Source of the DNA: Camelus dromedarius
Lineage: Eukaryota
Direction: 5' to 3'
Length of the DNA stretch: 64,000 nucleotides
Assembly: GCF_036321535.1 (NCBI RefSeq)
Contig: NC_087436.1
Coordinates: 11,284,001 to 11,348,000 of the forward strand
In this document: in pieces, positions 1 through 64,000 of the stretch
How positions within the stretch are numbered: the first letter of the stretch is position 1
Layout: every line of letters starts with the position of its first letter
Notes under the pieces: model-generated
Told to the model about the DNA's origin: nothing
Database searches by the model: none
Seen by the model: only the letters and a program-made list of their open reading frames with translations
Made by a program: the position numbers and the translations under genes

Positions 1-800
1 TGATTTGCATTTCCCTGATGATTAGTGATGTTGAGTATCTTTTAACATGCCTGCTGGCCATCTGTATGTCTTCTCTGGAAAAATGTCTATTCAGGTCTTT
101 TGCCCATTTTTTAATCAAGTTGGTTTTTTTTTTTGATGTTGGGTTATATGAGCTGTTTATGTATTTTAGATATTAACCTCCTGTCAGTCATATCATTTGC
201 AAATATTTTCTCGCATTCTTTTAGTTTGTCTTTTCATTTTGTCAGTGGTTTCCTTTGTTGTTCTAAAGATTTTAAGTTTAATTATGTCCCTTTTGTTTAT
301 TTTTGCTTTGGTTTCCTTTATTTTAGGAGACAGATCCAAAAAAAAAAATGTTGCTACGATTCACGTCAAAGACTATTCTTCCTACATTTTCTTCTAGGAG
401 TTTTATAGTTTCCGGTCTTAGATTTTGGTCCTTAATCTATTTTGAGATTTTTTTTTTAAATTCTTTGTTTGTTGTTTTGTATATGCTGTGAGAAAATATT
501 CTAATTTCATTCTTTTATGTATAGCTGTCCAGTTTTCCCAGCACCATTTATTGAAGAAACCATCTTTTCTCCATTGTATATTCTTGCCTCCTTTGTCATA
601 GAGTAAATGACCATAAGTGCATGGGTTTATTTCTGGGCTCTCTATCCTGTTCCATTGATCTGTGTGTCTGTCTATGTGCTGCCCCACGCTGTTGTGATGA
701 CTGTAGCTCTGTAGTATAGTTTGAAGTCAGGAAGTGTGATTCTTCCAGCTTCGTTCTTCTTTCTTAAGATTGTGTTGACTATTCGGGGTCTTCTGTAGTT
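1..800 (-). mobile_element. LINE-1 ORF2 3' fragment
   Basis: ORF 418-687(-) contains [35 protein letters not shown], typical of L1 ORF2. Confidence 0.9.
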
Positions 801-849
801 CTATACAAGAGCATCCAAGTCCTAATGGACTTCAGTTTGAAAACACTGG

Positions 850-1445
850 TGCGCAGAGTGAGGGAACGGCTGACCTGGGCGGTGGGCCTTGGAGTGACCA
901 GCAGCAGCAACGTCACCTGGAAACTTGCTAAAAATGCGAATCTCAGGCTCCACCTTAGACAACTGTGGTAGCCAAACTCCAAGATGGTCCTAACCACCCC
1001 TGTATCCTGATAGTAATACCCTTATTTAGTCCCAGGATACAGTTCTGCCCACTGACCTATGGAACCAATGGAGTAAGACAGAGGTTTAAAAGACTGCAGA
1101 TTCTGTCCCTCTCTCCTCTCTGATCACTTGATCTGTGAGAAACCAGCTGCCACAGAGAGTCTTACATGTCAGCAGCCCCAGTCTGGGAGGCCATCCCCCA
1201 GCCAACAATGTGACTGCAGTTTCACCAGATCCCAAGCCAGGGTCAAGCCAAGCTCCTCCCAGATTCCTGACTTGAAGAAATGGTATGAGGTTAAAATAAA
1301 AAAGTTTGCTGTAAAACACTAAACTTTGAAGTAATTTGCTATTAATAGCTAACATACCTACTGAGTCAGGAACTCAAGGTGGAGCCCAGCAGTGGAGCTC
1401 TGTGTAAGACACAAGTGATTCTGATGTGAGTTAAAGTTTGACTGC
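850..1445. mobile_element. MER5A-like DNA transposon split by an MLT1 (MaLR) LTR at about 965-1355
   Basis: MER5-like CAGCAGC..TCACCTGGAAACTTG..AAATGC..TCTCAGGCTCCACC is interrupted, then resumes CTACTGAGTCAG..GTGATTCTGATG..AAAGTTTGA. The insert has an MLT1-like 3' end. Confidence 0.55.
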
Positions 1446-1913
1446 CCCGGGGCTGGGGAAGCGTAGAAGGACTGCGCAGCAGCACCAAGAGCAGGTGAGG
1501 TCGTGTGCTGGTTCCAAGGGCATGCAGCTTCCTGGGACACAGTGGACAAGGGAAGGGAGGTGGCTTTAACCAGAGTTACTGTTTTTCCAGAATTATATGT
1601 CAAAGCAAGAAAGGAAAAGGACAGAGGGTCTGCAAAAGGGTGATTGTAATGCTGGGCCATGGAACATAAGCCGTGTAAGAAGAGAAGTGAAATGATGGGG
1701 TGACGGACTGTGAACACGGCCATGGAGGAAAAGCCATAGAGAGCTGTTCATTCACAGCTCTAGAAGAAGTCTAGAAAATAAAAGAAATAATTTAGGCAGA
1801 ATTAAAACTCTTTCCTGGTGGAACAGAACTCTATATCTCAACAAAACAAACTGTGGCTGTTCACCCTGGTTAGTTCCCAACTTTATGAGACTCATAGTAA
1901 GAAATACATTTCA

Positions 1914-2070
1914 GGGGGAGGGTATAGCTCAGTGGTCTATCATGTGTTTAGCATGCACAGGGTACTGGGTTCAATCCCCAGTACCTCCACTAAAAAAAAT
2001 ATTATAATAATTAATTTAAAATAAATAAATCTAATTATCCCCCAAGCCTCCCCCCCAAAAAAAATAAATA
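1914..2070 (+). mobile_element. tRNA-derived SINE (camelid vic-1-like)
   Basis: GGGGAGGGTATAGCTCAGTGG..GGGTTCAATCCCCAGTACCTCC (A/B boxes), then AT-rich segment, CTAATTA-C-run and A tail. Confidence 0.85.
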
Positions 2071-2384
2071 CAAGAGGGTTAATAACATTTCATAGGTCAA
2101 GCTACTTAAGATATACAGGAAATCATGCTATCAGCCACGAGCCTAGATGTGAGAAGGTTGTACCACCCAAGGGAAGTTCAACCACAAGAAAAATGTAGGG
2201 ACGGTTTATAAGACAACCCTGACTCAGTTCTTAAACATCCTTTATTCTGCAATCATGATCTTCCCAACTTTGTGGCATTACTATATCACTTATTTTATTA
2301 AATGAATATGATAGTTCTGGGGTTATGGGTTTGTTTGTTGTTAATATCCTAGCTCAGCTCTTTCCTTCAACAAATATTCAGTGA

Positions 2385-2760
2385 GTGTCTTAGCTCAGGC
2401 TGCTGTAACAAAAAAATGCCAAAGACTGAGTGACTTAAACAACAAATATTTATTTCTCACAGTTCTGGAGACTAAAAAGCCAGGGTCAAGGTATCAGCAT
2501 GGTTGATTCTGGTGAGGACCCTCGTTCTGGTTTGCAGATGGCTGCCTTCTTGCTATATCTCCACATGTCAGACAGAGCAAGAGATCATCTCTTGTGCCTC
2601 TCCTTAGAAGGGCACTAATCCTATTCATAGGCACTCCACCCTCATGACCTAGTTACCTCCCAAAGGCCCCAATTCCTAATGCTATCACACTGAGGATTAG
2701 GGAATCAATGTATGAATTCAGGGTGGGGTGGGGGTGGGGGCAGACATTCAGCCCTTAGCA
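2385..2760. mobile_element. MLT1A/B-like MaLR LTR
   Basis: TGTCTTAGCTCAGGCTGCTGTAACAAAA..TTTATTTCTCACAGTTCTGGAG..GGGCACTAATCC..CCTCCCAAAGGCCCC..ACATTCAGCCCTTAGCA. Confidence 0.75.
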
Positions 2761-3634
2761 GTGAGATTCTGCTTTTTTGCCAGGTGCAGTAATAAGCAAT
2801 GGAGACACATCAATGAACAAAAGTTAAAAAACAAAATCCCTCTCCACACAGAGCTACATTCCGTGGGTCATGGTTGAAACCTGGATAGCAGGGGAGACAG
2901 ATAATAAATAAGTAAACTAACAAAAAAAAAATCAAGATAATTATTGATTGAGATATGAATTATAAAGTATACAACATCAGTGACATGACTGTATTGCTTG
3001 GTGGCATTAGGAAAAGCTTTTCTGAAGGAATAATTAAAACTGAGAAACTACATTCTGTATGAAACACAATACATGGCACAGGAACACTGATGGTCAGTGA
3101 CTGTTATGCTTGTTGTCTCCCTACTGTGTAGGAGCTCCCTACATTAAACCCACATCTCAAAAGCCCTAAGCTATAGAGATGTGATTATATTTTGGCTTTA
3201 GGAAAATAAATTCATCAGCAGCAAAGAGATTGCACTGGAGTAAGTTTAGCACAGAAACAAATTAGGAAGCTATCATAATAAATCAAGAAATAGATAATGA
3301 AGACTTGAATAAAGGCAGAGATTGTGGTGATTAGACACTGTGGGGCAGAATTAAGGCAAAGCCTTAATTAGAAAGTCAAAACCAATAGGATTTCCTGGCT
3401 TGGATATGGGTACGTGAGTGTCAGAGTCACTCTGAGGTGTCTGGCTGTTGTAGGGCAGGACTGTGATGTCATTAACCAAGGTAAAGCATCTGAGGACAAC
3501 ACTGTTACAACTGGGTGACCACCTGCTGCGTGTGAGGTTAAGTGCTTCATAGACATGGTTAATTGTACAAACTTGGGGTTACACAAATGCTGGATTCACT
3601 CATGGAACTATGAAGGAAAATGTAACTTACTGCC

Positions 3635-3995
3635 CACTATAGACCAAATGCATGTGTCCCCCAGAATTCATATGTTGAAACCCAATCCCCAATGCAATGG
3701 TATTTGGAACTGGGGCTTTTGGGAGGTGATTAGCCCAGGAAGGTGGAACCCTCATAAATGAGATTCATGCCCTTATAAAAGAGACCACAGAGAGCTCCCT
3801 CCTCCCTTCCACCCAATGAGGACACAGTGAGAAGACAGCTGTCTGTGAACCAGGAACTGAGTTCTCACCAGACACAGAATCTGCCAGGGTAGGTATCTTG
3901 GACTTCTCAGCCTCCAGAACTATGAGAAATAAATGATTGTTGTTTAAGACACATCCTGTGGAATTTTTGTTACAGCAGCTGCAAGCACTAAGATA
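3635..3995. mobile_element. MLT1-like MaLR LTR (opposite orientation to 2385-2760)
   Basis: GTGTCCCCCAGAATTCATATGTTGAAACCC..GACTTCTCAGCCTCCAGAACTATGAGAAATAAAT. Confidence 0.75.
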
Positions 3996-4389
3996 CTGAC
4001 TTTATGACCACAGGCAACTTTATTAAGAAAAATTATATAAAATTACAAATAGAAATTTCTAGGGTCCTCCCATGGTCTTAGAAGAGACTCGTACAAGTGA
4101 AGAAATGTGAACCTTAAACTTCTTTAACTTCCTGGAAAGTCCTCCTTCACACAGCACACAGGTTAATGAGTTTTAGTTGCCTGCAAGACACCAAGTGATA
4201 ATATAGCACAAGACTTGAATGTAGATTGAGACAGCTGGTTCTGGGAATCGTGGGTCATGGTTGAAACTTGGATAGAAGGTGAAATCGCCAAGTGAAAACA
4301 TATAGAACATATATTTACTCTATAGTAAGGAGAATACAGGGCCATGTGTTCCTCTGGCACTTAGGAAAGAATCAATAAAGACACAGTAT

Positions 4390-5380
4390 ACTAGTTTCCT
4401 ATTAGTGCTGTAATAAATTAGCAGAAACTTAGTGGCTTAAAATACACATTTATTCCTTATAGTTCTGCAGGTCAGAAGTCCTAAAGCAGTCTCACTGGGC
4501 TGAAGTCCAGAAGACGACAGGGCTAGTTTCCTCTGGAGGTTCTGAAGGGACAGCGTTCCTTTGCCTCTTTAGCTTCTTGTGCCCCTTAGCTATCAGCCCC
4601 TTCCTCAATCACTCCACTCTCTGCTTGTGTCATCAAGTCCAAACTCATCCTGCTCACTACACGACAGGCCAATAAATGGGAGATGAGGTGTTGGGGTAGG
4701 GAATAGTGACTTTATTTGGAAAGTCAGAAGACCGAGAAGATGGCAGACTCGTGTCCTGGAGAACCATCTTCCTCACGTCAGAATACAGGCTCCTTTTATA
4801 CAAAAAAGGGGAGGAGGTGTGGTTGATTGTTGCAAACTTCTTGGTGTAGGAATTATTTGTTCTTGGAATCCTTTGTTCTTGCAGCTGTCCACGTGGATCA
4901 GGTCATGGTGCCCCTGTAAAACCTCCAACAAGACAAATGTTTTTTTCTATTCTGCAACTTGTTATCTTTATATAAGTGCAAAATTATTAATATCCTTCAA
5001 GGTCAGAGCCTTGAATAAGCTTTCCTGTATATTTCAGGCTAAAGGCAACATTCTTTTTCAAAAGGTGCAGAGCCAGCAAGACAAAGCCTAGAAAACAGGG
5101 CACAGGATTAAAGCCAAAGGAACAGATCTAATATGGAGTCAGGTTTGTTCTTCTCTATCACAATCACACTGCCTTCTGACTGCTGATGTATCCCTCTGAA
5201 GAGGAACATTGGGGTTACAGCTGGCCTGGGGGTTAATCCAGGATAATCCCCCATCTCTTAAGACCCTTCACTTAATCACATCTACAAACTCTCTTTTTCA
5301 TATAAGGTAATATTCACAGGTTCTGGAGATTAGGACGTGGATATATTGGGGAGGGGGTCATTATTCAGCCCAACACAGAT
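4390..5380. mobile_element. MLT1 LTR interrupted by an ERV1-type solo LTR (about 4628-5162, minus strand)
   Basis: MLT1 halves flank an LTR beginning TGTCATCAAGTCCAAACTC..ACAGGCCAATAAAT, the same family as 21986 and 51286. Confidence 0.7.
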
Positions 5381-5427
5381 GGCCACAAAGGAAACTGAAA
5401 TGGAGGGGATAATAAAAAAGAATTTAA

Positions 5428-5509
5428 GGGGGAGGGTATAGCTCAATGGTAGAGCACATGCTTAGCATGCATGAGGCCATTGGTTTGATCTCCAGTGTAC
5501 CTCCATTAA

Positions 5510-5579
<70 letters not shown>

Positions 5580-5819
5580 CTAATTACCTTCCCCACACAC
5601 ACACACACAAAAAGAATTTAAAAAATGGTAAATGCAGTGGGGAGCGTATATCGCTCAGTGGTAGAGCACATTCATAGCATGTAAGAAGTCCTGGGTTCAA
5701 TCGTCAGTACCTCCATTAAAAAAGTAATAATAACAAATAAATCTAATTACCGCCCCCCCAAAAAATCACTGTCAAAAAAATATGATTTAAAAAAATAAGC
5801 TTTAAAAAGTGGTAAATGC
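5428..5819 (+). mobile_element. Two tandem vic-1-like SINEs; the first contains an (AAT)n microsatellite at 5512-5577
   Basis: SINE heads at 5428 and about 5639. TSD AAAAAGAATTTAA at 5415-5427 and 5609-5621; near-TSD AAAAA(G)TGGTAAATGC at 5621-5635 and 5804-5819. Confidence 0.85.
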
Positions 5820-6409
5820 TAAGAAAGGAAACTCAAGGATGTCTTAATCAACTGTGTCAGTTAACTGAGTTCAATAGAGATGAGAGAGGGGGAATTCTGA
5901 GACAAAGGCACTAGATTTGTTAATAAAGAGCTTTCCAGGTTGGTTTCAAGTAGATACTAGATCTCAGCAGATTGAGCAGAAAGAGGAATACCTGAAGTCA
6001 GTAAAGGTTGACTGACTTATTTCAAGAAAAGAAGGTGACAGAAAGATTCCTCTAAGGAGACAACAGAATCCAGAGAAGATTCTTGCTTTACGTTAAGAGT
6101 GAAAGAGACTTGAGCATGTTTATACCCTTAAGAGAAAAGCTAGAGGAGAAAAACTGAAGAGAGGAAGCAAAGTGTAGGGAGAGAATGCAGACCAATCAGT
6201 GGGTGCAGAGCTGCAGCATGCCTTGCTGGTCATGACTTTTTCAGCTAGTATTTCTGCTTCGTGAGTGAGAAAACAGCCAGGACTAGCTGGCTTGAGGAGA
6301 GAATGCAACATCAAGTATGATCACTCACACTGCAGGAAGTCAGAACTTGTGGACCACACAGTCTTTAGTCTCCAAAATAATCATTTGAGATGCTTTCCTT
6401 AAAAAAATT

Positions 6410-6910
6410 CATCATGAAGAGATAGTTGCCCACCCATGTCCATTGCAGCACTATTCATACTTCTAGCCAAGATGTGGAATTGACCTAAATGTCCACAGAT
6501 GGTGAATAAATAAAGATGGCATACACCCACAATAAAATATTTTCAGCCTTAAAAAAAGAAGGAAATTTCTGCCATTTGTGACAACATGGATGAACTTTGC
6601 AGATATCACGCTAAGTGAAACGAGTCAGTCACAGAAGGACAATTACTGCATGATTCAACTTATATGAGGGATCTAAAATATTCACAGAGTCTGTTCATGG
6701 GAGCAAAGCCTGGAATTGTGGTTGACAAGTGCTGGGGCGAGGGGACTGCAGGGAGTTGCTACTCAACCAGTACAAAATTTCAGTTATGCAAGGTGAATAA
6801 ACTCTAGCAATCTGATACTCAACTTAATGCCCAGAGTTAACGATGATGTACTGTACACTTAAAAAGTCTCTTGAGGGTACATCTTATGCAAAGTTTTCTT
6901 ACAAGAAAAG
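6410..6910 (+). mobile_element. Old L1 3' end
   Basis: GCAGCACTATTCA..CCTAAATGTCC..GCCATTTGTGACAACATGGATGAAC..CTAAGTGAAA motifs. Confidence 0.75.
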
Positions 6911-8474
6911 TTTTAAATTCATCATGACAAATATTCAGTACGTTTTACTGCATATGCAGCATTAAAATTATTTTTATTGTGTAACAAAAAATATTTTTTG
7001 TGGGAAAAATCCTTAAGTACATATAAAAACAAGGAGGAAAATCTGTATTCTTACCATTTAAAGATCAAGTATTGTTAAAATGTTGGTATATATTCTTCCA
7101 GATACATACATTTTCTATGCCTTAGATGTACTTCTTTTGTTCAACAGCATGGGATTAAACTGTACAGCAACCAGTTTGTTTCTCAATTTGCAATGTCTTA
7201 TAAATATTTTTAAAATAAGTATAGACCTGTTAATAGCTGCCTAACATACCATTGGATTGCTGAGCCATAATTTATTTAACCAGTCCTCTACATATTGGGC
7301 ATTTAGTTTTGATTTTTTTAATACATACCCAGGACTGGATTAATATCTTTGTATAAACATCATTGCACACTTGTCCTGTTTCCTTAGAAGAAATCCTAGA
7401 ACTAGAATCACTGAGTCAAATGTTACGCACATTTTTAAGTCATTTGAGCCACACGTATTGTCAAATTACCCCCCAGAAAGGGGGTGAATGTGGTTTCTGT
7501 GAACACACCAGCTGTGAATGCCCACCCTCCTGGGCATCAGATGTACAGCACATTACCGAGACAGCAGGCTCCAGACAGGGATGGTCTTAGCGTGAATCCT
7601 AATCTAATATTTACTAATGCTTTCCCACTGTAGTCTTGGGCACGGAATTTAACTTCTCTGGGTTCAATTTCCTCTTCTGTAAAAACAGAAATAATGATAG
7701 TTTCCACATCATAGAATTTTTGCCAGAGTTAAATGTAAAAAGAGAGGGAAAATGCTTGAATGATGCATGACTCAGAGCAACCGCCTGATAGTTATTATAA
7801 TTCTTTTTATCTGCTTTAAATTATACTTCTGTTGACAGTGAGATCACTATGCAACTATGTAAATTGACAATTTTCTATAGCTTTATTTCCTTTGCCTATT
7901 TTTTATTGGAGTGTTCATCTTTGCTCTCATTGATTCATAAGTGATTTCTACTTTAAGGAGAATAATCCTATATATGGCATATATTTAGCAAATATTTCCC
8001 AAGTTTGTCAGTTGAGTCTTAGCATTTTGTGAATATCAAAAGAAGGGTTTTTTCAACTTTTGATTATGAAAATCTACAAACACACAGAAATGTTGAATGA
8101 ACAATATATGGAACACATTTACCAAAAAATTCAGTTCCATGATATCTTAACAATTTGCCACAGTTCCTTTATCTATCACTATATAATATATTTTTGCTAA
8201 AACATTTTGAAATGTGTTGCCAACAGCATGCTACACCACATCTATATGCATTAGCAAGTATCTCCTAAGAAGTGAGAATTTCTCCTGTATGTCCAACATC
8301 AACATCTCTTCAAATGCCGTGTACTCCTAGTTTAGAGAAGTTTTTAGTTGCATCGTTAAAACTCTAAAAACAAATAAATAAATAAATTAGTCTTCATAAT
8401 CAAAGATCTGTCAGTGACTGAGTTATTCATTCCTGTAAAATTTCTAACAAGTCCATAAGAAACTTTAGAAATCA

Positions 8475-9112
8475 GGGGGAGGGTATAGCTCAATAGCAGA
8501 GTGTGTGCTTAGCATGCATGAAGTCCTGGGTTCAATCCCCAGCACCTCTGTAACCAAGCAGGACCGGGTGAGGCTTTCCAGGGTCAGACCACTCCCATCC
8601 CATATTCTCTGCTGTAGCTCCTCTCTGAAGCACCCAGATCATAGTATTTCATGTATATTTCCTGAGTTTTCCAGATGCTTAAACCACCACCAAAGGGAAG
8701 AAATTAACTACTTGATGATCAAGGACACATGGTCCCCAGACCTTCTGGTGCCTAGCAGTTGATAGTGTTGACTGCCCTGTTACCTCGACATCAGCTAATC
8801 AGAGGATTGTCCTCGAGCTGATCAGGCACCCTGTGACCCCCTCCCTCACTGGGACTTTAAATATACTTTGCTGAAAACCTTCAGAGAGTTTGGGGCTTTC
8901 TTGGGCATAAGTCACCCTGTCCTCCTTGCTCAGCCCTGCAGTCAACCTTCCTCTGCTCCAAGCTTCAATGTTTCAGTTTGTTTGGCCTCATGGTGTGGCC
9001 AGCACACGAACTTACCTTCGATAACACCTCCATTAAATACATAAATAAGTAACCTAATTACCTCCCCATTAAAAAAAAAAAGAAATAAAAATAAATAAAT
9101 TTAAAAAAAAGA
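8475..9112 (+). mobile_element. vic-1-like SINE split by an LTR insertion
   Basis: SINE head 8475-8548; tail resumes at 9027; near-TSD AAGAAACT(T/G)TAGAA at about 8458 and 9114. Confidence 0.85.
8549..9026 (+). mobile_element. ERV1-type solo LTR (478 bp)
   Basis: TGTAACC...GATAACA termini; 4-bp TSD CCTC at 8545-8548 and 9027-9030; TATA-like TTTAAATATA. Confidence 0.85.
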
Positions 9113-10979
9113 AAAGAAACTGTAGAATCACAAGTAAAACAAACAAACAAAAAAAACCCCAAGACTTTACTTTTTTTGTACCATAGCTACAATGAAGGAC
9201 AGAACAGAGAATTGTCACAGGGTCGTTAGAAGTCCAAGTCACCCTTGATCATCCCATTCTCCCTCTTTTCTAAATATTCCTCATAAAGTAATTCAAATAA
9301 GCCCCACAGCTCAACAAAAGACACCTGGGAACAGAGCCTAAAAGGCGGCGGTGGGAGTGGTCAGCCTCATCTAAACGTGAGTCAACAGACCAAATGACAG
9401 CTTGAAATACTTAGTTCAACCCTCCATGAATCGGCCGGACGTGCCAGTCACTTGTCTTCTGAATACCTGCCATCTCCCAGGCACAAAGGTGTCTGCTTCA
9501 GACACTCCCCAGCAGAGAAGCCCTACTTTTGCAACACCTCTTGCTGCAGTTTTAAAAAAAGGAGAAAGAAAAGGAGGAGGCTGGTGTTCCCAGAGATTTT
9601 TCTGCAACCACAAATGTAATAAAGACAAACTCGTGTTGTTTTCCAACCATTTATGCCACTCCATATTCCACCAGAAGAGAAAAAGTTTGCCATTGAAATC
9701 TAAACCAAATGATGCAAAACAGAGGTTATAAAATGTGTGCCTATTTGAACTCTCTCACTAATGTGACTCTTGAAGTTTGGGAGGAATTCAAATATTTCAC
9801 TTCTAAATATGACTTAGCAGAGAGGCTGGCAGTCCTTACAGACTGCAGAACTCAGCACCTGCCCCAGTGACATTTAATGAAAAACAGAAGCATCTCCCTT
9901 TAGCCATGAATTCAAACAACTTTAAATTATTACCAGTAATGGGTCTGAAACCCATTATGAAAAGTGTGGGTTTTTTGTGCGCTGGAATTTATGTCATCAG
10001 CAACTCCTTGGAACCAGGAACTTTGGCTGTATCAGCAGAGAGAGAAGCAGGCGTCCACAATTACCTTGCATTCAACCAGGCACCCACACGAGAGCGTTCC
10101 AGCCAGCCCAGCCGACAAAATACAGCGGGAGATGTGGTGGGTTTCCTCCTGTACTCAACCACACTCTTTCCAGGCATTTAAAGTTCACATTCTATGCCAG
10201 CATACAGATACTACTTCTCCACATCTTACTGAGTCTTTTTTTAAAAAGCACAAATAATCAAAGTAACAAAAGTACTAGCTAACATTATGATTATTTTCAG
10301 TTTATGGGATCCCTCGGTGTAAACTGTCTTACTATGTGACATGCAATAGACATGCAACCGAGTTCTGTTAATCCACCTTCTCCTTTCTTGAGATTTCACA
10401 ATGATCCTTCAAGGGGATATGGATAAGCAATAAACCCACTTAACAGGTAATGAAAGTGGAGCTTGAAGCAACTTCATGACTTCCTCAAGGTCACACAGGA
10501 AGATGATGCTAGGTCTCAGGGGGTACGTGACAGCATTGAGACTGTCACTGAAATTCTGTTAATCGGGTGCCTGCGCCGCCATGCCCTGTAGGTTAGGTTC
10601 ACTTTAGTTCTCACTCTGCCTAAGGGGCAAGGCTCTGGGCATTTCAACCCCAGGCACCATCCACCCCCAGGAAGGGCAAGCTGAAAGGGCTGGGCTGATG
10701 GAAATGTAGGAACTGAGCCCCTACCTGTTGTGGTTGAGTCAAATCTCTGCCCAATGAGAAGGCAGACATCCACATATGTTGCCATGGGAACGGGCAAGAG
10801 AACCTGGGGTTCCGGGGAGCAGAGGACCAAGGAAATGGAAGTCATGCTGCTGAGTCTCAAAGAGAGATGACTGTGTGCCAGGACATAGCATCTCTAGTGG
10901 GGACTGAGGCTGAGCTCTGGAAAAAGAATCATTAGATACTTATGGTCAAAGTAGTAAGATTTTTGTTAAAGATTGTTCT

Positions 10980-11375
10980 TTTTTAATTTATTTTTATTTA
11001 AAAAATTTTTATTAACGTGTGGTTGATTTACAATGTTAGTTTCAGGTGTACAGCAAAGTGATTCAGTTATACATACACACACATATATACATATTTTCTT
11101 TTCAGATTCTTTTCCATTGTATGTTATAACAAGAAATTGAATACAGTTCTCTATGCTATACTGAAGGTCCTTGTTATTTATCTCTTTTATACATAGTAGT
11201 GTGTATCTGTTAATCCCCAACCCCTAATTTATCCCTCCCTGCCCTTTCCCCTTTGGTAACCATAGTTTGTTTTCTATGTCTGTGACTCTGTTTTCGGTTT
11301 GTAAATAGAATGTGTATCATTTTTTTTAGATTCCACATATAAGTGATATTATATGATATTTATCTTTGTCTGACT
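10980..11375 (-). mobile_element. L1 3' end
   Basis: GTTGATTTACAATGTTAGTTTCAGGTGTACAGCAAAGTGATTCAG..TTTAGATTCCACATATAAGTGA, a laurasiatherian L1 3'UTR pattern. Confidence 0.8.
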
Positions 11376-12899
11376 TGAAAATAGTAAGATGATTAAAGAT
11401 CCCAGGAAACATGAAAAGTTTGATGTAGGAAGCCATGTCCACCTAAATTCTGCCACCAAACAAAAATGCCTGTTTTTGTCCATTCCTCTTATTGTCAAAT
11501 CTTTTGTTCTTCCTCACACACCCCATACCAGGACAGGTGACACAGGCAGCAGCAGTGTGGTTCATGTGTCACATGATCAGGAACAAGGGGATGGTATGTC
11601 CTGCAGGTGCCACTCACATGGCCATGCCATTCACCAGTCACTGTTGAATATAATTCAAAATGCAATTAACAGTAAAAGCTAGCATTTCACTCACCAGGCC
11701 CTGCCCTGAGTGCTTGACCTGCATTCTCATTTATGCCTCACTTCTTTCCTGTTAGACTTTATCCAACTCACTGTGAAGAAACTTAAGCACACACAGCCAA
11801 CATGTGGTAGAGATAAGTTTTCCACCCAATCCTTCTGATGCCAAAGTATAGTGCTCTTAACTACTATATTACACCATCTTTATTGAAATAAATTGGTGTA
11901 TCTAAAAATTAAAATAAATGGGGGGTGGGATAGAAGAGAAAGAAATGCATAAATGCATGAGGAGATGTTATCCACATTCTTCTATAAAGGCAAATTCCAT
12001 TCCCATGTGAAATATGCACATGATGTTTCCTGCCACACACACAAAATGCCACCATAAAGGACATCAGTAAAGCACTTTCTACACTGCATGCGTGGACAGC
12101 CAGCAGTTGGGTAGGTGTGGTAACCAGCTGGGTCCCCTGCCCCAGATGGTCTGGAGGAGGTGAAGACTCTCTAGTGCTCTCCCCTGACTCGATTTCCACT
12201 GGAAAATAAGCATCTGCCTTCTCACTGCAACTTACAATGTCCTAATGTTTCTTGACTTAGTAGCAAGGGTCAAAATAGGTAACATACTAAGAATGAAGAG
12301 AAAGGTACAGGCATTGGCCTCTCCGGGGAAATCATAACATATGTTACTCTCCACATTCCAAAGCGGGAAAGTGCTGCTTTTTGAAAAGTATTTATGGGCA
12401 AGTCTTCCTTGATGAGGATGATTTGAAGGCAGAGAGCGTGAGAAGGACTTACTGCCTGCAAAAGCAAAGGCGGTTTGTTTCCATTCTCTAGTTTGATCTC
12501 TGCCATTGGGTAACTAGGTACAGCTAGACTGACAGTTACGGCCCATTTGATCGAATGGAAACGTTTGGAAATAAAACTATAGACAGATGGCTAAATTTGT
12601 TTGGATTATTTTAAATCATGAAATGCTAATGTCTTTAAAATATGACCTTCTTCAAAGTGCCTGATGCCAAAACACTGCAGGCAGTCTTAGTAAGAGAGTT
12701 AGAGTGTTAATTTGTTGTGTTATTTTTTAATGTCCATTGATTATTTTGTGACAATAGCCACGTCTACTTCAAAATGCTTTACTCAATACACTTACTGAAA
12801 GAGCCTTTTAAAAGAAAAGTTATCGATCTGTACGTTTAAGTACAGCTCATTGAAACACTGAAAAAATAATAAGGACATCAGTATGAAAACATTTGATAA

Positions 12900-13103
12900 A
12901 AAACAAGTTTATACTGTACAGCACAGGGAACTATATTCAGTATCTTGTAGTAACCTATGGTGAAAAACAGTATGAAAACAAATTTATGTATGTTCCTATA
13001 TGACTGATGTATTTTGCTGTACACCAGAAACTGACACATTGTAAACTGACTATACTTCAATAAAAATATATTTAGAAAAAGAAAAAATAAAATCAATCGC
13101 TCC

Positions 13104-13144
<41 letters not shown>

Positions 13145-13145
13145 A
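12900..13145 (+). mobile_element. L1 3' tail followed by a (CAA)n microsatellite at about 13103-13143
   Basis: CAGCACAGGGAACTATATTCAGTATCTTGTAGTAACC..GCTGTACACCAGAAACTGACAC..TATACTTCAATAAAA. Confidence 0.8.
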
Positions 13146-13619
13146 GAAAACGTTTGAAAGCTAAATCTTTGTCTAATATGTAACTTTAACATTCTCCAGG
13201 GTGAGGAGCTACCTGGGAGATAAAACAAAAACCAAAAGCCAAAACAAACCAAAATACTCCTTCTGCATAAAAGTCCTGACTATACCTTCTCCCCGTCCCC
13301 TGAAATACTAGAAACAAGATTGGCTCTTTTTCTTCTTGCATCTCTAGAGATCCAAATTAGTCTTAAAAAATGAGAAGCACTCTATAATTTAAAATTTTTC
13401 TAAGTTACAAAGTAACTTTTCATAGGTAAATTCTAGAGAAGGAAGTGGCTGAGAAAAGCAGTGGTCGAAGAAGGCAGGCAATTCAGTTAAGTCTGAATCT
13501 GACCCTCCCTTACACACACGCACACACACACACACACACTGCCTCACTGCCTAAGCATTCCTGACTTGTCCATCTCACTATATAATGAACATATTTTGAT
13601 AAGATCAGGATAAAATTTC

Positions 13620-13895
13620 TTTCTTTTTTTTAAATTTTCTTTTTTATTGAAGTGTAGTTGATTTACAATGCTAGTTTCATATGTACAGTAAAGTGATTCA
13701 GTTATATATATATATATACACACACATATATATACACATACATAATTTTCAAATTCTTTTCCATTATAGTTTATTACAAGAAATTGACTATAGTTCCCCG
13801 TGCTATACAGGAGGTCCTTGTCGCTTATCTATTTTCTATACAGTAATGTGCATCTATTAATCCCCATCTCCTAATTTATCCCTCCCCTTCCCTAA
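13620..13895 (-). mobile_element. L1 3' end
   Basis: Poly-T followed by ATTGAAGTGTAGTTGATTTACAATG..AAAGTGATTCAG. Confidence 0.8.
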
Positions 13896-16184
13896 AAGTT
13901 TTCTCTTTTAATAAAGATGAAACTAACACCAACTACACTGCAAGGCACTTACATGTATCTTAGGACTGAGCTAGCACAAAGGAAAACAGAAACAGCTTTG
14001 CTATTGAGCAATGTACGTGGAGTTAAATAAAGCCATTCTGGTAGACTCTTGTTTCATGATTTAAGGTTTAATTCACAACTTTATTTTTTATACACAGATG
14101 CAAACTAGTGAGTAGCTGAACTCTGGGTCCAAGTACCAATTTTAAGTAACTAGAAACCATTAATTGTCCTTTTCTAATTCTTTTACTGTATACTCCCCTC
14201 AAAACCTGGATCCTTTCCCAGTGGAACTCCATTAATTAGGAGGAATGTTTCTTGAGTGTTCTTAAGTTTTTGTTTCTCTCTCTAGAAATGAATAAAGCAT
14301 ATTATCCTGATTTGGAGGAATGCAATTTCACAGCAGAATATTTATTTTAAAAATTATTCTGAGCTATCATTTAAAATAAGAAAACCATCCAAACACCAGG
14401 CACAGTTTTTTTAAGGCTAGTCATTACAGGACAAAACTTAGCCAGACTAGCACTCTCGTGCCTGACGTGACTCCAAAGTACAAAATGATGGAACAGGTCA
14501 GCCACCAAATGTGGAGAGGGACACATTCATTAGAATATGGGGCAACATGAGAATGAGGAGAATAGGGGGAAATATTTTTAAAGAAAGGAAGGAATGCTCC
14601 AAAATTTTAATAGTGACTGCCTCTAAGTGGCAGGATCATGAGTCATATTTTCTTCTTCCTCACACCTTTTTCTACATACATCGTGCTTTATTCCATTTCG
14701 GGTGGGCGCAGAAAGAGGTGTGGTTCAAAAATTCCAACGTCAAAAAGGCAGAGGCTCAGATATTACTGGCTGAGTGTCGTAAGGTAGATTGCTTTGACTT
14801 TTCTGTTGGTGTAGGCAGTTTCCATGGAGAATAAGACAGACAGTTTTTGCCCACATGGTAAAATAATAATTGAATTAAAATGCATGCTTGTGTTTAAACC
14901 CTAAGATTTTAGAGGAAGTAAAAATAAAATGTAAGGGTCTTTTCAATAGCCCTTCTGTCATCCGTTATCTGAAAACCTGGACACAGTTTTTAAACCAACG
15001 TAATTGATTCCTTCAGAACCAGTGTTTTAGTTTCTCAGGGCTTACAAAAATCCCTGAAATGGCCACTATTAATCTAATTTGTAAAGCTCGTAGGTTGAAG
15101 CTTGAGACATTTGCATAAATTAAACCTACCAGTCATTAATCCAGAGGTGACCTTTGTCAGTCGGTGGTTTGTTTTCTGCTTCTCTGGACACAAAGGGAGG
15201 ACACAGTATGTTTGAATGGCTCCCTGTGTCTGGTATTTTGTGACCCACAGGCCAGGTCTTCGGAACACAATGAGTCAGCCCTGGGCTGTGTCCTCTGTTC
15301 TGTGCCGACACTGACAGAGCACACTGGTGGGATTTCGCCCTTGCCTTTGTCTGCAGGCTGTGCAAATAAGATGCTTTCACAAAGCAAGAAAAATAACTTC
15401 CCAACTACATGACCATATAAACATTTTCCCCTGAACTTAAAGTCGTTGAGTCATAAAAATGGTTTGTTGCCTGGGTGGTCAGAATATAGAAGCATATACA
15501 GGGAAGATGGAATTTACCCTGGAAAAGATCATTTCCCAGTCTGGTAAAAGCCTCAGAAATGTTAAATTATTATTGAATGTTGAAGAAATTATATCCCATT
15601 TGTTCTTTGTCCTCTAACCTTGGGGTTTTGGGTTTTTTTTTTTTTTTTGCCTTATGATTACTGAAAATAAATTAGTTACCTCATGTACATATACAAGTTA
15701 AAAATTTTTTTAATTATATTTTGTTACTTGGAGGTAAGCTCTTGGGACTTACAAAGGTTAGTGTTTATGAACACAGATTAAGGTATTAGCATGCAATGTT
15801 ATAGTAAGAGTCAAGAAGTTTCCTGCAGTGACAATGAAGTCTTTAAATCCCCCATAGCCACACCCAGAATGCACTCAAGTTCTTGTGGGGACACTTCGGT
15901 GTTCATGTCTAATCGAAAGGGTAAATACAGAACATGCAGATCCTCTTGCATTCGTTCGGTTATTCAGCAAGTGTTTACTGAGTCCTACTCTGTACCACGC
16001 ACTGCTCAACGGTCTATGAGTAGAGACAAGACCCCCACTTTCACAGAGTTTATATTCTAGTGGGCAGAGACAAACAAATATATTTTACAACATTGAAGAG
16101 CACATTGAATGGCCAAAGATAAGTAAACAGGAGAGTATGAGAGGATATTAGAGGGAGTAGCCAAGACCAAGAAGGAAAAGCCAT

Positions 16185-16335
16185 TGTAGGGAGGAAGGCT
16201 CTTTGGGACACTAGTCCACCATCTTCTAGACCTTCTGGCTTTCTGAATAAAGTCATTATTCCTTGCCCCATTACATCGTCTCCCAATATACGGGCTTATC
16301 ATGTGGCAAGCAGAAGGAGTTTGGACTCGGTAACA
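16185..16335 (+). mobile_element. Truncated copy of the recurrent ERV1-type LTR
   Basis: CTTTCTGAATAAAGTC..TTCCTTGCCCC..GGAGTTTGGACTCGGTAACA, matching the 3' part of the 51286-51815 LTR. Confidence 0.7.
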
Positions 16336-17259
16336 GCACTGCTTAGTAATGCTATATTTATGCTATGTTATGCTTGGTTTGTGTTCAGGAGGGACTGGCT
16401 AGTACTTGACCAACTCTTTCTCCCAGGTGAGGGGAGGAAAAGGCCATTAGTGTGGGAATAAACAATGTAACCCCTGTCATTAGTGAACCCCTGTCTATGA
16501 GACAAGAGAATCTTGCTAACCCAGACCCTCATGACAATTTGAGGGATGGTTTAAGTGGGTTCCACCTGCCAATTATCTGTGCTTCATTCCTTACTTGTAG
16601 GTAGTACAGAAAATTCATTAAAAGTAGAGGGATATGGTCTCCAAAGTGGTAGAGAAGCAAGCCAGCTTCTTAGTGATTCTGCCTCGAGAATTTCCTTCCA
16701 CTCTATTTTGCCAACATCAGTACTCTTGCATTAGATTTTTTTAAAAGAAGGAGATGAAAAACAGAGAAACAAAGCAGAGATTCAGCAGAAAACTGAACGA
16801 AGAGGTTGCTCACCCCTGTCAATTTTATCTTTAAGGTGAGATTTTATGGAAAATGGCACTGTGTTGTTGTCTGCCATAATCAGGAGGAAACATTTTGCTA
16901 TGTTAACGAGCCTCTTTACCTCTCGTGCTGAGGTCTGATTAGATGCCTAGCAAAGTATTTCCAAATTTTTTGTTTCTATGAGACTATGATTCCAGCTCTC
17001 CAACTTCCTTAAATTCTAGTTTAACTTGGTGTGGCTTTAGGGTTCCATTTTACCAGGAATAATCATGTTGTGTGGTAATTAAATCTGTAAAACTGATTTT
17101 CCTAAAAGTAAACAAAGACTCCATTGAAATTCCTGAACATGTAAGCTCTCTTTCCTTTTGTCTTGCTCCCTCCACTTCTTTCTTCTCATTTTCCCCTTTT
17201 ACTTGACACTTTATTCTTTACCTTTTCAAATGACTAGATCACCATAAACATTTTTTCTT

Positions 17260-17262
<3 letters not shown>

Positions 17263-17318
<56 letters not shown>
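17263..17318. repeat. (AC)n microsatellite
   Basis: Uninterrupted AC run of about 56 nt. Confidence 0.95.
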
Positions 17319-17320
<2 letters not shown>

Positions 17321-18269
17321 GGTACCGCTCACCCAACAGCATCTGCACTGATTGGCTTCCTCCACAAAGGACAAAGGGTCAGTTAGAGGAGCCATCCTTC
17401 AGTGTGCAGTGAAAATCTGACAGGCTGGCTGAAATCAGTGGAAGTCACTGCCCTTACAACTCTGCAGACAATTAAGTAATTGGATCCATATGTGCTGACT
17501 TATAGATGCTTAAAAAGAAATTAACTTCAACATGGAGCTCTGATTTGAGTAAGAAAAGGGGTGGAAGTTGAAAGACACACCTACAACTCTCCATCTAGTT
17601 TATTTCTTGGCAAATTAGCATCATGTCTTCTACAGAGTCCTGTGCTTGTGTTACAGAGTAAGTGGCTGTCTTAAAGCTGTTCTCAAGAAAGTAGTAGCCG
17701 AACCTAAATAATTCAGTGTCTCTAAGTACATGCATACGTGCGTACATATTCTATAACTCTTAACACCATTATATTTCTGAAAAATAGCGTTTGACTGGGA
17801 GTTCTTCAGTCAGAAATCTATATGTTCATTTGAAGACAAAAGCATGAATAGAATTTAAATTCAAATAAAGTCTTATTAAAAATACAAAATCATTTTCATT
17901 AAATATTAAGAAGGGCTCCACAAAGTTTAACATATGAAAAGGATGGTTTTATTCCTGCAGGTGTGGAGAGGTAGCAAGCAGCTCAGAAGAGGAACTCTGG
18001 GGTCAAACCCTAGGTCTGCTGTTTACTAGCTACGTAACCTTGGGAAACTATCTCATTTCTCTATACTAAATTGCCTAATTTATAAAACAGACATAAGAGG
18101 GTTGTTGTGAGGATTAAACTAGTTAATTCAAGTAAAGGTCTACAATAATGCTTATCATATAGTAGGTGATAGAGAGATTCTTTCACATTAAACTTGCTTC
18201 TAACAAGATCCATTATGGTGCACGTTTGTTCTATCATTAACTTGCTTTGGCTTTTGGCAAGCCATCTAT

Positions 18270-18362
18270 TATTTTATTTTTATAAATGAGGGTACTGGGT
18301 ATTGAACCTAGGATCTCGTGCATGCTAAGCGTGCACTCTACCACTGAGCTGTACCCTCCCCA
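18270..18362 (-). mobile_element. vic-1-like SINE
   Basis: GGTACTGGGTATTGAACCTAGG..CACTCTACCACTGAGCTGTACCCTCCC. Confidence 0.85.
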
Positions 18363-20619
18363 AAAGATAATTGCTCAGTAGAGCCCACGTAAAGCCATTT
18401 AATGCCAGTTTTCTCATTTGTATAAAAAAAGACACCAGATTTCATTTCTAACATTCCATATATATAACATATATTTATATTTCAAGGACCTTTATTGGAC
18501 CTCAGTAGCACAAAAACTGGTTTCAATATTGTTGTGTGTGATGTGGGCTCAACAAATCTAAGGGAGTCACAGTAATTGAGTAATTGATCACAAACATTTC
18601 TAGTCTGGATGCCAAGTTTGGGGAATGCAGAGGTAGCACCATGATAATAAATAATAATAAAATATTCCTTTCAGCCCAGTCAAGAGGCATGAGGGAACTC
18701 TTTCCAACATTCTTGTCAAATAGTTCATGTGGGCACTCACTGTAGAAACGAAAAAGCTGAACATTGTTCTTGACTAATTATCAGGAAGAAAGTCAGGCAA
18801 AGTGCAGCAATGCTAGACAACCCGTCCAAATACCTTGGGATAACATTAATTGGACTGGATTGTCTGGGAAAGAGAAGTGATATTTTGCAGGATGTTACTA
18901 GGGAGTGAAGGTCAGGATTGAAAGGATGAAATGCTTGGAAATTGATCAACAAAGTTTTCTGTACTTTGTCAACCACACATCAATTGGCAAGCTACCACAC
19001 AAGGGGTCTATTTGAGACAAGGATGCTTTGGGCTTATCTTTTTCTTTCTCATAAAATGCAACAAAATCTCTGCATACATCAACTGTTCATTTCATGTTTA
19101 TTACATGAATTAATGAAACTTCTTAAATTTTCAGCCAAAGGAAACTGAAATAGAGCCAAAAGTTAGGGTTTCAGAGAACCTAAGAATCTGCAAACTTAAA
19201 GACTAAATACCTCATATTTTGAATGAGGGATTTGATAAATTAACCTGACCAAAGCCATATGACTTAGTGACAGGAGCCAGGCAGGACTAAAAATTCAAGT
19301 TGCCTGACTCCTAAGGTCATGCTATTTCCGTTACACCAAATGACCTTCACTTTAGGTGATGAACAAAATCATCACAAGCCAAGATTCAAAGATCAAGTTT
19401 CTGTTCTATCAGCTTAATGTTAAACTCTAGCCCCCTCAAGCTCTGTGGTTCAGAAGAGATTCAGAACTCCATGACTCTCAAAGTCTTAAATACGCCTTTA
19501 AAGAACTTCCACGCCAGGCTTATTAGCAGCTCTACATCACATATAATTCACCTAGTAAACAATAATTGTTGTCTAGAAGTCATTTGGATCTATTATGAAA
19601 ATTCTTAAGACTGTTTTTGATAAAGAAAAAAAATAAGCCTGTAACCAAGGTTAAAAGTCAGAGTAGAGAAGATAAACCCAAAGTGTCTCATTTCTTTCTT
19701 TTTTTTTTATTTTTAAAGAGAGAAATATTATGAAGTGGGATTGTTCCTATGTCAATCAAACAATTTTTACCTAATTTATTCTACATTAGAAAACTATGTA
19801 AAGATCACCAATATCTCTTTTTAATGTCTCACAAGAACAAAAGTTTTCTTGATGCCATTTGGTCAATCACTTTAACCCAGTAGCCTGGGTAAGAATCACC
19901 ACAATGCAGAGGGTGTCTGAATGTTGGCACATATGAATGCAACACATATGTTGTTGCCTCTATTATTTTTGTACCTGATATAATTGAGAGTCTGCTACAT
20001 CCATATCTATGTAGTAGTCATTTTTTTTTTTTCCAGATTTGCCAGGCATATGAAGGATAGAAAGATATCCATACTGTCAAAAGTGCATGCCTTTTTTGGA
20101 GTTATGGTTTCTTGTGAAAATATATCTTTTGGCTCAGATGTTAGCTTGATGCCGCATTTATGATCAGTAATGTTTTTTCAACTAGCACATGTGCCCAGGA
20201 AGATCCTGGGAAAATTTTTGAGTGAGCATCATACTGAATAAATGTCTTAGCATGCTCGATAGCCTAATTTTATACATTTGATATCTCTACCATGTCTAAT
20301 TCACCATTTCCTCTAAGCATAGAGAATGCCAATTTTAGTCACACACATTTTCAAAAAAAACAATATTTTTTTTAAAATTTACTATGACTGTTTTCTATAA
20401 CTTCTTTTTTTAAAACTTTTTTTTATTGATTTATAATCATTTTACCACGTTTGTTTTCTATAAATTCTGTTGTTAGTTTCTTCTTCTGTGTTAATTTGGG
20501 AATAGCAGTAGATAATTAAGGGAGGACTAGAAGAACTAATATAGGGAATAACTAAAAAGCAGGGAATGGGTCTAGACTCAGAAGTGGTCAAAATGAAACC
20601 AAGGATCAAAAGACAAGTG

Positions 20620-21525
20620 TATATCCAAGTGGCCAATAGGCATGTGAAAAAGTGCTCAATATCACTAATTATCAGAGAAATGCAAATCAAAACTACAATG
20701 AGATATCCCATCCTAGCAATCAGAATGGCCATCATTCAAAAGTCCACAAACAATAAATGCTGGAGAGGGTGTGGAGAAAAGGGAAGCCTCCTACATTGTT
20801 GGTAGGAATGTAGTTTGGTGCAGCCATTATGGAAAACAGTATGGAGATTTCTCAAAAAACTAAAAATAGACTTACCATATGATCCAGCAATCCCACTCCT
20901 GGGCATACATCCAGAAGGAACTCTACTTCAAAAAGATACATGCACCCCAATGTTCATAGCAGCACTACTTACAATAGCCAAGACATGGAAGCAACCTAAA
21001 TATCCATTGACAGATGACTGGATAAAGAAGATGTGGTATATTTATACAATGGAATACTATTCAGCCATAAAAAAGAATAAAATAATGCCATTTGCAACAA
21101 CATGGATGGATCTGAAGATCATGATTCTAAGTGAAGTAAGCCAGAAAAAAAAAAAAGAAAAACACCATGTGATATCACTCATATGTAGAATCTAAAAAAA
21201 ATAAAAAGAAGACACTAATGAACTTACCTACAAAACAGAAACAGACTTGCAGACATAGCAAACAATCTTATGGTTACCTGGGAAAGAGGGTGGGAAGGGA
21301 TAAATTGGGAGTTCAAGATTTGCAAATATTAACTAGTATATATACAATAAATAAGTTCCTTCTGTATAGCACAAGGAACTATATTCAATATCTTGTAGTA
21401 TAAAGAAAAAGAATATGAAAAGGAATATATGTATGCATATATATGACTGAAACATTATGCTGTACACCAGAAATTGACACATAAACTTACTGTATTTCAA
21501 TTTAAAAAATAGAAAGAAAGAAAAA
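20620..21525 (+). mobile_element. L1 ORF2 C-terminus and 3'UTR
   Basis: ORFs encode [27 protein letters not shown] and [48 protein letters not shown]. Confidence 0.92.
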
Positions 21526-21985
21526 CGTATATCAAAACCAGAAGTCATGTACTGGTGTGAAATCCAGAGAATCAGACAGCAGCGAAGTGGAAGAATGGGC
21601 AGCCAAAAGGAAACGAGGCCCCCAGTAGATAATTGAAGTTAGAGCAAGGTGTTGGTAGGGGAAGTCGACATCATCCATGCAATTGAGAATCAAAAAGAAA
21701 ACACTCTTGGAAAGAAAGACTCTCGAGTAAGCCAAGGTCTGTCTCCACTTTTGAATGTTTCCATCTATGGGCGAGGATTACTCCCACCATAAAGAGAGAC
21801 AGGTGTCTAACCAGGAATCAAGAGCAGATCCTGATAATGTTAAGATTGACTTTACTAGGATGCTTAGAGTGGAATTTTATTCAACAATAAGTTAGATAAC
21901 AAAGATACAGCAATGAAGAAAACAGGCAAAATGTCCTACCCACATGAAATTTACATTTTATAGAGGTAAGTAAATCACAGGTTAT

Positions 21986-22487
21986 TGTTACTGAGTCCAA
22001 ACTCGTTCTGCTCACCATATGACAGGCCAATAAATCGGGAGACGAGGTGTTGGGACAAGGAAAATCTACTTTATTCAGAAAGCCCACAGACAGAGAAGAT
22101 GGGGGACTAATATCCTGGAGAACCCTCTTCCCCAAGTCAGAATTCGGGCTCCTTTTATACTAAAAGAGGAGGGGGTGTGGTTGGTTGTTGCAAACTTCTT
22201 GGTGTCTGGATCCTTTGTTCTTGCAGCTGTCCATGTCGGTCAGGTCATGGTGTCCCTGTAAACCTCTAACAAGGCAAATGTTATTCTCTGTTCTGCAACT
22301 TTTCTCTCTACATGGATGGGAAAGCTTTACACCCTTAAAGGGCAGAGCCTTGAGGATGGGCTCTCCTGTCTATTTCAGGCCGTAGGCAACATTCTTTTTA
22401 ATTAAAAAGGTGCAGAACCAGTATGACTAAGCCCAGGAAACAGCACAGGATTAAAGCAGGGGAACAGATTTGTTCTTCTCTGTTACA
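21986..22487 (-). mobile_element. ERV1-type solo LTR
   Basis: TGTTACTG...TGTTACA termini; 4-bp TSD TTAT at 21982-21985 and 22488-22491. Confidence 0.85.
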
Positions 22488-23377
22488 TTATGAGCATAGT
22501 TACAGAACACAACTTTTCAGACTTGAAAGGTAACTCAGTTTCTATCCTTAGTTAGGTCAAGTTCCAAAAACTGCTATCCTAGTATTTGCTGTAATCAATT
22601 CTTGAACTTGTCTTTTATTTATTTATTTATTTTTTTTTTTTTGCTTTTTCACTTTTCTAGGTAAATATTTTTCACATATTCCTTTATTCACTTCTGGAGC
22701 CATATTGGTTTTAAGTTCTCACGCATTCATTTTTTAGTATCTCATAATTTCCATCCAATCAATATGAATTCAGTATTTCTAGGCTCCATTGAAGACATCA
22801 AGAGGAGAGAGGGCAAGGCTGTCCACTCAAGGAGTTTTTGTTTCTGCAGGAGTCCATATGTCCTCGGGAAACTGTCAGATCAGTATGAAAGAGTGATGGG
22901 CCACAAGGGAGGCACTAAGTACTACGGTGGTGAAAAGGCTATGATAACAGAGGATGTTTTCCAGATTCCCAGAACAGAACTGAAATCATTTTCAGTTGGC
23001 AGGAATCAAGAAACGCTTATAGAGAAATCTATCAAATGTAAAAGAAAATCAAATTAGATTAGATAAAATTTAATGAGTAAACATTAAATTTAAGAGTAGG
23101 GACTACATCTGATTCCTCATTTTATCCGTAGTCTCTAAAATCAGAGACTGGAACTGGATGTAAGTGAATTAGTGAAATATTTGTTGAACCGATCTTAGAC
23201 TGGATTAAATCCTGAACCATTAGGACTTCAAACAGGTAAAACTGGGACAAACAGAGGAGGTCTTTTCAAAGAAAAGACATGCACAACATGAGCAAAAATA
23301 AGCAAAGAGAAAATGTGAGCAGAAGTTAGCCTGATCTGGATCGTTTGTAGTGCTCACCAAAAAGGTCTATTCGAAGA

Positions 23378-23490
23378 AGGGAAGGTATAGATCAGTGGCA
23401 GAGTGTGTCCTTAGCATGTGTGAGGTCCTGGGTTCAATCCCCAGTACTTCTATCAAAAACTAAATAGATAAACTTAATTACCTCCCTCTC
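23378..23490 (+). mobile_element. vic-1-like SINE
   Basis: GGGGAAGGTATAGATCAGTGGCAGAG..GGTCCTGGGTTCAATCCCCAGTAC..TAATTACCTCCC. Confidence 0.85.
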
Positions 23491-24009
23491 CTGTCTGAAA
23501 GTTTAATAACTTTACGTGAGACACACTGGTTTCAGCATCCAGTGAAAAGTGTGAGCCCGATATCTAGGAGAAGCGGGGAGGGGGTGAGACACCCAGGCAG
23601 ACTCTGTTTCAGATGTCTGGCTGAAGGGTTTGAAAGGGGCGCAGGAGCGAAGCCCGAGGCTGGAACGAAGAGTGAGATGCAGGTGAGGAAGACGACAAGC
23701 GAGGTGGGGCAGGACCTCTCAGGATCAAAGTCACAGGAGGAAGAGGCTCTGGGCTGTGGACACTGGCCTCATCTTGGCCTTGCCATTAGCTGTTTTTGTT
23801 TTGTTTTGATTTGGGGGCAAGTCATTTACTTCCCTGAGTTTGTTCTCTCATCTGTAAAATGGAGATGAAACTTACATGATATTATCATGTCTAAATATGA
23901 CAAATTTTGTTAAATACCCGACATACACAGTATGCCACCGTAAAAATGAGTATGTTTTTATAGAATTATATAGGGAATATGTCTACTTGGAGAACATGTG
24001 AATATATAG

Positions 24010-24430
24010 TAGTATATTGGTTTCCTAAAGCTGCTGTAATAAAGTACCACAAACGAGTGGTTTAAAACAACAGAAATGTATTCTCTTACCATCTCAGCAG
24101 CCAAAGTCCAAAATCAGTGTTGGCAGGGTTGGTTTCTTCTTGGAGGCTCAGAGAGAGAATCTGTTCCATGCCTCTGTCTTAACTTCTGGTGGTTGCTGGC
24201 AAACTCCAGTCTCTGCATCTGTTGTCATGTGGCCCTCTCCCTGTTTGTCCCCGTGTGCCCCCGTGCCTGCCCTTTTTTCTTAAGGACGCCGGTCATGTTG
24301 GCTTTAGGACCTACTCTGCTCCAGTATGACCTCATCTTAACGAATGACATCTGCAAAGACCTCACTTCCAAACAACGTGAGGTTCCAGGTTGACCTGAAT
24401 TTGGGGGGAACGCTCTTCAACCCAACATAA
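24010..24430. mobile_element. MLT1C-like MaLR LTR
   Basis: GCTGCTGTAATAAAGTACCACAAAC..AAAACAACAGAAATGTATTCTCT..CAGTATGACCTCATCTTAAC. Confidence 0.75.
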
Positions 24431-26499
24431 GATGTGTATTCCTAATTTATCCTTGTTTTTAGACTCACTGCAATAGGCTATTGTTATAAGAACTAGGATT
24501 TGGGGCCTTAGAGGGGAGGACAATGAAATGGTCATGGACCCAGGTCAAGGAGTTTGAATTCCATCTATTCCTCTTCCCGGCTGTGTAGCCTTGGAGGCTA
24601 CACCCTCTTCAGTTGTTAGCTTTCTCATCTGATAAACAGGGAGCAGAAAGTTCCGAGTGTTTGGGGAGGACTGAGTGAAGGGATGTGTGTGATGCACTTA
24701 GCATGGTACTGGCCTAGAGGGACAGTGTGTGGCTCACTCCAAGGAAGCCAGCCTGTGCCGCAGGTGGGCTGTGAGTGGGGGTTTCTGTTCACATGAACCA
24801 GATGACATGATTTCATCCAGCTGAGCCTGGCGCTGTGTGCAGAGACATGTGCGTCTTTACGACTTAGCACTCTGCTACAAGTCTTCCCCAGACCTGCTTG
24901 TTCAGCACGAACATGAATGATTGACCACCGCTGGTGACCCACGTCCCATAGAAATGCCGGGTCACATGTCGCTGCCCTTCGGTGTCTAGCATTTCAGCTT
25001 GCCCATCGCCTTTATACACTGTTTTACTGTTCTCCAAAAAACAACTGCTGCTTCTCCATCACCAACCTCATCAATTTCTTCCTTGAGTTATTTTTGGAAA
25101 GAATAATGGTAAATTATATAAATAAATAATGTCTTAACTTCCATAAATATAATATATTATCTTGCTAATATATTTTATTTCAATTTTTTAAAATAAGAAA
25201 ACTGATGTTCAAATGGATTAGATGACTTAAATACAGCACTTTGCTGTATCCTGACCGCTGGAGATATCTTCTGCTTTTATTAGCCATATTTTAGGTAGGA
25301 GCTCATCGTCGATCATCTGGTAATGAAATATAAAATTGTAATCAGTATACGCAGTTTGTGGTGGTCACCGTCTTATCCACAAAGAAAGCTCACTACTATA
25401 CGTTTGAATAGTCTTAAGACTTGGCCTGAAGTTACACTGGCAAAATCTATATTGGTTTCCTGATGGTTTGCTCAATTCAACACTCCACTGTGTCAGCTCA
25501 TGGCTTGCCAGTGTGCTGTACAGAGAAGTTTGCTGGGGAGAGAAATCTGAAAAATCCCTGTGCTATTCATGAGGCACTTTTATATCGAGTCCACACTCTT
25601 GTGTTCCGTTGATTTTACCGTGTGATGTACAAATGCAGCGAGGCAACATGGTACCCTATAACACCACACTTCCAGCCCCCAGACAAATATTCTCAGGATT
25701 TAAAGAAGGTGATTTTAAGAGTTTCTGTGTGCTCTTGCCCGTTAAAAAGTGCATGCATAAGGATGCAGGCAGGGCTTCTTACACACTGATGTCTAAGATC
25801 AAGAAAATTACTCATTCATTTCAAAACTCAGGAAGCCCAAGGTTGTGTACCAACTCCCTGAATTGAGAGGCAGGAAATACAACAAACTTCCTGGCAATTC
25901 ACAAGTTGCATATGCTCTGGATTTGCTATTTTGGATCTACCTGTATTTGAGTGTATCTACACTAGCGTTTCAGTTTACTTTACAGTAAGTACAGACATTT
26001 TCATTGGTATCAGCTACGTGTAACAGGCAAGGACGCACTTCAAACAACAAGGCATCTTGGAGCATGTGTGCAGAAGATGACACGAGACTGCTTTTGTCTT
26101 CTGAGCTCGTTCCTAATTTCTGTGTCTGAGCTGTATCTGCCACCCATGTGTAAATCATTTAACAGAACACAGCTTTGATGAGTTTGTGCCTTGTCTGAAC
26201 TTACTTTTTTTAAAATCCTGGAGGTACCACAGAAGAAAATGAAAATGATCTCCACTGCTTTAGAAACTGAACTTTACAAAAGAAAAATATAAACATTTCT
26301 CAGATTTATTTCAGAGCATTCTAAATCCCAGGAATGTTTATGGATGCCAGGCCACACAGATTAAGCAATTTAGAGATTTCGGGCAAGGGGGCCCCACTTT
26401 GCAGCAGGTTTGGAAAAGAGAAAGCATTTCAGCGCATGTTCTGCCACAAAGCATCTGGCGGGCTAAGTGAGAGCTTCAGAATTCCTTCCGAAAGGGATG

Positions 26500-26952
26500 G
26501 GAGACTTCCTGTCATTCCTGTGTGTTTCTGCATGTGGGACCTGGGTGGACAATGCAAAGTGTAAACAGATGTAAATGGTGAGGGAGGAGGCCAGGCCAGG
26601 CTTTGCGCTGCACACTCCCCAGGCCCAGGTCGGGCCTCTCCCCGGAGCTTGCCGGGGACAGTTCCTCCCAAGTTACCGGGCGCTTGAATGGTTTATTTCA
26701 CCAATATTTGCTTATGGAAATAAAGGGGCGCGGCCAGGGCGGGAGGAGCGGGTGGAGGAGGGGCCTGAGGCCGAGGGGCTCGGGCTGAGCACCAGCAACC
26801 TTGTCTGCTATGATCATTAACCTTTCTGGGGAACGCGGCTGCCCGAGCTCTGAGGCTCAGAATGTGAGGACAGCCCCGCGGACACCGCGCAGGCCGCTCG
26901 GACCGCTCGCTTTACCTCGCGCGCCGTCGCTCCAGCGCAGTGTGGCAGAAAA
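26500..26952 (+). promoter_or_regulatory. APELA promoter and 5'UTR, GC/CpG-rich
   Basis: CpG-dense segment at about 26580-26945 directly upstream of the ATG, with CCAAT at 26701, GC box GGGCGGG at about 26737, and SOX/OCT/FOX-like motifs at 26549-26576. Confidence 0.7.
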
Positions 26953-27028
26953 ATGAGACTTCAACAATTCTTTTTCCTTTTTTTAATCTTTATGATGAGT
27001 CCTCTCCTTATCCACGGACAGAGAGCAG
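26953..27028 (+). CDS. APELA: APELA (ELABELA/Toddler) coding exon 1: signal peptide and start of mature peptide
   Basis: ATG at 26953 with A at -3 reads MRLQQFFFLFLIFMMSPLLIHGQRA plus 1 nt, then the donor CAG|GTAGGA at 27029 (phase 1). Hydrophobic signal-peptide pattern, closely resembling human MRFQQFLFAFFIFIMSLLLISGQRP. Confidence 0.96.
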
Positions 27029-27124
27029 GTAGGACTTTGACACTTTTGTACCGAGTAAATTGTTTTTTATGCCTGTTTGTGCCCATGGGCCTCCGAGCAC
27101 GACTGTGTTTGTATTGAAAATCAC

Positions 27125-27325
27125 TTGGGGTGGGAAGGGATCAATTGGGAGTTCGAGATTTGCAGATACTACCTACTATATATAAAATAAACTACATTCA
27201 GTATCTCGTAGTAGTCTATAATGAAAAAGGATATGAAAACGAATATATATATGTATATGTATGACAGACATTATGGTGTACACGGAAATTGACACATTGT
27301 AACTGTACTTCAACTTTAAAAAACC
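27125..27325 (+). mobile_element. Short L1 3' end in APELA intron 1 (a further fragment at about 28100-28200)
   Basis: GGGTGGGAAGGGATCAATTGGGAGTTCGAGATTTGCAGATAC..ATTCAGTATCTCGTAGTA..GAAATTGACACATTGTAAC. Confidence 0.8.
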
Positions 27326-28386
27326 ACTTAGGTGTGCTTCGGAGAATTGAGGATAAGTGTGTAGGATTTCAGAAATTTGTTGTCTATCCTGGTAGGTCTG
27401 TTATTTGCATGTTTTTAAAAATAGCTAGATTTTAAAATGGTGATAAATATTTTATCACTATTTTTCTAAATTCAAAGAAAATTGATTCCAAAGCTAGCAT
27501 AGGTATGTTATACTTGTAAGTAAAAAGACAGCTGTTATTTCTAGATATATAGTCAGATGTGCCACTTTAAAAGGTGCCATTTTTAGTATTATCACGTTTG
27601 GTCAAGATAAATAATATTAATTCACTTGACATATTTTTCAAGGATTCCATCAGTTGTGTTGTTCTTAAATACCAGGAATTTAGTAAACAAAGTTATTCTA
27701 AAGTGCTTTTACTTCAAAACTAAATATCTAAGATTTCAAAGCACTGGCAAGTTAAAAAAAAGAGTATATACATATATATATGTATCTATATATAAAGTTT
27801 TCTAAGAAAAAAGCCAACTAAATTTAAATAGAAAGGTGACAAAATTTATATCCAAATATGTTAGATTATTCACTTGATAATATACTTCCCCATTTAGAAC
27901 AGAAGATGGTGCATAAGTGATTAAATATTCAGTCTCTGCCTTTTAGTTAATCAGAAGTTTGATCACTGAGATTATTTCAAATAAGGGCTCCTGGTCTGCC
28001 CTTTTACATAAGTAAGAAAAAAATTTCAAATTAACAACTCCAAAAGCATCTGATCCTTTCTTACTGTTTCCAGCAATTGCTATTCAAACTGTTTCTCCTC
28101 TGCACGGGGAACTATATTCAGTATCTTGTAATAGCCTATAATGAAAAAGAATATGAAAAGGACTCTATATATAACTGAATCCCTGTGTATACCAGAAACG
28201 TGAACTGTTAGGAATACCTGTCATGCATTTGCATCACCTTAATTTGTTTTATCACTGCACATCTGAACAAATAGCAAATAATCACAGTATAATTTGGATC
28301 GAGAATGTTCCCTCACATCCTCCAAATTAAACAACATTAATTTTTGGTAAATGCTTCTCATATTTTTCTTTTTTTTTCCCCTGCAG

Positions 28387-28475
28387 CTAATTTGGCAATG
28401 AGGAGAAAGCTGCCCAGATACAACTGTCTTCAGAGGAGATGTATACCCCTCCATTCACGAGTCCCCTTCCCCTGA
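28387..28475 (+). CDS. APELA: APELA coding exon 2: mature ELA peptide C-terminus; spliced protein is 54 aa
   Basis: Long polypyrimidine tract and CTGCAG acceptor ending at 28386. In frame with exon 1 it reads (A)NLAMRRKLPRYNCLQRRCIPLHSRVPFP*, with TGA at 28473-28475. It has the hallmark C-x4-C, two RR dibasic sites and the HSRVPFP C-terminus. Donor G|GTACTT at 28477. Confidence 0.97.
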
Positions 28476-31400
28476 GGTACTTCTGATAGAAAGAGTTTTA
28501 CTGCATTTGGGCAATGTTCCAGATTAGATATCCCTGAGAATGTTTATTCATATTTTGCACGTGTGATCATGGCTTGACAGTGATGTCTGTTTCAGGAACG
28601 CATACTCACAGCTGGCGTAGTAACAGTGACATGAAATGATGTTTGGGAATTGCTTTCATCATTTAATGGAACAGATGAGGAAAATCTTGATAGTTGTTGA
28701 ATTTGAGTGATAGCTGTATGAGGATTAATACTGTTGTATGTGCTTGAGAATTTTCGTAATTGAAGAACCAAGCACTAGGAGAATTTAATTATAAAGGTAT
28801 CTTTAAAAATGAGTTTTGGAAAACACTGACTAGCTCCCTGTGTTTTCCAGAACAAGCACATTTCCCATTAAGACCACTGTGTGCTAAAAATTTTCTGGAC
28901 ACATTTGCCCAATATCACCAAATGGATGATGTATTACCCTCAATACTTAGTAGTTTATTCTTTCTGAAAACATTTCTTTTAATATGTAAAATCAACTTAA
29001 TATTACTGACATGGCAGCTTTCCAGCTTCACTAATAGAATTGGTCTAGATGGTTGCATCTTTAAGGATAAATTCTGAATAGCATTTTTCCCTCTTTTTAA
29101 CATTCATGGAAAAAGCAATGATTTTACACCACCACCATCACCAGGAATACTGCTTGAATCAACTAACTTCAAACACCTGTTTAAGTTACTTCATACTAAA
29201 AAATAAGGAACTTGACATTCCATTGTAATGATTTTAAGCTCTTTAATTTACATGAAATGTATCTTCCTTTAAAAAAATAAGTCATAGAAATATCCTTCAA
29301 CTGGTTAACAGAACACAGGCAATGGCTAAATTAGCGTATTGAGTTGGCCTGTGGACTGGGGTATTTATGGCACTTTTCATTCAGAGGGAAGAATGATTGC
29401 TGTGCCTGTTTTAATACGCGCTTTTCCAGCCAGTGAACACCCGGCGTCAGACAGCAGATGAAGGAAGAACAGTTCAGTAATAAGCATTTATTACGAGAAC
29501 CAAGACAAAAAGCCAAGTTCTCTATGCCTGTATCTGTAACAAATTTGTTTTTGCTAGTAAAACATGAAAAATAAATTTGGTGGAGGAATCCAGAAAGATA
29601 CAATAAAAAGTTCTTGAGAAGCCAATTAATAGGGACTCAAACATGCATTAAAAGGATTTTATATGTGAAAAACATCCTTTGGTATGTGTAGATAATGCAT
29701 TTCAGTCTGTTATGTAAATAATGATAAAAATCTGTGCTTAGGATGGGTGGAGAAGTTCAAGATTTCTCCAGCCCTCCTCCACAGATAACAAAAGAGGCAT
29801 CTTGCAGTAGCGAGGGAATTCCTGCATATGCAGGGAAAGATACCTCACAAACGCGAACAAAAGCCCTTAGTCGGCCACAGGTTATATTGGCTTTCTCCAC
29901 AAACCACCTGCCATAAAAACTCTGCTGCCAGTAAACAAGATAGACTAGGGACATTTGAATTGTCAAAGCTAAGGAAAATTTTGACCTGTAAACCAAATTT
30001 GTAAACCAAAGGGAAATTTGAGTCAAAGCCACATAAGTCTGTTAAGAACAGCAATCCTTTACAAAAGTTGGGTAATCCTTTTAAAGAATGGCTCAGGTTA
30101 CAGCGTCCATTTTCTCAGTGTTTAGACCAGTCCTGCATTCCAGTTAACAGTTTTTTAAAGAATGTGTAGAAGTCACATTTTAGAATCCAGCGATAGTATA
30201 AAAGCCAGTGCAAGGTAAACGTTAAGATAGTTTCCCAAGATCTTGCTCAGCCAGCAAAATGCTACCTTCGGGTTTGATAGCGTGATTCTCACTGTCCTAA
30301 ATACTTGCACATTTTTAATATGTCTTGCGACCAGGTACTTTGACAACTGGATAAAAGCACTGTAAACGCAGGTGTTAGAACTCTGGCGCAGAACCTCCTG
30401 TTCATTTGCCCCCCTCTGTTTCCTTCATGCTTTAGATAAAAATCACAAGTTACTTGACTCAGTTAGGGTCAAGGAAGGTAAAAGGATAGGTAAGGTAAAC
30501 AGTTGACTTTGAAGTTTTACAGATTAACCCTTTAGTGTGGTTTAGGATGGGAAAGCCCTATTACCTTTACTCTGTCCATTTTTCCTTCTCCTGGAGTCCT
30601 TGTCAAAGATCTTCAGTGAGATTTCCTAACAATTGAGGTAGTTAAATAGAAAATCTATGCTGTGTAAAATTCATTTTCTTCGTGCTTCTTTTTTCTCACA
30701 AATATTTTGGCATCACCTTCAGCCCCCAGTGGTTAGAGTGAAGGAAAGCAAGAGAAGGGTGAAACCCAAGCTTATAGGTCGGTGTGAGAAGTAGAGCGGA
30801 AATGAGGTAGGGGCTTTGGTGCTAATGCTGTCCCGTTCCAACAGTATTGTCTCACTACAGCCTCGATTTTATTTATAAATACGCTCTCCTGGTAACTACA
30901 CACTCTGCTAACATGTATTCTTTCCAGCTTTTTAATAATTATTATAATATATGTTCACGGTAGGACATTTTTTTCTAACAGTCTAGGAGAATGTCAAGTC
31001 CAAAGTAAAAGTCTGTCACCCTACCTCATTCCTCGTTTTCATTTCCCAGAGATAACGGCTATGAAAATGTTTTTGGTAAAGGTACCTTTCAATACATGAG
31101 TTTAAATTGAGACCAGTTAATACTCTCTTATCACCCTTGATTGCCATTCAAATGTAAGTGATTCTGGTTGTCTATTTTCTGCCTGATTCTTACCCCCTTA
31201 CAGTCATGGGCTTCTGACCCCCCTGATCAAACCTCTGTCCTGTCTCCAAAATTTTTACTCAACTGTCCTGGTGTCCTGGCCCTTCTCACTCCATTCTGCC
31301 TCTTTGGCTTAACCGAAAGCCAACGCTGCACCCAGAACCTCCACTTCAGTGGAGCACGTCATCACCACCTTTAGCAGGGCTCTCGGGAAGTTAACTCTTC

Positions 31401-31728
31401 TTTGATGCACCTCCGATTTCCATTCAGCTGTATTTCAAACCTTTAATGACCTCCAGTTTCCTTAAACTTTCTAACCCCCTCATCCAACTCACAGCAAGAG
31501 ATAATTCCTCTTCCCAGAGAAAATGGAGATAATTAAGCTTCAAAATCAGACACTGCCCTCAAACTACAAACATCTTCATCTGCAACACTTCTCCTATTTT
31601 GCCTTCCTAGTCTTCCATTAAGAGACTCCTCTCTTGGGCGTGGTTACTCTCTCCACACCTCAAGCACCGTGATCCAGAAATGACTCGCTTCCCCAGAATG
31701 TTCAAGATGTCAAAACTGATCCCTTTCA

Positions 31729-32680
31729 GGGGGAGGGATAGCTCAGTGGTAGAGCATGTGCTTAGCATGCACGAGGTCCTGAGTTCAATCCCCAGTACTT
31801 CCATTAAAAAATAATAATAAATAAATAAACCTAATTACCTACCCCCCCACCCACACACAATAGGAAAAAATAAAACAAAAAACAAAAAAACAAACCCAAA
31901 CTGATCTATTTCATCTTAGGAAAAAAAAGAAAAGAAAAAAGGTGCACCATTGACCCCGTAGTGCACTCTGGTGACTCGTTTCCTCCCGTCTGTCTTCCAA
32001 CATGCTGCTTCCCAGGGAGAGTTCCCTAGTGACCTCCTTCTTCTGAAATCCAGTGAACACATCAGTTGTCTCTGTGGGTCAAAAGGTAGAATGAGGGGGG
32101 AGGGTAGAGCTCAAAGTGCTAGAGCGCATGCTTAGCATGCACTAGGTCCTGGGTTCAATTCCCAGTACCTCAAATAAACCTAATCCCCCCCACCCCGCCG
32201 CCAAAAAAGAAAAAAACTAAAAATTTTTTTTAATTAAAAAAAAAGAAAAACATAGAATGAATTTTCCTGGTTTCAGTGACACCATGCTTCCGTCTGGCTA
32301 TCTCTGGAATAAGAGATACTTTTCCTCTTAGGACCCGTACGGGGTGTTCAACTGCCAACCTGGCATCACCTCTGCTGCCCTGCAGACTCTGGAAGCCCAC
32401 GGCCACAGTGCACGAGCATGTCTCCGACACGGCTTCCACACAGCTACTCCTGTAACTCGACTCTGTTCCAGTACCATAGATGTCATCAGGAAGGACTTCC
32501 CTGCTGGCAAAAAAGCAGTACCAGAATAAAGTCTTAATACAGGTCAGGAGGGGAGGGTGTAGCTCAAGTGGTAGAGCACATGCTTGAGGTCCTAGGTTCA
32601 ATCCCCAGCATAAAGTAAGATAAATTTAATTACCACCCCCCCCCAAAAAACTAAAAAGATTACATAAAATTTAAAAAAAG
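31729..32680 (+). mobile_element. Cluster of three vic-1-like SINEs (about 31729-31900, 32095-32245, 32549-32680)
   Basis: Three GGGGAGGG..AGCTCA..GGTTCAATCCCCAG-type heads with CTAATTACC-type linkers and A-rich tails. Confidence 0.85.
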
Positions 32681-32694
32681 AAGGGTCACATTCT

Positions 32695-33271
32695 TGCTGA
32701 AAGATGGCCCCCGTCCCTGACAAGCCAAATAACTCAGAGTCCGGGTCTTGGGTCTTAGAAGAAAAGAGGCAGCTTTATTGCTTTGCCGGGCAAAGGGGAC
32801 TCACAGCAGGCTGGTGCCTTCAAAACTGTGAACCCTCCTTGGGGATGGGGTGGGGTGGTTATATAGCCATAGCTCAAACAATGAAGTACTGATAACAATC
32901 AACAATCATTTTCTCAGCAGAAGACTTAGAATGGCGTCACGATGCCTCCAGGTGACCGATTCTATAGACGCCAGCGGTTGTCACTCTTTCCATCTCTTTA
33001 TCTCGCAAGCGCCCAAGGCGTGGTCTTCTGGGTGTTTGGCCTACTTCGTAAGGTTACAGTTCTGTGACCTCCCTGAGGACAACTCAGAAACCAAGTATGA
33101 GTATTGCTTTTGATTACTGGAATAAAGCAGAAGCAGTAAGATCAATAGCTTTAGTTTTAACAGTGGGCCTGGGACTGTGAGCAGCAACCGGTCAGTCAGA
33201 TTAGTCGACCGTTTTAAGGGCAAGAAATCTGTTAGCCTAAATGCAGCCACTTTATTAATCCTCCTTCAACA
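32695..33271 (-). mobile_element. ERV-type LTR
   Basis: TG..CA-bounded segment with GCTTTATTGCTTTGCCGGGCAAAGGGGG (reverse polyA signal) and GGTTATATAG (reverse TATA). Confidence 0.55.
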
Positions 33272-33700
33272 TCTTAAAAAAAAAAAAAAAACAAAACAGT
33301 TCCTTCCCCTACCCGATACTGTTTTCCTTTTCCTAGGTTGTTTTTCTCCGTAACACCTAACACCACGTGACAGAACATATGTTTACTTTCTTGTTTGTTT
33401 CGTGTCTGCCTCTCTCCATTAAAACGTAAGTGCCAGGACAACGGGAACTTTGCTTTGATCCCATCTATGTGCCCAGTGACTCTCTGTCGTCAGCCCTCCA
33501 GAGATACTTGATGCGTGACTGAATGAATACCTAAAAGTAGAGTCTTTAATTCCTCTCTCTCAAGTATTTCTCCTATGTTCTCAAAACCTGGAGGATAATT
33601 ATAAAGCCATCATGTACTAGATGTTTACTATATATGAGGCCCTGTGCAGTGAAACATCCGTGTTCCTGTCCCTTCTACCTGACTCCCTGCTTCCTCTTTT

Positions 33701-34132
33701 TTTTTTTTAACATTTTTTATTGATTTATAATCATTTTACAATGTTGTGTCAAATTCCAGTGTTCAGCACAATTTTTCAGTCATTCATGGACATATACACA
33801 CTCATTGTCACATTTTCTTCTCTGTGAGTTATCATAACATTTTGTGTATATTTCCCTGTGCTATACAGTGTAATCTTGTTTGTCTATTCTACAATTTTGA
33901 AATCCCAGTCTATCCTTTCCCACCCTCCACCCCCCTGGCAACCACAAGTCTGTATTCTCTGTCTATGAGTCTATTTCTGTCCCGTATTTACGCTTTGTTT
34001 TTGTTTGTTTGTTTTTGTTTTTGTTTTTTAGATTCCACATATGAGCGATCTCATCTGGTATTTTTCTCTCTCTTTCTGGCTTACTTCACTTAGAATGACA
34101 TTCTCCAGGAGCATCCATGTTGCTGCAAATGG
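33701..34132 (-). mobile_element. Young 5'-truncated L1 with perfect TSD
   Basis: Poly-T followed by L1 3'UTR; 16-bp TSD CCCTGCTTCCTCTTTT at 33685-33700 and 34133-34148. Confidence 0.9.
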
Positions 34133-35153
34133 CCCTGCTTCCTCTTTTCATCTCTGTTACTACTGTCTTAGTGCCATCGTGTCTCTCCAGCATCACCTCC
34201 ACACCTGATCACTCCAGCCTCCAGCTCTGGTTCCGGAAAGCCCATTTTTTTTGTTTTAGCATCTGATCTTTTTAAACTGTAAATCCGATCATGATCCCTT
34301 GATTAAAATCCTCCACTGTCTCTGAGGTCTTCAGGACAGTGAGAACGCCCATCATTTAGCAAGGACCGCCTTACAAAATGCCCCTGCCCAGCCCCGCCTC
34401 TTCTCCCCTGCCCTCTCTCCGAGCGGATGAGAGTTAAGACTGGGCTGCCTGGATTCTAGCTCTGGCCACACGGCTGACTTGCTGCTGATCCTTGGTAAGT
34501 CACTTATCTTCTGTAAGCCTCCCTCCCCTTCCACGTCTGTGAGGTGGAGCTAGTAATGGTGTTTACCTTATCATCGCCATAGCTACCACGTAGTAGGTGC
34601 TAAACACACAGTAGCTAGAGTGGTTACCATTACTTTCATGTCAGTCCATCCTTCACCTCTTGCCAATCCTCAAGCTACACTTCTGCCTGCAGGGTCCTTT
34701 CCTTACTCTCTCCCCTCACTATCAAGTCATCCGTCAAGACACCTTCCCTGATTTTGATACCCCTACCAATATTAGATGCCCATTTTTTGTTCTCAGCACC
34801 ATTTGCACACTTCTGCGCAAGTACTGAACTCACTGCATGGTAATCATATGTCCACTAATGGGGTTCCTCCCCTCTTTCCTGAAAATTCTCTGAAGGTGTA
34901 GTGCAGGTGTCTGGACTTTGTTAAATTAACATTTGTGAAGTGGAGCAGAACAGTAAGCCTTTTTTCAACAGCTGGTAAGTTGAAATAGAGAAGTTTGCTA
35001 CAGGTCTTGGAGGAAGTACCCGGCATGCCTGGAGGGGCCCCCTGGGAAGAAGGCAGTGTGCAGACCGAGAGCCAGGACCTGGGGTATGTGCCTAATAAGG
35101 GCCCTGTGGGTGGAGCACTTTGGGTTCCAGGGCTGGAGCCATATTGGTGAACT

Positions 35154-36123
35154 TGATGCAGGAAAAACGGATGTGGGGCATGAGGAGGGCCGTGTCCCAG
35201 GCTTTGGCTGAGCCCCTGGGATGTGCCCCGCCAAGTGTGGGTCCTTGGCTTCATGCAGGAAAGAATTCGAGTGTGAGCCACCGTTGAGTAAAGGTAGATT
35301 TATTTAGAGAGATACATACTGCATAGAGTGCAGGCTGTTTCAAAAGGCAAGAGAAAGGCCACAAGGTGTGGGAGTGGGTGGGTGCTCACATTAAAGTAAA
35401 AATAGGTACACACTTTTTATGTTGCCGAATCCAAACTCATTCTGCTTGCTGCATGACAGGCCAATAAATTGGGAGACGAGGTGTTGGGGCAAGGAGTAGG
35501 GACTTTATTCGGAAAGCTGGCAGACCGAGAGGATGGCAGACTAATGTCTTGGAGAACCATTCTGCTCTAGTCAGAATACAGGCTCCTTTTATACAGAAAA
35601 CAAGGGGGGGGGGTTGGTTGCTGTAACCTTCTTGCTGCAGGCGTTCTTTGTTCTCGAAGCCATCCCTGTGGGCTAGGTCATGGTGTCGGTGTAAACCTCC
35701 AACAAAACAAAGGCTATTCTCTTCTACACTTAGAGTACGGGCTGTCTCTGAAGAGGAGAGAGTGAGAAAGGGAGGCCAGGCATGGTGTTACCTGTTTTTA
35801 TGGGCTCAGTAGCTTAACACGCCTACAGATGGGACCATTCCAACTACCCTGGGAAAGGGGCTGGGACTCCCAGGAATTGGGCCACCACACATTCTTTGGC
35901 CTTTTGCGGTTAGTCTTGGGACTGTCATGGCGCCTGTGGGCATGTTATTCACCATGTTACTATGTTACAATGAGCATATAATGAACCTCAAGGTCTACTA
36001 GAAGTCAAACCTCCCACCATCTTAATCCTCAAGGCCAACTGGGAGTTGAATCCTCCACCATCCTGGTGTTAATTGCTGTCATTCCTTGAAGGGCTGTGCC
36101 CTGCCCCCTTCCCTCCTGTCTCA
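35154..36123 (-). mobile_element. ERV LTR containing a nested partial copy (about 35420-35727) of the recurrent LTR family
   Basis: The outer LTR-like sequence (GGTAGATTTATTTAGAGAGATAC..AGGAATTGGGCCACC) is interrupted by TGTTGCCGAATCCAAACTC..ACAGGCCAATAAAT. Confidence 0.65.
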
Positions 36124-36779
36124 TTTTCAAACCAAAAGAGTTAGATTTTGGTCAGCCCCAGGGAGTCTTATCTAAGGGGCACATTAGGTAAACAGGCCCT
36201 GGGAGGCAGGGAGACTCTTGGTCACAAGGGCTGTTTGTGGAGGGGGTGTGTCACATCAGGCACTTCCATTTGCTTGTGACCCTGCACTGCTCTCCAGGGC
36301 ATGTGCAGGAGGGGCTGGGGGCCACATAAAGCACATACCTGGCAGCAATACCACGGAGTAGCTGAGCTAAACTCTCGATGGTGGCTTGTATTTATTTATC
36401 TTTGTATCTTCAGCTGAAAAAAGTGCCTGGGCTACAGCAGGCACTCCATAAATTTTGCTGAATGGAATACAATTAAACGTTTATCTTAGCATTCAGGAAT
36501 TACTACCATCATGCCCCAACACACATTTTCAGCTTTATTTCCTGATATTAATTGTCAAACTGAACTCTCGATTCCCTACGTCTGTGCTGTTCTGGAAGGT
36601 GCTTCCTCTTCCAGAAATCCTTCCCTCATCTCACCAAGCTGAAACCCCTCCCCTCCCCCAGGGTTCTCTTCAAATTCCATTTTCTGTATGAGACCTGCCC
36701 TGATCCAAGTAGCTTAAAATAATCTTCCACTCTCAACAATCACTGCATTTTTATTTGTTGTTGTTTTTGTTGTTGTTGT

Positions 36780-38283
36780 TTTATTTGGGGGGCGTAATTA
36801 GGTTGTTTGTTTATTTTAACGCAGGAACTGGGGGTTGAACGCACTCTATCAATGAGCTATACCTTCCCCCGCACTACATTTTTGTCTGTAGGTTTTTTAA
36901 AGCCATTTATCATACTCAACTTTACTTCATCAAGTTTTATCAGCACTAGAATATGGGTTCCTTGAAGACCAGACAGCCCCTAAAGTTTAGATTATAACCT
37001 TATGGTGTATGAGCAGCCTGAGAGCAGCTTTAAGTATAGGGGATTCCTGCATGGACTATAATATCTGTGGGATGTCTTGCTTAAAACTACTGTTTTCTCA
37101 ATTAAACATAGTCCAGCATCCAAAGACCACGTTAGAGAAAAATCCCTAATTTACTGATGAATTAAAACTTTTCTATAAAGACCATAATGCCTTAATGGTA
37201 ATATTTATAACATATTGAATATATAAATGTATAAAAATATAGCTGTTTTGTATATTATTATAATAAATGTATATTCCCCTATACGAAATATGTATATGAT
37301 GGACTAAAGCCTCATTTCAGAGTTTTCTTCACTTTGGAGACTGATTTCTCATTACAAAGTGTGTAATAATTCTTTCTGCAGATATTTACTTAAAGTAGCT
37401 GTTCTCGGGGAAGGGAATAGCTCAGGCGTTAAGAGTGCATGCTTAGCAAGCCCCAGAACCTCCTCCAAAAAAAAAAAAAAAAAAAAACCTAATTACTTCC
37501 CCTCACCAAAAAAAAAAAGTAGCTGTTCGCTGTCATTTTCAGGAATCTAAAATTTCTTTGTAGCATAAATTTTCTGTTTGTTCTCAGTTAAGTATTCAAT
37601 TAGTGACATAGTGATAGCAGGTTAACTGTATTATTACAGGGCAGTAATATATTTGAAAAATTGATTAATCTTAGATAAGAGCAAGAGAATATTTATTTTA
37701 TTTATTTTTATTTTTTAGGTGACTTGAGAAAAACAAAATCACCTATTATTAACTTCTTCAGTACATTTCATTCTTGGATGTATCTTTTTTTTAATAGTGA
37801 TGTGTGGTATTGAACGCCACAATTCCCTCCGCAATACCAATAATATCAGAATGTTAGATGAGTTCTAAACTTCCTGATCTTAACAAATTATAAGCAGTTG
37901 TCACCAGACACAGTCAAAATCTTGTAAGCGTGTCTACAATTCCTCAGAATATTGCTAATTTACAATTAAAATCCTTGATAGTTTACTTGTTACCACTCAG
38001 ATTATTTAGAAATATTTATAAATAAAATAATTAATCATACAAACCACATATCTTGTGCTTTCTACATTTCTTTTTTTTAACATATGCCTCTGTTGAGGCA
38101 TATTTTACATATCATATAATCCACTAATTTCAAGTGTACAATTCAATGACTATTTTGGGGGGTTTTTTTGGGGGGGTAATTCCATTTATTTATTTATTTA
38201 TTTAGGAGATAATGGGGATTGAACTCTGGACCTCATGCAGTCTAAGTATACACTCTGCCTCTTGAGCTGTATACCTCCTCCAC
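36780..38283. mobile_element. Three degenerate vic-1-like SINEs (about 36780-36870 -, 37407-37520 +, 38160-38283 -)
   Basis: TGAGCTATACCTTCCCC, GGGGAAGGGAATAGCTCAG and GGGGATTGAAC..TGAGCTGTATACC motifs. Confidence 0.7.
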
Positions 38284-40169
38284 GGGGTCATGGTTATGGT
38301 CATGTCCACCTGCACATCCGTGGTCATGCCAGGAGCTTGGTCAGCCAGTCACTATTCCAGCCCCTTCAGCCTTCCAGAGCATTGACCATTGATTGGTCCT
38401 TTTCTCCTGCTAAGACTGATTATTTCCATAATTGCTGCCAGTATTACAAGCTTCCTGCCACTCTATCTTCATCTCACTGTTCTGGAAGAATCCTGAAGTC
38501 TTCAACCAGGCATGATACTGCTGTTGGAGTATACCCAAGAAGTCAGATTGGAAACCCTTTGAATTCTTCATCCAATCCCATGCTGTCTAGCAAACCTACA
38601 TTTCTGTGGTCAACTTGCCTTACGCTTCACCTTAACGGCTTCTAACTTTTTCTACGCACCTCAAATTTTAGACCCTTATCTTCCTCATTTTCAGCAGAGG
38701 GCCTTGCCTCACGTCACAGAGAAAATGCAAGTCATCACATGGTATATCCCTCAGCTCCCAAGTATAAATCCCACCTCACCCGCCTCCCACTCTGCTCACC
38801 CCGACCCTCTTCCTTTGAGTGCCACGAAGGCGGGACCATGCCTCCATCCATGCGTGGACCCCCTCCCTCCCTTCCCACTTTCTCAGGAATCTTAAAACTG
38901 CCACATACACGTTGTCTTCATTCTCTCTTGCCCTCTGGATCATCATGTCAGCACAGGTTTAAATGCCGGTAAGACTACACAGTAAAACACACACACACAC
39001 ACACACACTCCTCAGTCAAAGCTCTCAAGGATTCTGTCCTTGTCTCCGATGCGTTATTTTCCATTCACATTTCAACCTACTCTCATCTGTCTTATAATTT
39101 CTTTAAAATAACCAATCATTTTCATTTTCTTGGCCTTCCCTCTGATTTCTCAGCAGAATTTAGCAACTGAAGACTCAGCCTGCAAAATCCCTCTCTTAAA
39201 TTCTAGGATACCACACTTAAACTTTCCTGCTAAATTCTTAGCTGACCCTCTGGCTCCTAGGCAGGCTTAATCTTACTTGGGACGACTTGCATGCTAGGGT
39301 TTCTCTTTACTCTCTCCTGCTCTATTTCAACCATTCCTTTAGATTTAATTACCTCTTTACACTGCTAATACTCTGCAGGAAAAAAAAAATCCAAATGAGA
39401 ACAAGCAAAGCCTATTTATTCATAGCTTGCTGTAGCAAGGGAGTCAACCACCATCACTTACGTTGACAGAGGCAGGAGAGTGGGAAAACACATAGAAAAA
39501 AAAGGAAAACTTCAAACCTAATTTGATTGCAGGTTGTTGGTAAGGGACAGTTGATGGCAGGTTACCTAGAAGTGGGGCTTCCTGTGTGATTGGTTTGGGG
39601 AACCTGTATGGCTTTCTCTGGATAGTCCTGAATTAGAATTAGGGGCAAATATTAGTAAAGCTGACAGTTATTGACCAAATTCTTACCATGTGGGGCCAAT
39701 TGTTACAGAGTTTATGGGTCAGAATTCTATTTTAATATATGGTCTAGCCATTGTCCGTTTGTAAATTCAGTCTTCCAGCTCCGAACTTATCTCGTTCCCA
39801 CCACCCACACCTATGTACTGTCTGCCTTGCACCAACTTCCTCGTATCTACTTTTGCTGTTTTATCCATTTTTCATCTTACGGCTTCATGCTGCTTTAATA
39901 CTTTTTAGGTTATCTCTCATCCTACTTGAGATTCACATAAAATTCTTAATGTAACTCACAAAACTGGACATGGAAAAGCATTTCTCTCTCATCCCAACCC
40001 CTGTCTGACTCCCTGTAGCTATCTGTGAGTTTGTAAATGTGTCCTATTCCTTTCCACTTCAGAATTTTCACACATTTTATTTTCTCTGCCTAGGATCTAG
40101 GATTCTTTTTTCCCTTCTCTTTATCGAGTTTATTCCTACTCAATCAAGGCTCTGATCAATTGCCACTTT

Positions 40170-40240
40170 GTATGTGTGTGTATGAGCGTGTGTGTGTGTA
40201 TGAGCGTGTGTGTGTGTATGAGCGTGTGTGTGTGTGTACG
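40170..40240. repeat. TG-rich 18-bp minisatellite (GTATGAGCGTGTGTGTGT x3)
   Basis: Directly visible tandem units. Confidence 0.85.
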
Positions 40241-40714
40241 TGTATTAAATAGAAGGTCTCTCATGACACTGGCCCGAGTAACTTTCAGGTCACTTTGGAG
40301 TTCTTTAGATTTCACATTTCGTTCACATTGAAATTGTGTTAGAGCTTTCAACTTTATACTTATCCCTCACTTCTTCTGCTGTAGTAACACTTTTATATAT
40401 ACAAAAATTATATGTATGATACATACACATATTATTTAAACACATGTGGAATGCACTTACTACTTTGCCTCATTACAGCTTGCTAAACTTAGATGTACTT
40501 ATTTGTAGATACAGAAACAGTCATTTTGTATGACTTTTTTCATTATATGAACAGCCTTTATTTAACTTGACTCTGTTGATGGGTATTTATTTACTTATTT
40601 ATACTGTTCTGAACAATGGTGCATTGAACATGTATGCACATCTGAACACCTGTACGCTTACTTTCTTACAAAACTTGTCTAGAAGTAGAATCACTAAGAT
40701 ATGCACTTTAAAAA

Positions 40715-42310
40715 CATTTTTTTGAGATAAAATTCACATTCCATATAATTTACCCGTTTAAACTATACAGTTCGGTGGTTCTTACTATAGTCAAGTAGTT
40801 GTGCTACCATCATCATAATCAATTTTAGTACCTTTTTATCTCCCCATAAGACAAAATCCATACCATTACCAGGTCCTCCCCACTTCTCACCAACTCTCTA
40901 ATCCTAGGCCGCTACTAATCTACTTTCTGTCTCTATAGATTTGCCTATTCTGGACATTTCATATAAATAGACTTACAATGTGTTTTTTTTCTTGTGTGAT
41001 TGGCTTCTTTTGCTTAGCTTAATGTTTTCAAGACCCATCCATGTAGTAGCATGAATTAGGAAATCATTCTTTTTTAATGGCTGAATAAAATTCCATTGTA
41101 TAGAGAAATCACATTTCGTTTATCCAGTCATCTAGTGTTTCCACTATTTGGCTACTAGGAATAATTCTGCTCTGAATGTTTGTGTACAGGTCTTTGCTTG
41201 AACATATGCTTTCAGTTCTCTTGGGTGTATACCCAAGAGTGAAACTGTTGGATTATATGGTTACTCTGTGTTTGAGTAACTTATTGAGGAACTGCCAAAC
41301 TATTTTCTACAGTGATCGCAGCAATTTACTATTCCTAAGAGCAATACAGAATGGTTTCAGTTTCTCTACATCCTCACCAATACTTGTTTTTATAGTCATC
41401 CTAATGGATGTGAAGTGGTGTCTCATTGTGATTTTGATTTGCACTTCCCCTAATGACAGGATGCTGAGCATCTTTTCATGTGCTCATTAGCCATCTGTCT
41501 ATCTTCTCTGGAGAAATGTCTATATAAATTCTTTGCACATTTTTTCCAATTGACTTAACTTGTCTTTTTATTTTTGAGTTGTAAAAGTTCTTTATATATT
41601 TTGAATACAAGGCCCTTATTGGATATATGATTTACAAATTAGTTTCTTCCATTCTTTTGGTAGTCTTTTCATTTTCCTGGTGGTGTCCTTTGAGCACAAA
41701 AGTTTTTAGTTTGTTAAAATCTAATTTGTCTACTTTTTCTTTGGTTGCTTGTGTTTTAGATGTTATATTAAAACACCACTGACTAACCCAAGATCACAAA
41801 TATTCACATTTATATTTTCTTCTAAGAGTTTTATAGTTTTGTTGCATTTATGTCTATGATCCATTTGGAGTTACATATTGTATTTGGTGTGAGGAAGGGT
41901 TTCAGCCTCTTTTGCATGTGGTTATCCAGTTGTTCTAGCACCATTTGTTGAAATCACTATTCTTTCCCCCATTGAATTATGTTGGAACTACTGTAAAAAA
42001 TCTGTTGACCACAAATGTAAGGTTTTATTTCTGGACTCTCAGTTCTGTTTTATTGATCTATATGTCAATCCTTGAACTAACCCTATACTGTCTTGATTAT
42101 GGCAGTATTGTAGCAAGTTTTAAAATCTGGATGTGTGAGTCCTCCAATTTTGTAGCTCTTCAAGATTGTTTTGATTATTCTGGTTCCTCTGAATTTCCAT
42201 ATCAGCTTGTCAGTTTCTACAAGGAGCCAGCTGTGGCTTGGATAGCATTTTGTTTAATCTGCAGGGAAGTACTGCCATCTTGACAATTAAGTTTTCCAAT
42301 ACATGAACAA
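40715..42310 (-). mobile_element. Older L1 (3'UTR and ORF2 C-terminal region)
   Basis: TTTGCCTATTCTGGACATTTCATATAAAT, GAGGAACTGCCAAACT, GGAGAAATGTCTAT, CCAGTTGTTCTAGCACCATTTGTTGAA. Confidence 0.85.
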
Positions 42311-42399
42311 GGGCCCTTGAATAACACAGGTTTGAATTGTGAAGGTCCACTTATGTGGATTTTTTTTTTCACTAAATAAGTACCACTGTACTACCCAAC

Positions 42400-42655
42400 C
42401 CAAGAACAAGGCACCAACAGATTCAGTGTCTGGTGTGAGCCTACTTCTTTGTTCATGGATGGTCGTCTTATTGTTGTGTCTTCACATGGTGGTAAGGGAA
42501 GGGAGCTCTGTGGGTTCTACATTGTAAGGGCACTAATCCCAATCACAAGGGCTCCACCCTCATGACCTAATAATCTCCCAAAGGCCCCTATCCATTGGAA
42601 ATTAGGTTTCAACATATGAATTTTGGGGGAAAACAAACATTCATCCTATAGCACC
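42400..42655. mobile_element. Partial MLT1A-like LTR
   Basis: CAAGGCACCAACAGATTCAGTGTCTGGTG..AAGGGCACTAATCCC..CTCCCAAAGGCCCC..AACATATGAATTTTGGGG. Confidence 0.7.
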
Positions 42656-43187
42656 TGAATAAATGTTTCTCTGTTTGCTCTATTCTCTTAGAACAATTTC
42701 CAGAGGATTTAAATATTAAAAATAATAATAATAATTTTCACCAGCTATGGTTGATTCACAGGGAACAGGGACCACAGAGTTCTTCATATCACCACTTTAA
42801 GTAACCCTCCAGGTTATGTATATTTTAAACATTGGTACTTAGTGGCAAATTGCTGTCTAGAAAAGCTTCACCACTTTGCATTTCCAATAGCAAGTAATGA
42901 GAATGTGTATTCCCCATACTCTTGCCAAAACTGAGTATTATCAATACTTTTAGTCTGCCTGTCTCATAAGCAAAAAAACCATCTCATTATGTTCAAATTT
43001 TTGGCAGTCTGAGTTGAGAGATGACTCCTAGAAGAGGCATACTGCATATTCTTGCTGCTAAATTAATTATAGTTAACACCCCACCATGACTGTCAGGTAA
43101 ATGAAAAATGAAGGAGGTAGAAGTTTCTAGAAATAAAGCAAGAGGCTGCTTTCATGTCTTTGGGAGGTGGTCAAAATAAACTGCCTA

Positions 43188-43630
43188 GGACCAGCCCCAG
43201 GACTCCCCTGGACACACAGGCAGCCATGCTGGTATCCAGCCCCAAATACCCAATGGCTGGCACAAGCCCTGGGACCCCCAGGCCACATACCTAGCCTCAC
43301 CATGACCTGGCCCTACCCACCAGTGGACTGGCAGCCACTACATGAGGCAGGGCTTGGCAGCCAGTCGGGCTGTGGGCCAAAGCCACCTACCAACACGCCC
43401 ACAGAAGAGCCCACACAACCAATCTAGGGGGCACACTAGAGCACATAACTCTGGTGACAGAGAGGAGTGTGCTGCTGGGCCCCATAGGATGTCGTCTACA
43501 TAAGGCCACTTCTCCAAGATTGGGAAATGTAACTTACTTCCCTAAGACATAGAAATAAACACAGAGAATTAGGCAAAATGAGGAGATGGAGGAATATGTT
43601 ACAAACAAACAAGATAAATATCCAGAAGAA
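43188..43630 (+). mobile_element. L1 5'UTR and ORF1-start-like fragment
   Basis: C-rich 5'UTR-like sequence ending in AGGCAAAATGAGGAGATGGAGGAATATG...CAAGATAAATATCCAGAAGAA, resembling the ORF1 N-terminus (MRRQRNM..EQDK.PE) of older mammalian L1s. Confidence 0.55.
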
Positions 43631-43658
43631 TATCAAATAGCAGGCCTTGTTCTGAGTC

Positions 43659-44406
43659 AGATTCACCATAAAACAAGAGAAAGAGAAGAGGAGAAATGCC
43701 AAGTTAGATGAAAAAACTAGGGAGCATTTAAGAAGAAAAGAAGAGCGATATAATGAAGAAGCTGAAATGAAGCAGCAGCTTGAACTCACTCTCCGAGCCC
43801 TGGAAATGGAACTGAAGGGTATAAGAAATAATCCAAATCAGGTTGTAGAAAAGCGAAATGACTCTGAGAGGCAATGTTCTCGAGAGCAGAATGCAAAATA
43901 TTACAAGATGAAATCCTGACCAATCACCTTTCCAAACAAAAGGAGACAGAAATGGCTAATAAGGAAAGGAGTGCTGAGGTTTCTCATAGTCATGAAAAAG
44001 ACCTGTTGCATAAAACCCACATGTTACAGAAAGAAACTGTCAGGCTGAAATGAGAAAAAGAAACAATAAAAAATCAGAACCAAGAAAAGGAAAATGAGTA
44101 TTTTGAGACATTGAAATTGTAAAAGAAAAGAATGATCTTCAAAAGAAAGTAAAACAGAATGAGGAGAACATTATTCCAATATAGTGGACAGCTTAATGTT
44201 CTGACAGCAGAAAAGACAATGCCAAACTCTAAACTGGAGAATGAAAAGCAAGCAAAGAAAGACTGGAAACAAACGTTGAAACATACCATTCTAGATGGAC
44301 TATTGCCGTCCACAGTCATGATCAAAGTCAGGCAGTAAAGAGCGACCTAGAACTTCCTTCCAGAGAGCAAAAGATGAGTGCTTTCACTTACAGGACAGAA
44401 TGAATG
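43659..44406 (+). pseudogene. ANKRD26-family (CCDC144-type coiled-coil) processed pseudogene fragment
   Basis: Translates with frameshifts as [107 protein letters not shown], matching the ANKRD26 coiled-coil region. Premature TGA at 44051. Confidence 0.85.
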
Positions 44407-44483
44407 TGTTGTTTTGTTTTTTGTTTTGTTTTTGCCAAGTTGCTTTATTTAGTAGAATTTTACATTATGCAAAATATAAATAA

Positions 44484-45020
<537 letters not shown>

Positions 45021-45337
45021 TTTTAAAAATTAAGAAAAAGTAAAACCCCAAAATATTAAGAAAAATTGTTGAGACTACCAATGTAGGTCATTGAGAAGTG
45101 AAGATTATTAGGGGAACAATCATTTAATATAAAAAAAAAACTAATTGTATAAATTGAAACTTTTAAGAAATATAGTTGCTATATTTATATTGAAAGGTAA
45201 GAAAATATCTTTCAGCACTGAAAAACCTGGTAAATTTTCGTAACTCATTGGGTATAAAAAGAAATTAAGCATGAGTAAACTGGTCTGCTGCGTAGCATTT
45301 ATTATTACATTTGTTTCTCTTTTGCTTCCAAATACAG

Positions 45338-47370
45338 GTCTTTTTCTGTCTAACCTCACCGGGTCTGTCAGAAGAAGAGTGAAGGAAAGGATGTAATTGT
45401 GTGATTGCTTAGAAGTTCCTGGACGAAAAGGAGTTGTTTGAAAGCACCTGGGATGGTTGATTAGCTTCACAGGATTCTCTTCTTCCTGGTTTCTCTTTAG
45501 AGGCAAAATAACATAAATTCAAAAGCAGTCCAGTTTGAAGTATATTTATTTGCTTGCATAACAAAATTCTCTCTTCTTCTGCACATTATTATTCTTACCT
45601 GAGTTAAGAAGAAAAACTGTTTTAATGTCTTAGAACTCTCTAATAGTAAAATGTGCAAGAGTTTAAAATTGTTCTTTCACATTCCTATAGTTTTCCAAAG
45701 GTATTAAAATTACTTTATATATGTTTGAGTGATTTTCTTTTTATTCTACATCTGAAATCAATTCCATTGACTATTTGACTTTAAAGTTTAGGGAGAAAAT
45801 AATTGGTTCATTGATTATATAGAGAGACTAAGAAAGAAGTTACTAATTTCTACCAATTTTATATAATAGGCTTTAATGTTTATGTACGTTATTTTTACTT
45901 TGAATAATACCCACTTAAAGTTGTAAAACAAAGTCTGAAATAATTGTAGTTCATTTTATATTATAACTGAAATGTTCATTTCAAAAACCTGTTTCTCCAC
46001 ATGTAGTCATAAGAAACCAATGTTCGATTTCCTTTGAAGTTCTGTTTTATGTTCTTAATTCATTTGTGTCGATAGCTTCTTAGAAAAGCCAACTTAAAAC
46101 TGACATTTAAAATACACCTATGCCAATGAAGTCTCAAGCAGGGCAGGGTCTGTCTCTAACATATGAGTGCTCAACACTCTGCTAGGCTTTGTTTTGATGT
46201 TATTCAACTTGTGATGAGACGTGTAAATACAAAATCAGAAGGAATTTAAATATTTGATTACCTAAGAAGGAAACTGTCCTGTCTGAACTGTACTGATATG
46301 ATAATCAGTTGTTCCAAAGTTGTTAAATATGCTCTTAATTTGTATTTATTCAAAGACTGTTTAGCTCAGTGCCATAAAGTTTTTATTATTTTACAGTTAA
46401 GATAATTCCAGATATGAAATTTACACATTCATGTCTTGACTAGAAATTTTACTTTATAAACATTCTAGAGCCATAAACCATTATCTCTTATTTTGCTAAA
46501 ATAAAAGATTGGGATTAATGTATGAAGAATTTGAAATAGAAATTCTGACATCATGAATGTTTGTCTCCCTTTCATAGCTTCTTAACAGTGTCTTTTGCAA
46601 TGGGAGGTGATTATACAAAGTACTGTAATTAAATTCACACACAAAAGATGTTTTGTGAAACATGTTATTTCATTATTTAAATTGGATATTTTGGGGAAAC
46701 TCTAAATGATTTCTGGGTGAATTATAATTCCTTTACACAAGTGCATTTCAGTAGAAACACAAGCTATTTACAATTATATTTAAAACATGTATGTACTTAT
46801 TTATATAATTTGTACAAAAAGAGAAAAAAACAATATACAGTTCAGGTATATTTCATGGACTACAAGCCTACACTTTTGCAAGTACAGATTCCCATATTCA
46901 CAGAAAAAGTTAAAAACCACCCCTCCCATTGTAAGGTAGTTAAATGGTTATGCACATCTGCTCATACAATTTCAATAACTGTTCAATAAAACACTCAGTG
47001 ATCTGAGTTCTAGTTGTCCTTACTTGTATAAGAAACATTCAGATTGTGGAACACAGTATGGTAGATGGGTTCCTGATACTTGTCTCTGTTTCCATTGTTC
47101 CTTTTTAAGACTGATCGTACCCTGCCACTGCAGATCTTTTACCTCACTCAAGATTATCAGAGGAAAGGCAAAGAGTCTCTCAACAACCAGTGACACATTT
47201 GCTGAAGGTGGCACACCAGAACAAGCCCATGGCAATGGAGCCATATTTTTTTCACTGGCAAGGTGGAGGGGGAGACCAGAGGAGTGTTAAACTATGTGTA
47301 CTTTACCTTCTTTGTGATTTGGTGTTTGTTTTATTCTTTTTTCTATTAAAAGTTCTTTGCAATTTCTAAC
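45338..47370 (+). other. APELA: Probable APELA exon 3 (entirely 3'UTR); 3' end uncertain
   Basis: Pyrimidine tract TTTGTTTCTCTTTTGCTTCC followed by AAATACAG| acceptor ending at 45337, then about 2 kb of repeat-free AU-rich sequence. Candidate polyA signals: AATAAA 46500 and 46985, ATTAAA 47345. The first ~200 nt resemble my recollection of the human APELA 3'UTR (unverified). Confidence 0.72.
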
Positions 47371-47689
47371 ATTTTCAGAACACAAAGGAAAAATTTTATA
47401 TCGTTTCATCAAGATGGTTGAGGGGACCAGAAATAATGGTGCCACCACAATTTGGGGCTATGGGATGAGTCACTGAAGTGGAGCAGAGTAGTGGATCAAA
47501 GAAGAGTTGTAAATGTTGATCCCTTCTTTCCTGGCTCAGTCCCTTCCAAACTCTGTGAAATCAGTGAAGGCTTTGGTCCCTACACCATTTTCACTCTTTC
47601 CCAGGGCCAGTACTTGAATAAGTAGGTGCAACATCTAACAGTGTGCCCAAAACCTCAGTAATCAAGATAAGTAACACCATTTTAATGCC

Positions 47690-47890
47690 TTTCTTAAATG
47701 TAATGAAATGTAGTTGATTTAAAATGTTAGCTTCAGGTGTAAAGCAAAGTGATTCAGTTATACATACATATATATTTTTTCAGATTCTTTTCCATTACAG
47801 CTCATTACAAGAAACTGAATGTAGTTCCCTGTGCCACACGGTAGGTCCTTGTTGTTTCCTTATTTTATATATAGTAATGTGTATCTTTTA
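47690..47890 (-). mobile_element. L1 3' end
   Basis: GTAGTTGATTT..TTCAGGTGTAAAGCAAAGTGATTCAGTTATAC. Confidence 0.75.
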
Positions 47891-48969
47891 ATGCCATGTA
47901 AAAAAATTAAACACCAAACAATGCATGATGAGCAAAATATCAAACTTTAGGTAAATACAGGATCTGAGCCATGTCAGAGCCTGAGGCAAAAGATAAAAAT
48001 TAGTAAACTAGCTCTCATCCTGTCAGTAACTAGAGCTTGTCTTAGGACATTGGACCCTGAGTCCAGCCCTCCATTTCTTCCCTTTGTTCTCACATCACCA
48101 AATGACTTCACTCCCTAAACTCTAGATCTATATCCCATCTTCCATGATTGGCTTCCACCTGGCCAGGGTGATCATGGACAGAACACTGGATTCTAGCCCT
48201 GGCTTCTTTTTATATCTAAGCTCTCACCCTACTATAAAATCGTATAATTGGATTCCAAGGAGTCTTGGTAAGAGATAATGTGGTTGATAATTTGAGGCTC
48301 TGGCCCCTGTCAACCACCTCTGGAAATTTGTCATCTGATTGTACACTAGAACATATAAGAACTACCTACACCATCTCCTGACTCTACCTTTTGGATGATT
48401 ACAATACTCTTATTTTTGCAAGTTCTCATAGTATCTTATATCAACTGTTTTGTGGCACTTGCTATGTAAGAGGTCGTATAATATCCTTCAAAATTTTTAA
48501 CTTGGAGTTTCTTAAAGCTTATCTGTCCTTTCATTTACCCACAGAATAAGCATAAAGCCATCATAAAGCATGTGAGGAGGTGATCTCACTGATGGCTGTG
48601 GCTGGAAGCAGATGCTGCCTTTGACTCACTGTGGGGGTTTCAGCATCCTTCATGTTAGTTATTTTATGTAAATGAGGAATCTAAGATTATAATATACGTG
48701 AACTGCATGGAGCTTCTGACGATACTCAAATTTTGTAAACAACTTTAACTTGTTTTAGAACAAAACATACATTTTGTTACCTAATAAGCATTTTTACTAT
48801 AACAATATTTCTATTCTGGACTTCCCTATTACTGTGAATAATATGGGGGGAGGTGAGTTTTTTGTCCTATATGTTTAGAAATATCTGTTCATCTCTATGA
48901 TTTTTCCTTAAGAATTAAAGGATAGTAAATATTATCAGGTAACCAGACCCTTATCAAGTCTCACTGTTG

Positions 48970-49048
48970 TTGGAGGGTATATATAGCTCAAGTGGTAACA
49001 AAAATAAATACCCTAATTACCACCCCCCAAAACAAAACAAAAACCCAA
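48970..49048 (+). mobile_element. Internally deleted vic-1-like SINE
   Basis: GGAGGGTATATATAGCTCAAGTGGTA joined directly to the tail; 14-bp TSD AAGTCTCACTGTTG at 48956-48969 and 49049-49062. Confidence 0.8.
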
Positions 49049-49955
49049 AAGTCTCACTGTTGAGAAGTTGACTGCTGGTGTCTTCTGGAGTCCAGAAGTT
49101 ATTGCTGGTTAGTTGTTTTTTGCTTAAAAACGTTTTTAACTTGGTATTGAGTAAGAGCAAAAACTATATTGGTATATAGCCATTTCTCAGTTTTTCTATT
49201 TTTAATGGAATGTTTCCTGTAAGGGCGTGTTAGTATGTCAGTTTGCAAACTATCTTCTTCCAGTGCATTGTACACAAAGCTTTTGTGTTCCATAACTCAA
49301 ACAGTTACACTTAACTAAATATGACTTGTATAAACTGAGCCTCAAGGGTCATGAAAAGTTCAAATACTACAAACAAAACAAAAATATTTCCAATTCTTCA
49401 GCATTTGGAAAAAATCTTTTAATAATATTAGCTTTGAAAAATGAAAAAGTTCTAAACTTGCAATATGATTTTTTTTTAATGATGTTTGCTGTTAAACATT
49501 CTTTCCTGTGATGAGATTGTACATGAGTTACTCATACCATGATTTTTGGAGTTCTGATTTTGGAATGTCTGAGCCTTTCTTTTTCATTATTTAGTTTTAA
49601 TTTAATTTAAAGAGAACACTTATTAGTAAGGAAGGGAGAGAAAAAAGAAAAGAAGGGGTCTACCCTTTGCAAAGTGGTTTCTCAATAACCTTATGGGATT
49701 AAGTACCACTTTGCCCATTGTTAGATGAGGAAACAGGAACTAAGAAAATGAGAGTAACCTGAAGTCACACAGCTAGTAAACTGATACAGGTGGAATACAA
49801 AGCCAAGTACCTTCCAAATGAGCTCTTAAGCTCTAGGATATAAGTGGAGTTTTAAACAACTTATTAAAGTCACCTATTTTATAATGGAATAAAAAAGGTT
49901 CCTGATCTGCAACTAAAAAACGAAGAAAAATTTTTGCTCCATGGGTTCATGCCTC

Positions 49956-50500
49956 TGAAACTTGAGCACAACCCTGTGGGGTCCTCTTGGATGCAAGTCC
50001 TTTCCATGTCGCTTATTTCTTGTTTGTAGGAAAAAAGGCTTCAGCTTCTTAGACCTTCCTTCTCTAAGTACCAAAGGGCAGATTCAAACAGTTGCTAATC
50101 AGGAAAGTGAGGGAATGCAGAAACAAGGAAGGGGCACTCAAGAAATAACAGTGCAATGAGGAGGCAGGTTCCTGGCTCCTTCAGAAGGAATATACACAAC
50201 AATAGCTTCTGCAGGAACCAAGGCCCCACCCAGGTGGAGAATGGTAACTTCAGTCTGAGCACAGGATTCCTGGAGCACAGCCCTGTGACCTCACCACTAA
50301 CCTATCAGAAGAAAGTCCCACACCCTGCAGCTCTCCCCTCCACGTTTTGACTATAAAAACTTCTCCCCCAAACCACTGGGGTGTTCTGGGTTTTTTGAGC
50401 ACAGCCACCTGTTCCCCTTGCTTGGCCCTATAAGAAACCTTTCTCTGCTCCAAACATTTTGGTTTGGCCTCACTGTGCATCAGGTGTGGGAACCTGTGTT
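49956..50500 (+). mobile_element. ERV1-type LTR related to the 8549-9026 LTR
   Basis: CTATAAAA TATA box; CCTTGCTTGGCCCT..AAACCTTTCTCTGCTCCAAAC..TTTGGCCTCAC shared with the 8549 LTR. Confidence 0.7.
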
Positions 50501-51285
50501 GGGAACCTCATGGAAGCAGGTCGTGTAGTGATGACCACTTCAGCTTACTTAAACAGAGACCTGTGTATTTCTCTGTATGTGCATTCATACGTCATTTAAC
50601 AAAGTCTGAATTCAGTCCCTCTCAACTTTCTCTCCTTTCTTTTCAAGGACTTTTGAAAATCATTCTGTTTACTTATTTTTAAGAAGAGAAAAAAGTACCT
50701 GCATAAAATTCTTCTTTCTTTTATTTACTATCATACTTAAGCAGAATATTTATTCTAAAAATAATTGTATCAAAAGAACTTGGCTTTTTTTCTTTAAAAA
50801 GTTCTTTTCAAATAGCAAAGTCCATATATTTTTGTGTTGTTTTGTTTTAAAAAAAATTTTTTTAAAGCTTTACGAATGATACAAAACAAAATGAGACACT
50901 TAGACCTGCTCCCTCTAAATCTCACTTTTGTAGGAAACAGAAATAGGCATTTAGATGAATATACACATAAATTCATGTATATGTGCATATATAGATATCT
51001 ATATCTATAGATATAGATGCATGTGTGTATTCATATATATACACATACATATATATGTTCCACACTACATATAAAAAGCTTGTCATGTGCCTTTGCAAGC
51101 CTTTATGTATATGCGTGAAGGGCAGGCATTGGAAGAGCAACCTGCTAAAACAAGATGAAGAACCCAGAGCTCAAGACTATAAAGCATCCCAGAGAGCAAC
51201 ACGTGTAAAACAATATTCCTTGGTTGAGAAACTGATAAATTTAGAACAGTTTTAGTTCTACAAAGAAGGTGTAAGGGGGTAAAAT

Positions 51286-51815
51286 TGTAATAGAAAAGAA
51301 CAAATCTGACACCATATTAGATTTGTTCCTTTGACTTTAACCCTGTGCCCTGTTTTCTAGGCTCAGTCTTGCTGGTTCTGCACCTTTTGTTAAAGAATGT
51401 TGCCTATAGCCTGAAATATACAGGACAGTCCATTCTCAAGGCTCTGACTTTTAAGGATATTAACACTTTTGCACTTATATAAAGACAACAAGTTGCAGAA
51501 AAGAAAGTGTCATGTTTTGCTGGCAGTTTCACAAGGGCACCGTGACCTGATCCAGGTGGACAGCTTCAAGAACAAAGGATTCCAAGAACAAAAAATTCCT
51601 TCACCAAGAAGTTTGCAACAACCAACCCCTCCCCTTTTTAGTATAAAAGGAGCCTGAATTCTGACTTGAGTAGGATGGTTCTCCAGGACATTAGTCTGCC
51701 ATCTTATTGGTCTGCCAGCTTTCTGGATAAAGTTGCTATTCCTTGCCCCAGCACCTCATCTCTGGATTTCCTGGCCTGTCGAGCGGAGAGCAGAATGAGT
51801 TTGGGCTTGGTAACA
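51286..51815 (+). mobile_element. ERV1-type solo LTR (recurrent family)
   Basis: TGTAATAG...GGTAACA termini; TATA GTATAAAAGG; reverse complement of the 4628 and 21986 copies. Confidence 0.85.
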
Positions 51816-52949
51816 AAAGCCAGATAACTTCTGAAGTAGTTTGTCAGGAAGACAACGGTCATTCTTAAAAGCAATGGGTCCAGAGGCAGGATTCAGTGTA
51901 TAACAATGAACTCTTCAGGTTAATTAGCACTTATAGGTAAACTGGCCCCATCCTGTTGAATTTTGCTGTACCCTGCAAAGCAGGGTCAACCTTTCAGGAT
52001 TCAGTATCAAAAGGAAAAAGTTCCCTTCTTAAGGAATTTTATATGTCATCAACTGTGAATAGGAATGATAATATAGTAATTATTTTGTATCTTAGAGTAT
52101 TTAAATTAAAACCATATACTCACCCCACAGTAAAAGAACAAAAAGAGGGGAAGCTGCTGCCACCAGCAATTCAAAATGTTTAGGGAACACAACTTTCACA
52201 GTATCTGTTGAGGATTCTCTAACCTGCACCTGTATTTACCTGCCCACCACGCACGACTTCTTGGATCTCTTAAAGGCACCCAAAGACCTGTTTCATGAAT
52301 CATGGCCATTCTTTCAAGATTCAAATATTATTATATCACGTTAATGGTTAAAAATGCTTCACTACATTTCCTTTGCACTTAAAAAAGACCAAACTCTTAA
52401 CCTTCGACTGAAAGGTCTTGCAGCAGTGTTTCTCGCCCATCTCCCCAGCTTCCTGAAGGCCGTTTCTCACCTTTACTACTTCCTGCACCTCCCTGCTCCG
52501 CCCAGGTGCCAGCCACACCAACCTCGATCCTGCATCATGTACCAAGTTCCTCAGCCTTGATGGCCTCCTCACTGGCTCCTCCTTCATCCTTGACCACATT
52601 ACCCTTCACTTCAACTAACTAAATTCACTCTTCAAATTCCACCGCACCCCCGACACTTCCTAAGGAGAGGTCTCAGGGAGCACAAGTCCAGACAGGACAC
52701 AAAGTGCAGGGCGGGGCAGACCCACCCAGTCACCCACCCTGAGGCAACTGATCCTGGAGATGCCTGTTCTTGGAAACCAAACCACTCCTCCCCTGCAGCA
52801 CCCTGTGACCCCAGACCACCAGAAACGGTTAGGAGATGGCGGTGACGCTTTTGACAACTCCCGCAGCTGACTTTGACACTCACCGTGCTCACGGGACTCA
52901 AAGCAGTAATAACGTGAAAAGGCCCCACTGGGAACCAGATGATCGGCAG

Positions 52950-53400
52950 AAGCCAACGTCGGCCGGATCACTTTGGAAACCTGCCCCCCTACCCCATCCC
53001 CCAGGCTCAGGGGCTCGTCCGGGGCTCCCGCCCCGTCACTGAGCATGCGCAGGCCCACCCCTGCCCGTTTCTGGGGGAACCGCCAATCACCGCGCGCCCG
53101 GTGCGCGCCATTTCCTGAGACCGGCCGCTCTGGGGCGTGAGGCCTGCGCCCTGCGCCGGCGCCTCGAGGCTCCTCACAGTCGCCGGCTGGAGAGAGTTGG
53201 GCCGCGCGCTTCAGGTGAGCAGGGAGGGCGAGAGGAAGGGCGGAGGGGGCTTCGCTGAGCGGGGCTTCGCTGGGCGTCTCCCTGCCCTGGACCTCGGGGT
53301 CTCCTCAGACTGCGGCGGTGCGGGGGTGGCGGACGGCGCACAGTGACGGAGACTGACCTGGACGGCGGTTTGGGAATTGCTGCATTATTTCCAAGGAGTT
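52950..53400 (+). promoter_or_regulatory. CpG-island promoter and non-coding exon 1 of the TRIM60-like gene
   Basis: High CpG density; GC box 53027-53034, NRF1-like GCATGCGCA 53043-53051, CCAAT 53083, YY1-like CGCCATTT 53106-53113; strong donor CAG|GTGAGC at 53215. Confidence 0.75.
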
Positions 53401-55461
53401 GCTGTTTGGTGTGAGGAAAACGGGGGGTGTTGAGGGAGTGGGGTGGTGGCCACCGTTTAGGTACTGTGACCACACAGTGCCTACCTTGGTGGGCCTTTTA
53501 AGCCTTGTTTCCCACGAAGCAGTGGTTCACACGTGGCCCCGGGCCCGCAGCATCCCCTGGGAACGTCTTAGAACTACCAGAGGGCGGCTGAATCGGAAAG
53601 TGGCCCTGTGACTTAGCAGGCTTTTGCCTAGACTTACAGGTAGTTATGATGCCAGCTAAGGTTTGAGAACTATTTTCTTAAAACAGTAAAGGACCAGTAG
53701 ACTGTTTTAAATTGGAAGATGAAAGGATTATATTGTATATGGAAAGATCAGTTTAGCTACAGAGTTAGGGAATTGATTGGAGGCTCCGTTGTGTTTCGGA
53801 GTAGAAAAGGGCTCGTAATCCAGGGAGAGACGTGGTGGCTTGAAATAGGGTGGTAACAGTGCATACGAAGCTGGTTCTGTGCACCTCACGGTCTGTGTAC
53901 TTAAGGGCTTGATTCTGAGAAGCTAGGAAGACTGGTTTGTGTGTATGCTGGGAAAAGAAAACACAGTAATACTGGAGTGATTGAGTACCTTATCATAGTC
54001 CTTGTACTGTGCTAGAGTCCTTTTTTATACATACTTTCTTAAAAGTTTTTTTTTTTCTTCTGATTTTGGTTTTCCTGTTAAGGTCTGCAATTTACTAGCT
54101 GTGTGACATTGGCAAGATGCTTAAAACTTCCTTCAGCCTCCATTTTCTAATCTCTGACCACCCCCAATCCCATTCGCCCCCCCCCCCCCCCCATCTTCCT
54201 TAGCCTACTCAGAAGTACCAATTTGAAAGTATTAGGCAAGGATTGGAAGTCACCGAAGCCTTGGCTCGTAGCTATCATAATGTGGCATGGGCAGGTAGGG
54301 AGATTGGCTTGGAGGAGACTGTGTGCAAGTTAATGCCTTTACTAGTCATTGAGGATTTAGAAACTACAGGACACATAGCAGCTTTTAGGTTAAATGTCGG
54401 TGCTTTTTGTATGCTAATCAATACACGTACATACGTGTGTGTATATATGTAATATATAATGTAATGAAGTGTGAAATGTTACGGTCTAAGTATGTGGATT
54501 TGGCTAGATTTCTAAGAGCTTTTGAGATTTTTTAAGATGGTGTTAGAACTTTTTATCGTACGTGTGTTAAATGCCAGGCACTGTGACATGTGCCTTACGT
54601 TATTTTCTCATTTAATGATTACAGTGTGAGATAGTATTATTTCTCACTTAGTGAAAAGAAAACTGAACCTTAGAAATTTTAATTTGGCAGGGACATATAG
54701 CTAGTTAAGTGGCGTGGTTGGATGCAAACCCAGTTCTCTCAGGTGTTGCTACCTCTCAGTTTGTGTTTATCTGTTTTCAGTTATAAGGCTGGAGTCAGTA
54801 AACCCCTGTTTTTTCACCTTAAAAATTTTTGGAATATGTTATCAAATGTGAATAAATGTGAACATATCAAATATGAAAAATACAAGGTGCTTTGAAATAG
54901 AAGTAGAGGGAAGCAGAGAATACTGCGGGCATATGAAGAAGGGGCAGTAGGCAGTACAACGTAGTGATTGAGTATCGTTTCAGTGGTTATGCCAATTAAT
55001 GTGGTGTTGTATGAGTGTATTCAAAGGATTGTAAACTCAGCTTTTACACTTCAAACCGAGGAAAATAGCTCCTCATCAGATTGTTCTCAAAGTTTAATTG
55101 AATCAATGATTTAATGAAAGAGCCTTAGTAGTGCCTGATACATGATAAACCATCCTAGAGAACCTTTCTCTTGGGCTGAGTCTCCCTAAGGAGCAAAAAT
55201 CAGTCCCAAGAAGTGAGAAAAGAGTAGTCTAAGCAGTGAGTGGTTGCAAAGAGGAAGGAGAGCATGACACCTCTGTTAAAAAATAAATGAATAAATAAAA
55301 ACCAAGTACTTTGTGGCACCATAGCCAGATGGAGATAATGAGGTATGAAGGACTCTGAATTGTAAGCTAAAAGGTGGAGCACTTGTCCTGACTTTCTTTG
55401 GTGAGTTGTTGACAGGTTTAAATGAGGGGAAGATTGAATCAGCTTAAAAAATAAAGGTTTG

Positions 55462-55545
55462 TGGGGAGGGTATAGCTCAGTGGTAGAGTGTGTCCTTAGC
55501 ATGCCTGAGGTCCTGGGTTCAATCCCCAGTACCTCCATTAAAAAA
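55462..55545 (+). mobile_element. vic-1-like SINE in the TRIM60-like intron
   Basis: GGGGAGGGTATAGCTCAGTGGTAGAG..GGTCCTGGGTTCAATCCCCAGTACCTCCATTAAAA. Confidence 0.88.
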
Positions 55546-56324
55546 GTAAAGGCTTGAGGGATAAATTATATCAAGAAGCAATAGGCAAATAAAGAACTTG
55601 GGATAATCTACAGGACAAAGGTGGAGACAGGGGAATACTATTCTAGATTGAAAGGTATTCAAGAGAACTATTAAGCAAATGCAATGGGTGGGCCACGTTT
55701 CAGTCCAGATTCAAATAAATAGATCCTTATTGGCCAAGAACAGTGGACATATATTAAGTGTAATTTATATGGTGTCCTTATTTTCAAAAGTTACTATAAT
55801 TCTTATATATAGGTCATAAAAATGGGATTCAAAAAAAGGTACATGACTTTTCTTGAAGATACACAATAAGTAGCTGAACCAGGATTCAAACCTAGTATCC
55901 TTCTAAAAATGTTAGTCTTTCCATTGTGAAACACTGCCTCCCATAGCATGTTGCTATGATAGCTTTTGCTTATGCAGGTACAAGACAGTCAAGCCTTGAG
56001 TTTGGGATACTTTACAGAGAATTTCTAGAACTACTGCATTTTTCCTATTCTGCTGGTAGGAAAAGAAAGTCTGTAGTAAAAGAACTTACTAGGTCACCAC
56101 GGCAAAGCCAGTTTCAAAGGTCAAAACCATGCCCATATTATTCTGTCTTCGTGTTGTGAAGAAGAAAAGTTGAGAAAGTGTCTGTTAGTTCCTGGAGAAG
56201 GGAAAGAATACTGTGTTGATGATAAGCTTACAGGAATTTGATTTGCTTAAAAATTGGGTGTATCTTGAAAACAAGCCAAGAAATTTTCCCCCTACCTCTT
56301 TTTTGGTCCAGGGAGTATAGCATC

Positions 56325-57090
56325 TTTTTTTTTTAAATTGAAGTATAGTTGATTTACAGTGTTTCAGGCATAGAGCAAAGTGATTCAGTTATATATATAT
56401 AACTGAATATATATATATATGTTATTTTTCAGATTCTTTTCCATTATATGTTATTATAAGATACTGAATGTAACTCCTTGTGCTATATGGTAGGTTCTTA
56501 TTGTTTATGTTTTATACATAGCAATGTGTATCTGTTAATCCCAAATTTATCCCTACTCCCCTTTCCCCTTTGGTAACCATAAGTTTGTTTTCTGTATCTG
56601 TGAGTCTTTGTTGTGTAAATGAGTTCCTTTGTATCTTTTTTTTAGATTCCACATATAAGTGATATATGATATTTGTCTTTGGCTTCACTTAGTATGATAA
56701 TCTCTAGGTCCATCCATGTTGCTGCAAATGGTATTATTTCATTCTTTTTTATGGCTGAGTAATATATATATATACACACACCCACATATATACCACATCT
56801 TCTTATCCAGTTGTCTGTCGATGGACATTAGGTTGCTTCCATGTCTTGCTTATTGCAAATAGTGCTGCTGTGAATATTGGAGTGTGTGTATCTTTTCAAA
56901 GTAGAGTTTCCTCTGGGTATATGCCCAGGAATGGGGTTGCTGGATCATATAGTAACTCTATTTTTTTGTTTTTTAAGGAACCTCCATAGTGGCTGCACCA
57001 ATTTACATTCCCACCAACAGTGTAAGAGTTTTTTCTTTTCTTCACACCCTCTCCAGCATTTATTATTTGTAGACTTTTTGATGATGGCCC
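56325..57090 (-). mobile_element. L1 3' end and ORF2 C-terminus
   Basis: Poly-T, ATTGAAGTATAGTTGATTTAC..CATCCATGTTGCTGCAAATGG..CATTCCCACCAACAGTGT..CCCTCTCCAGCATTTATTATTTGTAGAC. Confidence 0.88.
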
Positions 57091-57913
57091 CCTAACTTTT
57101 TATTTTGAAAGTTTCATACCTACAGAAAAGTTGAAAGGATATGCAGTGAACATAAAGATACCTTTTGCCGGGATTCACCAATTGTTAGCCTTTTGCTATA
57201 TAGTTGCCTTTTCTCTATGTATATATACCTTTTAAAATTATTGAACCTTCTTAAAGTAAGTTGCAGCCATTGGGTCCCCACCTCCACTCCCACCACTGCA
57301 GTTTTATCTCTTAAGAACAAGGACATTTTACTTCTTACTTATAAATAATATGATAAATTAAACGCAATTTAGTACTCATACAATGTTATATGCGATACAG
57401 TCCATACTAAAATGCTCACATTTTTCCCCAAAGTGTTCTTTTAGTTTAGTTTAGTCTAATTTTTTATTTTATATCCCAGATTCATCAGATTGTGCATCAT
57501 ATTTTATTGTCATATTTCTTTAGTCTTAAATCTAGAATCTTTTTTTTTTGCCTTTTCACGACATTGACATTTTTGAGGAACGCATACCAATTTTCTTGTA
57601 AATGCCCCACAATCTAAATTAGACTTACTGTTTTCTTGTGATTAGATTGAGATAGAATATTTTATAGGCAGTTTTGTGTGCTTCCCATTGCATCATATCA
57701 GGAAGCACATAGAGTCAATTTGTGCCATAGTTTGTTGTTGTTTTTGATTAATAAGGAATGTGAGCTGAATGTCTACAACTGTAAATTCCCATTTTTTTCC
57801 ATGTACCTCCATCTAACAAGTTTAGCATTCATTGATGATTCTTGTGCGAATGTTTTAATACATTGGTGGTTGTGGGACCATATTTTTAACTTAATGTCTT
57901 TTCTCACCCATAG

Positions 57914-58254
57914 GAAGGATTCCTTGCCTTGGACCTAAGACTACTTTCTTACACTAGAAAGCCATTGAACTTGACTTCACATGAGTGGGAAGAGCAGTGG
58001 CCCAGCTACTGTGTTCTAGTGTGCAGTAGACTGCAGCCTGTGGAGTTGGAGTCTTCTTGGCAACAGACTCTGGAGCTAAGGGAGAGGGAAGTAGTCTGTA
58101 GAGGCTGCCATCAACATACCAAGCCATTAAAGCTGAAAGCTGGTCCGTTTGTGAGGTCTGGGGGAAGACATCCACTGCTCACTGGGTCTTGAGCACCAGA
58201 GACCCAGTCTTACTAAAGGGCTCATTACCTGACCACTTCTGTTCACGTGGTTCC
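57914..58254 (+). other. Candidate 5'UTR exon segment of the TRIM60-like gene
   Basis: Acceptor TCTTTTCTCACCCATAG|GAAG ending at 57913, followed by unique sequence up to the ATG. Confidence 0.5.
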
Positions 58255-59676
58255 ATGGAGTTTGTGACAGCCCTGGCAGACCTCCAGGCAGGGGCGAGCT
58301 GCCCCATCTGTCTGGACTACTTGAAAGACCCAGTGACTATCATCTGTGGGCATAACTTCTGTCGGTCCTGTATTGATATGTCCTGGAAGGATCTAAATGA
58401 TACTTTCCCCTGCCCTTTTTGCAGATTTTGCTGTTCAGAAAGGAAATTGATGCGCAATCTCCAGCTGGGCAATTTGATTGAAATTGCTAAGCTGCTCCAG
58501 ATGAGAAAAAGCAAGAGGAAGAGGCAGGAAGAGAAGCTTATGTGTGAAAAGCACAATCAGGTTTTGATTTTTTTCTGTCAGAAGGACCGAGAGGTTTTAT
58601 GTCCACAGTGCAGTTTCTCCACTGATCACCGGAATCACTACATTTGGCCCATAGAAAAAGCTGCCCCCTATCACAGGAAAAGATTGGAGCGTTGCACTGA
58701 GCTTTGGAAGGAGAGAATGGAGCAAGCTGAAAAAGTAATAACTATGCAAACCAGAAAATCATTGGAACTGAAGAAGAAAGTGGAATATAGGAGAGAAGAA
58801 ATAAAGGCTGAATTTGAGCAACTTGTGTTGTTTCTCCAAAATGAGCAAAAGACTGTTCTTCGGCAATTACAAGATGAAGAAATGGATATTTTAACAAAAC
58901 TAAATGAAAATCTAACAAAATTTTCAGATCATGTTTCCATATTAAAATATCTATTAAAGGAGATAGAGAGCAAATATGTGAAGTCAGAACTGGAATTACT
59001 GGCAGATGTTAAAAATATCTACCATAGGTATAGAACCATAGAGTCTCCTGAACCTTTTTCATTCCAGTTGAAAGAATATGGTTACAGTCTTCCTCCACAG
59101 TATTCTGGCCTAAACAAAATTATCAAGCAGTTTCAAGTAGATGTAGTTCTAGATCCTGAAACAGCACATCGTAAACTTATTGTCTCAGAAGATAGGAAAA
59201 CTGTGCATTATGGAAGTAAAATGAAAAGCTTATCTCGTAACCCGAGGAAATTTTATCTCTGCCCAGCTGTTCTGGGTTCTCAGGGCTATAGTGCTGGCAG
59301 GCATTATTGGGAGGTAGAAGTGAAAGACAAGCCTGAATGGATCGTGGGTGTCTGTGAAGACTCGCTTCCCAGAAGGAGAAAGAGTCAGAATCAGTGGATT
59401 TTAGTACAGGATGGATTATGGGGTATTGGACGATGCAGTCAGAGTAATTATGTTGCATTGGGCCCTAAAAAAATTAATCTTCTGCCAAGAGTAACACCCA
59501 GTAAGATTGGCGTGTTTTTGGACTATGATTTGGGTGAGGTTTCCTTTTACAATTTGAGTGATAGAGCTCTTCTCTATATTTTTAGTGATTGTTTTACAGA
59601 AGCACTTTGGCCTTATTTCTATACTGGAACTGACTCTAAACCTCTTAAAATCTGTACAGTAGCAGATTCTGAATGA
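58255..59676 (+). CDS. TRIM60: TRIM60/TRIM61-family E3 ubiquitin ligase (RING, B-box2, coiled-coil, PRY/SPRY), 473 aa, intronless CDS
   Basis: ATG at 58255 (MEFVTALADL...). RING CPIC..CGH..CRSC..CPFC; B-box CEKH..C..CPQC..HRNH; B30.2 motifs LDPETAH, GRHYWEVEV, IGVFLDYD. C-terminus WPYFYTGTDSKPLKICTVADSE is TRIM60-like. The N-terminal half looks closer to human TRIM61, so the paralog assignment is uncertain. Confidence 0.9.
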   Translation: MEFVTALADLQAGASCPICLDYLKDPVTIICGHNFCRSCIDMSWKDLNDTFPCPFCRFCCSERKLMRNLQLGNLIEIAKLLQMRKSKRKRQEEKLMCEKHNQVLIFFCQKDREVLCPQCSFSTDHRNHYIWPIEKAAPYHRKRLERCTELWKERMEQAEKVITMQTRKSLELKKKVEYRREEIKAEFEQLVLFLQNEQKTVLRQLQDEEMDILTKLNENLTKFSDHVSILKYLLKEIESKYVKSELELLADVKNIYHRYRTIESPEPFSFQLKEYGYSLPPQYSGLNKIIKQFQVDVVLDPETAHRKLIVSEDRKTVHYGSKMKSLSRNPRKFYLCPAVLGSQGYSAGRHYWEVEVKDKPEWIVGVCEDSLPRRRKSQNQWILVQDGLWGIGRCSQSNYVALGPKKINLLPRVTPSKIGVFLDYDLGEVSFYNLSDRALLYIFSDCFTEALWPYFYTGTDSKPLKICTVADSE

Positions 59677-59947
59677 TGGACTATTGTAAGACTCTTAAAT
59701 GTTTTTTTTTTTTTTGTCAGTGACTGGACAAAACTAAGCTAGTGAACCTAGTCTCAGCAATTCTTTATTTAATTTTAGTTTTTCCTGTAAACAACTAGAA
59801 CAGTTTTTCTCAGTTTTAGAAACTTCTAAAGAGTGTGGTTATAATGCCTACCTTACAGATAAATTATGGGATCCAATTGGAAAGTGCTTTAGAAATCTAA
59901 GATGAAATACTTATGAAATACATTACTTTAGAAGTTCACTAATTGTC

Positions 59948-59953
59948 AATAAA
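59948..59953 (+). terminator. Candidate polyadenylation signal of the TRIM60-like gene (second AATAAA at 60007)
   Basis: AATAAA about 270 nt after the stop codon, followed by T-rich downstream sequence. Confidence 0.55.
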
Positions 59954-61379
59954 AGTCCAGTAATTTTTTTCTGTATTAATTGCCTACTTTTTTTTTTTCC
60001 TTAAAAAATAAACCTCTTTTAAAGTCATACAGGACCAACTGCTGTGTGAAGGTAGCCACATTCAACTTTCATCTCTTTACCTCAATATTTCTCAGTAACA
60101 TGTTTCCTTCTAATTCTGTGTCTGTCTTTCTCAATCTTCACTTAGTACTACTGAAGATGGGGTGGTGCCCCCACTATGTACATGCATCATATACTTAAAT
60201 ATACGCATACAATCAGAAGGTAATCTTCGCTTTTTTCCCGTTTGGACTACATGTCCTTAGCTCCGTTTAGCTGCCATCCTTGACCCATTTGGGGAACTGA
60301 CCTTTTTTCCCAGAATCCCTGTTGGTTTCTGTGTTTTCCTCCTCAGGCTAACTCTACTCAGGGAACCACAGTTTTCAGTAGATCACAGATAGGTTAAATT
60401 CAGAAGAACTTGTATCATCAAAAAAGACTTAAGTTTTTGATGAGATTGTGTTGAGTTTTTAGACCAATTTGGGGAGGATTGACATCTTGATATCAAGGCT
60501 TCTAACCCATGAACTCACTTATTTGGGTCTTTTAACTTCTCTCTGCAGTATTTTGTAGCTTTTTCATTGTACATGCCCTTAATGTCTTCTGTCAGGTTAT
60601 CCTTAAGTAGATCCATTGGACTTTATGCAGAGTTATTATGTCATCAGCAAATACATTTTAAATTCTCTAACAATCTAGGTACTTTTTCTTGCCTGATCAC
60701 AGTGGCTGGGACCTCCAGTACAACGTTGATTCTTGACATATTTTATGATTGGTTTTACCCTTCATTTTATTGCTCATATTTGCTCAGTTTCTGTACTTCT
60801 TTTTTCTGTTGTTACTTCTGTTACTTTTGATACCTCCTGTTCCTTCACATAAAATAATGCTGTCAGTGGTACCTAGTGATTTCCCCACTGGTGGATGTTT
60901 GTTTAGCCCATATGTAACTTCTGCAAACAATGTACAAGGAATGCATACACTAGATTATTATTCCAGTATTCTCATTTGTCTCCCTGGTTCTATCCTTGCT
61001 CCCTACAGTCTGTCAGCAACACTGCAGCCGAGCGATCCTTTGAAAACAAATGTGCCACTTCCGTGCTCAAAACCCACCAAGCACTTGGTGGCCCCTACGG
61101 TTATATCACAGACACTGCTACAGTGTCTGGGCCCCTGCTACTCCTTTTCTTGTTTCCTATCACTCGTTCTTTGCTCTGCTCCAACCACTCTTAGCAACTT
61201 GCTGTTTCCATAGGCCAGGGGTGATTCTTCCTTATGGCTTTGCACCTGCCATTCCCTCTGCTTGGAACACTCTTTTATCTGACATCTGCACAGCTGCTTT
61301 AAGTTGCTATCCCTTCCTCAGTGTTGTCTGTCACAGATCCCTGCTTTGTTTCCCTTCATAGCAATTAGTGCTTACCCTT

Positions 61380-61950
61380 TTTCAAACTAATAAGTTGCTC
61401 CCCATGGTTCTTTCAATAGGAAACCAGTGATTTCTTTTAATGTAGCTAATTAAGTTGACAATTAGAGAAAGGTTTTTCTCTCTGGCAATAGAAATGTCAT
61501 ATGGGCCCTCTTATTAACTGTAGAAACTATAGAATGGACAAACTGATATGATCATATAACAGATACTCAGCAGCAATTTTAAAAATAGACAAAGTTACAC
61601 GTATCAGAATCTCAATATAACATTTAGAGAAAATAGCAAGCCATAGGGAAATCTGTTGTATGTTTCCATTTATAGGAAGCCCCAAATCAGGCAAAACTAA
61701 ATTTATTAATGATACATATGACAACCACAAAGAAAAGCAAACAAGGGATGCAACACAAAATTCAGGCTAGTGATTACTCTGGGTTCCAGGGAGGAAATGG
61801 AATGCAATTGAGGAGGGGTACAGAAGGACTTGAAACCACAGGTATATTTCTTAAGTTGAATGGTAGACACTTGAGTATGGTATTTTTCCTTTAAACTGCA
61901 CATATACATTATTTACACAAATTTATTATCTACCGTGTATGTTATAAAAG
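61380..61950 (+). mobile_element. Ancient L1 (L1ME-like) 3' region
   Basis: AGAATGGACAAACTG..ATACTCAGCAGCAAT..TTCCATTTATA..AGGCAAAACTAA motifs. Confidence 0.55.
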
Positions 61951-64000
61951 GACCAAAACCAATTTGATTTTGCACAGTTACTGCTCTTCTCAATAGGTAA
62001 CAGTAACTGTCAATAGTCATGAGTGTGGCAATGGCACACATCTAAGCAGGGCAGGGTGTTGTAACAGGAGTGCAGGGGAACCTGTGGTGGTCACGGTGGT
62101 CCAGAGTCTCCAGGAAGCACAAGGAAGTTGCTGAAGCCCCACAGAGATGTTCCTGGGGCACTCATAGGAGCACTTAACGGATTCCAACTTTGACAGATTC
62201 TAGAGCCCTCATTGGAAGGGGCCTCATTAAAGGTGGGCTGATTTGCAAGTAACACTATGAATGGCCTTGAGTAAGACTGATAAACGAAGAATATATTGCC
62301 TCCAAAACCCAAAAAGGCCTAAAAGACATTGGGCTTGTTTCCACATCGTGGGTTTTGAGAGGGTCAACAGTTACTTCTCAACAGTGTCAGGGATAGCGGT
62401 GCTCTCAGTTTACCAAGTAATTGTCAGGAAATTAACCAAGACTGAGTGTTCAAATGATTCTCTGAAGAAGGGCATCAGAAATGTAAATCAACTGTACTCC
62501 CAGAGAAAGCTGGATGAAGTGAAAATCTTGCCCCCACACACTGCCTGCCCTAGCAAGGTTGTTGAAGTTCCTGGGATTGCCTGGTATCCTGCTGTAAGTA
62601 AAGGAAAATTACGGCTGGGAAGCTGTTGAAATAAGCTCTGATTAGAACATACTGGCCAAACGTATAACAGTCAGATATTTACCAGTTGCTGATTGGATGG
62701 AACCAGTAATTAGACAATACTGGGTGAGAACACAGCATTTAGGTTGTGGTCATTCACTGTGAGATACCCTCTTCTCAAGTTAAAAAACAGGCAAAATTTA
62801 AGTAAAACAAAAGCAGTGGGGATAATTAAACTTTACCCAAAATAGATCTTGCACAGTGAATTTCAAAATGTTGAAATTCCATGGGATCCCATTTTGTGAA
62901 GCCAATTTGTAGGTGCCAACGGTTCGATTTAATTTTTATCTATTTCTCACGGTTTAGATCAGCCATGCCTTCTCTTGGACAGTTTATGACAATATGTGCT
63001 ATGAACTGGGGGAATTCAGGCACGGCCACAGTTCCCATGGATAAGATGCTGCATACCTCTTTGATGTCCACTTTATGTTCAGTAACGTACTAACATCGTT
63101 GGGGGCACCGGGTTTTAACTTAGTGGGAGCACAAAAGAGAATCTCACACTTTTAAGTTTTTCGTTCAAAAAATTGAGTATATCATGGATTTCCAATTAGG
63201 TCAAATTGTGGACCTCTTTTCTAGTTGTTTCCTCCTCAGGTTTCCATCTTTCTTCCTTCTGTGTTCCCCTCCCCCCACCCAACCCTGGGAGGGGACACCA
63301 TTAAGGCTGGGCTGATTCGCAAGCAAAGGCATAAAAGCTCAAAGTGTATGCTTGCTTTGGGGCAGCAGAGCCAGTCTGAAGCCAAACCAGAGGAGAAATG
63401 CCTGCCCAGAGTGCCAAATGTTAGGACTAGGGTCTGTGGCCAGGGTGGGTCCTCGCCCAAAATCTGGTTCAGTGTGGGCGGGACTGATGATGCCACACAT
63501 ACCAGAAGAATATGAAAACGTTTATTATTCCCACAATAAGGTTTATGGGGTGACCACAGTGGTTACCAAGTAGGTGCAAGATGAATGAGAGAGAAGGGAG
63601 ACTAACTTGGGGTTTTGTTTTATTTTGCTGGTTACTGGGTGGGGCTGGTGTGAGGGTTCTGGCACTACTGGGGTCCTGCTTGCTTTGAAGCTCCCCCTGC
63701 ACACAGACTTTCTTATCAGCTCTCCCAGGTGTGGGGGAAAGGAATAAAGAAAGGTGAGTCCTAAAAGTCTGGATGCAGACACCACTTCTATCTTAAACAT
63801 ACCGGGAAACACAGTGTGGAGCCCTCAGTTCCTCGCTCCCGACACTTGCAGAAAAGCAAGAGACCCACTGAAAAGTGTCCCCGCACAATTGTCTTCTCTC
63901 CCACCTGGAACGCGTAAGGTGCTTATAAAACAGGTAAAGTGCAGGTAGACGAAACATGCAAATGTTCACAAGTTTATTGCAGCTGTGAAACTACAGTTTC

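Follow-up and report, generated by a model that had tools for sequence, protein, structure and literature searches.

The locus at positions 26953 to 28475 is almost certainly the Camelus orthologue of APELA (ELABELA/Toddler), a small spliced gene which codes for a 54-residue secreted pre-peptide. It lies in a stretch of 64,000 nucleotides, here called the window; in the assembly, which comprises 171 contigs and 2.31 Gb, this stretch is C1:11284001-11348000. The gene structure, the intact open reading frame, the sequence identity, the family membership, the single copy and the synteny of the locus are established from the sequence. APELA is a well-studied hormone gene from a known family, the orthologue found here is likewise known, and RefSeq already contains an identical protein for Camelus. 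The original prediction of a possible lack of annotation adds nothing new, since this protein has already been annotated in public Camelus records (e.g., XP_010953806.1). A further remark, that the gene had long been taken for non-coding, agrees with a review, in which APELA is described as having first been regarded as such (PMC13197934).

The coding sequence of APELA is divided over two exons, which are separated by a single intron:

26953..27028, plus strand: coding part of APELA exon 1, 76 nt, from Met1 through base 1 of codon 25
27029..28386, plus strand: APELA intron 1, 1358 nt, GT..AG, phase 1
28387..28475, plus strand: coding part of APELA exon 2, 89 nt, codon 25 from its second base, through Pro54, and the TGA

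The ATG start codon is located at 26953-26955 on the plus strand and is the first in-frame ATG downstream of an in-frame stop codon at 26851, with no in-frame ATG lying between the two. The signal peptide and the start of ELA-32 are encoded by exon 1, the donor of which reads CAG/GTAGGA, where CAG at the end of the exon is followed by GTAGGACT. At the 3' end of intron 1, about 20 pyrimidines were found in a run, followed by CAG. Near this end lies a branch-point-like CTCAT motif, the A of which is located at 28360, 27 nt upstream of exon 2. The greater part of ELA-32 is encoded by exon 2, with the two dibasic sites, Cys39 and Cys44, and the C-terminal receptor-binding 11-mer, and the APELA coding sequence ends with the stop codon TGA at 28473-28475.

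When the two exons are joined by their coordinates, 165 nt (76 + 89) are obtained, which code for 54 residues and the terminal stop with no internal stop codon. The phase-1 junction splits the codon G/CT of Ala25. Splicing of intron 1 at 27028^28387 is suggested by the exact match of the joined product to the annotated APELA protein. The two exons of 76 and 89 nt, the canonical phase-1 splice sites and the 54-residue product had all been predicted, and were recovered exactly at these positions. The gene had also been predicted to be invisible to a list of open reading frames, and this was borne out: in the stop-to-stop list, the two exons are contained only within frames of 87 and 44 residues. 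APELA is missed by a simple list of this kind because neither exon forms an ATG-started open reading frame of useful length. A two-exon micropeptide gene which escapes such a list can nevertheless be recognised correctly from the raw sequence.

The spliced product is identical at 54/54 residues to a protein named 'apelin receptor early endogenous ligand' by NCBI for both Camelus dromedarius and C. bactrianus (P0005; XP_010953806.1, XP_010984669.1, XP_010984670.1, and XP_014418759.1), so that no difference exists on the protein level between the annotated Camelus APELA and the product of the window. When the 44-residue frame containing exon 2 was compared to the protein collection, two apelin receptor early endogenous ligand proteins of 54 residues were identified, from alpaca and humpback whale; P0005 is a member of the cluster of the alpaca protein. 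The spliced product is identical to the alpaca sequences at 52/54 and 53/54 residues, to five cetacean entries (P0004, P0007-P0010) at 47-48/54, and to the buffalo, walrus-cluster, pygmy sperm whale and bat entries at 42-45/54. The nine laurasiatherian entries other than alpaca all have a length of 54 residues, with identities of 42-48/54 over the whole group. The alpaca and cetacean proteins (P0003, P0004, P0007-P0010) consist of 54 residues as well, with an architecture equal to that of the camel protein.

On the level of protein families, P0005, and with it the product of the window, matches the Pfam family Toddler (PF22050, 'Apelin receptor early endogenous ligand') with 86.5 bits and an E-value of 1.5e-24, along positions 1-58 of the 58 in the profile, the cut-off of this family being 27 bits. 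The two exons contribute collinear halves to this match. The exon-2 peptide (28 residues) reaches 55.8 bits (E 5.7e-15) at profile positions 31-58, and the exon-1 peptide (25 residues) reaches 22.3 bits at positions 1-24, which alone lies below the cut-off. Among proteins of known structure, the exon-2 peptide aligns with the 32-residue ELA-32 chain 7w0n_D at an E-value of 2.3e-12, with 23/28 residues identical. The same chain is also present in 7w0o and 7w0p, and the only other match in the PDB has an E-value of 5. The proposed assignment of the product to APELA was thereby confirmed by the 54/54 identity to the annotated Camelus protein, by the Toddler profile and by the alignment with ELA-32. 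Similarity to APELA proteins is present throughout, at 54/54 residues in Camelus and at 42-53/54 in other mammals.

For the APELA family, reviews describe a signal peptide of 22 residues, cleavage of ELA-32 at dibasic sites into ELA-21/22 and ELA-11, two conserved cysteines and a C-terminus that hardly varies (PMC10644379, PMC13197934, PMC7485868). In the camel precursor, the n-region has a charge of +1, the h-region comprises 15 residues with a mean Kyte-Doolittle value of 2.64, and Ile and Gly are located at positions -3 and -1 before Gln23. By this simple arithmetic, an N-terminal signal peptide of 22 residues is predicted, which would leave a mature peptide of 32 residues. The 32-residue part is strongly basic, with eight Lys and Arg residues and no Asp or Glu. 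Two dibasic sites are present, R31 R32 K33 and R42 R43.

Conservation was assessed in two alignments. In the first, which contains 12 laurasiatherian APELA sequences, the residues M1, R2, G22, Q23, R24, R31, R32, K33, R36, C39, Q41, R42, R43 and P46-P54 are invariant, including both dibasic sites, and C44 is kept in 11 of the 12. For the second, an exhaustive HMMER search with P0005 over 1.84 billion representatives was used, in which 18 proteins were identified at E <= 0.001. One of these, P0145, with 1267 residues and 16 matched stretches, was taken to be a repetitive unrelated protein and was omitted, and the wide alignment consists of P0005 and the 17 other matches. Here R36, C39, C44, L47 and H48 are invariant, distant representatives included, and the RVPFP end is found in 16/18 sequences. 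The product of the window keeps these five residues and the RVPFP end. Within the C-terminal 11-mer, the sole deviation is I45 in place of M. A signal-peptide-like N-terminus, the two dibasic sites, the cysteine pair and the PFP end, as in the original prediction, were all found and are conserved, the N-terminus being judged by arithmetic.

The APELA gene has been described to consist of three exons which give rise to the 54-residue precursor (PMC10644379, PMC13197934, PMC7485868). In the window, a possible further donor is located at the end of the coding sequence:

28476..28483, plus strand: possible donor TGAG/GTACTT directly after the stop codon, from which a non-coding exon 3 would be reached

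In 28460-29760, which was inspected and scanned for poly(A) signals, exon 3 could not be placed, and there are candidates only: two acceptor-like sites, around 28850 and around 29428, and the AATAAA signals at 29570 and 29602. No choice among these acceptor and poly(A) candidates is justified, and the ends of the APELA transcript were not found in 28460-29760.

The transcript itself has been assigned a function in the mouse. In embryonic stem cells, according to a commentary (PMC4465304), Apela RNA is a binding partner of hnRNPL and modulates p53-mediated apoptosis without its coding region, which is dispensable for this role. This might suggest that the locus acts mainly as a regulatory RNA and that the peptide is secondary. 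However, the receptor-binding residues are conserved across 18 sequences, and the open reading frame and the splice sites are intact, which speaks for selection acting at the protein level. The role of the RNA, reported from one cell type, is additional to the peptide and no alternative to it, and the part of the camel transcript beyond the coding exons was not located by the scan of 28460-29760. A mainly regulatory RNA is regarded as highly improbable at this locus.

Immediately 5' of the start codon of APELA, the base composition changes:

26651..26950, plus strand: CpG-rich patch immediately 5' of the APELA ATG, 300 nt with GC 0.63 and CpG o/e 0.88

The CpG o/e of 0.88 in this patch compares to 0.26 window-wide, and the patch probably holds the promoter and the 5' UTR of APELA. 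Just upstream of the core of the patch, at 26695-26730 on the plus strand, the sequence is CACCAATATTTGCTTATGGAAATAAAGG. This sequence may contain a CCAAT box, an AATAAAG similar to a TATA box and a stretch like a Sox/Oct composite element. If real, the latter would be of interest, as APELA is expressed in pluripotent cells.

Within intron 1, a dispersed repeat of 63 nt is present in two copies, at 27190-27252 and 28110-28172 on the plus strand, which are 87% alike. Each copy is followed by AT-rich simple sequence. These repeats are probably fragments of an interspersed element.

In the complete assembly of 2.31 Gb, P0005 matches only the two exons at 26953-27028 and 28387-28475, and APELA is considered to be single-copy on this basis. 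No additional copies or processed pseudogenes were detected in the assembly at E <= 0.001, in a search which scores the best candidates only. Downstream of APELA, a second gene serves as a marker for synteny:

58255..59676, plus strand: intronless TRIM60-family gene, 473 aa (RING, B-box, PRY, SPRY)

This gene lies 30 kb downstream of APELA on the same strand. Its product is 100% identical over 473 residues to the NCBI entry 'TRIM60 [Camelus dromedarius]', and among other mammals the closest proteins bear the names TRIM60-like or putative TRIM61. For bats, and likewise for further mammals, the TRIM60/61/75 cluster was reported to be flanked by TMEM192 and APELA (PMC10145180). The synteny fits the APELA locus, since that report places APELA at the edge of the cluster.

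The number of copies also bears on the idea that the locus is an unexpressed relic or a recent pseudogene, the open reading frame of which is still intact by chance. The locus contains neither a frameshift nor a premature stop codon, has two canonical splice sites and a CpG-rich patch at the 5' end, and keeps all family-invariant residues. Moreover, it is the only copy in the genome and differs from the alpaca sequence at only 2/54 residues, so that a pseudogene is extremely unlikely. A chance pairing of two short frames with an APELA-like appearance has practically no probability left and was rejected, being already refuted by the E-value of 1.5e-24 to Pfam Toddler and the 54/54 identity to an annotated protein, with the matching synteny in addition.

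For the camel APELA gene, secretion, processing, receptor binding and physiology would be expected to follow those of the family. By analogy to human, rodents and zebrafish, the signal peptide of 22 residues would be removed after Gly22, giving rise to the basic 32-residue hormone ELA-32. In ELA-32, a disulfide is predicted to be formed between Cys39 and Cys44; the Cys-Cys disulfide of ELABELA is also given as a prediction in the review (PMC13197934). Cleavage at RRK 31-33 and RR 42-43 may then yield shorter forms of 21/22 and 11 residues, and shorter forms produced by furin-type cleavage of ELA have been described (PMC13197934). The conserved C-terminal 11-mer would enter the hydrophobic pocket of APLNR, the apelin receptor, which is a GPCR coupled mainly to Gi. 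In the same review, the receptor contacts are assigned to the 11 C-terminal residues, with Phe31 of ELA-32 located deep in an aromatic pocket, and the receptor is described as principally Gi-coupled (PMC13197934). The expression of APELA was reported to peak in the early embryo and to be found also in adult kidney, prostate and vascular endothelium (PMC13197934). Among the papers listed, and judged by their titles, no functional data specific for camel APELA were found. The exact coordinates, intact splice sites, single copy and synteny of the camel gene should be useful for studies of apelinergic fluid balance in camelids.

The closest structural comparison is provided by human ELA-32 in the complexes 7w0n, 7w0o and 7w0p, to which the camel exon-2 peptide is identical at 23/28 residues. 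To judge from this identity to a ligand in solved complexes, camel ELA-32 would be an agonist of APLNR. The two peptides agree in both dibasic sites, in the two cysteines and in the PLHSRVPFP end. The five substitutions (camel/human, in the numbering of the camel precursor) are A29/T, P35/R, R36/K, Y37/H and I45/M, and position 45 of the camel precursor corresponds to Met23 of human ELA-32. At Met23, norleucine was reported to improve a short analogue (PMC13197934), and since this replacement improves the analogue, an aliphatic residue at position 45 is probably tolerated in the camel peptide, so that receptor binding would be expected to be kept with I45.

Among the natural ligands of APLNR, apelin (APLN) is the first and ELABELA the second. 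A second comparison can be made to apelin, the description of which is taken from the same review (PMC13197934). Like ELABELA, apelin is a secreted basic peptide which is cut at basic sites and inserts a hydrophobic C-terminus into the pocket of APLNR. However, it is encoded by a separate gene of a separate family and has only about 25% sequence similarity to ELABELA.

Some positions of the precursor distinguish the camelids. Among the 12 aligned sequences, P17 and P35 are found only in the two camelid sequences, A25 is found only in the Camelus sequence, and I45 is common to the camelids and one whale entry. The distant partial representative P0137 also has KLPR. It might be proposed that Pro17 in the signal peptide, Pro35 between the processing sites and Ile45 in the 11-mer tune the hormone for renal water economy in camelids. 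If true, these changes might alter the processing, the half-life or the APLNR signalling bias of ELABELA in the kidney. In semi-arid-adapted indicine cattle, APELA was identified among the positively selected genes of fluid homeostasis (PMC10684552); in the accessible part of that study, camels are mentioned only in another connection. A desert-specific meaning is argued against by the occurrence of the changes in alpaca, of I45 in a whale entry and of KLPR in P0137, and the proposal is considered to be very unlikely.

In the remainder of the window, several other elements were noted. The largest CpG island is located at 52801-53500 (700 nt, GC 0.65, CpG o/e 0.74); it precedes the TRIM60-family open reading frame by about 4.8 kb and may represent the promoter or a 5' non-coding exon of this gene. 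A minus-strand stop-to-stop frame of 214 residues at this island has no match in Pfam.

When the whole window was searched with Rfam, no match fell at the APELA locus, and only seven tRNA-like matches were obtained, with scores of 35-54 bits. Three of the tRNA-like elements are called tRNA-Ala(AGC) by ARAGORN. From the two programs, the following elements were obtained:

1918-1990, 23381-23452 and 31732-31803, plus strand: tRNA-like elements (Rfam / ARAGORN)
5432-5504, 8479-8550, 32100-32172 and 55466-55537, plus strand: tRNA-like elements (Rfam / ARAGORN)
18287-18358, minus strand: tRNA-like element (Rfam / ARAGORN)

The element at 31732 is directly followed by an A-rich tail with repeated AATAAA. 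The tRNA-like elements are probably heads of tRNA-derived SINEs and not tRNA genes.

At 20806-21195 on the plus strand, an open frame of 129 residues is present, for which no Pfam match was obtained at E <= 0.01. Its sequence appears to resemble the C-terminal part of a LINE-1 ORF2 protein. At 40169-40237, an imperfect (TG)n microsatellite is located, in which a higher-order unit of 18 nt recurs 3.5 times, and a small CpG-rich patch of 250 nt (GC 0.55, o/e 0.75), to which no gene is assigned, was identified at 44651-44900.
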